Origin: Paraphysomonas bandaiensis
Taxonomy: Eukaryota; Protista; Chrysophyceae
Direction: 5' to 3'
NCBI GenBank assembly: GCA_965644295.1
Contig: CBFFRP010000281.1
Coordinates: 482,386-546,385 of the forward strand
DNA length: 64,000 nt
In this document: piece after piece, positions 1 through 64,000 of the stretch
Numbering within the stretch: the stretch's first letter is position 1
Layout: each line of letters begins with the position of its first letter
Program-made: the position numbers and the translations under genes
The notes under the pieces: model-generated
Seen by the model: the letters and a program-made list of their open reading frames with translations, nothing else
What the model was told of the DNA's origin: nothing
The model's database searches: none

Positions 1-2339
1 GCACCAATGTTTATCTGCCCGAACTGATGTCTACCCGGCGCAGGCAAGGGCAAATTTGCATACTGCTGTATGCGTCCTTCCGCGCACAGTAGCAGAGCTT
101 CTCAGAAAGTGTCCTCAATATATATCTGTAGCAGTAAATGGGTTGTGTAGCGAGAGAGATAAATTCTACACTCGATCAATGAGTGCGATGTCAAAATTCG
201 GTGTGCAGGACTATGTCATCGTCCCTGTTCAATTTACACGTGCTTTATATGCTCAGCTCACATTTCAAGCTCGTTTTCATCCCCCTCCTCGGTTCCACAG
301 TATTCAACGCAAGCTACAACTCACCAAATGGGACAGCGCCACTGCGAAGGCTTTTGATTTAGGCTGTCGGGTAACATGTGGTCTAGAAATCGCGTACCAA
401 AAATCTGTTAAAAGAAGTGCCTCAGCAGTGCAAGCGCGGGAAGAACGGAGAGTATCAACAGAGCGATTTTTGGATCAACACATATCCAAATGTGAAGCTA
501 ACAGTGTCAGTGACAAACCAGACATTGACAACTTTGTGGTCCTAACAACTGATTTGACTTCTGATATTATTGCCGATAATGAAGATGCTTTTATATTAGA
601 TGCGTTTCAAAACCCAATGTTGTTACATGAGCATATCACGTCACTTCAAAACGAGTTGAACGACGTTACGTTATGTGAGGTGTCTCCTCAAGACTCTGAA
701 AGTGATGGGTGGTTACATATGACACCGGAGGAATTCGAGAAAAATATGAATGAAAGAGTCTCCAGGATTGCAGGAGAAAATGACGTTGAAAATGATAAAA
801 GTAATATGGCTAGTACGAAAGAAGATGAAGCCCCTGTTGGGGGTAAGCGTACACACACTACACGGTATGATATGCCTCGTGCATCAAGCCGTCTTCCACG
901 ATCAGTAAGCGCTGCTGGAACAGATAACGATTCTGACGATGATACCATGGTGACTGAGATATGGAAACAGCGCCCTGTTAACAATCAAAATTTACCTGAA
1001 GAAGCTACAGCGGCGTCAAATACTTCAACGAATTCGAGTGAAGAACCGTCACGAATTCTCAGCGACATTGTGGGTGGTATGAATCGATTCATATCCTCTT
1101 ATTCAGATGTTGGGGGGTTTGCAGACGAAACTCAAGGGAAAGGTTCCGAAGATGAAGAGCTAGAGGCTGATGTCGATGATACTCGTGATGATGTACGAGT
1201 TGCGTCTGGCGGAACTGATATTTCTGAACCCAGTGGTAGTTCATTGGATGAAAACGCCCTTGAGGAAATTTCATTTGATTCTAGTGTGCTGATATCAATA
1301 TTGGAGAAGGGAGAGCTCTCTCCGAGAAGTGCCATGAAAAAGGTCAATGAGAATGGCGGAGATAATGCCGTATCTGGTTCTTTACGTAGTGAAGATACTC
1401 GCAGGGTATACTTCAATGGAGAGGACGAGACAAGACGCGACATTGACGATGATGTACAAGTAGCAACTGATGGAGTTGAACGTCTATGCGTGTCTGGTAT
1501 TGTGGGTGTGAATGATATACTGTTGGAAAATGATATAAATGATGGTGATAATGGAGATGATGACGGCGATGACAGTGACGATGAGGTGGAGAATAATATT
1601 GAAGCCACTAAGAATATACATGATAAAGAAAGTCGAAGTTCTGTAGGAAGATCACCTACAAAGTATTCTCTTGAGCCCTCCAAAGTTTCTGTACTAAATT
1701 TTGATACGTCGACCTCAACACTAACTGGTGTTGCTTTTGCTCACACTCCGCCGAAGGAAGGAAATTTTCCCAGCAGTGATGAAGATGACGGTAGTTCAGA
1801 CGAAAGTGAGGGCGAAGATAGTGACGATTGGACTGCTGGTGGTGAGGAAAAAGAAAACTCTGAAGATCGGTTTATGTCTGAGTACATGGTAAGCTACTAC
1901 ACATCGGTTTATTCGTCAAGTTGTTATTTTCCATACTTTTAATGTGTTGTTAATTGTGAACCGCTGAGTATGTTGGTAATACTGTCCAATAGATTAACTC
2001 TTTTTGGTGCACGTTATTATATTAGTTTGAGTATAGTATATTATTATAGTGTGATATTTTGTTTTATAGGACGCAATGGAAGCAGAGCTTTCTGGTTCAA
2101 CTATGTTGGAGACTTTTGAGCGGTACTCTGCAGATGTTGATGCGGAGAATGGCGAGGATGGTTTGTATAGGCCAGTAGATATTGAGGCGAACTTACTCAA
2201 AAATTTACTTGAATCTCATGCTAGCCAAATGGGATCTGCGGGACCGGCGAGTAACTTATTGAGTCAATTAGGGATAGACCTTCCACCTCCTCCGTCGTTA
2301 GTAGATACAAATTCAGACGACGATGTCGGTAGTCAGTAG
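1..2339 (+). CDS. ECD: Ecdysoneless/SGT1-family protein, 3' part (5' end outside window); intron 1889-2069
   Basis: Motifs 'V.FTRALYAQL..', 'LGCRVTCGLEI', 'DGWLHMTPEEFE', and C-terminal 'YMDAMEAEL..PVDIEANLLKNLLES..Q.G.AGPASNLL' are typical of ECD. GT at 1889 and AG at 2068-2069 join the two ORFs in frame. Confidence 0.88.
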
Positions 2340-2450
2340 TCTCTATGCACTGAATGCTATTTCTTTTGTTTTACTTTTGTAATAAATGCACTCAGTGCAA
2401 TCACAAGCAATATTGGTCGTGCTTATGTGACCATTTCCTTGTAAACCTTG

Positions 2451-4048
2451 CTGGTAACCGTTAATGGTAATGCTATTATAATTACCGGGACATTTTTCAT
2501 TAATGCCATTATAATTGCCGGGAACTGCACTACCATTAATGGCATCCCATTTACTTCTATATATAGAACTTAGTGTTTTTAAGATAATGTAGTATCTCCT
2601 CTATTCTCCGAAGAAACTATAAACAATATTAGACAACAATATTCATGCAACTCTACAGAACCTTGTTCACTATCTTTTCAATGCTCTCTAGTAGAGCTAG
2701 AGAATAGTTTCCTGAGCAATATGCATAGCAACGTACTCATATACCCAAAAACTCTAAAACACTCATTGAAAATACTTCACCTAGAAAACATTCATAAAAA
2801 TACTATTTTCCCCCAATGTTGAAAGAAGCTGCAGTACACAACTAAGCAAAGAGCAAAAAGTAAGTATACTCTGATACTCTGTATTTATACCATATACCAT
2901 ATACCATATATATATATATTAAGCGACGATGATGGCCAAAAAAATGATGGCAGTGTAATTTACTGTCTGAGTCTTCTTCCGAGTGAATTCAGAGAATCCC
3001 CTGCTCTGTATCATATTTGTTCGTTGTGCAATGATCGCTTTAAACAAGATATACAGCGAGGTTACACGACTGGTGTGAATCATATAACCAAGGGCACCAA
3101 ACATGTCGATTTTTATTGGCAAGAGGAACTCGAAAACATTTTGGGAAGTGAAAGACTTCACGGTGGCGATTTATTGTCCTCTTTATAAGAAAGAAAGTAT
3201 TTCCTTACTCCAGATTCTTACTTCAGCTAACTATTGAAAGCTGAAACAATATTTGACGCAACTTGAAAAATTACAGAGTGTTACGCTCGCCTTACAAAGA
3301 GATGGAACCAATTTGTACCAAGCCCGCCAGCTATTAGATATACTGCTACAAGAATTTCCAGAGCTGCATCCATACCTTTCCCTAAATGCAAGCATTGTTG
3401 CCAGTGCAATTTTTGAGAAGACAGTGGCTAAAATTCAAGAGAACGATGAAAGAGAGTTGACAGGCAATGAGTGAAGAGCAGTTAGACATTTGCAATGGGT
3501 TTTTAGACATCAGCAATTGCAGTTTAGGATTCATCCATTGATGTTGGTGCACCCGTCAGAAATAACTAGAAGCCGAGAGTGAAGGATATGATTTTCCACA
3601 GCGTGTTCTGGGCTTGGTACCTATGAGTCTAACTACCGCTGCTTGCGTCTTATTGAAGCACAATCTACTAATGTTGTTGAGAGGCTCTTTAGTCGTGCAA
3701 AGTTAATAATCACACCTGAACGTTGCATGAATCTATAATATCGTCTAGAATCGTTGCTATTCCTACGAGCCAATTACATGTGGTTGCAGGATGCTTAAAC
3801 CCTCCATGGAGCCTTGCAAGAAGATCCTGATGTGCCAGTAGAGAGCACGAAGTAGTTACAAGAAGTAATTAAGGGAGAACTTACTATACTATATCTATCA
3901 TGAGCGGTATTTTATCTACTTTAAGTTAGTAGATTGATTTTACTGATCATAAACGCCATTATAATTTCCTGACAATTTTCATTAATGCCATTATAATAGC
4001 CGGGAACTGGGCTACCATTAATGGGCCATTAATGGTTACCAGGCCCTG
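2451..4048 (+). mobile_element. Decayed hAT-like DNA transposon with transposase remnant (~3140-3800)
   Basis: Imperfect TIRs (ctggtaaccgttaatgg ~2451 / ccattaatggttaccaggccctg ending 4048), duplicated subterminal blocks, and frame-broken transposase 'LQSVTLALQ..LYQAR..YLSLNASIV' plus dimerisation motif 'STNVVERLFSRAK'. Confidence 0.75.
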
Positions 4049-4464
4049 TAATGTTCTATCAATTCATTATAAATATCAACAATATAATATAATATATGCT
4101 GAGATCAGCTTTTTATACATCTTCACCACCTACTAGTAGTAATTAGTGTGGAAAGCACGACAGGTGACTATGGGGAGTTTTGTGCACCACGCACACCATT
4201 TTTGCTTGTGTTGCTACATAAGCCTAATTCTTCATAAGAGAATGTATCTAGAGGCTCTTATGAAAACTAGCTAATTGATACATACGATATTTAATGTGAG
4301 ACTGAGGTCTACTGAATACAATAACTTGGCAGTGTAAGCACCATTCGGCATTCGGACAACTTATGGGACTGGATGGAAAAAATGGGAGTTCAACACAACA
4401 CTATATATCGAAGGTACACCATATACGTTTTAAAAGACTACATACATATTAAATTCAGTATGAG

Positions 4465-4876
4465 TCCAATATATCATCAAATATTTCACCAGGTTTTATA
4501 CATTTCACCAGCAGGTTTTGGTATTACCTCGACTTAATATAAAACACACAATGAAACTGCCATTATGAAATAGCGGTGGCGACGGCAGTATCGTCCTCAT
4601 TCACCTCACTTCATATTCGTGGTAAAAGCACTTCCAAGAGCATAATCGCACCCCTCTGCGGGACGATACTCTGTTTTATGGGGATCCGCTGGTGTTTGGT
4701 TCAGCAAAAAGAAATTAAGTTATTTTCGCTCAGTAACCGTAAATTGTGTGGTTTGATATATAGCAACAAACGAATCATCACTGTCCAGGCGAACTTGATA
4801 TCTCCCTTCAAGTCGAGGTAATACCAAAACCTGGCTTTTGATGTAAAACCTGGTGAAATTTTTGATGATGGTTGGA
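4465..4876. mobile_element. MITE-like element with ~60-bp imperfect terminal inverted repeats
   Basis: 4473-4535 (atcatcaaatatttcaccaggtttt...caggttttggtattacctcgactt) is the reverse complement of 4810-4869; non-coding interior. Confidence 0.65.
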
Positions 4877-4887
4877 AAAGGGTATAA

Positions 4888-5300
4888 CTATGCACAATAA
4901 GTAACTATGAATTTATCCACTGCTGTAGTTATAATCCAATTTGTAACTACTCCCTTGAGACCATTCATACTCTGCTTAGATAAATTCACGAGCTCAACGC
5001 TGTCACCAATATATAGCCACTGTATGCTTTTCTTTAATGGGTGTCTCCTTTTCAACAGAGGATGCAGTAGATTCATGCGCCCGTCCCACAACTTTAATAT
5101 GTTTCTCTAAAAAAAAACACTCTTCTTGTCGAATGTATGCGCTCAAGCGCCCAGTGCCCTCCACCATCACGAGATGCCTGTGTATTATCGACCCGTCCCA
5201 CTACAATGGCTTCTTGACCATTAAGAGATAGACCTGAACATCCGGTTATAACTACAATATCATTGATAGTCACCTGATGAGACCAGATACAGCCGCCCAA
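4888..5300 (-). pseudogene. Degenerate fragment with two KOW/SH3-like repeats
   Basis: 'NDIVVITGCSGLSLNGQEAIVV' and 'GDSVELVNLSKQSMNGLKGVVT' occur in different frames, with stops and frameshifts. Confidence 0.3.
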
Positions 5301-6638
5301 ATTTACTCTATTTTAATCATAGATATGAGCCCTTGTTACTATACCTCGGATACTAAAGACCATAGATACGAAGTAGTGATTATCTATAAGATCAATCAAC
5401 TGCTGTGTGCGCATACCACAACCATTATACTTATTACAGAACAGAGTGATGAAATTTCACTACAAACCAAACAGATATGATGATTAACTGGTAGTTCCCA
5501 CTGGCAATACGCAGAAAAGGTCAGGGTATTCTTGCATTGGCTTTGATCAGTATTCATGTGGATAACGAATAAGTTATCACCAACTATTCTCCCGATACCT
5601 AACCACGTGCGTGCTTCTTAACATTAATGACCGCCTTCACTGAGAAGATTATAAACCATTTACCGAATAAGAAGCATATCTTTAGGAAATTCGAGATCAT
5701 TCCTCCGGACACTCACAGCAGGTCTTAATTAGTTTCTTGAAATGTTATGAATAACAATTATGTTGGGTGAGTTGATACTACATCATGTTTTGTGCTTTCT
5801 TATGACAACACGAAAGCGTTCCACATTTTGACGAGTACGGTTCAAGTCACGCTTGTACATTAGAACTTATCATCCTATCGAACAGTATCGTAAGAATGGC
5901 TCACAGAAAAACTGATTTGAATTTAGTAATATATACTGAACCCTTGGTACCCACTAAGTTGCGGTATTAAACGTCTAAGAAGCGCATCACGTCAAAAAAT
6001 CAAAGAAAATCAAACATCATACTCGCTATTTCTGTTAAGGCAGTATTAAGACTCATTGATTCACGTATATCTCTTATCGCGTGAATACAGACATGTATAT
6101 AAATAAATATCACATAAACTGAAATAATTACCAAACTGAACAAGATACGCGACTGTAGAAGATACGCAAATGTGTGTGGTGCTAACGATCTGTTCAAACG
6201 TGTCTTGCGATTATACTATTAGACCTTATCCTTCATGTAAATTTTACGTAATCAATCTTTAGCTCTAAAATTACGAAGTGCATTTTTCATTAATACTATG
6301 ACTAGCTATAAATCGTATTTCTTTCGCTTATTAGTTGGTAATAACGCAACTACTAAGTACTATGCGCTATGCGTCTATCATGTATTATCTATTCTATGAC
6401 TTGCTCTGTCAGTGGATACTATGACTTCTTTACAACAGTTGTATGTTGTAAAACTATATGTGGCAGTGAAAATACTACTTTCATAACTGTCAGATACACT
6501 CAAGCATATAATACTAATCACTATTAATAATTGCTTTCATAATACACCCAGCTCGTAGTTAACACAAAGTAAGCAAGCGAGATAATAAGTCTAGTAATAA
6601 AATTATTAAAGAAGTAGCGAAAGTATGGCTACTAGAAC

Positions 6639-7586
6639 CTATGGCGGTGAAAGGACACTCACTGATCCGTCTGCCATATGAGCAACTAGAACTGTCGAAG
6701 CCATTTGGATAAACAAACCGTGCTCAACCACACCAACGGTGTTGTTTAGTTCAATATTCGCGGCCAACGCATCCTTGATGCTCATCTTTTTGTCAAAATG
6801 TAAGTCCACAATGTAGTTACCATTATCGGTAATAGCGATATCATTTCCATCTTGTTTGTTGTTGGATACATTTCCGCGCCGGAGCACGGGACGGCAGCCT
6901 TTTAGTGACGGTAGACCTGCCACAGTGCGAATCGTATGTTCATAGCAGAACGGGGTGATTTCAACCGGCAATGGAAATCCTGGTCCAAGCTCACGTACCA
7001 GTTTAGAATCATCGGCGATTACGATAAAAGTTTTCGAAGCAACTTCTACCTAGTATGCATAAATGATAATTCGTCACATTACAAAACAGCGTTCCCACCA
7101 TTTTTTCTCGCAGTAATGCTCCACCGCCGCCCTTGATCATATTAAAATTTTTATCTATCTGATATAATTAAATTACACAGTGTCACATTTTAATAAAGAA
7201 ATCCATCTGACCTGATCTGCCCCATCAATAGTAACATCCAAGACGGAATGATCATTTAATGTTGCAAGAGGAATTCCAAGAGATAAAGCCTGCGTCTTCG
7301 TAGCTTCGGAGGTTGGTATTGCAATAATGTTTTTCAATTCTCCACTCTTCAGCTTCTGTCCCAGCCGTTCTACTGCGTATTTTGCAGTTGAACCGGTCCC
7401 CAGGCCAACAATCATGCCACTCTTTACATAGTCATCAACACTTTTATACCCCACAATTTGTTTTGCTTTCTCAGACGTTGATTGAGGAGCACAAAGAGAA
7501 GGATGGGATGTTGTGTACATGCATCCAGACGCCATCACACCACACGCCACTACACGACGATGAGCTAGAGTAAATCGGGAAAACAT
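6639..7586 (-). CDS. RPIA: Ribose-5-phosphate isomerase A with N-terminal presequence; 2 short introns
   Basis: GLGTGST, DGADQ, spliced IKGGGGALLREK, PVEI.PF, TDNGN and GVVEHGLF motifs. Confidence 0.96.
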
Positions 7587-7822
7587 TATAAATGTATTCG
7601 ATTGGTATCTATAGGAATAACTTGCGTGTATCAAGTATATGAACAACAAGCATAGTGGTATCTTCCTCTTCTCCCTGCTACGACTGTGCAGGAGTTCCTA
7701 CAGTGGTAGGCTTTTTGGGTAGCATGCGTACAATGATACTCTGTATCTCCATATCTAGACATTCGGTGTACTCATGCAAGCATACTCCTGGTACTGGCGC
7801 ATACATACCATGCATACTGTTG

Positions 7823-8069
7823 TACATACATACATACATACATACATACATACATACATACATACATACATACATACATACATACATACATACATACATA
7901 CATACATACATACATACATACATACATACATACATACATACATACATACATACATACATACATACATACATACATACATACGTACATACATACATACATA
8001 CATACATACATACATACATACATACATACATACATACATACATACATACATACATACACACATACATAC
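7823..8069. repeat. (TACA)n microsatellite, ~60 units
   Basis: Directly visible; lies between the divergent RPIA and histidine kinase genes. Confidence 0.99.
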
Positions 8070-8319
8070 GTACGGCTGTACATAATCATCGTACTAGGTT
8101 TGAATTGTCGCATTGTTTATTGTGTTCGCACTCGCCTCATTGCTGTGGAATTCCTACATGTGTCAGGACATTGCAGGGCATATGCTTATGCCCATTCAAC
8201 CCTTCATATTCCAGCACTCTGTCTGCTATACATGATATACTTACATATACTTCTCCGTACGGAGGATATTAACTAAGAAGTAACTCCCACAGGGTCCTTG
8301 TGGCACTAGTAGGGCTCTT

Positions 8320-11022
8320 ATGATGCCTGAAGCACACGGATTGAATAGCGATCAAGACATGTCGTCATCAATGAATCAAACCCCTCATTCAGATAAGAAA
8401 TTCTCTCAGAATGTATCAAAGAGAGATATACAGTATAAAGTGATATGTCGTATGGGTGCAGGCACTCTTCTCAGTATATTGATTGGGTTGTTAACATATT
8501 ACACACTTGCTAACATACAATACACAGCATTTGAACGAGAGTATAGTTATCTGTCTCGGGGAATTGTGGATTCAGCTCAAACAGCACTCAGTCAAGCACA
8601 CAGTGTGGCGGAGACAGTGTCTGAAGTCTATGGCACCCAGTTTCCTGATTCATCTATGTGGCCTTATGTAGCTAGAGGACATTTTGGTCGAATGGTAGCA
8701 CCAATGATCAGTTTACTGGGTGCAAGAAACATCAATCATGTTCCTATTGTATATCCACGAAACCTGTACGAGTTTGAGACGTTTGCGTATGATTTTTTCG
8801 ACAGTGATGCGGAAAGTATATCTGGATTGGGCATTTCACCCTTTGGAAAGGGTGTATATGCTTTCAATGAATCAGGAATGAAATATCATGACACCACAGG
8901 GGTAACGAATTTTAGCCCATACAATATCATCACACCAGTGTTTCAAGTTGGTAATGTTAAGCAAAATTCACCTGTAGTGATGTATAATACTCACGCGGAA
9001 TCGGTACGAGGAAAAGGTATTGATGGAGTCATTGATTGCTTTGCCTCCAATGGTGACCCTGGCAGTTGCTCAACTCTGACTGACTTTATCTTTTTAGTTC
9101 AAGATGATGTGAAGAGTCCTGCAGCCATATTTTACTATCCTGAAATACCAGCTCACAATTCCTCACATCTGGTCGGATTTGTTGCAGTGGTTTTAAGTTG
9201 GGATGCAGTTCTTGTCAACACATATCATGATCGTAAAGGTAATACGGATATTTTGCTTGTCCTATCCAGCTCTGGCGGTACTACAGTGACTTACACCGCT
9301 CACAATGAGAAAATTGAATACATGGGGGAAGGAGATAAGCACAACAAAAAATATTCTGGTTATGGAGTAAGCGGATGCCTTGATTCTCCTGTGGGAACCG
9401 CTTCGACGTCTGCTAAATACACCTTGGTCGTATATCCAACCAACAGATATTACTACTCATTTGTGAACAGCTATCCCATCGTTGCGGGAGTTGTTACTGG
9501 TTTTGTAGTTATTGCTCTTATTTCGTTATTCGTTCTCTATGATGTCTTTGTTTCCTTGCAAAGATACCGAACAGAGGCTGTGCAATACACAAGGAAAGTA
9601 TTTTTGCGCTGGGTCAGTCATGAAATACGCACACCTCTGAATGCGGTGTATCTTGGCCTGACTTCTCTCTGTGACGCAACTAAAGATACTTATCACAATG
9701 CTCCAACGTCGTCTGAGTCCTTTCAGGAACTAAAAACTGGTTTGGAAAATTCGATTTCTGTATTAGATGATTTTTTGGCGTACAGCTCTTTCGATTCTCA
9801 TAACTATATCTTCAAGGAAGTCGCTATAATTGAACTCATGGAGAGTTGTGTTCGTAGTCACTCTGAAGCAGCAGTCGTGAAGAATATTAAAACAGAATAT
9901 GTGGTAAATTACAAAACAGAAGAATCTTCAAAAGGTGGTGCGTTGAACGTTATGGCAGATATAGATAGATTACGAGAAGCACTTAATCGAGTTTTACTGT
10001 ACTCAATTCATATATCTCCACGTGGTAAAGACTTAATTATATCAGGTATATGCGCACATATTATTAAGTGCTGGTCTAATGGTTTGTTATTGTTAGTTTC
10101 TTGGGATTTACCTATTCCTCAAGTTACTATTTCAGTGTCAAATTACGGCCCATCATTGAATCAAGATTTAATATGTGATGGATCATCATTCGATGTGTCC
10201 CGTCTTCGAACTGGAAGCCACGACAACTTATCCCTGTGGATTGCAGCTAATATTTTTAAAGCTCACGGGGGTAGTATGCTCTTAACGGGTACTGGAGATG
10301 TCGGGTCAACTGTTTCTATTATTCTGCCTCATGTTAACACATCATCTTCCACAAGAAGTGGTAGTATTTTTAAAAATCTTAATGCGTTTATGTCAGTCAA
10401 GTCTCAACGACATGTACTGCCATATTCAAATAGCGCAAGGTCTACAGATGAGTGTGAGAAATCGTTTTGCGAGAAGCGTTTACCGAGTGTCGTGCCCTCT
10501 AGTACGGTTGCATATGCAACTATTGAGAACGCTCATCTTCCTACCCTAAAGATTCTTGTAGTCGATGACGTCTTATCCAATAGAAAGATTTTGGCAAGGC
10601 TATTAACCCAGAGAGGTCATTGCTGCACAATGGCTGAGAATGGGATGGAGTCTATAGGTTTAGTGAAAAAACTTTGGGGTTCTTCGGAACAGTTTGATGT
10701 GATTTGCATGGACTATGAAATGCCGGTGTGTGATGGTCCGACGGCCGCTAGAAGTCTACGTGATATGGATTGCAAAATTCCAATAATTGGAGTTACAGGG
10801 AATGTACTTCAAGAAGATTTGCGCTATTTTGTATCTCAGGGAGCTTCTGTTGTGCTGCCGAAGCCTGTAGTAATGAAATCATTGGAGGAAGAACTTCGAA
10901 AGTTATTTTCGGGCGGAAAGCTTCGTGGAGTTAACACTTCAAGCTATGCCTCAATGGACGGTTCGTTTCGACAGAATTCTGATGTACATGATGCTTCGCT
11001 GGCAATGTTTGGTGGAGCGTGA
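8320..11022 (+). CDS. Hybrid sensor histidine kinase-like protein (TM - CHASE-like - TM - HisKA - degenerate HATPase - REC); probable 51-nt in-frame intron 10046-10096
   Basis: Two TM helices flank a ~320-aa sensor domain; H-box WVSHEIRTPLN; receiver LVVDD...CMDYEMP...GVTG...PKP. Confidence 0.92.
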   Translation: MMPEAHGLNSDQDMSSSMNQTPHSDKKFSQNVSKRDIQYKVICRMGAGTLLSILIGLLTYYTLANIQYTAFEREYSYLSRGIVDSAQTALSQAHSVAETVSEVYGTQFPDSSMWPYVARGHFGRMVAPMISLLGARNINHVPIVYPRNLYEFETFAYDFFDSDAESISGLGISPFGKGVYAFNESGMKYHDTTGVTNFSPYNIITPVFQVGNVKQNSPVVMYNTHAESVRGKGIDGVIDCFASNGDPGSCSTLTDFIFLVQDDVKSPAAIFYYPEIPAHNSSHLVGFVAVVLSWDAVLVNTYHDRKGNTDILLVLSSSGGTTVTYTAHNEKIEYMGEGDKHNKKYSGYGVSGCLDSPVGTASTSAKYTLVVYPTNRYYYSFVNSYPIVAGVVTGFVVIALISLFVLYDVFVSLQRYRTEAVQYTRKVFLRWVSHEIRTPLNAVYLGLTSLCDATKDTYHNAPTSSESFQELKTGLENSISVLDDFLAYSSFDSHNYIFKEVAIIELMESCVRSHSEAAVVKNIKTEYVVNYKTEESSKGGALNVMADIDRLREALNRVLLYSIHISPRGKDLIISGICAHIIKCWSNGLLLLVSWDLPIPQVTISVSNYGPSLNQDLICDGSSFDVSRLRTGSHDNLSLWIAANIFKAHGGSMLLTGTGDVGSTVSIILPHVNTSSSTRSGSIFKNLNAFMSVKSQRHVLPYSNSARSTDECEKSFCEKRLPSVVPSSTVAYATIENAHLPTLKILVVDDVLSNRKILARLLTQRGHCCTMAENGMESIGLVKKLWGSSEQFDVICMDYEMPVCDGPTAARSLRDMDCKIPIIGVTGNVLQEDLRYFVSQGASVVLPKPVVMKSLEEELRKLFSGGKLRGVNTSSYASMDGSFRQNSDVHDASLAMFGGA

Positions 11023-11724
11023 AAACTATCATTGTGTTTTGTTTATAGTAGCTCACATTTTTTTAGTATTTTTATTTGAATGTGTTCAAGTTTACACAGT
11101 ATCCTGATAAAGGAATTATTGCGATACATATATTGTAGTTGCTAATCGTATGATTGGAACTACAAGTAGTATATATGTTGGTAGTGACTTTGTTGTAAGG
11201 CACTCAACGAAGATGGACTCATGACGATGTAATTGAAAATTATACCGGCTCACGATCTAAACGAATGTGATGGTTCATCTGAAGAGCTGACTAACTAAAT
11301 CGTCACTGTCGGCAAATTAATTTGAGCAATTATATATTACTAAAGTCGTGGTTCGTTTGAAAACGTCAAAATATAACAAAGATGAGTTGAAAGAGTTAAC
11401 GATATTTGATATATACGGCGTGTAATAAATATATATGTTGATCATACAGACAATATGAATTCATTCCCATATTGTCTAAAACAATGTGTTATGACCTGAA
11501 TACTGAATACTACGCTTATATTAGCACCGGCAAAATACAAACATTCAACTTCAATATCTTAATTTTACGATATTATTGACAGTCATTGGCATGTAATTCA
11601 TTGTATTATATACTTCAATGATGACTCAACTTTCAAAAACAGATCATCAAACACTGCAAGCTATATTCAATATTCAATATTTCATCTTAGTAGTGAATAT
11701 CTAATACCTGTATATTATATTGAA

Positions 11725-12570
11725 AGCATTCGGCTATGAGTGGGCAGAAGAATATCTGCTGATTATGTTTGCGGCTCACGTTAGTTTCCCAGAGAGAATC
11801 TCTCCGGTACTTATCCCCCAGAACATCACGAAAAGGTGCGAGTCCGATTTTGTTGAGGGATCTGATACCTGGATATTAGAAATAGATGTGTAAGAGTCAG
11901 AACTAATATAGCAATACAATTTATTTCATCAGTCATCTGATTGTGGAAGATCATAATGATGTCAGTGCAAGCGATTTATTTAATATTACTTCTTCTATAT
12001 CGAAACAACTTCTTCTAATATTTAATATCGAAACAACTTCTATAATATTACTGGAGAGTTCAGATGTGCGACATCTGATACTGTATCGGTGCATAGGAGC
12101 AGCGGCTCCCAGTCCTTTCAGGGTTAGAATCACGTCGTGCTTATCAGGATTGTGTGCCATATACACATCAGTAATCATCACGAATTTCAACACCTCGCAG
12201 TTGCTATTCCCTCAGTATCCTTCTGTAGGAGGTAGGAATACATTTATTTGTTATTGATACTATATAGAAATTTGGAGGTTTATAGTTAATATAGTGCGAT
12301 TACTATTCCCTAAGCATACAGAATATAAAGTCGGACTCGCCTTTTCGAGGTATTCTGGAGATTAAATACCGGAAGAAACTAAAACACGAGCCGCGCATAC
12401 AGTTGGCAGATATTGTTCTGCTTACTTATAGCCAAATGCCTATGTGTGTCACATGTGTAGACGTCTTTGGGCCTTGACGAATAAACAGGCATCCGGGAAT
12501 GGGCCCACCTCAAGGACATCGGGGTATTGGGTTGCCTGCTGAAGTCAAACATCCGGGCTGTTCACCTTTT
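11725..12570. repeat. Inverted pair of a dispersed repeat family (also at ~44710-44795 and ~55095-55370)
   Basis: 11725-11860 is similar to the reverse complement of 12308-12440; 12310-12570 is similar to the reverse complement of 55095-55370. Confidence 0.75.
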
Positions 12571-13693
12571 AAAAACAGAGAGCGAAAGTTGTTGCACCTT
12601 GATGATGCTTGCGGTGGCACACACACAAGCAGCTTTTGTAGCGCTAGATAGTAGATATCAGAGTTATGCACTACTGCACTACTTGGTACATTTGTTTTGC
12701 TACAACATTAGTCCTGACTCCGACACCCCTATTGCTAATAATCAGATATTTACTACTTGATGTAGCTCTCTGGAAGTGAATTATAGAGAACATAGTTAGT
12801 AATTGGTATTCTAAGTTAGTGATTTAAGTTTTCTACGATGGCACTTGTGGTTCGTATTGGCAGAATAGCGTTTGTTCATTTATATATGCGGGCAATTTGA
12901 AATACACGTACTTGTATTATATTTTATATTTATCTTTCACCAGTACCTAATTCGTATTTTGTTACAATTATATACCAAAATAAACAATTACACCTATAGG
13001 GTAACGAATAAGATACACAAAGAATTTGAAGTATACCAACTGTTGACTTTGAGTATTGAGTGACATCATGCTTGTAAGTGTGTCTTGATCTGAATAGTGC
13101 AAACAAATATCCTAGTTTTTAACTGCAAATAATATAATCAATGTAAGAAGGCAGGAACCCTGCAATTAACAAAAATGTACTTAATGGTTTGTTACTAAAT
13201 AAGAATTTATATTATATTGATGCACAATCCACGACGCAGCAGTTATGCAATACAAGTTTCACGTTGATATATTTACGTCTATTTTACGTTTACATTTAAA
13301 TTTATGAACACCGTACCGTTTACATTACATTAACATATTTTCTTTTAGGATATTGGTTACACTTTGTCGCTGATAGCTAGAAATTATAATGAACGTTAGC
13401 CAGAAAGATACATACATAAGGACTTACCATGACAAGATAAATCGGAATCAAAACGTTTCAAAGAACCCTGACTAGTCAAACCTCTATAAGCTGAAGAGGT
13501 TTTACTGGATCTATTGATCTATATAAGCAGAGCATTAAACTTATTTTGCAAGTTACTTCAACTTACACTTTCGTCATAGTTGTAAATATCAAAATTTTCT
13601 ACTCGGTTGATTTTCACTAGAAGCATACATTAATATTCTCAGTGGGTAACTTGGTGTAGGCAAGGGTATTGATCCCAATGATTCACTAATCAA

Positions 13694-16600
13694 CTAACCT
13701 TCAGTGCTGAGATCGTCGTCACTAACATTTGACAATATGGACTGTAAGGGCACTGCAGTCGGTAATCCAGTATAACCAGAGTCGCTTCGCGAACGGGGAG
13801 AATCTATGGATATATTATTTTGCATGGATGAGACTGTAGAGCTTATGTCGAAATCATTTTCCTCCTTCATATCTAGTGGCTGTTTTTTACTACCAATGGG
13901 AAGAGCAAATGCCTTAGTTAGACTTGTGTGTGCGGTGTAGACTTTGTTTGAAAAAATAGTTGGTTTAATCCGTTCACCAATAGAATATTCCGTCTTCCTC
14001 CGCCTGCAAACATGTCAGCATCATTAGTGAAACAAATAGAGGCTCCGTACAGTTGTACATTGACTCCCCCTTCGTCCGCAATTAGGCATGCTGGTGAAAC
14101 TTTAGCGCACTTCATATTGTCGCATGAAGGTGACTGCGGTCCGCATTTATCGCTGCAACGGATTATAGGCATTGAGGTTCCACGGCGAATTGCTGGATTC
14201 GGAACTTCACCACAGTCACTATCACCAGAGTCATCCCCTAAACGCATCAATTACCACTACATAAACTAAAACATAGCAGTACCAACAACAGATGGGTTAC
14301 TCAATATACCGCCCGCGTGGAACAATCCATCACCGTCAGCCATGGCCCATAAAAACTCTGCACTCGAAGCATAATTGTGTGTTAATTCGTATGCCCATAA
14401 ATTACCTGAGTACGATATGACACCATCTCCATTCATATCGCATTGATTTAATATATCCTGTATTCTTGCAGCCAATATTGGGTCCACAATGTCCTCCACA
14501 GATGAAACGTCATCTGTACAGACAAAGTACATATGATGGCCATGTACACTGGTAAACACTCCCGCTTACTTTCCCCTATCCGCACGAAACCGCCTTCGTT
14601 ACCTAGCTCCTCTAATTCCGCTCCTTTTCTGAATTTCCTTTCTTTAAGGTTAGCATGCATGTCTTGCGACTGGGAAAAGTCACTCTCTATGGAGGCATTA
14701 CTCTGACTACCGTCTCGAATACCCGTACTACGACCACTACGAAAGGCCACATGAGCCCACGAGGTCAAAGTAGTATGACACTAGCGGTGTGATATACCCC
14801 ACCTTTTAAAAAATCCAATACTCGACATTTTGCTCAACACCCTGGATGTACCACGCTGCAATGCACCTTCCTTATCCTGTTGCTCTTCGTTGCTAAGGCT
14901 ATTCAACGGCCGAGTGCTTCGAGTACGGTGCCGCTTTGCATCAAGCACCCGCAGCAGATCTGCCACTGACAGAAACATGAGATTAAATATAAAAAAATCA
15001 TCTAACATAATGAAACAAATATATCACATCTATCATGAGACACGTACCTGTAATATGACCTTTCTTATCAATATCCAATAGCTCAAAGGCTTTATTCAGT
15101 TCATTGACATCCACTTCTCGAGGATCCATGGTGGCCGCCAGAAATTCAGTAAAAGATATCTGTTTATCATTGTTAATGTCAATTGCTTGAAACAAAGTGT
15201 CAGCATCTTGTGGAGAAAGAGTTTCTTGGGACATATACTGCATAGCGTCCACAAATTCTTCCTTGGATAGAGTGCCGTTATGATCACTGTCAAAGTTTTG
15301 AAAAAGAGTCCGTAAACCATCAGTTCCATTACTCGGCTGGCTAAACACTACAGCGAGCATACTGGTCTTATGCAGAGAAGACATGAATGAAGCACGTCGC
15401 ATATTGCTTAATATGCGGCCTATATCTTCAACAGTAGATGCACGCGTTTTCTGTGTCTCCATATAAAACGACGACGACGGATCGATCCACTCGTGCTCCA
15501 GTGCATCTTTAGCATTCCATCGAGACCTGTGCGCAGAACTTCACTACGTCGCATCTAAAGCCAACTAAACTTTTAACATGCCTGTAGTCGTGATGCATCA
15601 TATTCTGTACAAAATCTATAGCCAATGGTGACACTCTCTTCCACTGCGGGTGGTTGAAGTGGTACCTGTATTACACTATAACATCTACAGCATTAAATGC
15701 CCTTGACGATATCAACCGTACCTGCAGAGTAAAATATTTGTTATCATAGCAGCCCTTCCAGCATTCTCAAGTTCCCCCGGTATATGCAGGATTTCAAAAG
15801 GTCTTCTCCCGCAAATCACAATATAGGCCACCACTCCAGCGCTCCAAACATCACAACGTTCATCGTAGTTCTCTCTGAAGACCTCCGGAGCTGTGGTGTA
15901 TGGTGTCCCACAACGGGTGCGCAGTGGAGTCGCACCAATAAACCGAGTGCCAAATCCGAAATCGATTAATTTAATTTGAGCATTTGGGCTTCCATTCTCC
16001 AGTAAAATGTTCTGAAGTTTAATGTCCCTACGTGTGGATGACGACATAATCTGAGCAATAAATGTCACCTACCGGTGACAGATGCCTCGGTCATGCATGT
16101 GGGTGACAGCCGAAAGCAACTGACGAATCAGATTTTGTGCCTGCTCTTCAGAAACTTGTCGTCCTGACTTACGCTCAACTAGTGTACCCAGATGACCTCC
16201 AGTACACAGCTCCAATACAAACCCCACCTATAATATATTCCAAATCATTCAGAAACAAAATCAAATGATAATATACCTGTTCCAATGTATCATACACAGA
16301 AAATAGACCTACAATATTAGTATGATCAACATCTTTAAGTAATTTGACTTCTCTCTCAATACGATTCGTTCCTTCATTCTTTTTATTCATAAATTTTAAG
16401 GCATATTCATTTCCTGTTTCTTTATGACGACCTAAAACAACTACACCAAAACCACCCCGTCCAAGTACAATATTCTTATCAATAATATAGTGATCTTCAA
16501 TCGGTGTGTGATATGTACGTATGAGATTCCCTCGGAGTGAATTACAATGTTCATCATTCCATTTCTTTCTTGATAATTTCCGTATCTTTAAAAGGTACCG

Positions 16601-16699
16601 TCGACGATGACACTTCCAACATGAGTATACAGTCACTATAAATAATACAGTTAATAATACACAGATAATAACTGTGATTATAGTGGTAGTTGAGGTCAT
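13694..16699 (-). CDS. Calcium-dependent protein kinase (kinase + 4 EF-hands) with N-terminal TM anchor; multi-exon, 3' end approximate
   Basis: GRGGFG, ALK, HRDIKLQN, DFG, CGTPYTTAPE, DVWS; EF loops DSDHNGTLSKEE, DINNDKQISFTE, DIDKKGHIT, DMNGDGVISYSE. Confidence 0.9.
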
Positions 16700-17381
16700 C
16701 TTGATATTATGGATGTGTCATATATATATAGAGAGAGATGTGTTGAGTCCTGTTGTTTAATAGATGAATGGTTGTCATGAGATTGATGTTGAGAGGTTGA
16801 TAGATCAATCTTATCGTGTTATCTCATGGCGTATATAGAGACTATACTCATCAGTTATAGTCCAGTGAATTCAAACCATATAGACCACCACACTGCTACT
16901 ATATATATATACATACAGAGCAGCAGTGTGTATATACATAGAGCAGCAGAGTGTATATATATATGACTGAAAGTACACGTGACGGCATACTGCTAACTGC
17001 TATGGGTGTCGTTATCAGTCCAATCACACCAATTTTATGTCTTCATCCAAAATACTTTAATCTGATTGGATAAAAGTAAACAACTTCATGTAGAAATCAC
17101 CAGCAGCACATATCGTTGAAGATAATTCTAGAATAGGAATTCTAACGTACTGGTGCTGTATGTGTATACGGTATACAGTACTGTACCACCCTCCCGTCCC
17201 GTATACGTATGTCTACATCTCTGAAAAAGATCTCTCGCCTATTCTTTGTTTCTACTTCACATCTCTGTAGAGAATCTGTACGTAATTTTCTATATCTAAA
17301 AGCCCTCAATGTCTTGTAACTAAACCCTTCGATCACTCCACTACCACATCATATTATCAGTACAAATCAATCAATCAATCA

Positions 17382-18031
17382 ATGTCTACCTTTACAGATG
17401 ATACGGATGATTATGAAAAAGAACGGATGGAACGTCAGAGGATGGCAGAGGAAGCAGACAGAGAAGCAGAGAATGAACGTAAGAGATACACATACATACA
17501 TATATAATAAGCCTCATATCACAATAGGGGTAAGAAGATCAAGCTTAAAACTCGAAGATGCGGTCGATATCTCAGTGGTGGATGTGAAGGCAGCGGCTCA
17601 AGAGGAGTTATTAAGAGAAAAAAACAAAAAAGAGGCTGATAAGGCCATTGAAAATGAGAAGAAGAGACGGGTGTCAATAGGTGCTCATTCGGAAGTTAAT
17701 GAAGAACTTGAGAGGTCTCGGAATAGGAAAGAGGCCGACAATGCTGTTGAAGAGGAGCGACAGCGTCGAATGAGTCTGGATGCGAGGGCTACGGCACAAG
17801 AAGAGATGTCACGACAGCAGAATATAAAGGAGGCAAAAAAAGCAGCCGATGTATGCTACTACCATTAAATGAGTTATTTAATATATTGTGTAGGGGGAAC
17901 AGAAACGCAGGGCATCTATCAATCAGCTGTCAGATGCACAGGAAGCTCTACAGCGATTGAGTGGCCAACGCGATGCGGATAAACTTGCTGAGGAAGAAAG
18001 GATGCGACGCATGGCTGAGTCTTCAACATAA
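17382..18031 (+). CDS. Small charged coiled-coil protein built from ~33-aa repeats; 2 introns (~17479-17527, 17851-17893)
   Basis: Spliced frame runs MSTFTDDTDDYEKERMERQRMAEE...AESST*; GT-AG introns restore a continuous repeat pattern. Confidence 0.75.
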
Positions 18032-18789
18032 GAGAAACTAATGTATACCGATCCCGATATATCTGTTCGTCAATTTATTGATGCTACAGTTGTTATGATT
18101 ATCTACATGAGTAGTCTATCCGTTTGTCATACTATCATTGTCGGGAATATCTAATGTCAAAAATAATATATCATAATTGCTGTATTTCGTTATATTTATT
18201 AGGAATCATATTTAAAATATGTTCGCCAACATTCATAAGAGTTTTCTTGTCCTTGCGAGCTTGTTCCATAAACACCATAAACACTACTTGTGGATTTATT
18301 ACATGTGTCATGTATACGTTTTGGCTACTGATATATATTATTGATGGAATCCGTGGTGCAGATATAGAAAGTATAAATATAAAATCTTCTATATATTCTT
18401 ATTTTCAATTCAAGTCTCAAAAAAGTGTATATGTATATATTTACATGAATTGGGTTTGAAGAACACTCAAATTCGCATCAGGAAGAAGTAGACATTCAAC
18501 TTCAATACTCAGCTTGGAAAGGAGAAGAAATAAATCCTTACTTCCATTAGGAATCTGTTGGTGGGCTGTCGCTGTCATTATCTACCGGGTTAATAGTTAA
18601 TATCATGGCTGTGTAACAATCATAGATTGCAAATTGCAATACCAAATACCAACTCATAGTTGTTATTTGTGAATAGTTACACAGGATGTAAATTCATTTA
18701 CTGCCATATGACAGGGCTACGTATCAAATAATTGACTATAGGATAAATGATTTAAGAGATGTTACATAAATATGTTGTGAGAGTAATAG

Positions 18790-19096
18790 TATTAATTTAC
18801 GCTTTTAGTTAGTGCAATATTGACTGATTGATATTATAGGAGATATAGTAAGTTTATGATGTTGTAGCCCTGTGAGTTAGGAACCACGTCATTCACCAAC
18901 ATCAACATTCTGTTCTACAAATCATATCTTTAACAGCTACTATATTTTCAGTTTCTTTGTATACTTGTAATAGCTACTCCTATACTGTAGTCATGTATAT
19001 TCTGTATTTCATTGCTACATAGAATACAGGATAACTACTAGCGATTGACTTTACCAAACTTCAAGTACGCACGTAGGAGTTGGTTGTAGTTCAATA
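18790..19096 (-). repeat. 3' LTR (TA..TA termini)
   Basis: Identical by eye to 23662-23968. Confidence 0.97.
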
Positions 19097-19144
19097 CTCC
19101 CACTCAATGAACATATCAGAATATACTGTGATGAGCAAGTCTAC

Positions 19145-22100
19145 TTAGTGCGATACCATAGTGTGCACATGCTGATAGTGCAGCTTCTCGGACAAGGCTT
19201 TAGTCATCACGTCTGCTGTCATCTCTGCCGTTGGCACATGATTCAGCCTGACGATACAGCCTCCCACTTGCTCTCGAATCCAATGATACTTGATCCGAAT
19301 ATGCTTGGAACGTTTATGATTTACCGGGTTCTGAGCTAGATCAATCGCACTCTTGCTGTCCATATTCAAGATTGTTGGAGACGCATTCTTACTGAGCTCA
19401 AATCCACGAATTCCGAGCTCTGTCATCACCCCTCGTATCCATACAATCTCCTGAATTGCAGCATATGCAGCCATATATTCAGCTTCCATAGTCGACGTAG
19501 CCACTGTTGGCTGCAGTCTGGACTGCCATGCAATTGGAGCACCCCACAGATATACGATATACCCTGTAGTGGATCTGCATGTATCCAGATCTCCGGCCCA
19601 ATCTGCATCAGAGTACACACATAGAGGGTCTTCATCTGTGAAATTAGGAAATATGATACCTTGATCAACTGTATTTTCTAAATACAATAAAGTATGCAGA
19701 GCAGCTTGACATGCAGCGTACGTGGGTCTTGTGGTGAACCGGGAGAGAAGATTTACTGTATATGCCATGTCTGGTCTAGTATGCACTGCCAAATACATTA
19801 AGGCACCAATAACAGATTGATAGGGAAATGCATCAACGTATTCTCTCTGTTTTCGAGTTTCTTCCTCTTTTGCATCCTTGGACAACTTTAGGCCAGGTGG
19901 TAGAGGTGTGGTTGCCTTGCACCGTCTCTTCTTTTCTGACAACAAGTGATTGAATCTGGCCACAACATCTTTAGCATATGCAGACTGATGTAACTTAATC
20001 TGGCCATTATGACGCTCAATGGTAAGACCTAAATAATGCTTAAGGTCCCCCATATCTTGCATGGCATATTGAGTCTTAAAGGCGCTGATGACTTCTTCAA
20101 TATGACGGCTGTCAGAGCTGAGCACAATGATATCATCTACATACACAAGTATCATATGTAGGTTATCATCAGTACCCTTGAGTACAAATAAACATGGGTC
20201 AAGAACACATTGTTTATACCCCATCGCCTTTATACTGTCCTTCAGCATTGAATGCCAATTTCGAGGCGCTTGTTTTAGGCCATACAAACTCTTCAGAATC
20301 TTCAAACAACAGCCTTGTGGAATATCTATTCCTGCAGGTGGAGACATAAACACGTCTTCGTCCAGATCTGCATACGGAAATGCCGTTTCTACATCGAGTT
20401 GACGGAGTTGCAGATTGTATCGCAGAGCCAGTGCTAGTGCTAGCCTAAATGATACACCTTTAGCTACTGGGGAGAATGTCTCATTATAGTCGACTCCTTG
20501 TTCTTGAGTAAACCCTTTCGCCACAAGTCGAACTTTGAACTTCTTAATTTTTCCAAGATGGTCGCGCTTTACTTTAAAGACCAATTTAGATTTTATGATT
20601 TTTCGGTGTTTCGGCCTTCGGACAATCTTCCAGCATGTCCTTCGTTCAAGCTTGTGCACCTCCTTCCTGGTAGCTTCAATCCAGTATGTTCTCTGTGGAG
20701 TCTTCTTTGCTTCTGCCAGCGTCTGTGGCTCTTTAATTGTGCTGTTGGAGGAATCAAGAAACAATGAGACATCGCCGAGGACACCAACGTTAACAATGTG
20801 CCGTTTTTTTCGAGGTCGTTTTTCAGTTCTGGGATTTCGATCTGCCCCACCTGTTGAAGATGCGCCCCGATTTGAGCGGTCAGGAGTCCTCTGTTCATTG
20901 TCACTGTCATTACAAGTCTGATCCAACTCATTTCGCAAACTATTAAACTTGTCGGTCTGACACTTTGTAGAGTGAGTCATCTTTACTACATCTTTGATAT
21001 GAATTGGAGTTTGCTCCTCGGTAGTATTTCCTTTCATATCTAATCTCCTATATGCAACAATGACTCCTCTTCTCTCTATCACTCTGGTGGTAACATAACA
21101 CAGGTGTCCATCAAGATGTCTGAGGCCCACCAGGTACTGATAGTCATTTACACTCTCTGCTGTTTCTGAGGTGTCGATTTGTAGATTATCTATTTCGTCG
21201 AAATACTCCTGTGAACGCTCTGGAATTGACTCATCAAACTGTGCATTGACTGCAACAATAATAGCATTCAGGTCTGGAATATATATTTGGTGTCCAACAG
21301 GTTGTTGACATTGTCCCATATAGTATCCAGGTTTTCCCTTTTCTTTCCACTCTTTGCGGCGCTGCTCCTTCGGCACAATAGCCCATGCCTTGCAGCCCCA
21401 GATCTTCAAGTCACTCACATCTGGTGCGGTTCCAGTAATATACTCAAAAGGTGAGATGTATCCTTTCGTTGTCTTCGTAGGTAACCTGTTGATCAGATAT
21501 ACAGCATGCAAGACTGCTTTGAACCAAAATACTGATGGCATGCCACTATCGAGCAATATAGCAAGGGCCATCTCCTTCACTGTACGATTAGTGCGTTCCG
21601 ATAGCGAATTCATTTCGGGTGTGTCACGTGGAGTCCAAGTAACCTGTACAGTCCTTGTGCTGGTGGTTTCACGTAAGTACTGCCTGACATGTTGCCCTAC
21701 TAGTTCTCCTGCGCCATCTGCATGATATCGTCGTAGTTGCAATCCTTCTTTGACAAGTTGGGTCTCTACCATGTCCTTCATACACTTTAACACTTCACTC
21801 CCAGTCTTGTTTTTCAACCCATAAGCCCATACATGTTTTGCATCACTGTGCTTGAATAGTAACACATGTTTGTAGCCTTCCATCGATGGCGTGTTTAGGA
21901 CTTCCATCGTATCTGCACTGAGCACCCCTCTCTCCTTTGGGTTGTTGTCTAAGTTCATCAACTGGCGTGGAGTCCTGAAGTTCTTTCTCGTGAGTTTCGA
22001 TCGCATGCAGGTATTACATTTGCATATCGTTTTTTTGTGTTTTTTTCTGAAATATTTCTTGTCCAGATTTATTCCATCAACTAGGCCTCGGCGGTCGGAC

Positions 22101-23662
22101 TCAGTCAGTTTATCATAGTTGACATGGCCAAGTCTTTTGTGCCATAGAATTCGCTGGTCATCAAACCCCTGCTCCTCAAGTGCTGCTGAGGATTCTTCTC
22201 CAAGCTGAAGTAAGTCTTCGAGTCGAACTGGATATAATCCATTAACACTTCTCTGTCTAATGAGTGTCTTGTTCGTAGTCTTATTTCGAATGACGACTTC
22301 ATCATTATCGAACGTCACAACACAACCCCTATCTGTGATGCTCTTCATATCTACGAGGTTCTTACTTGCTTCAGGTGCGTAGTACACCTTTTTAAAGCTT
22401 CCTACATCGCCAACACTGTGTATTGACAGTTTACCTTTGTTCGCTGTGGACATCTGCCTATCAGCGCGCTGAAGGTTGGTCATGTGGTTTTTGGAGGTAA
22501 GGATCATCTTGTTGCACCCGCTGTCTAAATAAATAACATCTGACATGCTCTGTGCTAGATTCACCTCTTCTTCCACACATATCATCGATTCGTATCCCGC
22601 TTCATCTTCTGAATCATGTACAGACACTCGCGGTTTCTTCTTGTTCTTGTAGGGTGCCGTTTCCCTTCTAGAGTCTCGCCCCCGTTTAGAACTGACCACT
22701 GCAGCTTTAGCAGTCTTCAAGTGGAAGCAGTCTTTAGTCTGATGGCCTGGGATGTCACATATCTCACACACAGGTAGCTTTGTTTTGTTATCACCCCTGT
22801 TTCTGTGATCTCTATCTTTTCTCTGTGATCTTGTCCCCTTCATCCTCTTTATGACATGCTCTGGAGTCTTGCACTCCCTAGCAAAGTGGCCAAGTTTCTT
22901 GCACTTATTGCATCTGCCCTTTCTCTTGTGCTCTTTCCATTTACTGTCATCCACTGCTTGATTGACACTGTCTTCCCCTGAATTTTGCAACGCATGCTTG
23001 CCGAATGATGTGTTTTCATACCCTTTGATTAGGCTGCTTGCTCTTGCGTATGTCACATCGTTTGCTGTATACAGGCTGTGTGCTAGTTGGGAATATCTCT
23101 TGTCTGTGAGACCTTCCTTTAGTCGAGTGAGCTTGTCGTCTTCCGTGACTTCACGACCTAGATTCTCGAGAATCTTGGCCTGGGCTTCAACGCTGTCGAC
23201 GAACTCTGCTCCTGACTGACTTGAGGTAATCTTCATTGAATTGAACTTTGTGACCTCTGCCTGTACTGTATTCTTTTCAACATTGAGAAATCTCTCTTCC
23301 AGTGCCTGTAGTAACCCTTTTGCTGTACTTCCTTCGTAGAGAGCCGCTGTTGTGCCTGCTTTTGGGTGAGCATTGCACACTTCCATCAGGAAGGAGTACG
23401 CGGTCTCGTTCCGGGTGTTCCAGAGTTTCTTCGCTTTGCGTAGTCGCTTCTTCTGTGCATCAGTCATATGAGCTCCCGCTGGGACTGTAGAGTCTAGATC
23501 ATGAATGTGCCTTGGTTTATCCTTTGAGAGGACAAGATGAGCTCGATTGTGTCTCATGAGGAATGAGGTGAAGAACTTCTTGAATTTCTTGAAGTTCAGT
23601 TCCTCGAAGGGAGGTACCTTTGAGCCTGAGGCGACATTCGTGAAATTTCCATCCGCTGCCAT
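19145..23662 (-). CDS. Copia Gag-Pol polyprotein (2 CCHC knuckles, protease, integrase, RT, RNase H), 1505 aa
   Basis: CNKCKKLGHFAREC, CEICDIPGHQTKDC, YLDSGC, WHKRLGH..CNTC, D-D-E, LYGLKQ, YVDD, SDADWAGD, RSKHIRIKYH; PR-IN-RT-RH order. Confidence 0.98.
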   Translation of the reverse strand: MAADGNFTNVASGSKVPPFEELNFKKFKKFFTSFLMRHNRAHLVLSKDKPRHIHDLDSTVPAGAHMTDAQKKRLRKAKKLWNTRNETAYSFLMEVCNAHPKAGTTAALYEGSTAKGLLQALEERFLNVEKNTVQAEVTKFNSMKITSSQSGAEFVDSVEAQAKILENLGREVTEDDKLTRLKEGLTDKRYSQLAHSLYTANDVTYARASSLIKGYENTSFGKHALQNSGEDSVNQAVDDSKWKEHKRKGRCNKCKKLGHFARECKTPEHVIKRMKGTRSQRKDRDHRNRGDNKTKLPVCEICDIPGHQTKDCFHLKTAKAAVVSSKRGRDSRRETAPYKNKKKPRVSVHDSEDEAGYESMICVEEEVNLAQSMSDVIYLDSGCNKMILTSKNHMTNLQRADRQMSTANKGKLSIHSVGDVGSFKKVYYAPEASKNLVDMKSITDRGCVVTFDNDEVVIRNKTTNKTLIRQRSVNGLYPVRLEDLLQLGEESSAALEEQGFDDQRILWHKRLGHVNYDKLTESDRRGLVDGINLDKKYFRKKHKKTICKCNTCMRSKLTRKNFRTPRQLMNLDNNPKERGVLSADTMEVLNTPSMEGYKHVLLFKHSDAKHVWAYGLKNKTGSEVLKCMKDMVETQLVKEGLQLRRYHADGAGELVGQHVRQYLRETTSTRTVQVTWTPRDTPEMNSLSERTNRTVKEMALAILLDSGMPSVFWFKAVLHAVYLINRLPTKTTKGYISPFEYITGTAPDVSDLKIWGCKAWAIVPKEQRRKEWKEKGKPGYYMGQCQQPVGHQIYIPDLNAIIVAVNAQFDESIPERSQEYFDEIDNLQIDTSETAESVNDYQYLVGLRHLDGHLCYVTTRVIERRGVIVAYRRLDMKGNTTEEQTPIHIKDVVKMTHSTKCQTDKFNSLRNELDQTCNDSDNEQRTPDRSNRGASSTGGADRNPRTEKRPRKKRHIVNVGVLGDVSLFLDSSNSTIKEPQTLAEAKKTPQRTYWIEATRKEVHKLERRTCWKIVRRPKHRKIIKSKLVFKVKRDHLGKIKKFKVRLVAKGFTQEQGVDYNETFSPVAKGVSFRLALALALRYNLQLRQLDVETAFPYADLDEDVFMSPPAGIDIPQGCCLKILKSLYGLKQAPRNWHSMLKDSIKAMGYKQCVLDPCLFVLKGTDDNLHMILVYVDDIIVLSSDSRHIEEVISAFKTQYAMQDMGDLKHYLGLTIERHNGQIKLHQSAYAKDVVARFNHLLSEKKRRCKATTPLPPGLKLSKDAKEEETRKQREYVDAFPYQSVIGALMYLAVHTRPDMAYTVNLLSRFTTRPTYAACQAALHTLLYLENTVDQGIIFPNFTDEDPLCVYSDADWAGDLDTCRSTTGYIVYLWGAPIAWQSRLQPTVATSTMEAEYMAAYAAIQEIVWIRGVMTELGIRGFELSKNASPTILNMDSKSAIDLAQNPVNHKRSKHIRIKYHWIREQVGGCIVRLNHVPTAEMTADVMTKALSEKLHYQHVHTMVSH

Positions 23663-23968
23663 ATTAATTTACGCTTTTAGTTAGTGCAATATTGACTGAT
23701 TGATATTATAGGAGATATAGTAAGTTTATGATGTTGTAGCCCTGTGAGTTAGGAACCACGTCATTCACCAACATCAACATTCTGTTCTACAAATCATATC
23801 TTTAACAGCTACTATATTTTCAGTTTCTTTGTATACTTGTAATAGCTACTCCTATACTGTAGTCATGTATATTCTGTATTTCATTGCTACATAGAATACA
23901 GGATAACTACTAGCGATTGACTTTACCAAACTTCAAGTACGCACGTAGGAGTTGGTTGTAGTTCAATA
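23662..23968 (-). repeat. 5' LTR (TA..TA termini)
   Basis: Identical by eye to 18790-19096. Confidence 0.97.
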
Positions 23969-24373
23969 AATAGTTACAACTGTTCCTTGAAAGTACATTG
24001 TGTGCAACAAAGCAAGGTTATGGTTTACGTGATGAGCAAGGTCAACTTCAGTGTAAAATCCAAATTCTTACACCTTGCTTGGAAGAATTTTACGAGTTGG
24101 TTGGAGGTATACTTTCAGAAAACAATGACTATTGTAGAGAATCACGCATTAGCAAACGTCTGCTGATGAACTGAACTTCTGTCTTCTACACAGGTGTAAA
24201 ATAAACTTGACCAACGACATTTTTTATAGACTAGTAATTAACAATGAACTCATGCTACTGGACAAAGTTAATTAGAAAACCTACTTATGACCAGGTCATC
24301 AGTAAATACGATTATATAGAGATGACACAGAGCGATCAGTGCTATTCTCAATAGTAACGAAGACAAGGAACAT

Positions 24374-27300
24374 CTACTTAGGGCCATAGGGGGAATAATC
24401 GGTCATATTAGGATCAACAAACTTTTCGTAGTTCTTCTTGAACATACCAACCAGCTTGTCCGCGGTGGCATCATACTTGGACTGTCAAAATATCGTCAAA
24501 ACATATACATTCAATACAGTATAATGGTGTACATAATCACGTGAATGACAGTGTGGTCAGGGCTTCTTAGAGGTTATACACTCACAGGAATCCTTTGCAG
24601 GAAACATTCGCATGAGAGATATCTTCATCCCACACATATAAAATACTACATGGCATTGTGCATAACAAGCAGAGTATGCATATTACCGTGTCAGCCCATG
24701 TTTCCCGAGGGTTAAGGAGCTTAGATGGCACACCAGGTAATTCAGTTGGCACCTACACAGAGATAAAAAACTCACACCATATACTAGAAAAAGAAGTATG
24801 GTCATCGCTTACCTCGAATCCGAATCTGTCGTCGGTGCGCATGGGTGCCTCGTGAATGGAGCCATTAAGGACAGCGTCGATGGCAGCACGGGTCACCTAG
24901 CACAGGATATAACAAACACGTATTTCACAGAATGATTGGAAAGTACCTTAATGCTCATGCGTTCACCCTCGCCGTATGCTCCCCCAGACCACCTACAAAA
25001 ATGATCACTTTTTATCACAATACAGTAAAATACATACCCGGTGTTGATAAGGAAGACATGGGTTCCATGAGTCTTCAACTTCTCTTGAAGCAGATCGGCA
25101 TACTAGATAGAAAAATTAAGAGAATAAAAGTACAATTATTGTAAGCATCTAAAGTAAAGTTGAATGATAGTGCGGTCAGGGCTTCTTAGAGGTTATACAC
25201 TCACAGGAATCCTTTGCAGGAAACATTCGCATGAGAGATATCTTCATCCCACACATACATTCAATACAGTATAATGGTGTACATATTCACGTGAATGATA
25301 GTGTGGTCAGGGCTTCTTAGAGGTTATACACTCACAGGAATCCTTTGCAGGAAACATTCGCATGAGAGATATCTTCATCCCACACATACATTCAATACAG
25401 TATAATGGTGTACATATTCACATGAATGATAGTGTGGTCAGGGCTTCTTAGAGGTTATACACTCACAGGAATCCTTTGCAGGAAACATTCGCATGAGAGA
25501 TATCTTCATCCCACACATACATTCAATACAGTATAATGGTGTACATATTCACGTGAACGATAGTGTGGTCAGGGCTTCTTAGAGGTTATACACTCACAGG
25601 AATCCTTTGCAGGAAACATTCGCATGAGAGATATCTTCATCCCACACATACATTCAATACAGTATAATGGTGTACATATTCACGTGAATGATAGTGTGGT
25701 CAGGGCTTCTTAGAGGTTATACACTCACAGGAATCCTTTGCAGGAAACATTCGCATGAGAGATATCTTCATCCCACACATACATTCAATACAGTATAATG
25801 GTGTACATATTCACGTGAACGATAGTGTGGTCAGGGCTTCTTAGAGGTTATACACTCACAGGAATCCTTTGCAGGAAACATTCGCATGAGAGATATCTTC
25901 ATCCCACACATACATTCAATACAGTATAATGGTGTACATATTCACGTGAACGATAGTGTGGTCAGGGCTTCTTAGAGGTTATACACTCACAGGAATCCTT
26001 TGCAGGAAACATTCGCATGAGAGATATCTTCATCCCACACATACATTCAATACAGTATAATGGTGTACATATTCACGTGAATGATAGTGTGGTCAGGGCT
26101 TCTTAGAGGTTATACACTCACAGGAATCCTTTGCAGGAAACATTCGCATGAGAGATATCTTCATCCCACACATACATTCAATACAGTATAATGGTGTACA
26201 TATTCACGTGAACGATAGTGTGGTCAGGGCTTCTTAGAGGTTATACACTCACAGGAATCCTTTGCAGGAAACATTCGCATGAGAGATATCTTCATCCCAC
26301 ACATACATTCAATACAGTATAATGGTGTACATATTCACGTGAATGATAGTGTGGTCAGGGCTTCTTAGAGGTTATACACTCACAGGAATCCTTTGCAGGA
26401 AACATTCGCATGAGAGATATCTTCATCCCACACATACATTCAATACAGTATAATGGTGTACATATTCACGTCTACATGAATGTGCCCATATCGTATAGAG
26501 TGATATCTATCACAGTGTTACCTTGGTAGGGTGTAGAGTGAGGAAAGCAGCGCCAAAGCATGCGGAGAAGGTTGCTTCTGGCTCAGTCACACCGCGTTCT
26601 GTACCGGCCACCTGGAGTAGATAAAACCGAGCAGATGTTAAGCATTACAATAGTTACACCGAACGACTGGGCCTACCTTGGCAGTGTATCCAGAGAGGAA
26701 GTGGTACATAGCCTGGCTAGCAGAAAGCTTGGAAACAGGGGGCAATACTCCAAAGGCATCACCTGCACTAGCGTTAACTCTATAGACTACAGGTTTCGTA
26801 ACACACATGTGAGGAAGAAAATAGCCTTCGGGTGAGATCCAAGAGAGCTTTCCTGGTAGTTCGGGATGTGGTGAATGGGGTAAGACACACGACCGTTCTG
26901 TGTCTTCTCCACACTGAAACCCAGAGAACAAAAGATTAGACTCAAAGCTCGAAAAACTAAAAACTCAAATCATAGAACGTACTTGAAAAAGTCGACTTCT
27001 TTAGTATTAGGATCGACGTGGACATTCTCTAGTAGGGCATCACGACGAATCGCGTGGAAAATCTCAGGTTCCGTAGCCTCAGATAGATTTATGGTTTTCG
27101 CGTAGCAACCCTACAATGCGCATAAACAAAAACTATATGAATTGAAAGTGAAACTTACCCCTTCGAAGTTGAAAACACCATGATCGTCCCAACCGTGTTC
27201 GTCGTCGCCAATCAAATTACGACTAACAGTGGTGAAAGACCAATTAAGTAATGCAGAAAAAAACGAAGTGTCTTGTTTAAAATGATACAGCAGGCATGAG

Positions 27301-28379
27301 TAAAATGTGCATACAATAATTCGTTAATGAGATAACATCTTCGTACTTGGGATCAGCAGAGAGAGTTGTTTTGCCCGTGCCTGAGAGACCGAAGTACAAC
27401 GCTGTATCTCCATCCTTGCCTACAATGATACACAGTCATTAGCTATTCCATACATCTTATGTGGACGCTATAATACATACCGATGTTAGCCGAGCAATGC
27501 ATTGACATAATGCCACTAAGTGGGAGCCAGTAGTGCATCATTGAGAAAATGCCCTGCAAAGCCAACATAATCAGCAAGGATGATAGACATGAATACTACG
27601 ACAAGAACCTTCTTCATCTCGCCCCCATAAAAGGTTCCACCAATTAAAGCGGTTCGATCTTCTACATTAAATGTAACAAACACTTCGCTGTTGAGTCCAT
27701 CCTCCTTCCAGTTCTTGTTTGTTACATTGCAGCCATTGATAATCTGTGTGAAGTCAAAATACGTAAAGCAAGAGGGTAATATAAACTTACAGTGAAGTCA
27801 GGCTCAAAACCTTCGATCTCTTCAGCAGTTTTAGGACGAATAAACATATTAGTGACAAAGTGATGCTGCCATGCGATCTCTGTCACGAAGCGAACCTAAC
27901 AAAAAGACTTAATGTAAGCATATGTATCCTATTAAGTCAATGACTACCTTCTTTCTGGATGCAGGATTCGCGCCACAGTATCCATCAAACACATAAATAT
28001 TCTTTGCGTTGTTGCTAAAATGACTGGTAACTTCCTTATGTAGTCTCTTGTATACCTCAGGCTTCATGGGTCTATTAACAGGCCCCCACCATATGTTATC
28101 CGAAGAAGGCTTGGACTCCACAATGTACTTATCTTTAGGAGATCGGCCAGTGAATTTCCCTGTGTCCACAGACACAGTACCGTTCTTAACAACAGTAAGC
28201 CCTGATGCGACCTCATGATCATAGATATCATCATAGCCAAGATTACGGAATATCTTCGTATTTGGCTGAGGAGTGATGCCTAGGACACTGAGATCCAAGC
28301 CTCCAGCACTGCTTGGAGCAGCAAACCCCCTGGCCAAAAAGGGGGTTGATCTATGCACACGAGAGAGAGATCTAAACAT
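24374..28379 (-). CDS. pckA: Phosphoenolpyruvate carboxykinase (ATP), predicted mitochondrial; many introns
   Basis: [74 protein letters not shown]; presequence [20 protein letters not shown]. Confidence 0.96.
24551..24635 (-). ncRNA. SNORD61: Intronic box C/D snoRNA, U61/SNORD61-like (single copy in last PEPCK intron 24482-24686)
   Basis: Minus strand reads GTGTGG-G-ATGAAGA(box C)...CCTCTAAGAAGCC-CTGA(box D)-CCACAC, with a terminal stem; guide is antisense to the conserved 18S motif CUUCUUAGAGG. Confidence 0.85.
25161..26471 (-). ncRNA. SNORD61: Tandem array of 10 x 131 bp, each unit holding one U61/SNORD61-like C/D snoRNA (85 nt) and a 46-nt spacer, in PEPCK intron 25103-26521
   Basis: Low-coordinate ends of the copies lie at 25170, 25301, 25432, 25563, 25694, 25825, 25956, 26087, 26218, 26349. 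Boxes, stem and guide match the single copy, sense to the host transcript. Confidence 0.85.
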
Positions 28380-29799
28380 GACTGAATATAAACCACACAC
28401 ACCGCTGAATACACTGATATTTTATATATTCTTCACTTCGAAGTGAATAATTCAACTATGAAGCAACTTCTATGTTGCATATCTCCCTCACAACAACATT
28501 TTTTCAATAAATCTGGCTGTTCAAGATACTTTTATTTCCTCACGAGTAGCAGTTCAGAAGATTGCGCACTTCCTATCCTCTCATTACGTGTTCTTTTATA
28601 TATTACGTTGTAGATTTGAATTCTACTTCAACAAACCTCATTTTTTTGAATTTCTAGAATATTGAAACCATCGGTCTTTGTAGGTATGTTCTATTTTCCC
28701 GAAATATATCTTCAAGGTTTCTAGATATGAAGCAAAGTCGTGTGTAATTTCAGTTTAATATCTTTGGAGGATATGCAAGATATTATTCGACTATCTTCTG
28801 TGTCCAGTGGCACTCTATACATGCATAACTCAGTCTAGGAAACTAACATGATGCACAATAACAGGCTTAACCTCGGTTCTATTGTTCTACAGACGATATA
28901 TGATTAGTTACAAGCTATAACCTCCAGTATTGACCACAACTATGCCAGTAAATCGATGATTCTTCATGCCTACTCAAGTCACTAAATATCGATCGTTTTG
29001 TGTTGCCTTTATATTGCCCTCTGAAACTATGAAGATGCATGCGGTTAAGATTCTCAGTATTTATAACACATATTAATTGACATTGGTTGTTAGTGTGCCC
29101 TAGTGCTAGTGTTGATTAAACTAAGCTCGTACTACGCCTGTATTATACTTGCTTGGCTATTATATGATTTACATTCTTGGGCAGGGGGATAAATCAAAGC
29201 CATCCTGGAATGTGGGCGAATGACATCCATGGTACATTCGTGGCCACGAGAAGCCCCGTGTAACCTTCGCCAGGTGATGGGAGGGCGAATAGGGCCTTGA
29301 TAAAAGTTTCATTGCACTATGTGTCTCGTGAAGCCTGGTGAAGTCATAGTGTCCGCGAACACGGGGGGAGGGTGGTAGGGTGTTCCCACGGAATGTGGGC
29401 GTGTTTTATATGCACAACCAATGCAGCAAAAGGTTGAGCAGGTGAGTGACTGCGAGTCTACATTATGGCCACACTACTGGAAAAAGGTACTGCTTATTTG
29501 CTCAGATCGTTGATGTTACTGTATTGCTCTGACACTGATTTCTCTAATATTCAACTTGCGTTTATAGTTTTTCACTATTCTCTGGAAATGCTAGAATTGG
29601 AATAACAAAACGATTTTTAATGAAGTATTACTTTATCGTTCATTACTGTTATTCACTATTCGTTACAAGGTAGACATATCCACAATCCACAACCAATTAT
29701 GTAGCCAGTAGATGTAAGCAATAATTTGCCACAAAAAAGATATGGGCACAACGTATGAAGAAATATTCATCAGAATGTTATTATGCAGATATATATCAA

Positions 29800-30738
29800 T
29801 CAGCAGATTTTACCGATGTACTTCGCCCGGGGATATTTGGAATTAACAAGATTGGGCCACTGTACAATAAATCCATCTGAAATATAATACAATATCCTTC
29901 CAGTGAGAGATAATGTTTGTACTCTACAATAGCTCTCAGCAAATACTATGAACGGTCTATACATATCGAAAGGAATCACTACCCGTAGTACAAACGCAGC
30001 TACACAAAGTGGCACACACGTGCCTGCACAACATATTAGAATATCAATAAAAGTTTATTGCACAGTTAGTAAAACAAAACTCGAAAATACTGCTCGTGGC
30101 CTACCTGGGCCATTGCAGCATATTAAACGAGGTCGGTAAACTGCTATGATACTAAACGCTTGTACGAGCGCAAAAGCTGATGTCAATACTGTAGTCAGCC
30201 AAGACTGCTTCACCTAATACATAGTTATACATCATTACAGCACGGATCACACAAGCTGACCTCCCGACTTCGATATATCTGAATCCACTTCACAGAATCT
30301 ATGTAACTTAACTGTTTAGAATCACAAATTACGTTATTCAGGATGGCACAATATCGTACACCTCAGAACTTCTAATTTTCCCAACGCTTGTGTGGTCCGA
30401 CTGCAATTATAATCATGAAAATTAATAGATGATATTGCATGCGCTACAGTTACCAATGCCGTAACGAAATACATTGGGCTATACTTTGAGATATCGAGCT
30501 CCTTTATCATTCGAAGCATTTCAGTTGTGTGTCCACCTTTAAATTTATTATTAAAAATTCGAATATAAGCATATGTCAGTATACCTGATCCAAAAATAAC
30601 CATACATGATGTAGGTATCTGTCTAGTCCCTATCGATGCGTTCTTTGTAGGTAAACACACAATGATTCGATGAATGACATAGCAGACAACAGTTGCAACA
30701 ATAATCAATATTGTGTACTCGGAATGCAGAGTCTCCAT
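29800..30738 (-). CDS. ALG14: UDP-GlcNAc transferase subunit ALG14; multi-exon
   Basis: N-terminal TM, spliced GSGGHTTEM, RSREVKQSW, CNGPGTCVP, FAESYCRV..LSLTG.IL..FIVQWP. Confidence 0.95.
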
Positions 30739-31140
30739 AATAGAAACTATTTCAAATTCATTCAAGTTGTATAAGTTAGTTATGAGTTCTCAGTTGCTGT
30801 GAGAGTTACTCCTCAGACCTGCTGGGCGGCTGCATACAGCAGTGCTGTAGGTTCCTACTATCGTACTCTGTGTAGCAAGTTTATATGCAAAAAACACACT
30901 GTTATCACTCTAACCAATCAGAGAGATTGAGTTGTATAATCCGCATATATAATTGGTGAAGTGGTCATGAAGTATAATAACTTTCTTGTCTACATCATAT
31001 CATCATTCGCATATCCACATATCGACATACCATACATACAACATAACAACACAGACACACACTGGATACATCGCATAAAGTCTCTTCCATCTATTTCATC
31101 TCTAGTGTTTCAGTAAACTGTATTCTTTTTAAGAGTTGAA

Positions 31141-33025
31141 ATGGAACTATTCGATGAGGATGAGAGCAAAGAGAGAGTGTTAGTTGGTTATGGCTATAAG
31201 ACAGAGCCCAATACATATGCAGATGATGGTCAATCAGAGAATAAGAATTCATTATTTGCCCATCGCCGTCGACAAGATTTAGAATTTCGTAATGTTTGTT
31301 TAACTGTTGGTAGCGATCGTGTTATATTATCTCAATGTTGGGGAAAGGTGAGACATAGAGAGATATGCGCAATATTGGGACCTAGCGGGTCTGGGAAGGT
31401 TATCGGATGTTATCATATATAATGCAATTCATTGATCTTTTCAGACTTCTTTATTAAATGTTCTTGCTGGACGTGTAAAATCATCGTCACACTCAACTGT
31501 TACCTGTCATGTTCGTGTGAATAGTACAGCTATAAATCCGCTGCAGTTTCGTCAACATGTGGCATATGTAATGCAGCAAGATACTCTTTTTGCAACTTGT
31601 TCACCTCGAGAATGCCTTATGTTTTCCGCTGCATTGCGGCTTCCTCAACACCAACCTTCATATATTTGTGATGCAGTTGAGCAGACTATTCGCGAACTTG
31701 GATTGGAATCTTGTGCCGATACTCTCGTTGGGGACGTTCTTATACCTGGTTTATCCGGTGGCGAAAAGAAACGAGTAAGCGTTGGGTTGGAATTGATAAC
31801 TAACCCATCAATCATTTTTCTTGATGAACCCACAAGTGGTTTGGACTCCTATGCCGGTTTTCAACTGATATCTCTCCTCAAGAATATTGCAGCCAGCGAC
31901 GCAACGGTCGTATGCACTCTTCACCAGCCCTCATCAGAAATATTTTATTTATTTAACCGTGTTATATTTTTAAAAGAAGGAAGAATAGTTTATCAGGGAA
32001 GTGGAGAGGATCTTGTAATATGGCTCTCAAGCAATCATTTTGTTTGCCCTGAGCACTATAATCCTGCTGACTATTTAATGAATATCTGTCATTCACACTC
32101 CTTGGAAAAACTGTCCGACATGCTCATGTTGATGCCTCCGCCGGTTCTAATTTCTCTTTTGAAGCAAGATTCTACACAGCTTTTAGAAGCCATTCACAAG
32201 GCACCAATATCCACACAGTTGTACTGGATTATCAATCGGGAGTTAAAAAATACTATTCGTAACAAACCAGCGATGTTTGGACGATTCGGAGTGGCAATAA
32301 TTGTAAGTGCTCTCTTTTCTCTTATTTTTTATCGTGTTGGTAATCGGGATGACTCAAATCCTGAAAACTTTGATGCTCATGTTGGTGCTGTCACAATGGT
32401 TACAATCTCGTCAATGTTCAACAGTGCACTACCCGCACTACTGGAGTTCCCTTCTGAGCGCCCAATTTTTTTACGCGAGTATGCTAGAGGAACATATTCT
32501 GTCACTACGTACACATGCGGTAAAATGATACTTGAGTTACCATTGGCTTTCATCCAATCACTCTTTCAAACACTGATAGTGTACTACTTGATAAGTTTTC
32601 AAGGGAATCTTTTGTATATAGTCTTGGCATTGTGGGGCACTGGACTTACATCTAGTGGTCTTGCTATACTTTTGGGTTGCCTTGTAGAGGATCCTAAACA
32701 GGCGGTGGAAATGGCTCCGCTATTATTTGTTCCGCAGATTCTTTTTGCGGGATTCTTCATACGTACGAGTCTCATACCCGTATGGATTCGATGGATTCAA
32801 TACCTCTGCCCCCTTAAGTATGGCATCAATTTGTTTTTTCTCAACGAGTTCGCTAGATTTCGTTCCTCGTGTGACAACGACGCAGCAGCTAACTGTCGCC
32901 AGGTACTGACTGGAAACGACATAGTATATTCAGATTGGTGGATCTATGCTCTAATACTTGCTGCATTGTCTTTTTCTTTTCGAATTGTTGCAATTATTGC
33001 GTTGGCAGCAAAAGCTTTTCCGTAA
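31141..33025 (+). CDS. ABCG (White-like) half transporter; intron ~31399-31444
   Basis: Walker A GPSGSGK|TS, LSGGEKKR, FLDEPTSGLD, LHQPS; NBD followed by a 6-TM ABC2 domain. Confidence 0.95.
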
Positions 33026-33484
33026 TATATTTCAGTATTATTATTTCATTGTGCACGCTTGAAATATATAGTGTATATTGTATATAGTATATAGGTTATT
33101 AACAACGGAAACGTCATCGAACTTCATGCACTGTATAAATATAAGTGTATGATCTGTAAAACGAAATGATGTTGCTATGATATATAAGCAGTAGGACTGT
33201 GCTGACTGTTCACACCATGTCTATATACTGCAAGACTCTCAGTAGGAATGTTGGCTTGTTCGTTCGTAATTCGTAAAAGGTCATGAGATATATTTAATAT
33301 GGTAATCAAAATGTATTGCAATGTTGTTGCATGAGTATTGGAGTTCCATTCAAGAAGAACACTAAACTTTACTTAAGATTTCGACTTCAGTGACAAGTCC
33401 ATCTCTAACATGATACATAACCACGGTACCAAGGTATAAGTAGTACTAATTTTCATGTAAAAACACTATACCATTTAATTAAGC

Positions 33485-34718
33485 TCAACATTTCAAAGAC
33501 TGGTGATAGAAGTCCATTGTCATTTCATTTTTGTCTGAATCCACATCGAATGAGTAACCAATGCGGCGTGCCATTTGTAATGCCCACTCTATGCACTCAC
33601 CACTCTCACGGGCTAAATAGGCCGTCAAATAGGCGGACGAGCGATACCCAGAAGTGCAATGAACTAACACCGGCCCGTACGAGCTGGCGTCTACTAGTGT
33701 AGGGGTATACATATCCAATTGCTCCGCCGTCCATGCGTCATCGCCGGACACTGGAAGGTTATAAAACTTCAACCCCACAGACTCAAACGCGATTCGCTCC
33801 GCAGTGACATTGTAGTTTCCATTAGCATCAGAGAACTCGTGGTTCTCAATGGGACCCGAAGCAGGGTCTGAAGAAAGACGGGTGGTACTTTCGCCGTCAT
33901 TGCGGAAACTAATAATTGATTTGTAACCGGCCTCCGCAATAGATTCCACATGTGTATCTAGAATTTGACCAACATTATACCATGTATCATTTCCTACTCT
34001 ATGAGCCCAGTAGTAATACTTGTATGAGTCTTCTCCATTCGCAAGAGTCTTTTCAAGACTACGTTCTGTGACCTCTGTCGATAAGCCGGTTAGCTCATTG
34101 ACCAGTGCAACAGCGTTCTCATCAGCTTGAAAATCCCATCCCAGAGTCACAGAGTTCGCATATATATCCTCTGCGGCTACAACTCCAGCCAAATAAAGAT
34201 GTAACTCTGCAAAGAGAGATGCTGCATACCCGGCCTACATAGAAAATTATGAGAACTACGGATTACTCCATACAATGCGTACCCCACAGTGAATGTACAC
34301 GGGCTTCTCCATCTTCATAATATAATCAGACACTTGTTTCACAGATTCCACAGAAAAGGATGTAGAAAAGTACACAGCATCCATACCAAACTCCTTCGCG
34401 ATCTGCACCTCATCCTCAGAGGAGGGAAAGGGGCCTTCCATACCATTGAATGTATCCAATGTATCATCTAAAGGTAATGTACTTATAATACTACGGAATC
34501 CTCCTTCAGCTAAGTACTGTATATCACGTGATGTAAGACGTCCACCTATAACAATAACTGTTAGTGTCTATATATCTCATAGATGACTGGTATGTACCAG
34601 TGTAGATCTGAGGAGATACTCTCTTAGTAAAATGAGAATATCGGGAGTATACGTCCCAGTTATATGATGAATACGCTACACCAAATAAACACACGATGTA
34701 TGTGAGGGATAGCATCAT
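33485..34718 (-). CDS. Secreted protein with two tandem DUF442/Blh-like (PTP-fold, sulfurtransferase-like) domains; 2 introns
   Basis: Signal peptide MMLSLTYIVCLFGVAYS; 'LAEGGFRSIIS..PVYIHCG|AGYAA' and 'GQI..IAEAGYKSIISFR.DGE..NLPV..PVLVHCTSGYRS'. Confidence 0.75.
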
Positions 34719-35059
34719 ATTATAGAAGTGTGTGGGTATATATGTATATGTCTATGTGTAAGTGAAGTGCGAAGTGATATAGAGGGACTTTAATGGAGAA
34801 TATACAGCAGGTCCAGAGCATACGTAGAATATGTATATATATCGCTGTACCTCCTGTGCCTGTACCTGTACCTCCTGCCTGTACCTGTACACACATACAC
34901 ACGTACACTGTACTGGTACATTGGCCATATGTACACAAGAACACCCGAGTCCGTTTGTCCCAATAACATGATCCAGTAGCTATGCATGTCATGCATAGAT
35001 AAGATCCCTGCCGCTCCTCTCTAGCTCACTCCCCCATACATTAAGACACACTCCCAGCA

Positions 35060-35400
35060 CTAATGTATTCAGTGACTCAGACTGGGCTGGTGATAGGATG
35101 ACTCGGCGGTGCACAACAGGATACATCGTGTTTTTATGCGGGTGCATGGGCCTGGCAGTCCAAGCTTCAGACCACAAGCTTCAGACCACAGTTGCGACCT
35201 CTGAGTATATGGCGGAGTATGCGGCTATGCAAGAACTGGTGTGCCTTTGGGGGATGTTCAAGGAGCTCGGACTCTTAGTAGCGAAGCCGACTCCATTCTA
35301 TGGACAGCAAGAGTGCTAAGATCTTTCCGAGAATCCAGTGTATCATACGAGGTCGAAGCATATTGACATCAAGTATCACTGGTTAAGAGAGCATGTTAAT
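35060..35400 (+). mobile_element. Copia RNase H remnant
   Basis: SDSDWAGD..TTGYIVFL..WQSKLQTTVATS..YAAMQE..NPVYHTRSKHIDIKYHWLRE, with frameshifts and a 14-bp duplication; related to the intact copia. Confidence 0.85.
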
Positions 35401-37269
35401 AGACATCTATCTAAATCACGTACAATATGACACAACATTCATTATATATCAGCACTATAAGAGGATAGATTTACAGTGTAATCACACTATAGAGATCCTC
35501 ATAACGGCAGATCACATCACAGTGAGATCTGAGTGAATATACTGCATATCAGCATTCCATCAGGGGCGTTAGAACTTGATCGTGTAGTGTACCAGCCTAT
35601 GGGACGAAAGATGTGGACTCTGGACTACATTGGACTGTATTCTCAGTACGCTGCTGTCGGTTTAATGAAATGGGTCGCTCAGTATAAAACATGAACGATA
35701 TCATTCATATATAAATAACATTATAGTTTTGGTATGACTCAAACTTTATGCGTATATTATTTCCAGGGTCTAATAATCTTTGTGCTAATGCGAACAACAT
35801 CATTGAAATTGCTTAGAGGTAAGTACTAAAGTTCAATGGTATTTTTGCAGTAGTAATGATTCTTGTGTGAGCAGCTTCAAAATTGTATATGCAGTATTTG
35901 CGAAGAGTTCGTTTGGTATGCGACGTATGGTACGCTTTATTTCACAGAATTATTGACGTGAAGTTGACGTCACTATCCAGCCTTACATGATTGCCAGTTG
36001 GGCTCTAGTTCTTGTTTTGCTATTCGTTTTATCACTTACGGCTAGTGATCCCACGGTTAACACTTGGATTACTATTCAGTTGACATGCCACTGTTTTTAT
36101 GGTCTCTGATGTTTCTGCTGATGGTAGGCAGTAGAATTGGGGAAATTAGAATCTTATGAAGAACGTGGGCAGTATGTGTCAGCCAAAATAAAAATGATGT
36201 ACTGTCGATTAGATATTTCATGCTATTTCAGTGTACATATACGACGGCAAATACTAGCTACTACTGGGCAGCGGGTGCGCTTCATGGCCCCAATATTTGC
36301 TGGAGTTATTCGGACATTCTTGGTCAATGGTCCGAGTACTTATCCAGATGGGTATGTTGTTTCATTCTATATACGAGAAGAAGATGTGCTGATATTCGAT
36401 TATTTGGACTCTTTGTATGCAATATATCGTGGGAGCACTGTTGGAGCTGGGGTCGCACAATCAACGAGTACTATTGACTCGTTTTCTGTCTAGTGTTTGT
36501 ACTATCTTTCCCTATTCTTTACCTTCAGGTAAGTAGTATTTTGTACGCATGAGATACTAGCCATTGATGATTACAGAGACACTAGAACAAAGATTTAACG
36601 TAAGTTTTCTATGGGAGGCACCATCAAGAAATCTTGGGTAAATGAGTAGAGTAATAGGTTAATAGTAAAGTGGCTACTATGGAACATCTAAAAAACAGTG
36701 TAGGAACAATTTGATTTGTGTGAAATATTGTCTTGTCTTTTTGTTTACGTGTTACTTGCGTATATCACAAAATAGAAAAATTGATAATGATGCATTTCCA
36801 TTTTTTGCTAGGTAGGACTATTACAAAATTGATAATCTAAAATTAGTGAGTTTGTAAGGTTTTGATTGTTTATGGTTGTAAATTGTAAACAAAGGACATC
36901 TAAGAAGTATACAAGAAATGGCTGATGCGTATTTCTCATCACAAATGCAATTACTTGAGTGTGTGTTTACTGTTTACAGAGTTTAGTTTAATTAATTCAA
37001 AGTCGAAATGGAATCATAAAATAATAATTTTTTAATTAACGATAGTGTCATATTGACTGAGTTTAAGTCCTCCTAGTTTATTAATATATCTTGATATTAT
37101 ATACTATATTAAGAGAATTACTGTACATACATGTGGATATGTGTAGAGTGCTGTTTGAGCTGGCGATACATAAAAAATAGAAAATAACATCAAAAATAGG
37201 CTTTTTTTCTTATTTTCCGGATATTTGTATACATGGACTTGTATTTTTTACCCTACAGTTAAGGATCTT

Positions 37270-37443
37270 CTCTCATATGACTATCATAATATTGATTGCA
37301 ATATATTGCAATATATTGTGAGCCACTTTAACAGAAACAATATTGATGGAAATTTTGACCGGTCGAACAATCAATATATTTTACAATATATTGCAATATA
37401 TTGTACAATGTATTGCAATTCAATATATTGTTTCCTAGCCCTG
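37270..37443. mobile_element. Solitary hAT terminus, same family as the right end of 48814-51491
   Basis: Near copy of 51330-51491 ending caatatattgtttcctagccctg; rich in CAATATATTG palindromes. Confidence 0.75.
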
Positions 37444-37766
37444 CTTGACATGTCTAGTGCAGTGACCAACAAACATCTTAACAGTGGCCATTTCCAATAT
37501 CGGTCGTCAATATAATATTTAATATGAGGTTACGGTAATCCTGATGATATTTAGTTGAGATAGTGTAATCTATTATGAACTAGGACAATAAAAGAACTTA
37601 CTGAGTGAAAACTACTACCACAAAGACCGAATCATAGCCACATAACACAAGGAAAGACGAAGACATTAGTTTTAGCTCACGAAAAGTTAAACTGTACGTT
37701 TTTATAAGGTATAAAAAAATCTAAACAAAATATATACATATAATTGGGGGGTTGTGCTATTGGCAC

Positions 37767-40386
37767 TCAACTATCAGTGAAGATAACAAGACGATGAATA
37801 GATTTGCGGGCACTTGTCAAAGTGTTTCTCCTAAAGGTCTTCGTTTCACGCATATAAGATGGAACGGAAGATATAGATTTCTCTCGACCACAACCAGAAG
37901 TAGTCGCAGGCCGCTGCTTGAATTTTTTAGGTCTAACTGCAATCGCATTTTCCGTCATCTCGCTTTTCTTCTGCGATAAATCACTACTCACTGCAGAACA
38001 AGACATACTTTCATTCGGATCTCGAAAAGGTGTCATAGTCATCTTATTAGGAATACCCACAAGAGAGGTTCTGCTCGATTCAGCCTCCACTCCTAATGGC
38101 GCGGGAGAGTCCACTTCAGTGTGGGCCGGGAAGGTACAATTATCGTTAAGCTCCGTACGGGGCGTGGATATACGGCTATCTTCAGCCCCCATGTGTGTTT
38201 CCGTGGCGGGGAGGTTCGGTGAAACCGCAACCTCATTGTTTCCACATGGCAGTTCTTCATGGTTTAACTCCTCCACCAATGACTGCAGATGCTCCCGAGA
38301 CTCGTTTCGTGATTGAGTTTGAGGTCGAATCTGCATCAGATGCTTAGAGGAAACTCTAGAGTTCGTCGATTTAGTTTGACGCTTACACCACTGTTTTGAG
38401 GGGGACTTATTCTTCGATGTTCGTGATTTCAAATGACATTGTGAGACCGATTGCAAAGCATCACGCATTAGCATAGCCTCATTAGCTTCGTGATTTCGTT
38501 TGCGTCTATAAAACTGTTCAATACTCGAGGCCGTTTGGGGGCGTCTTCTAGCACTTGTGCTTGCTTCATGAGATACGAAAGATGAACCTCCTGAGGTAGG
38601 GTTTTGATGGCTAGATGTTATTGTTTCCAGTTGGCCTAATCGACAAGGACCATGCAACTGCTGCAAATTATTGCTAGTAGGCGACGAAATTTTATTATGT
38701 CGAGATAATTGGGTGTGGGTTTTTGCAGACGATGGACGATTGGAATACAACGACGCAACCCGTCGTGCGTGTCGGTGATTGTATAGCGCATCGTAATAAG
38801 AATTGTCTGTTGTGTCTAAGTTGTATTTGTATTCCACTTTGGGGTCGATACGCTGTATAGGCTTTATAGATGGTGCAGTGTGTGGACGGACTTGAGACTC
38901 ATTTGTTTCTAGAGAGGGGCTCGCATGTTGAGGAGATGTGCTGGGCGAGAGCATAGCGAGGTCAGAGTCAGTTTCTATATTTCCCAGAAACGGAATCTTA
39001 TCGTTTGTAATCTCTTCTGAGCTTGATGTCCACCTGTTCGTCTTCACGTTCTCCACCTTACTCCAGGTGCTGTCGTGAGAATCATCTCCCGTCCCAGGAG
39101 TGCAGTACCGGTGTATTATCGTTGCCACCCAGGCCTGAACCTCGTCACAGTTAGATGATTGGTTACCACCTCCAATAGATTTCCGTCGTGCTTTATTTGC
39201 AAGCCGAGAAGCTAGAGCTAAGCTCAATAGAGTTCCAGTAATAGATGGTCGCCTTGATTCTCCCACTAGACGTTTAACGGTCTCTGCAGTGCCATCGCTG
39301 CTAACAGCAGATTGATTAGATATCACATTCATGTCAACATGGTCGGTATCCAGTGAATATTCTCGAGAAAGTGACAAACTGTCGTATATGCTATGAATGT
39401 AGGGGTCGCTACATCCTCTTGCATTGAATTGAGTAGTAGAATTTAGTATGCTAACCATATCTGCAGTGGGTTGGTTGAGGAAGATACCGCCACGGCGCTG
39501 ACTGAGACGGGCTTGAGTCTGTATGTAATACCATCGTCATGAATGCAGCGAAAGGTAGTGTTGAGAAATACATTACACAACATATAAGTGCACACAATGG
39601 TAGCACCTCCACGGGGATCATCATCTTCTCCATCCAGTCTAGCGTACGCCTCAGTGCTACACGTTTGTCAGTGGTCTCAGCAAATCTCGCTAGAATATCC
39701 TAATAGCCTAATTAAAGGTGCACATTCAACAAGAATACACCCACATTTTCTCGTACACTGGTGATACACTTCACATCCTTCACTGGCCGAAGCTGAGGAG
39801 GGTACACATTTACGTCGGCAATGCTGATAAGTTACAATAACAGCACGTTACCTTAACGCACAAATGGAACATACCTCTCCAGCAGAGCCCATGAGAAAGC
39901 AGCACAAAAGCGAGGATGTGTATTCTCCGACCATATCTCTACATCAACGTCAGAGAATTATGAACAATCTCCCATAAAACTAGGGTAAACGAATTACGCA
40001 CCGATCATCTCTGACAGAGCATCCATGAATGCCACTTTGTTCAGTGCACCATAAGATTTCACGTCATTCAGATAATCAGCCTTCGCAAATTCCAGTGTCT
40101 CTTGTTCACTGACATTTTCACCCAAAAGTGCTCGTTGCACTCTAATATCCAAACGAATGTATCCATCCTCTGGAAGTGAGGCAGTGGACGGATCAGTGTA
40201 TATCACAACAGTCTGCCAGAGTAAACGAAATATAACAAACATATCAGAGTTGGAATAAAGAAACTTTCGTCTGGTGTCAATAATATCTTTACTCTCTGTC
40301 GATGAATCAACTTCACATAACTTTTCATGAAATTTTTTCTCTCCATTTTCAAGTTCTTTCTTTTCAGTTTCTTGCAGTCCCCCCAT
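37767..40386 (-). CDS. Hypothetical protein with a helical N-terminal domain and a long S/R-rich disordered tail; multi-exon
   Basis: 130-aa and 563-aa ORFs linked by short exons with GT-AG introns (IWSENTHPRFCAAFSWALLE etc.). Confidence 0.7.
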
Positions 40387-41403
40387 CGACAGGAGGAGCT
40401 TTATAGTGAACCATACCTGATCACAAACACACTGTCACATCATTCACAATGTATGATATGAAGAAAACCTTACGAACAACTTTTCGTTGTCTCATTATGA
40501 TAAGAGATCCTCTGTATAGGTGTTTCTATAGGAGATATCTAGTTTATATCTAGATATGTGTGTATCTGTAGAGTGAAACCACTATTGACTCTTGTTTAGG
40601 CATATGAACATAACTGCAATCGATCCTGATAATCCCATATGATTATTTACAAGAACAGATCGTCATGTAGTTAAGAATGTCTTGAGATGTTTCTATATAT
40701 GGATGTATGGATCATCTCATGTATAGAGACTGCTGTTAGTATGATAGTATATACTGCTGTATGTAGAGGGTAGAGGGTAGAGGTATGCCACAGCAGTACA
40801 TAGATCTATACTATAGCATATAGCATATAGCATATACCGGTATATGTATACAGCAGTACATCATATGCTGCAGTGTCAACAGTGAATGAAGTGATGAAGT
40901 ACGATATCCGGATATCCATCCAATAAAAGAAGCCCAAAGATGATATACGCTCTTCTCATTGGTATACTCCGTATACATAATGTACAGTACAGTAATATGC
41001 TGTACACGTGTATGTACATACCATATACCGCATACTGCTGCATAAGATATTCTGTATCGGCAGTCAGCATCTTAGTTTTCGGAAATATAACGAAGTAAAT
41101 ATTCTCTATATTACTGCAACACAGATACGGCTGAAATACAGATAATTGTTGACTCAATATAAGAGGCGTCTATGAACAAAAATGTACGAAGGATGCCGAT
41201 ATGTCAGATATATACAGCGTTAGATGCATTTCCTCACCTGAATTACATATCCACATATGCCATATACAATCTCTGGTATCAGAGATATTCGGTTGGAGGT
41301 ACACACGATGATTATTGTATTAGGAATGAGCATGAACTAATGGCTTGTTCCATGAATATACGAGAATCTTAATTGGAAGACTGTTGTGCGCTGGTGTTGT
41401 ATC

Positions 41404-42620
41404 ATGATGGTGTCGCAATCTCTAAAACAACCTGCACTGAAGAAGTCAATGGTCGTAAATAAATCCCCTGTAAAACCACCAGGAAGGGCGAGGTGTAGGG
41501 CATCGAATCAAGATAAATACACAGGGTTGGCTAATGTGGATGACTCTGCAATGCGTATAGAGCAAGACTTCTGTCAGCAGCTTCATGTGGAGGGAAGGCC
41601 ACATGCAGAGCTTTGTCGATTTTTATCACCTTTCTCAAGGGCTGACTCGAATGTACCTGACGGAAAATTCATGAAGATACAATGTACAACTGAGGACAGC
41701 TAGGAAACATTGTTGGAGCTTACACCGCGTATCATATACGAGAAAGTGCGATTAGAAAACAGCTATATTTTTCCAAGAGAAATGTTTAGAGGTTGCACAA
41801 CTCACAACTGGTATAAAGGTTGAGATAAATGGCGAATCATACACTAGGGGTAGTCTACCAGCAGATGGCCAAGTATGATCAGGCACGATTATGTCACCAG
41901 CGTAACGAAGAAATTGCGAAGTCAACTGAAAATGCTGAGAATTTGTTTCAGCGAACGTTGAAGTACATAAAGCGTACCTTACGTTGGTGAAACGACTGGA
42001 CGCTGAGAATCACACTGATCATGCACTGAAAATGTATGTGATATGCTTAGGTGCATCTATTAAATGTATGGGCTTAGCTTCACAAGGAGAAGCTAATGGA
42101 AAAACAGGAAATCTTCTTCGTCGAGGAGACCGTGCAGCACTTCCGTATTTGCAGCAACATTCGCAAATATCAACTGATATAGGAGATACGGAAGCTAGGT
42201 ATCGAGCATGCTCTGCCCTTGCTTGGGCGCTTGATTCGTTAGGGGATGATAAGAAGGCGTTAGAAGAATTATCTCTCGTTCACTCCATTTCAGAGCAAGA
42301 AGGAGACGCCTACCTCCAATCGCAAGCTTGTCGTACTCTAGGTGCACTACACTCTAAGGTCAGCCAGCTTCAGGACGCTGTGAACGTACTGCAACGACAC
42401 TTCGAGCAGAATGCAACTGACTCTATTAAGGGAGTCAGGTGAAAATTTCGCTGCACTCATGAAGGCAGGCTTGAAGCTAGCAAGAGTATATGTTAGGGTC
42501 AGTCGTGGAAACCTTCTAATGAGCGCCTACATGTGTGTTATTGCGACAGACATTAGCTCACAGCTGGACTGGAAACTAAACAGGACAGTGCTAATAAAGC
42601 AGTCCCCAGTAGAAGCAGGC
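41404..42620 (+). pseudogene. TPR protein (TTC29-like) pseudogene
   Basis: TPR-like helices 'AEIKGANHTLGVVYQQM'-like, 'RACSALAWALDSLGD..ALEEL', 'QACRTLGALHSK' spread over several frames with stops; no clear introns. Confidence 0.6.
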
Positions 42621-43742
42621 TACAGTTTTTCGTATTCCCGATCAATATTTATTTGTCTTGTGTGTAGTTTGAAATTTTAGAATTTATAGATGTTAATTTA
42701 TCGCGCTAATACTGCCCGATAGTTTGTTATGGTTGCCATTTGATCTAATACAGCAGTGCTTTAAGTGGTAACTCAATGTTATCCTTGTGTTCGCGATTGA
42801 TTTGATAACATAAATTATTATATGTGTATGCACTCTGACCATGTACTACTTTGGATTGTTTCTTGGATAACACACTAAGGTTCATGGACTCGGTAAACAT
42901 CTCCATAGCTCTACAACATATATACTAAATATATATACGTATTGTACTACCTAAGTACACGCTCAGAATGGAGCATATAATATACCCGAGTCTGGTCATA
43001 ATTATACGTATGTATGCTATATTATTGTATAAGATGGCTATTCTACAATTATGTTCCTAGGAATTTCTAGAAGGTGTTATTTTCTTAAGTGGATGGTGAT
43101 TCGATGACGTACTATTACTCGTTTGTCAACTCTATAAAATGACATCGCATCTTTACACTATTTGAGCATATGTTTGTGTCGTTACTCTTGAGTTTAAGTG
43201 GAAGTAATATTTTCTAAGATAGTCTAATATATAAGTAACAGTTCACTGTACACTAGCTCTTAAACTTGCATAGACTGTGATGGTTGCACATAAGAGTTCC
43301 AAGCACCTCACGATGCTGTAACGCCATAACGCACAGTACTTATGATACAGGCTAACAACGAGAGAGGAAGTAATGGTGACAGGGCTCTATTTATATCATC
43401 ACATCACCTCCAAAGATGTTCTTGTCCTTAATCAAGTTTGGTCCAATCAGAGATATCATGGATATCACACTGTCCAATGATTCGCTACTTCGCTATACCT
43501 TTTTAAGGGTCTGTGGTATCTAAATAATCCTGTTTTTGAAATACTAAACTCTGATTTGTGTTTCCAGTGGCTGTAAATCACTGATATTAGTGTCAGAAAC
43601 TGAAAACTGAATATTTTGAGCTGCTGCAGTAATAAAGCAACTCTGCCTGTGGTTATTAACAGAGACAGCATCCATTGCATCTACTTTGCTAAAGAATCAC
43701 CCATACAGACCAGCTTAATAACTTTATTTATATATCTTTACT

Positions 43743-44577
43743 ATGATTGGCATTGCAAGATACTGTAGATTGATGAAGCATACTTCTATGGTTCATAGAT
43801 TGCGTTATAGGCTATCAACCGTCACTAGAATCGATAACATGAAAGCTACAGGTAAACACTATTAACATATACGAATCATACTGATGTAAATCCCTTTTAG
43901 TTACAATCAAGAATACGCAGAGAAAGTATGATATCGACATTGATAAAATAAAGTCGCATGCTGTTGAAATATTACGAATTCTTGAGGTATTGATGGGCTT
44001 CATACGATCGATTGTACTCATCAGTCTAATCCGCTTATAGATTCCTCAGCGTAGTTTATTTATTCAGTTTTGTTCGGATTCTTACATGAGAAAGCTCTAT
44101 AAGGATGGAAAAGGAAAGAGTAAAAGTACTGACATACTTGCCTTTACCTCAACTGAGATGGAGACTTTGGGGCGAATATATATATGCCCAGCATATGTTG
44201 ATAGGCAAATGCAGTATGATAGAGAGGAGTATGAGGTAACTGAGAATTTAACTTGTACCTCTGCACTAACCGTATATACAGGCAGGTGAGCTAGATACCA
44301 CTGATGACGAAGGGGTAAGCCTTGCAATGGCCACAACATTTTCACTTCAAGTGAGAATGACCTTACTTCTTGTACATGGAATGATTCACCTAGAAGGGTA
44401 GGTGTATTAATGTTATTATATATTTGTGTATAACGTGTAATGCGAACTAGCCACGATCACGAGACCGATGAGGATTGGCTATTGATGGTAGAGAGGGAGA
44501 ATCAAGTTTTGCAAGAACTCTCTCAATCATTTCCTGATATAGTTTTACATCCGAGAAATAAAACACCCATGCATTAG
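43743..44577 (+). CDS. ybeY: YbeY endoribonuclease, organelle-targeted; 4 short introns
   Basis: KSTDILAF, LGRIYIC, and the zinc motif LVHGMIHLEG|HDHE split by an intron; basic N-terminal presequence. Confidence 0.9.
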
Positions 44578-45278
44578 TAATTAGATTTATGGTTTACAAT
44601 ATATATTAAATTACAATTATTTCGCCGTACCATGTATTTACGCCAGCTTTAGAATGTCAGTATTACGATGTTCACCGTAAACTGAATATCTCCTGACAAT
44701 ATAATATACGGCTGAATTTAGTTTCCCGGAGAAATATATCCCGTACTTATCCCCCAGAAGACCACGAAAAGGTGCGAGTCCGACTGTGTTAAGGGTTAAG
44801 GCTGTATAAACTATTTACGCTGATACTACTAATGGCTTGCTGTTATATCGAATGCTCAGTTTACCAGGTGCGGCTTTTTAGCAATGAAATTATAGCTGCT
44901 GTAGGAATAAATATTGTTGAATGTATGCACTCGATAATGCATCTGCGGTTATGAGGGTAATATTGGTAGTAGCTAGTTTACGATTACAGTGTCAAAACTA
45001 TAACAGGGTAACTTTAACTTGTGGTCAGCTTATAATCCAGTATGGATTGCAAACGTTTAGCTATCATCGTACTAATCGATACGCGTCTGAGTTTATAAGA
45101 ACGCAAAAACGGGAAATTGGTGGAGTCATCATTATATGTAAAGATGACGTAGATATCATTTTTTTCATGCTGGAAGAATGTTTATTATTAGTCATCATTA
45201 CTACTAATTAAGTCCACTTGATGTCAATGATAAAGGAAATCACATTTTTTTGACATCTGAAAATAAAATACTATGGTA

Positions 45279-47121
45279 TCAAATTTCAAACTGTAAGACT
45301 TGCCCTAATCTACTACTCTCTTTAGCAACCTCGATAATTCTGAGCACTATCACAGCGACGTAAGGGTCTACATGGGGAGTCTTTCCATGGACTACACAAT
45401 CGTAAAATTCATCATATAGAATATGGTAAGACCCTATTCTGGGAGGAGTTTTACTCTTTGATCCATCAGCTGTGGTTAATTCTCCCCATTGTCCTTCTGG
45501 TTCACACCCATACGTAATAGTATCTTTATCTAATTGCCCTTTTTCAGTTATTTGGGCAGCTCTGTAGTCAGGAAGTTTACCACTCATTAGTTCGGCTTCC
45601 TGTGTGTCCATCCCTTCTTTCCTCCATGATCCTTCCGATCCATGAATCATATACCTAATTCTGTGGTCCACACATAATAAAGATCCTTTTAGAATTGCTC
45701 TGAATCCTCCTCTATGTAACCCAGCAGCATCGGGGCTACTTTCTGGTGGTTCATAGAATAAATGTACCTCCCACGAGTCGTCAAGAGTACCTCCAGGTCG
45801 CTGGGCGCGTATATCAGCCCAAACACGTGCAGGAGTACCAAAGAGAACAACAGCCTGATCAATCATATGCGATCCGAGTGAAAGGAAGTTGCCCCCAGAA
45901 CCGGCAACAGTATCTTTCCAGCTCCATTCTCGTATTCGAGGAGAGAACCGGTTGAAGTAGCCATTATATTCCACTACACGACCAAGACGACACAAAATAC
46001 TTTGGATCGTTAAAAAGTCGGAGTCATACCGCCGGTTTTGGTATGGTAAACACACAAGTCCTCTATTGGACGCCATCTCAAGCAAGTCTTTTGCCTGTGT
46101 AGAGGACGCACAAAAGGCTTTCTCCATAAGTACATGTTTTCCCGCCTCCAGTGCTAGTCGAGCGTGCTCGAAATGGAACTCGATCGGACTGCACACAACG
46201 ATGACATCCACATCCTTTCTAGAGAGAAGTTCTCCCACAGACCGAACTATATCCACTTTTATCCCATGTTTTTCTGCAAAATGTTGGGATTCGTTCTTGC
46301 TACGCTCATATACAGCAGTGAGACGAAATCGTGGATGTGTGAGAATGAACGGTGCATGAAATACCCTCCCACTTAGTCCAAATGCAATTACACCCACTCT
46401 CAAAACCTTACAATCTCCAGGTGTACTAGGGAGTTGAGTCTTTGCCCACGCGGGGCATTCAGGAGATGACACCCATTCAAGCTCCTCTTCCGTGCTGCTC
46501 CTTCCCTGTGGTCAAAACAAATTGCGTCACAACGGAGTTGAGCAAAAATATGTTCATTACCAGTGCTGCATTTCGTGAGGGGAAACGACCAAAACGCCGA
46601 ATGACATCATAATGTTCATGAGGATATCCTTTTAGGCTAGAGAAAAATAATTTGACATCGTCAGTAGCATCGGAAGTTAATTGTGCAGCTATTTCAACCC
46701 CAAGCTCTTGCATTTCTAGACTTTCACAGTGTTGAATTGCAACTCCCAAAAAGAAACGCTCAATAACAATATACTGTGTTAATAACCAGTCTTTTTTTAA
46801 GAGTTCTTGTACCAATCGAGCCGTCAAATTATCATATTGGAATGACCCACTTGTGCCTCGATAGACACATCGACTGAACTGATCAAGAAGTATAACTCTC
46901 GCTAGTGTCCCTCGAGGAGATAACCACTCATCTCCTATATTCTCCCCTGCGACATGATGAATTATCATTGAGTTTTCTCGTTGAATATTATTGAATTCTT
47001 TAGATTTCCCACTAAACCATATCGCCATCCTATCAGATATATATGCCACTGATAACATCTCTGTGCGGTCTGATGTTCCAAACCAGAAGGACAGGACATC
47101 ATCTGGGGTACTAAGAATCAT
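45279..47121 (-). CDS. Fusion protein: DUF924 + Gfo/Idh/MocA (YdgJ-like) oxidoreductase; intron 46506-46560
   Basis: DUF924 motifs VLSFWFG, ILLDQFSR, H.DVIRRFGRFPSRNAAL|GRSSTEEE continue in frame into FGLSGRVFHAPFI, GKHVLMEK, YQNRRYDSDF, LGSHMIDQ. Confidence 0.88.
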
Positions 47122-47568
47122 TGGTAGGCTGTAATTGATAAGTAGTTATTTGATATTGTATTAATTATAGCATATAACTGATGTGCTGTTTCGATGATAT
47201 GATGGATGCGATATCATGGCAGCACATGCATAGATAGACTCCTCTATCCCCATATACTACTAGATACACACTGCTGTATATAGACGTATATGTAGCAGTC
47301 ATAGTCTTGTACTGCTGGACTACGAACTCTGTACTTCAGTACTAGGACAATGTACCTCCATACTGTACTTCTGTACAATTAGACTTACACAATACGCACA
47401 ATAACTTCACAGTACACATATATACACGTACAAAGCATCATCCTGATCTCATGTGCTGAGTGTGATAGTTGTATATATTAACATCCCACCATACATGACG
47501 CTTATACAGATAAAGGCCGTCTCAATAATACTATCTCAGTGACATGATGCGTTAACTAGTTGTTAGAT

Positions 47569-48708
47569 ATGAAAGGAAGTATTAATTTAATTGTTTTTGT
47601 AGCAGTTGCATTAGTAGTAACAGTCCTGTGGATTGCAGTGACTACAGAGGTGAATAATGATACTGATCAGAGTACAGATAAAGCGATGATGCTAGAGAGT
47701 GCTAGGAATCATCGACATATTGTTCCCATTGACGAAGTTGATTCTACTTCTGAACAGCAATCGATATCTTTAAGTCCTCAACCGAAGTCTGATTTCGCTT
47801 ATGTTACTCTCATTCATGGAATCGATGATACATTTCGTTATCGAGGTTATTTATACAATGTGATGATTATGAAAACAGCATTAGCATCTTATGGTTCCGT
47901 AGCCGATTTTATTGTACTCATTGGCTACACGCAAGATACGAATACGGAAATATTTCGAACTGATCTGGATAGGTTAACAGATATCGGAGTTCGTATAGTG
48001 CATCTTCCCCGTTTGGTTGATACTGAAAAGGTCCATTTCGGGGAAATGGCCTTGTTGAAGGTGACACCATGGAGCTTTACGCAGTACAAGAAAATTCAGT
48101 TTTTCGACGGCGATATTATGCCTACGGCAAATATGGACTGCTTTTTTCAGCTAGAGCAGAATACTTTCAATGTCGGAAATGCCAGTCCACTTAACTCTGG
48201 GTGGTTCCTGGCCATTCCCAACATGCAAGACTTTGAGGCTCTGCGTGCTAAAGCTGTGAAACGTCTGTCGCAGTCCTGGGACGAGGACTTAGGATGGGGT
48301 GAGAAAACTCCATCGTGGCTGACAAATGCTAGGGGAAAAGTGTTTACTCAGTGGACATTCAATGGTGCAAGTCTTGACCAGGGTCTGCTCACGCACTACT
48401 TCGTCATCAACAACGGAAGAGTCGTTCTTCTCAACGGCAAACAAGCACTACGCTTCCAAGGAATTGGAAAGAGTGGTGTTCCTGCAGAGAATATTCTCCG
48501 TTGTTGCAAAGGAAAACCGCCAGCGTCAATGTTTGCCCACTTTACAGGGAAAACTAAACCATGGCTAAGTGATATTAGAAAGGCTTCAGGTCGCAATGTG
48601 GTGTTATGGGGGAAGTTTTTGGATCAATTGAATCTTCCCGTCAATACGAGCAATATACATGAGCTTGCACTGAAGCCTCCGTTGGGATATTTTCACCCGA
48701 ACAAGTAG
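47569..48708 (+). CDS. Type II membrane glycosyltransferase, GT8-like
   Basis: N-terminal TM, AYVTL, KVTPWSFTQYKKIQFFDGD (DxD), LNSGWF, DQGLL, HFTG..KPW. Confidence 0.8.
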   Translation: MKGSINLIVFVAVALVVTVLWIAVTTEVNNDTDQSTDKAMMLESARNHRHIVPIDEVDSTSEQQSISLSPQPKSDFAYVTLIHGIDDTFRYRGYLYNVMIMKTALASYGSVADFIVLIGYTQDTNTEIFRTDLDRLTDIGVRIVHLPRLVDTEKVHFGEMALLKVTPWSFTQYKKIQFFDGDIMPTANMDCFFQLEQNTFNVGNASPLNSGWFLAIPNMQDFEALRAKAVKRLSQSWDEDLGWGEKTPSWLTNARGKVFTQWTFNGASLDQGLLTHYFVINNGRVVLLNGKQALRFQGIGKSGVPAENILRCCKGKPPASMFAHFTGKTKPWLSDIRKASGRNVVLWGKFLDQLNLPVNTSNIHELALKPPLGYFHPNK

Positions 48709-48813
48709 TGATTCGTGTTAGTGTTGTGTTTTTTTCAGTTAGAATTTGTTAATAAAAATTAGCGTGATAAACATATCCACTCATGTCCGTATCAAGCATC
48801 AATGCCTTTCTAA

Positions 48814-51491
48814 CAGGAATAGGGAACAATATATTGCAATACTATTGTTAGATAGCGTTCCATCAATAGTATTGATGGATTTTTTAAACCGGTCCTACAA
48901 TACAATTACAATATATTGCAATAAATTTTTTATGCATTGCAATATATTAGTATGACTAATCAGTAGGTAAACACATCCGTAGATTTCATTTTTAGTATTA
49001 GTCATTAAGATCATTGATATATATATATATATTAAATATGGTGTTACTAAGTTGTTACTAAGTGTGAATAGAAGTAAGTGTTACTAAGTAAGTGTTACTA
49101 AGTGTCGAAAGGTTATGTAAGTAAAAGTTACGTTGTATCGAATGTTAGTTAATGGTAAAAATGAAACAAACTAAGACTAAGGAACAGATAGCAAAAAATA
49201 TTACTAAATAAGTAGAAACAAACGATGCAGGAAGCAGTGTTAAGTCAGCCGACGGAAATGAATTGGTTTCAGTGAGCTGGTCATGATACCGTGATGTCTC
49301 CAGTTCGGCTGTTCGAGCTGCCACATGCTGCTGCTCGTTTAAAGTATCCATTCCCTTGCGGCGAATATTAGTAACGAATCATTTCATCCAGTGTATCTGG
49401 ACAAGTAAGAGCATGCAATGTCTGATAGAAGGGATCAGGACTGCGGTCTTCCATGATCGAACACTCTGCAGGATCGTCAGGCAAGGGAGTAAAATCTTCC
49501 TCAAGCTCCAGAGCGCAAGTAAAACTCCAGGATTGTCAGGCAAGGGAGTTTTACTTGCGCTCTGGAGTATATTCTGGATACGAGTGTATGGATGGGAGTT
49601 CTATGAGCTCTACTGGGATGCCCTTCGCGCTAACGAGAACAAAAGCGTCGTTTTTCATCGTCTTGTCCAAAAAAATATACCGCAGAAGCCAATCAGAAAT
49701 GGAGCATGCCAATAAAGAAGTGTCACTCCAGGCAACACTCACTGTGAGGACACGAATCTTAGTCGTGATGATAACTCTGACTTGATTGCAGTGAAGTTGT
49801 GATTGTGTAGTAATCGCAAATGCGGCTGACTAAAGTGTGACGTCGAACAGAACATTGAAGTATGGGCAGGCACTGGTATGTGAACAGCGTTTTGGAACTC
49901 CAAGAAGCAGATAGGGATGGTTTGAGGGAACAAGATACCATCATCCAGCTGAAATCTTGATGTCGTGCTGCAGAAACCGCAACTTCAATTTTGAAGTAGC
50001 GAATGCCACGCACTTAGATAGTGATGTCTTGGAATTCCAATAAGGCAACAATTCTGTGTGTGGGAATATAAGATCCAGCAGAATATGTCGATCCAGCAAA
50101 AAAATCCAGGTTTTTTTGATGCATGCTGTTTTTTGACGAATATATTTCAGAGAAATAACGAAAAAAGGTCGATTTTTTTGCTGGATCGACATATTCCGCT
50201 GGATCGACTTATTCCCACAGAAGGAATTTGAGAGAGCGAATACACTGTGAATCGTGCCATTATTAACTGTGAGTTCGTATTGCAAGCTTCATCACTATGC
50301 GGGAGAGCTATTGTGAAGGTTTATGCCTCATTATCGACAAAATGAGCGTGACAAGTGGGTTCCCGTGACCTGTAGAAAAGCGGAGAGTGTATGTCTCGAG
50401 GTTATTGAAGACGACGCAAGCAAGCAGTATGCCTATTAGTATTGGAGGGGAGAAAAGCATTTGAAATGCGCAGTGAAAGTTCAGTCCGAGTACGTCGTTG
50501 ATTCATGTGCTGATTTACAGCATGAAACCGTGTTTGAAATGGAAAAAGAAGACCATGCAGGTGAGGTAGTGGATATGCTCGACTTACTGAGCAATGCTCT
50601 CAGTCGTGGTAAAAAGAGAAATAATGTATCAGAAATGGCTTTAAGCTCCAGAGACTCCCGGCTAGTGTCAGGTAATAAGTATTGGTACTAGAGACTAGAG
50701 TAGTAGAGTGTGTAGCTGGAGTACTATTGGTCTGTTGAGTAATAATCAGTTCATTCATTGGGGTACAGTTATTGCTTTTCTGTTACATGCGCAAGCAATA
50801 ATGAGAACTAGATGGTGTACTGTAATGAACTATAAGATTAGGTGAAATTTAGCATATATCAAGATTTGTCGTTAATTTGCAGCAAACGCATGCATGTGTA
50901 TGTCACATGACAACCAAACCAACTGCTGCTTATAGCTACTAAAAATCCACCTCGTCCTCATCCTCTGAGCCATCATCGGTGACGTCAACATCACCATATT
51001 CATCCACAGAATTAATTGAAATATGCTAGTATCCGGCCATAACTGTCGAATAGCTTTCAGAAACAACAGCATATTAAGTAGGATGGATACTTTTGCGCAA
51101 CACTGATATAACATGTTTAGCTCTGCTGAACAGACGTTCCCATGTATTGGAAGTACATACCAGGGCCAGGCAACCGTTAATGACTCGTGGATCTGTACGT
51201 TTCTTAATTTTTTGACTGAAGATTTTTAGTCGCATAGTCAACATCAGCTTCATTATCCTTTGTAATGTTGTAATCAATTTCTCGGTTATTTATATCCATT
51301 TTGCACCCCACAGTTGAGAATCTTCTCTTATATGACTTTATCATAATATTGATTGCAATAGTATTGTGAGCTACTTTAACAGAAACAATATTGATGGAAT
51401 ATTAGACCAGTCCACCAATCAATATATTTTACAATATATTGCAATATATTGTACAATGTATTGCAATACAATATATTGTTCCCTATCCCTG
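48814..51491 (-). mobile_element. Non-autonomous hAT element with 8-bp TSD
   Basis: TIRs cagg(a/g)atagggaacaatatattg; TSD ctttctaa/ctttcaaa; minus-strand remnant 'TSNTWERLFSRAKHVIS..LLFLK' at ~51040-51190. Confidence 0.85.
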
Positions 51492-52201
51492 CTTTCAAAT
51501 GAAGCCTCTATGCATACGACTTGTTGTTCTGACCCTATCATGCATTACAATTACTTTTTATTTCTCATATCACATGATTATAGTATATTACAGCACTAAT
51601 ACTTTCAAAAACACAATCTGTGATATAGAGTAATGCCTCTGCTCCACACTTCTATGCTGATAAATTAGTATTCTCTCGTTTCATACTCTGGTGATAATTA
51701 ATCTGCTATTAAAATGTTGTATTCATGTAGATATGAGAGTTACACTTCTACCATTAGGAATTGTCCACCCTATGATACAAGTAGTTAAAGATCTACAATA
51801 ATAATTCTGGTCCTATGTTGCTGTAGCAACTGCTCTGCACAAGTTTTATGTATTATTGACGTCTATGAGTTCCCCTGAAGAGATAATATCCTGAGCAACC
51901 TGAAGAAAGGATAAACCTTCATCTAGATATCTATATCATTGCATAGGACAGTGTATTCATGCATGTTCATTGTGCATGATATGGAGAAACTTCTGCCTGC
52001 TTCTGTAGACCACAACGGTATACCGGTATACTCTATATACGGTATCGTTTACTATATATATTTCCAACCGGCTCGGCATAGCCGGTTCTGACGATGACTG
52101 TCCCGACTATGCCCTTATCTTCATCGATACAGTTGTGACGTTGACGTTAGCTGTCGCCCAGTCGCGCATGTCGGCCACGTACATCTTGTTCCTCCGGTAG
52201 A

Positions 52202-53210
52202 GTGTCATTCAATGTGCACCTACCTGACAGCGACTTGACATTCTACCGGAGGAACAAGATGTACGTGGCCGACATGCGCGACTGGGCGACAGCTAACGTC
52301 AACGTCACAACTGTAGCGGAGCGCGAAGCTCAGCATTCGAAAGTGGAAGTCGCGAGAGCGCGAGAAGCACGAGACCTGATCCGAAACTCGGGTTTCGACT
52401 CGGAGAGAGATGCTGTACAGCTAGTGAGCGACGGAAACGTTACAGGGGTGCGACTTACCCCGAGTGATATCAGAAGAGCTTTTGACATCTACGGGAGACC
52501 GTTCGAAGCGGTAAGAGGCAAGCAGACGAATAAGAAAGTCAGCCGTGCCCCATTCTGAGCGCGTACTTAGGTAGATTCGGATGGGGGTCGGGTGGGTACC
52601 TAACTAATACTTGATTTAAGTCCCATACGTTATTTGCTAGCTACCTACTGAACCCAACTAGCTACATCATTATCACATGGTATTCAGCGCTGAATATGCA
52701 GTGAGACCCCGGGTGGGGTAGTGCTGAAATAAGCAATGTGTACATAGGTAGAGGCGATCAATCGCAGCAGACATCCTGCTCAGTATAGCGTACCTTACCA
52801 CGAGAGTTAAGGGTCCAACAATCGAAGATCAGCAGAAGCTGGATCGAGTACTGAAATACCTTGCGCACACAAGGGATCAAGACCTGCAGCTAAAGATTGG
52901 AGAACAACTGCGGGTAAGTAGTTTCATCGACGCTTCATTCGCCACCCACGAAGACGGCAGAGGGCACACAGGCGTAGTTGTACAGCTTGGAGGGGCCACG
53001 GTACTATGCCGATCAACTAAGCAAAGAATTGTGACAAAAGACTCGACAGAATCCGAGCTGGTCGGCTTATCTGATATGGTGTCTAATGCGCTGAAATTAC
53101 ATGAGTTTGTGTGTGGGCAGGCTATGCGCTTGACCCACCTGTTATTATCAGGACAATATGTCGAACCTCAGCCTCGTGACGAAGGGAGGAGGTCGATATA
53201 GGTCGAAATA
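52202..53210 (+). mobile_element. Copia pol fragments (pre-integrase region and RT/RNase H), rearranged; repeated at 61673-62681
   Basis: 'TPSDIRRAFDIYG...RGKQT', 'LDRVLKYL..FIDASFATHEDGRGHTG..KQRIVTKDSTESELVGLSD..YQDNMS'. Confidence 0.8.
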
Positions 53211-53753
53211 TCTTATTACAACTTTAATGTAAGCGTTTAGACGCTATTACTTCTAGTGAACTATTAAATGCATGTCCATTGTGCATGATATATGGGCAGT
53301 CAGCATCTTATTTTTCGGAAATTAATTGAAGCAAATATAGTCTATATCACTGCAATACAACTACAGCTAAAATACAGATAATTATTGTCTCAATATTAGC
53401 CTGCTTCTGTAGACCACAACGGTATACCGGTATACTATATACTGTATACGGTATCGTCTACTTCCAACCGGCTTTTTCCAACCGGCTCGGCATAGCCGGT
53501 TTAGGCCGTAAAAGCCGGTTCAGTCGGCCAGTAGCTGAAAATTTTAGTCGAAGTTGGTATCATCAGTACAGTATCATGATCCAATACATGCATATCTAGC
53601 GCACACATACATACATCTATATACATACGCACTGCCGTATGCTACCACATAGAGCTCCATATCCAGTACGAGCGATCTCATCTCTGTACTACACTAACAC
53701 TATCTTATCATAGTAACACTCTACTACTACACTACACTCACAAACAAATAACA

Positions 53754-54463
53754 ATGAGTTCATCTGGTTCTGATGATGACTGTCCCGACTATGCTCTTAT
53801 CTTCATAGTCAGGAATGGAGAAACGATTAAACTGAAAGAGTTTAACAGTAAAAAAAATGTACGAAACAATTTAAAAAGTAAGTGATATATATAAGCATGT
53901 ATCTGGTGATGATGATGAGGGTTGGTTTTATTAGATTGAGGAATAAAGGGGCTGCAGTGGTTATGCTCAAGGAAGGGCATATTAACCATAAGAGGGTCGC
54001 TGGAGAGAAAAAGAAGGTAACATTCCTTGTGGGTACAGCATTTGGAAGAGGATGGTGTGATTTCGGCCCTCTTGATGAGGATGGATCAGATTATCAGATA
54101 TTCCGTGATGATGATGAGGATGATGTCGGTGATGATGATTCTGATGATGATGGAGAAGAAGATGATGATAACTGGCATATTATAAAGATCACTCGTAGTG
54201 GAACTGGTATTCGTGATGATGAAGAGAAGAAAAAGAAAAGAGCTCAAAAGAAGCAAAGACGAAATGAAAATCGAGGTTTGATGTCAATACTTGTTAAGGG
54301 GGGAAGAATTAGAGACTACACTAACCCAGAAGGTGACTCGGAAAAAGAGGCTCAGCTGTCTTTCCTGATTGGTACCGCTTACGGACGTGGAATCTGTGAA
54401 GACCTCGGTCCTCTTGAAGATGACGGTCCCTTGGCAATTCTTGAAAACTATGATAGCGACTAG
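53754..54463 (+). CDS. Hypothetical protein with two copies of an unrecognised domain (FLxGTA[FY]GRGxC..GPLxxDG); probable short intron near 53880-53935
   Basis: ATG at 53754 (MSSSGSDDDCPDYALIFIVRNG) plus ORF 53882-54463 with a clear internal repeat; splice sites uncertain. Confidence 0.6.
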
Positions 54464-56497
54464 TCATAAATGACTTCAACACTGACAGATGAGAATGCGA
54501 ATTGTACATTCTTATAACTCACAATGGTTCCACGTGTTCTAACACTAATAAAAAATTGTAAAACAAGATATCTGCAGTTTTTGCTTAGTCGTAACTGACA
54601 GTTGGAAATAAGATTTTAGTGAACGGATTCGGAAATACTAAATTCGAAGATACAGTTCGGAGGTCAGGATGTCTTCAGTACTAATAGTAATGTCAAGATT
54701 ATAGTTACATTGATTATTCTTAGTTTTAGTAAATCTGTTAATATAGAGCAACTGAAGAAAATAGATGCTTCATACGGAATCATATACTATAAAGGTCTAC
54801 TGAATTTTGTAATTATTACTATCTATTGTTCTGTGTTTCATGTACTTTAGAAGTCAACCGACTCCTTCTAAATCAAAAGAGTTGATATTTTAACTTGTAC
54901 AGTATTTTTTTATCTTACTAGTATAGTGGTGATGAATGTCTTATTCTTAGCAATAGACGTTTAACTCTGATATCCTACTATTTCACCGCAAGCACCAAGG
55001 TGCGACCATTTCCGTTCTTGTGAGGGAGAAGTTCTCTACCACTCAAAGCAGAATAGTCATATACCCGACATCTGCTGACTTCAGGGTGTTTGAGCCCTTA
55101 AGGTGAACAGCCAGGATGCTTGTCTTCAGCAGGCAGCCCAATACCCCTGATGCCCACCCCTGATGCCCTTGGGGTGAGCCCATTCCCGGATGCCTGTTTA
55201 TTTATCAAGGCCCAATGGTGTCTACTACACAGTTGACACGTGTCAGTGTCCATTTTACCACACAAGCATAGGCTATGAGTGCGTAGAACAACAATATCTG
55301 CTGACTATATATGCGGCTCACGTTAGTTTCCGGAGAAATATCTCCAGTACCAACTCAGACTTTGCTGAGGGCCCACTTGTGTGTTATGATATTTTGCAGT
55401 CATATAACCCTGTCAATCGGTAGTTGTACTTCTCGGGCAACCCTCAAGTTTTACTTGGCACCAGGTTTCCAATATCTATGCTGTAATGTATTTACATGTC
55501 TTCGACAGCTACACCCGAAAGCCCATAATACCAGCTAGCTATAGTGTATACTACACATAGACTGTTGCAAGTTTGAGCAATAAAAAAGCTGTATTTCTAA
55601 GGGTTTGAATTATAGCCGTTACTTAATGAGTACGGTACTTACGTATTTACAGACAGTGTCATATATGAAGTTGATAAAATGAAGTAGCATAGCTAAACTA
55701 AATATATTGATTGTGAATGCTCGTATATATCTAATATCTGATATTATTGAAAGAGGTAGTAGAGAAAGTATCAAGATATCAATTGACAATGATTGATGAG
55801 GGATGTTGAACACAACTTCAATAATTGATTATTGAGTACACTTTATGTTAAGTTATCTACTTACAGGATGAAGTCTAAAAAGTCTATTTTGGATAAGTAT
55901 TAGGTACTGAGAGCGAACAATTAAACATTTATACTCCATTAATTTGTAATCAAAATATATTCAGCCTCCCCTCTGTCTGCTTCTGGTATCTGGTATCAAA
56001 AGTGATCTAAATAGGTTTCTCTTAAATCAGTAAAAGAGGCATTTTATAGCTGTGGTTCTATAGTAAGTGGGATTAGTTATCTATTGCAGAATATTGTTTT
56101 GTTCCTAAGTCATAATATCCTCTCCGAATTTATGATTTACACCCCTTGCCGTTTGGTGTACTTCAACCCAGTTGCTTGGGGTGCTGTGAGGCGTAGTAGC
56201 AATTGAAGTTGTACTATAGACAATAGATTACCACACAATAGAATCATGAGGTCAGTGTTAGAAAGCGGCATTCTTACTTTTATGTGAAAGGGAATTTACT
56301 TAGAGGTTGTTGAAGGTAGTTTATAAAACCCAGCATGTAATAGAACAATGTTGATATTAAGTCAATTAAACCTGACTCAGCAAGCAAACAGAAACAAATT
56401 GAGAACCAGTTATACATCAATTTTAAATAATTAGCGGAATAATAAGTAAATAGTATTTCAGAAGGCTGTGTGTTATAAAGTTCTGAAAAATAGATGG

Positions 56498-58376
56498 TTA
56501 GCCTCTTCTTTTCACTCGTATAGGTAATCCGTTCTGAGGTCTCATCGTGAAAGATGTCTCCAGGAGGTTGTCCTCATTCAGCATGCCCATATCACCCAAC
56601 TCAAAACTGTAGCGACTTATCAGTTGATTTAAAGCAACTCTCATCTCCACTAGCGCAAGGTTCATTCCAACACAATTCCGGATGCCGTAAGAGAAGGGAG
56701 CAAAGCAAATTTCCTTGCTATTCAATCCACAACCAGCGTATACTGCAGGGGAAGACAAGCGCGTCGCCGCAGATTGGCTTCTAGGCCTTGTTTTAAGGTG
56801 CTCGTCGAGTGGGTCAGCAGCACAGTCACGCACGCTATCTTCGTTCGCGTTCTCCTTCAAGCATATATTACAGTAGATAGACACAATATTTACATTTACC
56901 TGTTCTAACCATCTCTCTGGCTTAAATTCATCAACATCAGGTCCCCAATTTCCCGAATAATTCTGTAAACAAAGAATATTGACCACCACCCACCATCCAT
57001 GAGGAAGAAATATGTCCTCAGTTAACTGATAGCCCTCTTTCTGTTTTACCTCGCGCATACTGCCTGTAGCTGCAGTAGGATATTTACGCATACTCTCCTT
57101 CAAAACAGCTTCCACATACGGAGGTAGAGTATCTCTGGCAGCGGTAGAAGACATATGAGCATCAACTTCTTCTTGACAACGCTTTTGAACAGAGGGGTAT
57201 CGTGCAAGACAGTACACAACAAAAGCAAGAGTATGTGCAGTAGTGTCCATTCCTACATGCAATATATAAAATATTACGCAATGTCTAACAAAGAAATTGA
57301 ATATGTACAAAAAAAAGTAACATATAAACAGAACTATGTCTAACCAGCAATGAAAAAAGTCCCTATCTCTGCCACAATATCGTCCTCCGAAATATTCGGC
57401 TCGTCTGCTAATTTTAGGACTGACATTGCTAATCCACCTTCACGCAGCTCCCCTTTACGATGCAAGTCTCTGCAATTATACGCCACTCATATTAAAATAT
57501 ACATGAATACTTCGATGCGTTGTATTACTACTGCACGGATATACACACTATTCAGAGCAGAGATTGTGGTGAAATATACCTGATGTGCGAGAGGATGTGG
57601 CGCATCGTTTCCGTGTACTTATATCTTGCGCGCCGGTACACATTAAATGGATATATAGGTGCCTTGTAGAGATAAGTTGCCAAAGGCAATCGACGTACCC
57701 ATCCCATCTGCAATAGTGATGATAATAATGCATATCACATAATACGTTGACTCACCTGAAACAATTCTTTCAGCACACCATCGATATATGTGCAGTAATT
57801 GGAAGTGTCATCGAACGGCCGAGCATCCATTTCAAATGCAACCTCGCATATTACACCAATAGTCAATTGTGTAAATGTGTCATCAATACGAAGGATAGTA
57901 TCGTCATCTGCAGCCTTATCTAATACAGTACATAACTTTCTTGTCACTTGCTGTATAGATTTCAGGTGCACCCTCAAGCTTGATGTTGAAAATGATTTCC
58001 TGAAAGTACTTCGTCGATGATGCCACTCTGGTCCAGTATCCAGACTAAATATACTATCTGGTATAAGTTCAGGTGTTGCATTATGAAAGAATCCTTTCCC
58101 TTGTATGTCTCTTAATACCGCCCGAGCCAAACACTTATCAGCCACTAACAACATATTCTTTCCTAACACTCGAAACTGTATAAGTGGCCCCTTCTCTTCC
58201 ACTATCTGTCGCATAATTTTTTCATTTTGAAAATTTGTAAATCCTAAAATTGAGTTTCCTTTTTGTGTGGGTATGTTTTTCAGGCCTGGAGTGTGAGTGA
58301 AGTAATAGTACAGAGCCACTGTGATAGTAACAGCCAGGGTTAGGAATAGTAAAGTAGATATGAGGAGGAAACTCAT
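56498..58376 (-). CDS. Cytochrome P450; multi-exon
   Basis: N-terminal TM, spliced I-helix FIAG|MDTT, ESMR (ExxR), KPERW, heme motif FSYGIRNCVG. Confidence 0.95.
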
Positions 58377-59028
58377 AGTTATAAGGGGGGGGGGGGTTAC
58401 TTGTATGTATGTGTAGAATGATAGTGTGGATAGATTAGATAGGAGGGTGTAGTTTAGTAGAGGTGGATATGCTCAGTGCGTGAAGAGTGTATCTGGATGT
58501 AGTGTGATACGACTGTATGATACGACTATGCATGATATGACTGTATGAGGATTCGATAGGAGGAGTAGGTACACTGTCATATACCAGTATCCACAGTAGG
58601 AATTCCTATACGTACCCACATGCCCCTATAGTACGAACTGTGTAGAGTACGTAGAACTAGTACTTGCAGTATGTCCGGATATCCGGATATTGATTATATG
58701 TGACTAGGAAAAGTAAGAGACGTACAATGCAGAAATAAGGGATTTCCTAAAAACTGCACATAATTTCATTATTATTTTTAGGATTTTAGTGCCATAAAAT
58801 CCCTAATATTCTTTGGTATGTCATTCTTGACGGTTGAAGTGCTTGTTTCCCTTCATGCGATATGTGCATAAAAATAGACCTCCATGTCCTCATATCCACT
58901 GACACGATTTATGCAACCAACTGCAACAACCAATGCATACCATTCCACCCAGTGCTCTGACAATGCATTCATGCATAGAATATGGAGTGATATGGTCTCA
59001 TTTTAAGTGACTGTGGTATTAACTTTAA

Positions 59029-61070
59029 ATGCCCATTAAATCGCCCATATCGAGTTGGATATCTGTGAGTCCACGTATTACCTGTGTCATCGTGTTTTCC
59101 ACAGTTGGTCTGATATCACTGATACCTGTATTCATCGGTCTTAGGGTATCGGAGAGTCCAAACTTTGAGCCTAATGTTGTCAGGCACTGGCAAGCATTCG
59201 AGAACATCAATTGGCTGTCACTTGCAGTCACGTTTCCACTTGCACTGGATACAGCTTTAGATTACTATTTACCTTATACTGACACAACTCCTCGGTGGAT
59301 GCTAGTTTTTGCATTAGCTTTTCCTGCACTCGTTGTCATTACGCTTCCGGAATATGCTTACACCAATTCTCGCAGTATTGGGTATTGTGTCATACTTTTT
59401 CGAGAAGCTCTTGTCAGAGGTGCATTATTAAGTTTTATGCTTGACGAGAAATCTTCACCTAATGACGTCAAATTTACTGGTGTACTTGGACTGTTGAATG
59501 TAATCGTGCTTCAAATAAGATTGTGGGAGGGATTTGCTCAGCGCATGTTTAACATTGACTGGAGCTACTTTGCACATGCATTAACAAGTTGTGGTACATT
59601 ACTGTTGTGCACGGTTGTGTACAGACACTACAAAATTAATGCAAAAGTTAAAATTCATTGGCTGCACAGTTCTTTCTATGCGTTATTGTTTATTTGTAGC
59701 ATGATAGTCAAGTATGCGCTGATGCTCATTACTAATGATATTACGTACCTGGGTTTACCTGACATCGTAATTTGCGTCGTTGCAACACTAATTCCTGGTA
59801 GACTAGCACGTCATGAAAAATCTATTGCTGAGGTAAGTGCAAACATCTGCTCTTTCTTGAAATAATATATATATAGATCATTTTATCGTCAAAGAGAGAC
59901 TATATAGGTTACATGTCTCATGAGATCCGTACACCTCTGAATGCGATATTCATGGGGATACAGCTATTAGGCAAAGAGTATAGGAACGAACTGTCTGCAA
60001 TGAACGACTGCAGCATCATTCTAGGCGACATTGAAGATTCGTGCAGAGTAGCGATTAATATTCTAAATGAGTCCCTCCTTGTACATAAGATTGAGGCGGG
60101 AACTTTGACTGTGGAAAAAAAACTGATACCAGCAATAGATCTGATTGAAGGAGTGGCAGTATCCTTTGAAAACCAGGTTTGATATATGTCAATTGTTCGC
60201 ACTCAACATGGGATGTTGCCTGTGACTGTTTGACTGTGTTTAATATTTTTTTTCTATAGGCCCGTTTGCAAGGAATCAACTTTCGTTGTAGAGATGACCT
60301 CCATATCGACCCACTTTTGTATCGCTTGGAAGGACACGTCAATGTCGACGAACGAAAAATTGCTCATATCCTCCGCAATCTAATTTCAAATGCACTGAAG
60401 TTTACCCCCTCCGGAGGTAGCGTGAAGGTATTTACGAAAGTTAGACGAAGGAAGAATGCTGCAGTTCCTCTAATCGAATCTAGGGCATCGGTTCAGCCTG
60501 TTGGACTTTCTATCTTGGAGCAGTGTGCCTCGACATTAGAACGACTGACTCCAACTTCAAGTTTCAACCTTAACGATTATATTCTCCGTATTGAGGTCCA
60601 CGACACTGGAGTTGGTATATCAGAGGTATTTAGTACAAGCATATGCGAGTGAAAGTACTAAGATTCAATAGGAGAACCAGAAAATGTTATTTAATGACAA
60701 TGTTCAATTCAATAGCGCAAAGCTTCAGAATGGAGGTGGCGCTGGTATTGGCCTGTGGAGTGAGTGATTGTGTCATTCATTTTTATTTATTACTTTTATT
60801 TCTGATTTATACCATATAGTCTCAAAGATGATTGCCGATTTGCATGGAGGGAATTTTGGCTTGGAATCAACTTCCAACTCTGGGACTGTATTTTTTTTAG
60901 AATTAGATTTATGTGAAGGTTCAAGTGATATAGAAAGCAACTTGATAACTTCGTTTTCATCTAAGACATGTGAAAGGACAATTCATACGACTTGTTGTTC
61001 TGACCCTATCATGCATTACAATTACTTTTTATTTCTCATATCACATGATTATAGTATATTACAGCACTAA
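59029..61070 (+). CDS. Multi-TM sensor histidine kinase lacking a receiver domain; 4 introns; 3' end overlaps the duplicated segment
   Basis: About 7 TM helices, SHEIRTPLN, NLISNALKFT, DTGVG, GGGAGIGLW, LHGG..GTVF. Confidence 0.85.
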
Positions 61071-64000
61071 TACTTTCAAAAACACAATCTGTGATATAGA
61101 GTAATGCCTCTGCTCCACACTTCTATGCTGATAAATTAGTATTCTCTCGTTTCATACTCTGGTGATAATTAATCTGCTATTAAAATGTTGTATTCATGTA
61201 GATATGAGAGTTACACTTCTACCATTAGGAATTGTCCACCCTATGATACAAGTAGTTAAAGATCTACAATAATAATTCTGGTCCTATGTTGCTGTAGCAA
61301 CTGCTCTGCACAAGTTTTATGTATTATTGACGTCTATGAGTTCCCCTGAAGAGATAATATCCTGAGCAACCTGAAGAAAGGATAAACCTTCATCTAGATA
61401 TCTATATCATTGCATAGGACAGTGTATTCATGCATGTTCATTGTGCATGATATGGAGAAACTTCTGCCTGCTTCTGTAGACCACAACGGTATACCGGTAT
61501 ACTCTATATACGGTATCGTTTACTATATATATTTCCAACCGGCTCGGCATAGCCGGTTCTGACGATGACTGTCCCGACTATGCCCTTATCTTCATCGATA
61601 CAGTTGTGACGTTGACGTTAGCTGTCGCCCAGTCGCGCATGTCGGCCACGTACATCTTGTTCCTCCGGTAGAGTGTCATTCAATGTGCACCTACCTGACA
61701 GCGACTTGACATTCTACCGGAGGAACAAGATGTACGTGGCCGACATGCGCGACTGGGCGACAGCTAACGTCAACGTCACAACTGTAGCGGAGCGCGAAGC
61801 TCAGCATTCGAAAGTGGAAGTCGCGAGAGCGCGAGAAGCACGAGACCTGATCCGAAACTCGGGTTTCGACTCGGAGAGAGATGCTGTACAGCTAGTGAGC
61901 GACGGAAACGTTACAGGGGTGCGACTTACCCCGAGTGATATCAGAAGAGCTTTTGACATCTACGGGAGACCGTTCGAAGCGGTAAGAGGCAAGCAGACGA
62001 ATAAGAAAGTCAGCCGTGCCCCATTCTGAGCGCGTACTTAGGTAGATTCGGATGGGGGTCGGGTGGGTACCTAACTAATACTTGATTTAAGTCCCATACG
62101 TTATTTGCTAGCTACCTACTGAACCCAACTAGCTACATCATTATCACATGGTATTCAGCGCTGAATATGCAGTGAGACCCCGGGTGGGGTAGTGCTGAAA
62201 TAAGCAATGTGTACATAGGTAGAGGCGATCAATCGCAGCAGACATCCTGCTCAGTATAGCGTACCTTACCACGAGAGTTAAGGGTCCAACAATCGAAGAT
62301 CAGCAGAAGCTGGATCGAGTACTGAAATACCTTGCGCACACAAGGGATCAAGACCTGCAGCTAAAGATTGGAGAACAACTGCGGGTAAGTAGTTTCATCG
62401 ACGCTTCATTCGCCACCCACGAAGACGGCAGAGGGCACACAGGCGTAGTTGTACAGCTTGGAGGGGCCACGGTACTATGCCGATCAACTAAGCAAAGAAT
62501 TGTGACAAAAGACTCGACAGAATCCGAGCTGGTCGGCTTATCTGATATGGTGTCTAATGCGCTGAAATTACATGAGTTTGTGTGTGGGCAGGCTATGCGC
62601 TTGACCCACCTGTTATTATCAGGACAATATGTCGAACCTCAGCCTCGTGACGAAGGGAGGAGGTCGATATAGGTCGAAATATCTTATTACAACTTTAATG
62701 TAAGCGTTTAGACGCTATTACTTCTAGTGAACTATTAAATGCATGTCCATTGTGCATGATATATGGGCAGTCAGCATCTTATTTTTCGGAAATTAATTGA
62801 AGCAAATATAGTCTATATCACTGCAATACAACTACAGCTAAAATACAGATAATTATTGTCTCAATATTAGCCTGCTTCTGTAGACCACAACGGTATACCG
62901 GTATACTATATACTGTATACGGTATCGTCTACTTCCAACCGGCTTTTTCCAACCGGCTCGGCATAGCCGGTTTAGGCCGTAAAAGCCGGTTCAGTCGGCC
63001 AGTAGCTGAAAATTTTAGTCGAAGTTGGTATCATCAGTACAGTATCATGATCCAATACATGCATATCTAGCGCACACATACATACATCTATATACATACG
63101 CACTGCCGTATGCTACCACATAGAGCTCCATATCCAGTACGAGCGATCTCATCTCTGTACTACACTAACACTATCTTATCATAGTAACACTCTACTACTA
63201 CACTACACTCACAAACAAATAACAATGAGTTCATCTGGTTCTGATGATGACTGTCCCGACTATGCTCTTATCTTCATAGTCAGGAATGGAGAAACGATTA
63301 AACTGAAAGAGTTTAACAGTAAAAAAAATGTACGAAACAATTTAAAAAGTAAGTGATATATATAAGCATGTATCTGGTGATGATGATGAGGGTTGGTTTT
63401 ATTAGATTGAGGAATAAAGGGGCTGCAGTGGTTATGCTCAAGGAAGGGCATATTAACCATAAGAGGGTCGCTGGAGAGAAAAAGAAGGTAACATTCCTTG
63501 TGGGTACAGCATTTGGAAGAGGATGGTGTGATTTCGGCCCTCTTGATGAGGATGGATCAGATTATCAGATATTCCGTGATGATGATGAGGATGATGTCGG
63601 TGATGATGATTCTGATGATGATGGAGAAGAAGATGATGATAACTGGCATATTATAAAGATCACTCGTAGTGGAACTGGTATTCGTGATGATGAAGAGAAG
63701 AAAAAGAAAAGAGCTCAAAAGAAGCAAAGACGAAATGAAAATCGAGGTTTGATGTCAATACTTGTTAAGGGGGGAAGAATTAGAGACTACACTAACCCAG
63801 AAGGTGACTCGGAAAAAGAGGCTCAGCTGTCTTTCCTGATTGGTACCGCTTACGGACGTGGAATCTGTGAAGACCTCGGTCCTCTTGAAGATGACGGTCC
63901 CTTGGCAATTCTTGAAAACTATGATAGCGACTAGTCATAAATGACTTCAACACTGACAGATGAGAATGCGAATTGTACATTCTTATAACTCACAATGGTT
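60984..64000 (+). repeat. Duplicated composite segment, copy 2 (runs off window end)
   Basis: Apparently identical to 51513-54529. Confidence 0.97.
63225..63934 (+). CDS. Second copy of the double-domain hypothetical protein
   Basis: Identical to 53754-54463. Confidence 0.6.

What the first reader, a model, noticed from the sequence alone, without database searches (positions are those of the whole stretch)
25161..26471. A 'minisatellite' that is a 10-copy tandem array of a U61/SNORD61-like C/D snoRNA inside a PEPCK intron
Seen: ten 131-bp units. On the host (minus) strand each reads GTGTGG-G-ATGAAGA...CCTCTAAGAAGCC-CTGA-CCACAC, i.e. terminal stem, box C variant, guide and box D. Known: CUUCUUAGAGG is a conserved 18S rRNA motif. 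As I recall, vertebrate U61 carries CCTCTAAGAAG before box D and guides Um1442; the D+5 rule gives the same U here. The few variants I can see fall in the spacer or stem, not in the boxes or guide. The intron is 1.4 kb against ~50 nt elsewhere. Inference: recent tandem amplification of a housekeeping rRNA guide into an intronic polycistron, hosted by a gluconeogenic enzyme rather than a ribosome-related gene. This could tie 18S methylation dosage to carbon metabolism.
Basis: partly seen in the sequence, partly recalled or inferred. Interest (0 to 1): 0.9.

Follow-up and report, generated by a model that had tools for sequence, protein, structure and literature searches.

The report
Tandem U61 snoRNA array in intron
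A marine alga carries ten identical tandem copies of a ribosomal-RNA methylation guide (U61) in one PEPCK intron; the array is real and recently amplified, but this genome holds several such arrays, so a special link to carbon metabolism is unlikely.

Summary
The array is ten 131-bp units (25161-26471). On the host (minus) strand each unit is an 85-nt box C/D RNA plus a 46-nt spacer. An eleventh identical copy lies in the last intron. RNA contigs show that both introns are spliced out of an intact 553-aa ATP-type PEPCK mRNA.

The guide pairs perfectly over 12 nt with the organism's own 18S and places the methylation on U1376. This is the site guided by SNORD61 in human and AtU61 in Arabidopsis. 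Rfam's only match is snoU61, below its gathering score. A related alga has one copy in the orthologous intron (E 4.6e-4), with conserved boxes and guide and a compensatory stem change. The tenfold array and the last-intron copy are therefore lineage-specific.

K-mer depth in two DNA data sets supports about 10-13 copies. These eleven copies are the only U61 genes in the 62.6-Mb assembly.

The carbon-metabolism link is not supported. The scan had already noted many tandem snoRNA arrays on other DNA of this genome, and I verified three: U14-like (about 57 copies), 32 copies in an SPB4/DDX55-like helicase intron, and 22 copies of a SNORD110-type guide.

I could not test for the mature RNA, its processing or the methylation.

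The parts
25161..26471 (-). Tandem array of ten 131-bp units (85-nt U61-type box C/D snoRNA body plus 46-nt spacer). Bodies on the minus strand: 26433-26349, 26302-26218, 26171-26087, 26040-25956, 25909-25825, 25778-25694, 25647-25563, 25516-25432, 25385-25301, 25254-25170.
   Evidence: TRF; unit register and variants; Rfam snoU61 hits on every unit; k-mer depth about 10-13x the flanks.
25301..25385 (-). Representative snoRNA body (copy 9). Terminal stem nt 1-6/80-85; 3-nt bulge G7 A8 U9; box C AUGAAGA nt 8-14 (window 25378-25372); guide CCUCUAAGAAGC nt 63-74 (25323-25312); box D CUGA nt 76-79 (25310-25307).
   Evidence: Sequence; Rfam alignment; complementarity scan against own 18S; alignment with the relative.
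25170..25254 (-). Last (3'-most) array copy. It ends 67 nt before the 3' splice site. Its stem variant CCGCAC gives U.G where the other copies have U-A and the relative has C-G.
25103..26521 (-). Intron 10 of the PEPCK gene (1419 nt, GT..AG, phase 0 after residue 431); it holds the array.
   Evidence: Spliced joint 25102/26522 in RNA contigs of runs X10 and X12; CDS reconstruction; orthologous intron in L017.
24551..24635 (-). Solitary eleventh copy, with a body 85/85 identical to the array consensus. It is followed by one spacer-equivalent (47/50 identical, to about 24502); beyond that there is no similarity. It ends 69 nt before the 3' splice site.
24482..24686 (-). Intron 14, the last intron (205 nt, after residue 518), which holds the solitary copy.
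   Evidence: Joint 24481/24687 in X10 and X12; an unspliced contig in X12 covers 24530-24697 at depth 4.5 against 163 for the mRNA.
24374..28379 (-). Host gene: ATP-dependent phosphoenolpyruvate carboxykinase, 15 exons, 553 aa, with an N-terminal extension before the Pfam domain.
   Evidence: Spliced CDS; Pfam PF01293 on four exons; 14 GT..AG joints in RNA contigs.

Best explanation
These are genuine genes for the organism's U61-type box C/D snoRNA. The RNA is about 85 nt. Its 12-nt antisense element upstream of box D pairs with 18S rRNA 1373-1384 and should direct fibrillarin to 2'-O-methylate U1376. This is the homologue of human Um1442 and Arabidopsis Um1384. The ancestral state was one copy in the PEPCK intron after residue 431, about 70 nt from the 3' splice site. 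In this lineage that copy was amplified in tandem to ten, and one full repeat unit was copied into the last intron. The eleven copies are the only U61 genes in the assembly, so U61 is made from PEPCK pre-mRNA.

Shown: the sequence anatomy, the target match, intron status, copy number, orthology and lineage specificity, and that tandem arrays of snoRNA genes recur in this genome.

Inferred: each unit binds Snu13/Nop56/Nop58/fibrillarin at its k-turn. The intron is then cut in the spacers and trimmed by exonucleases to the snoRNP borders, as described for intronic snoRNA clusters of plants and green algae, so that one splicing event can yield up to ten snoRNAs. The amplification reflects a genome-wide tendency, with or without dosage benefit, and not a PEPCK-specific regulatory design.
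For: Array and anatomy.

Family: snoU61 is the only Rfam family matched on all eleven copies (21.3 bits). The relative's orthologue scores 33.9 bits, E 4.6e-4.

Target: the own 18S has GCUUCUUAGAGG at 1373-1384. This is the only complementarity of 8 nt or more between the RNA and 18S or 5.8S, and the D+5 nucleotide falls on U1376. Site-to-guide assignments in human and Arabidopsis come from PMC11550049 and PMC8583080.

Constraint: the solitary copy's body is 85/85 identical while its adjoining spacer is 47/50 (P of no change in 85 nt at that rate is about 0.005). Against the relative, boxes and guide are conserved although the intron flanks cannot be aligned. Stem position 4 changes U-A to C-G, with U.G in the last array copy.

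Intron status and expression of the host: 14 GT..AG joints in RNA contigs, including a polyA marine metatranscriptome.

Copy number: k-mer depth about 10x in X4 and about 11-13x in X1.

Sole locus: DNA search. The guide-plus-box-D pattern matches exactly only these 11 sites; the 1-mismatch hits (5) equal the reversed-pattern control (5).

Orthologous intron with a single copy and no tandem repeat.

Genome-wide habit: U14-like array of about 57 copies, period 255, 98%. 32 copies of 182 bp in an intron of an SPB4-like helicase gene. 22 copies of 166 bp carrying a SNORD110-type guide.

Precedent for processing intronic clusters: PMC7671301.
Against: No Rfam hit reaches the gathering score. Box C deviates at position 5 (AUGAAGA), and the relative has box D CCGA. 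All runs were available only as assembled contigs, so neither a mature ~85-nt RNA nor processing intermediates could be seen. Methylation of U1376 is untested. Units and spacers show no unusually stable fold that would mark an endonuclease site (z -0.30 and 0.04). Within the array the copies are too alike to show selection on each one, so nine of the ten could be neutral passengers. The 28S is largely missing from the assembly, so other targets could not be excluded.
Confidence: 0.75

Rival explanations
1. Only one snoRNA per intron is made. The 3'-most array copy and the solitary copy, both about 67-69 nt from a 3' splice site, are processed by the splicing-dependent exonucleolytic route. The nine upstream copies are degraded with the lariat and are neutral by-products of a genome prone to tandem duplication.
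For: The last array copy, the solitary copy and the relative's single copy end 67, 69 and 73 nt before their 3' splice sites. This is near the spacing I recall as optimal for mammalian intronic box C/D snoRNAs (Hirose and Steitz 2001, from memory); PMC2780460 states that this distance matters for processing. No structured cleavage signal was found in the spacers. Array copies are too similar to show selection on each.
Against: In the 32-copy array in the SPB4-like helicase intron, the last complete copy ends about 170 nt from the likely 3' splice site, so the spacing is not general here. Several large arrays exist in the genome, which is hard to reconcile with every extra copy being waste. Polycistronic intronic clusters are processed in plants and green algae.
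Confidence: 0.2
2. The array acts mainly in cis or as a long RNA. With snoRNPs at both ends and no internal cleavage, the intron would survive as a sno-lncRNA of about 1.26 kb, or the bulky snoRNP-laden intron would modulate PEPCK splicing.
For: Two or more snoRNAs in one intron are the known precondition for sno-lncRNAs (review PMC11028025). An RNA contig containing spacer, body and spacer exists in run X10 at depth 173, against 4,658-10,638 for exons.
Against: That contig is equally explained by pre-mRNA or lariat. The fully spliced mRNA dominates in both RNA runs. The guide and its target are canonical and conserved, which is sufficient reason for the genes to exist.
Confidence: 0.07
3. One reading: hosting in a gluconeogenic gene couples 18S U1376 methylation dosage to carbon metabolism.
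For: All U61 genes of the assembly lie in PEPCK introns, so U61 synthesis depends on PEPCK transcription unless there is an internal promoter. The association predates the split from the relative.
Against: Other arrays sit in unrelated contexts, including a ribosome-biogenesis helicase gene. PEPCK genes of other relatives lack both the intron and the snoRNA, so the link is a narrow historical accident. In these runs PEPCK is abundantly expressed and may simply be a convenient strong host. No physiological data exist.
Confidence: 0.07
4. The units are a decaying satellite derived from a snoRNA pseudogene, or an assembly artefact.
For: Sub-threshold Rfam score; non-canonical position 5 of box C.
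Against: K-mer depth in two DNA data sets supports the copy number. The bodies are identical and intact, conserved against a paralogous copy and an orthologue, with a compensatory stem change. No other U61 gene exists to do the job.
Confidence: 0.03

Closest known systems
U61 / SNORD61 / AtU61 (Rfam clan CL00067: RF00270, RF01170)
   Same: Box C/D architecture. Guide CCUCUAAGAAG two nucleotides upstream of box D, as in the Rfam consensus. The target is the CUUCUUAGAGG site of 18S, which is methylated at Um1442 in human and Um1384 in Arabidopsis.
   Different: It scores 21.3 bits against a gathering score of 55. Box C is AUGAAGA. The internal region is unrelated. There are eleven copies in one gene. 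In other protists the same RNA also carries a SNORD110-type D' guide, which is decayed here.
Intronic snoRNA gene clusters of rice, Chlamydomonas and Ostreococcus
   Same: Several snoRNA genes lie in one spliceosomal intron of a protein-coding gene, in the sense orientation, and are presumed to be processed from a polycistronic precursor (PMC7671301; Liang 2002 and Chen 2008 by reference only).
   Different: Here the cluster is homogeneous, with ten identical copies of one snoRNA at a strict 131-bp period. The host is a metabolic enzyme gene. The organism is a marine alga that other agents of this scan called diatom-like (not tested by me). I found no paper describing how snoRNA genes are arranged in diatoms (not read in full).
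Multi-copy, linked and clustered snoRNA genes of Euglena and trypanosomatids
   Same: Many modification-guide snoRNA genes are multi-copy and clustered (PMC2784804). This resembles the genome-wide arrays seen here.
   Different: [quoted passage not shown]
Mammalian tandem repeats SNORD113/114, SNORD115/116 and rat Bsr
   Same: Large local tandem amplification of one box C/D snoRNA, with concerted evolution and copy-number change (PMC11028025).
   Different: In mammals each copy has its own intron in a repeated non-coding host unit, and the RNAs are orphans at imprinted loci. Here all ten share one intron of a coding gene, since the RNA contigs splice across the whole 1419 nt, and the rRNA target is canonical.

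Membership tests
Box C/D snoRNA (class) | Box C (RUGAUGA) near the 5' end and box D (CUGA) near the 3' end | tested here: met
   AUGAAGA (one deviation, at position 5) at nt 8-14 and CUGA at nt 76-79 of all eleven copies. Both align to the boxes of the Rfam model.
Box C/D snoRNA (class) | Terminal stem that juxtaposes C and D into a k-turn | tested here: met
   A 6-bp stem GUGUGG/CCACAC, a 3-nt bulge, then G.A/A.G. There is a compensatory U-A to C-G change against the relative and a U.G intermediate in the last copy. The stem appears in the centroid fold.
Box C/D snoRNA (class) | Antisense element of 10 nt or more ending next to box D, with the target nucleotide paired to the fifth position upstream of D | tested here: met
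   A 12-nt perfect duplex with own 18S 1373-1384; snoRNA nt 71 pairs with U1376. No other match of 8 nt or more to 18S or 5.8S.
Box C/D snoRNA (class) | Accumulates as a stable small RNA bound to fibrillarin, Nop56, Nop58 and Snu13 | not testable with these tools
   Only assembled contigs of public runs were available.
U61 / SNORD61 (Rfam RF01170 / RF00270) | Guide for the 18S site homologous to human Um1442 and Arabidopsis Um1384 | tested here: met
   Same guide and same spacing to box D as the Rfam consensus. The motif is present in the own 18S. Site assignments come from the literature.
U61 / SNORD61 (Rfam RF01170 / RF00270) | Covariance-model score at or above the curated gathering score (55 bits) | tested here: not met
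   21.3 bits, E 0.31; nothing at gathering level in the window. The relative's orthologue scores 33.9 bits, E 4.6e-4. I therefore file it as a functional orthologue by guide and target, not as a formal Rfam member.
U61 / SNORD61 (Rfam RF01170 / RF00270) | The target uridine is 2'-O-methylated in vivo | not testable with these tools
   This needs RiboMeth-seq or primer extension on this organism's rRNA.
Intronic polycistronic snoRNA cluster (plant / green-alga type) | Two or more snoRNA genes in one spliceosomal intron, on the host's strand | tested here: met
   Ten copies lie inside the 25103-26521 intron, whose removal is seen in two RNA runs.
Intronic polycistronic snoRNA cluster (plant / green-alga type) | Individual snoRNAs released by cleavage between units followed by trimming | not testable with these tools
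   No raw reads were available. No special spacer structure was found.
Mammalian-type tandem snoRNA repeat (SNORD115/116-like) | One snoRNA per intron of a repeated exon-intron host unit; orphan targets | tested here: not met
   A single splice joint spans all ten copies, and the target is a canonical rRNA site.

The most novel reading that the evidence does not exclude
This alga, unlike a relative that keeps a single U61 copy, may have undergone a recent genome-wide burst that turned many snoRNA genes into homogeneous high-copy tandem arrays of 10 to about 57 copies, several inside spliceosomal introns of protein-coding genes. That would imply an efficient splicing-position-independent pathway that cuts such introns into many snoRNAs. 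It would also imply a dedicated amplification or spreading mechanism. The last-intron copy corresponds to exactly one repeat unit, as expected if excised single units can re-insert elsewhere.
Probability: 0.3. Interest if true: 0.6.

Novelty: new member of a known kind. Interest (0 to 1): 0.4.

Why it matters
This is a cleanly documented case, with an outgroup, of a housekeeping rRNA-modification guide going from one intronic copy to ten within a lineage. The organism's entire supply of that guide depends on one metabolic gene's introns. Together with the other arrays verified in this genome, it suggests that marine algae of this group may organise snoRNA genes in a way not yet described for them. 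It also offers a natural system for two questions: whether many snoRNAs can be made from one intron, and whether snoRNA gene dosage matters. It does not by itself show any coupling between ribosome modification and carbon metabolism.

Tried and rejected
1. Searching the own genome for the eukaryotic SSU family (RF01960) failed twice with tool errors. I found the rDNA by a motif search instead.

2. My first exon-1 coordinates were out of frame and were corrected.

3. Fold stability of the RNA body and of a unit with its spacers is no better than shuffles (z -0.30 and 0.04). This gives no evidence for a processing hairpin. It is uninformative for box C/D RNAs, which are not strongly folded.

4. 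PEPCK loci of seven further relatives (L019, L025-L029, L031) carry no U61 guide. L019, L027 and L029 also have no intron at residue 431. This gave no extra orthologues for covariation.

5. I considered building a covariance model from the metagenomic U61-like RNAs (alignments A2 and A3). I dropped it because those sequences were retrieved with a pattern that already contains the boxes and guide, so a score for our copies would be circular. A pattern search with a reversed-pattern control answered the question of other loci instead.

6. I tested the idea that arrays grow upstream of a copy fixed about 70 nt from the 3' splice site, using the SPB4-like helicase array. It was not supported: the last complete copy lies about 170 nt from the likely splice site.

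7. A D' guide: none matches 18S or 5.8S. 28S could not be tested, because only short LSU fragments are in the assembly.

8. The Chlamydomonas (PMC2390600) and rice (PMC135747) cluster papers are not held. I cite them only through papers that reference them.

9. I could not find the 70-80 nt spacing rule stated in a held paper, so it is marked as recalled from memory.

Full report
**Observation.** Tandem Repeats Finder gives 25161-26471, period 131, 10.0 copies, 99% matches and no indels. On the minus strand each unit is an 85-nt body followed by a 46-nt spacer. The body has:
- a terminal stem, GUGUGG at nt 1-6 paired with CCACAC at nt 80-85;
- box C, AUGAAGA, at nt 8-14;
- the guide, CCUCUAAGAAGC, at nt 63-74;
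- box D, CUGA, at nt 76-79.

The ten bodies are identical except A82G in the last copy, which converts a stem U-A pair into U.G. The only other variants are an A/G site (four units) and a C>T (one unit), both in the spacer. That is too few variant sites to show, within the array, that selection spares the boxes.

**Host gene.** RNA contigs from a culture run (X10) and a polyA marine metatranscriptome (X12) contain 14 GT..AG joints on the minus strand.
- One joint removes 25103-26521, the 1419-nt intron that holds the array.
- One removes 24482-24686, the 205-nt intron that holds the solitary copy.
- The other twelve introns are 44-124 nt.
- Joining the exons gives an uninterrupted 553-aa protein, and its exons match Pfam PEPCK_ATP.

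The array intron is intron 10, phase 0, after residue 431. The solitary copy is in intron 14, the last, after residue 518.

**Copy number.** All public runs were available only as assembled contigs.
- In DNA run X1 the unique flanks have k-mer depth 86-108, and the short contigs covering the repeat unit have 817-1400.
- In X4 the flanks have 37-40. A contig spanning spacer plus body, present only in the array, has 379, about 10x.
- Also in X4, a contig over the A-variant spacer has 196, about 5x. The window has five such spacers.

The tool warns that summed depth is not a copy number, so I use only per-contig depths within one run. They fit about 10 copies in X4 and about 11-13 in X1, and they exclude a single copy.

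**What the RNA is.** In a permissive Rfam scan of 24000-28000, snoU61 (RF01170) is the only family matched, on all eleven copies, at 21.3 bits (E 0.31). This is well below the gathering score of 55. Infernal aligns our UGAAGA to box C, CUGA to box D, and CCUCUAAGAAG to the consensus guide, with the same two-nucleotide gap before box D.

I recovered the organism's own rDNA. The canonical 18S is 1796 nt and reads GCUUCUUAGAGG at 1373-1384. This is a perfect 12-bp partner for snoRNA nt 63-74. It is also the only complementarity of 8 nt or more between the RNA and 18S or 5.8S. The fifth nucleotide upstream of box D (nt 71) pairs with U1376. Published tables assign this site to SNORD61 in human (Um1442) and to AtU61 in Arabidopsis (Um1384, listed as equivalent to human Um1442). 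The yeast column is blank for this site.

**Comparative evidence.** A profile search with PEPCK exon 1 found exon fragments from related genomes, and I fetched their contigs.
- In the closest relative (L017 and L018, 81% identity in exon 1), Rfam finds one snoU61 match at 33.9 bits, E 4.6e-4, on the PEPCK strand.
- tblastn places this copy in an intron immediately after residue 431, the same position as the array intron.
- That locus has no tandem repeat. Its counterpart of our last intron is about 91 nt and has no snoRNA.
- Aligned with our copies, the relative keeps the guide, the k-turn G.A/A.G core and much of the interior, while the intron flanks cannot be aligned.
- Stem position 4 is U-A in ours and C-G in the relative, with U.G in our last array copy. 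The pair next to the sheared G.A pairs is A.U in ours, C.C in the relative and U.U in the consensus.

Within our genome the solitary copy provides a second test. Its body is 85/85 identical to the array consensus. The adjoining spacer-equivalent is 47/50, and similarity then stops on both sides. At the flank's rate, 85 unchanged positions have a probability of about 0.005.

More distant PEPCK genes have no U61 guide (L019, L025-L029, L031). L019, L027 and L029 also lack the residue-431 intron. Hosting in PEPCK is therefore old enough to be shared with one sampled relative, but it is narrow. The tenfold array and the intron-14 copy arose in this lineage.

**Sole source.** A DNA search of the 62.6-Mb assembly finds the unit only in this gene. 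The pattern of guide plus box D matches exactly only at the eleven copies. With one mismatch it adds five sites, the same number as the reversed-pattern control.

**U61 elsewhere.** A metagenome scan for box C, guide and box D found U61-like RNAs in other protist contigs, none of them in PEPCK. Three of these also carry AUCUGUCAAUCC as a D' guide, the SNORD110-type guide. In our copies the corresponding stretch (UAUCUCUCAUGCG) no longer matches 18S.

**Genome context changes the interpretation.** The scan's index lists many unchecked first-reader notes of tandem snoRNA arrays elsewhere in this genome. I tested this lead myself.
- The U14 family gives about 57 tandem hits at a 255-bp period on contig C434 (49 bits, E 5e-8; 98% identity by TRF).
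- Weaker hits of the same search (30 bits, E 0.009) marked a second array on C120. It has 32.1 copies of 182 bp. Each unit has GUGAUGA and CUGA boxes. The flanking exons encode helicase motif VI and the SPB4 C-terminal extension, so it lies in an intron of a ribosome-biogenesis helicase gene.
- The SNORD110-type guide plus CUGA occurs 22 times at a 166-bp period on C563, with no control hits. That unit pairs over 12 nt with 18S 1223-1234.
- In the 64-kb window, the U61 array is the only minisatellite.

Tandem amplification of snoRNA genes, inside and outside introns, is therefore a habit of this genome, and PEPCK is one of several hosts.

**Mechanism.** Shown: the genes, their target, their intronic position in an abundantly represented mRNA, their number and their history. 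Inferred from established box C/D biology: Snu13 binds each k-turn co-transcriptionally and recruits Nop56, Nop58 and fibrillarin. The RNA is released from the intron and guides methylation of U1376.

How ten copies leave one intron is the open step. The plant and green-alga model is cleavage in the spacers followed by exonucleolytic trimming. It fits the existence of several large arrays. It also fits the helicase array, whose last copy lies about 170 nt from the splice site.

The main rival is that only the 3'-most copy and the solitary copy are productive. Both end 67-69 nt from a 3' splice site, and the relative's copy ends 73 nt away. This is close to the spacing I recall as optimal in mammals. 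The spacers show no special structure.

A sno-lncRNA or a cis effect on splicing remains possible but has no specific support.

The other arrays, and the absence of the arrangement in most relatives, argue that the host is a historical accident.

**Limits.**
- There were no raw reads, so there is no evidence on mature RNA, ends, levels or methylation.
- The 28S is mostly absent from the assembly.
- I did not determine the organism's identity. Marine metatranscriptomes hold the gene, and other agents of the scan called the organism diatom-like.

**Verdict.** This is a real, recently amplified intronic array of the organism's only U61-type snoRNA genes. It is a new member of known kinds (U61 orthologues, intronic snoRNA clusters, tandem snoRNA repeats). 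Its interest lies in the clean outgroup and in the genome-wide pattern, not in the link to PEPCK.

Noticed in passing
window 24502-24635 (-): The intron-14 copy corresponds to exactly one 131-bp repeat unit (body plus one spacer, then about 3 more matching bases). Its 5' flank is unrelated, and it has no poly(A) tail or obvious target-site duplication. This looks like DNA-level copying of a single unit, not retroposition.
   Followed up: partly
window, every spacer of 25161-26471 (e.g. 25287-25298): Each spacer contains the 12-nt palindrome ATTCACGTGAAT, with a CACGTG core (an E-box/G-box-like motif). There are nine intact copies in the array: one spacer reads CATGTG, and the motif is cut short after the last copy. 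The solitary copy's flank has it with one change. Whether it binds a factor or marks a cleavage site is unknown.
   Followed up: no
G000:C434:87990-102345 (L032): About 57 tandem U14-like box C/D snoRNA genes, period 255 bp, 98% identity (Rfam SNORD14 49 bits, E 5e-8, below gathering).
   Followed up: partly
G000:C120:41320-47196 (L037 2821-8697, minus strand): 32 tandem copies (182 bp, 95%) of another box C/D-like RNA in an intron of an SPB4/DDX55-like helicase gene. The last complete copy lies about 170 nt upstream of the likely 3' splice site.
   Followed up: partly
G000:C563:55575-59076 (L034): 22 tandem copies (166 bp) of a dual-guide box C/D RNA. Its D' guide is SNORD110-type (12 nt to 18S 1223-1234), and a second guide matches 18S 467-477 over 11 nt. 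It shares GAUAUCUCUCAYGMGAAU (16/18) with U61 body nt 12-29 (p about 0.0035 by shuffling). The relative's U61 does not share this stretch, so it could be recombination between arrays or chance.
   Followed up: partly
L020 836-906, L022 6881-6955, L024 1527-1597, L021 898-966: U61-like snoRNAs of other protists in metagenome contigs. Three combine the U61 guide with a SNORD110-type D' guide in one RNA. L021's copy lies about 420 nt from a Z122-like snoRNA, forming a mixed cluster.
   Followed up: partly
window 25372-25378 and 25307-25310; L017 11908-11914 and 11980-11983: The k-turn pair next to the sheared G.A pairs is A.U here, C.C in the relative (box C AUGACGA, box D CCGA) and U.U in the Rfam consensus. 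Both partners differ in the relative, which has an unusual CCGA box D.
   Followed up: no
window 26301-26461 as laid in run X10 (record 9): An RNA-run contig joins the array-type 5' spacer and body to a 3' spacer that carries the two letters specific to the intron-14 copy (26334, 26347). Either that strain has such an array unit, or the assembler crossed between loci through the identical body.
   Followed up: no
window 19145-23662 (-): An intact 1505-aa Ty1/copia-type polyprotein ORF (RVT_2, GAG-pre-integrase, SH3-like domains) begins about 700 nt downstream of the PEPCK stop codon.
   Followed up: partly
L011, L013, L015, L012 (contigs C68, C196, C525, C188): The rDNA is fragmented and rearranged in the assembly. 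There are partial 18S copies and an LSU fragment abutting the 5' end of an 18S. No complete 28S was found, so 28S targets of any snoRNA cannot be checked.
   Followed up: no
window 7823-8073: A TACA microsatellite of about 63 copies, the only other sizeable tandem repeat in the window.
   Followed up: no
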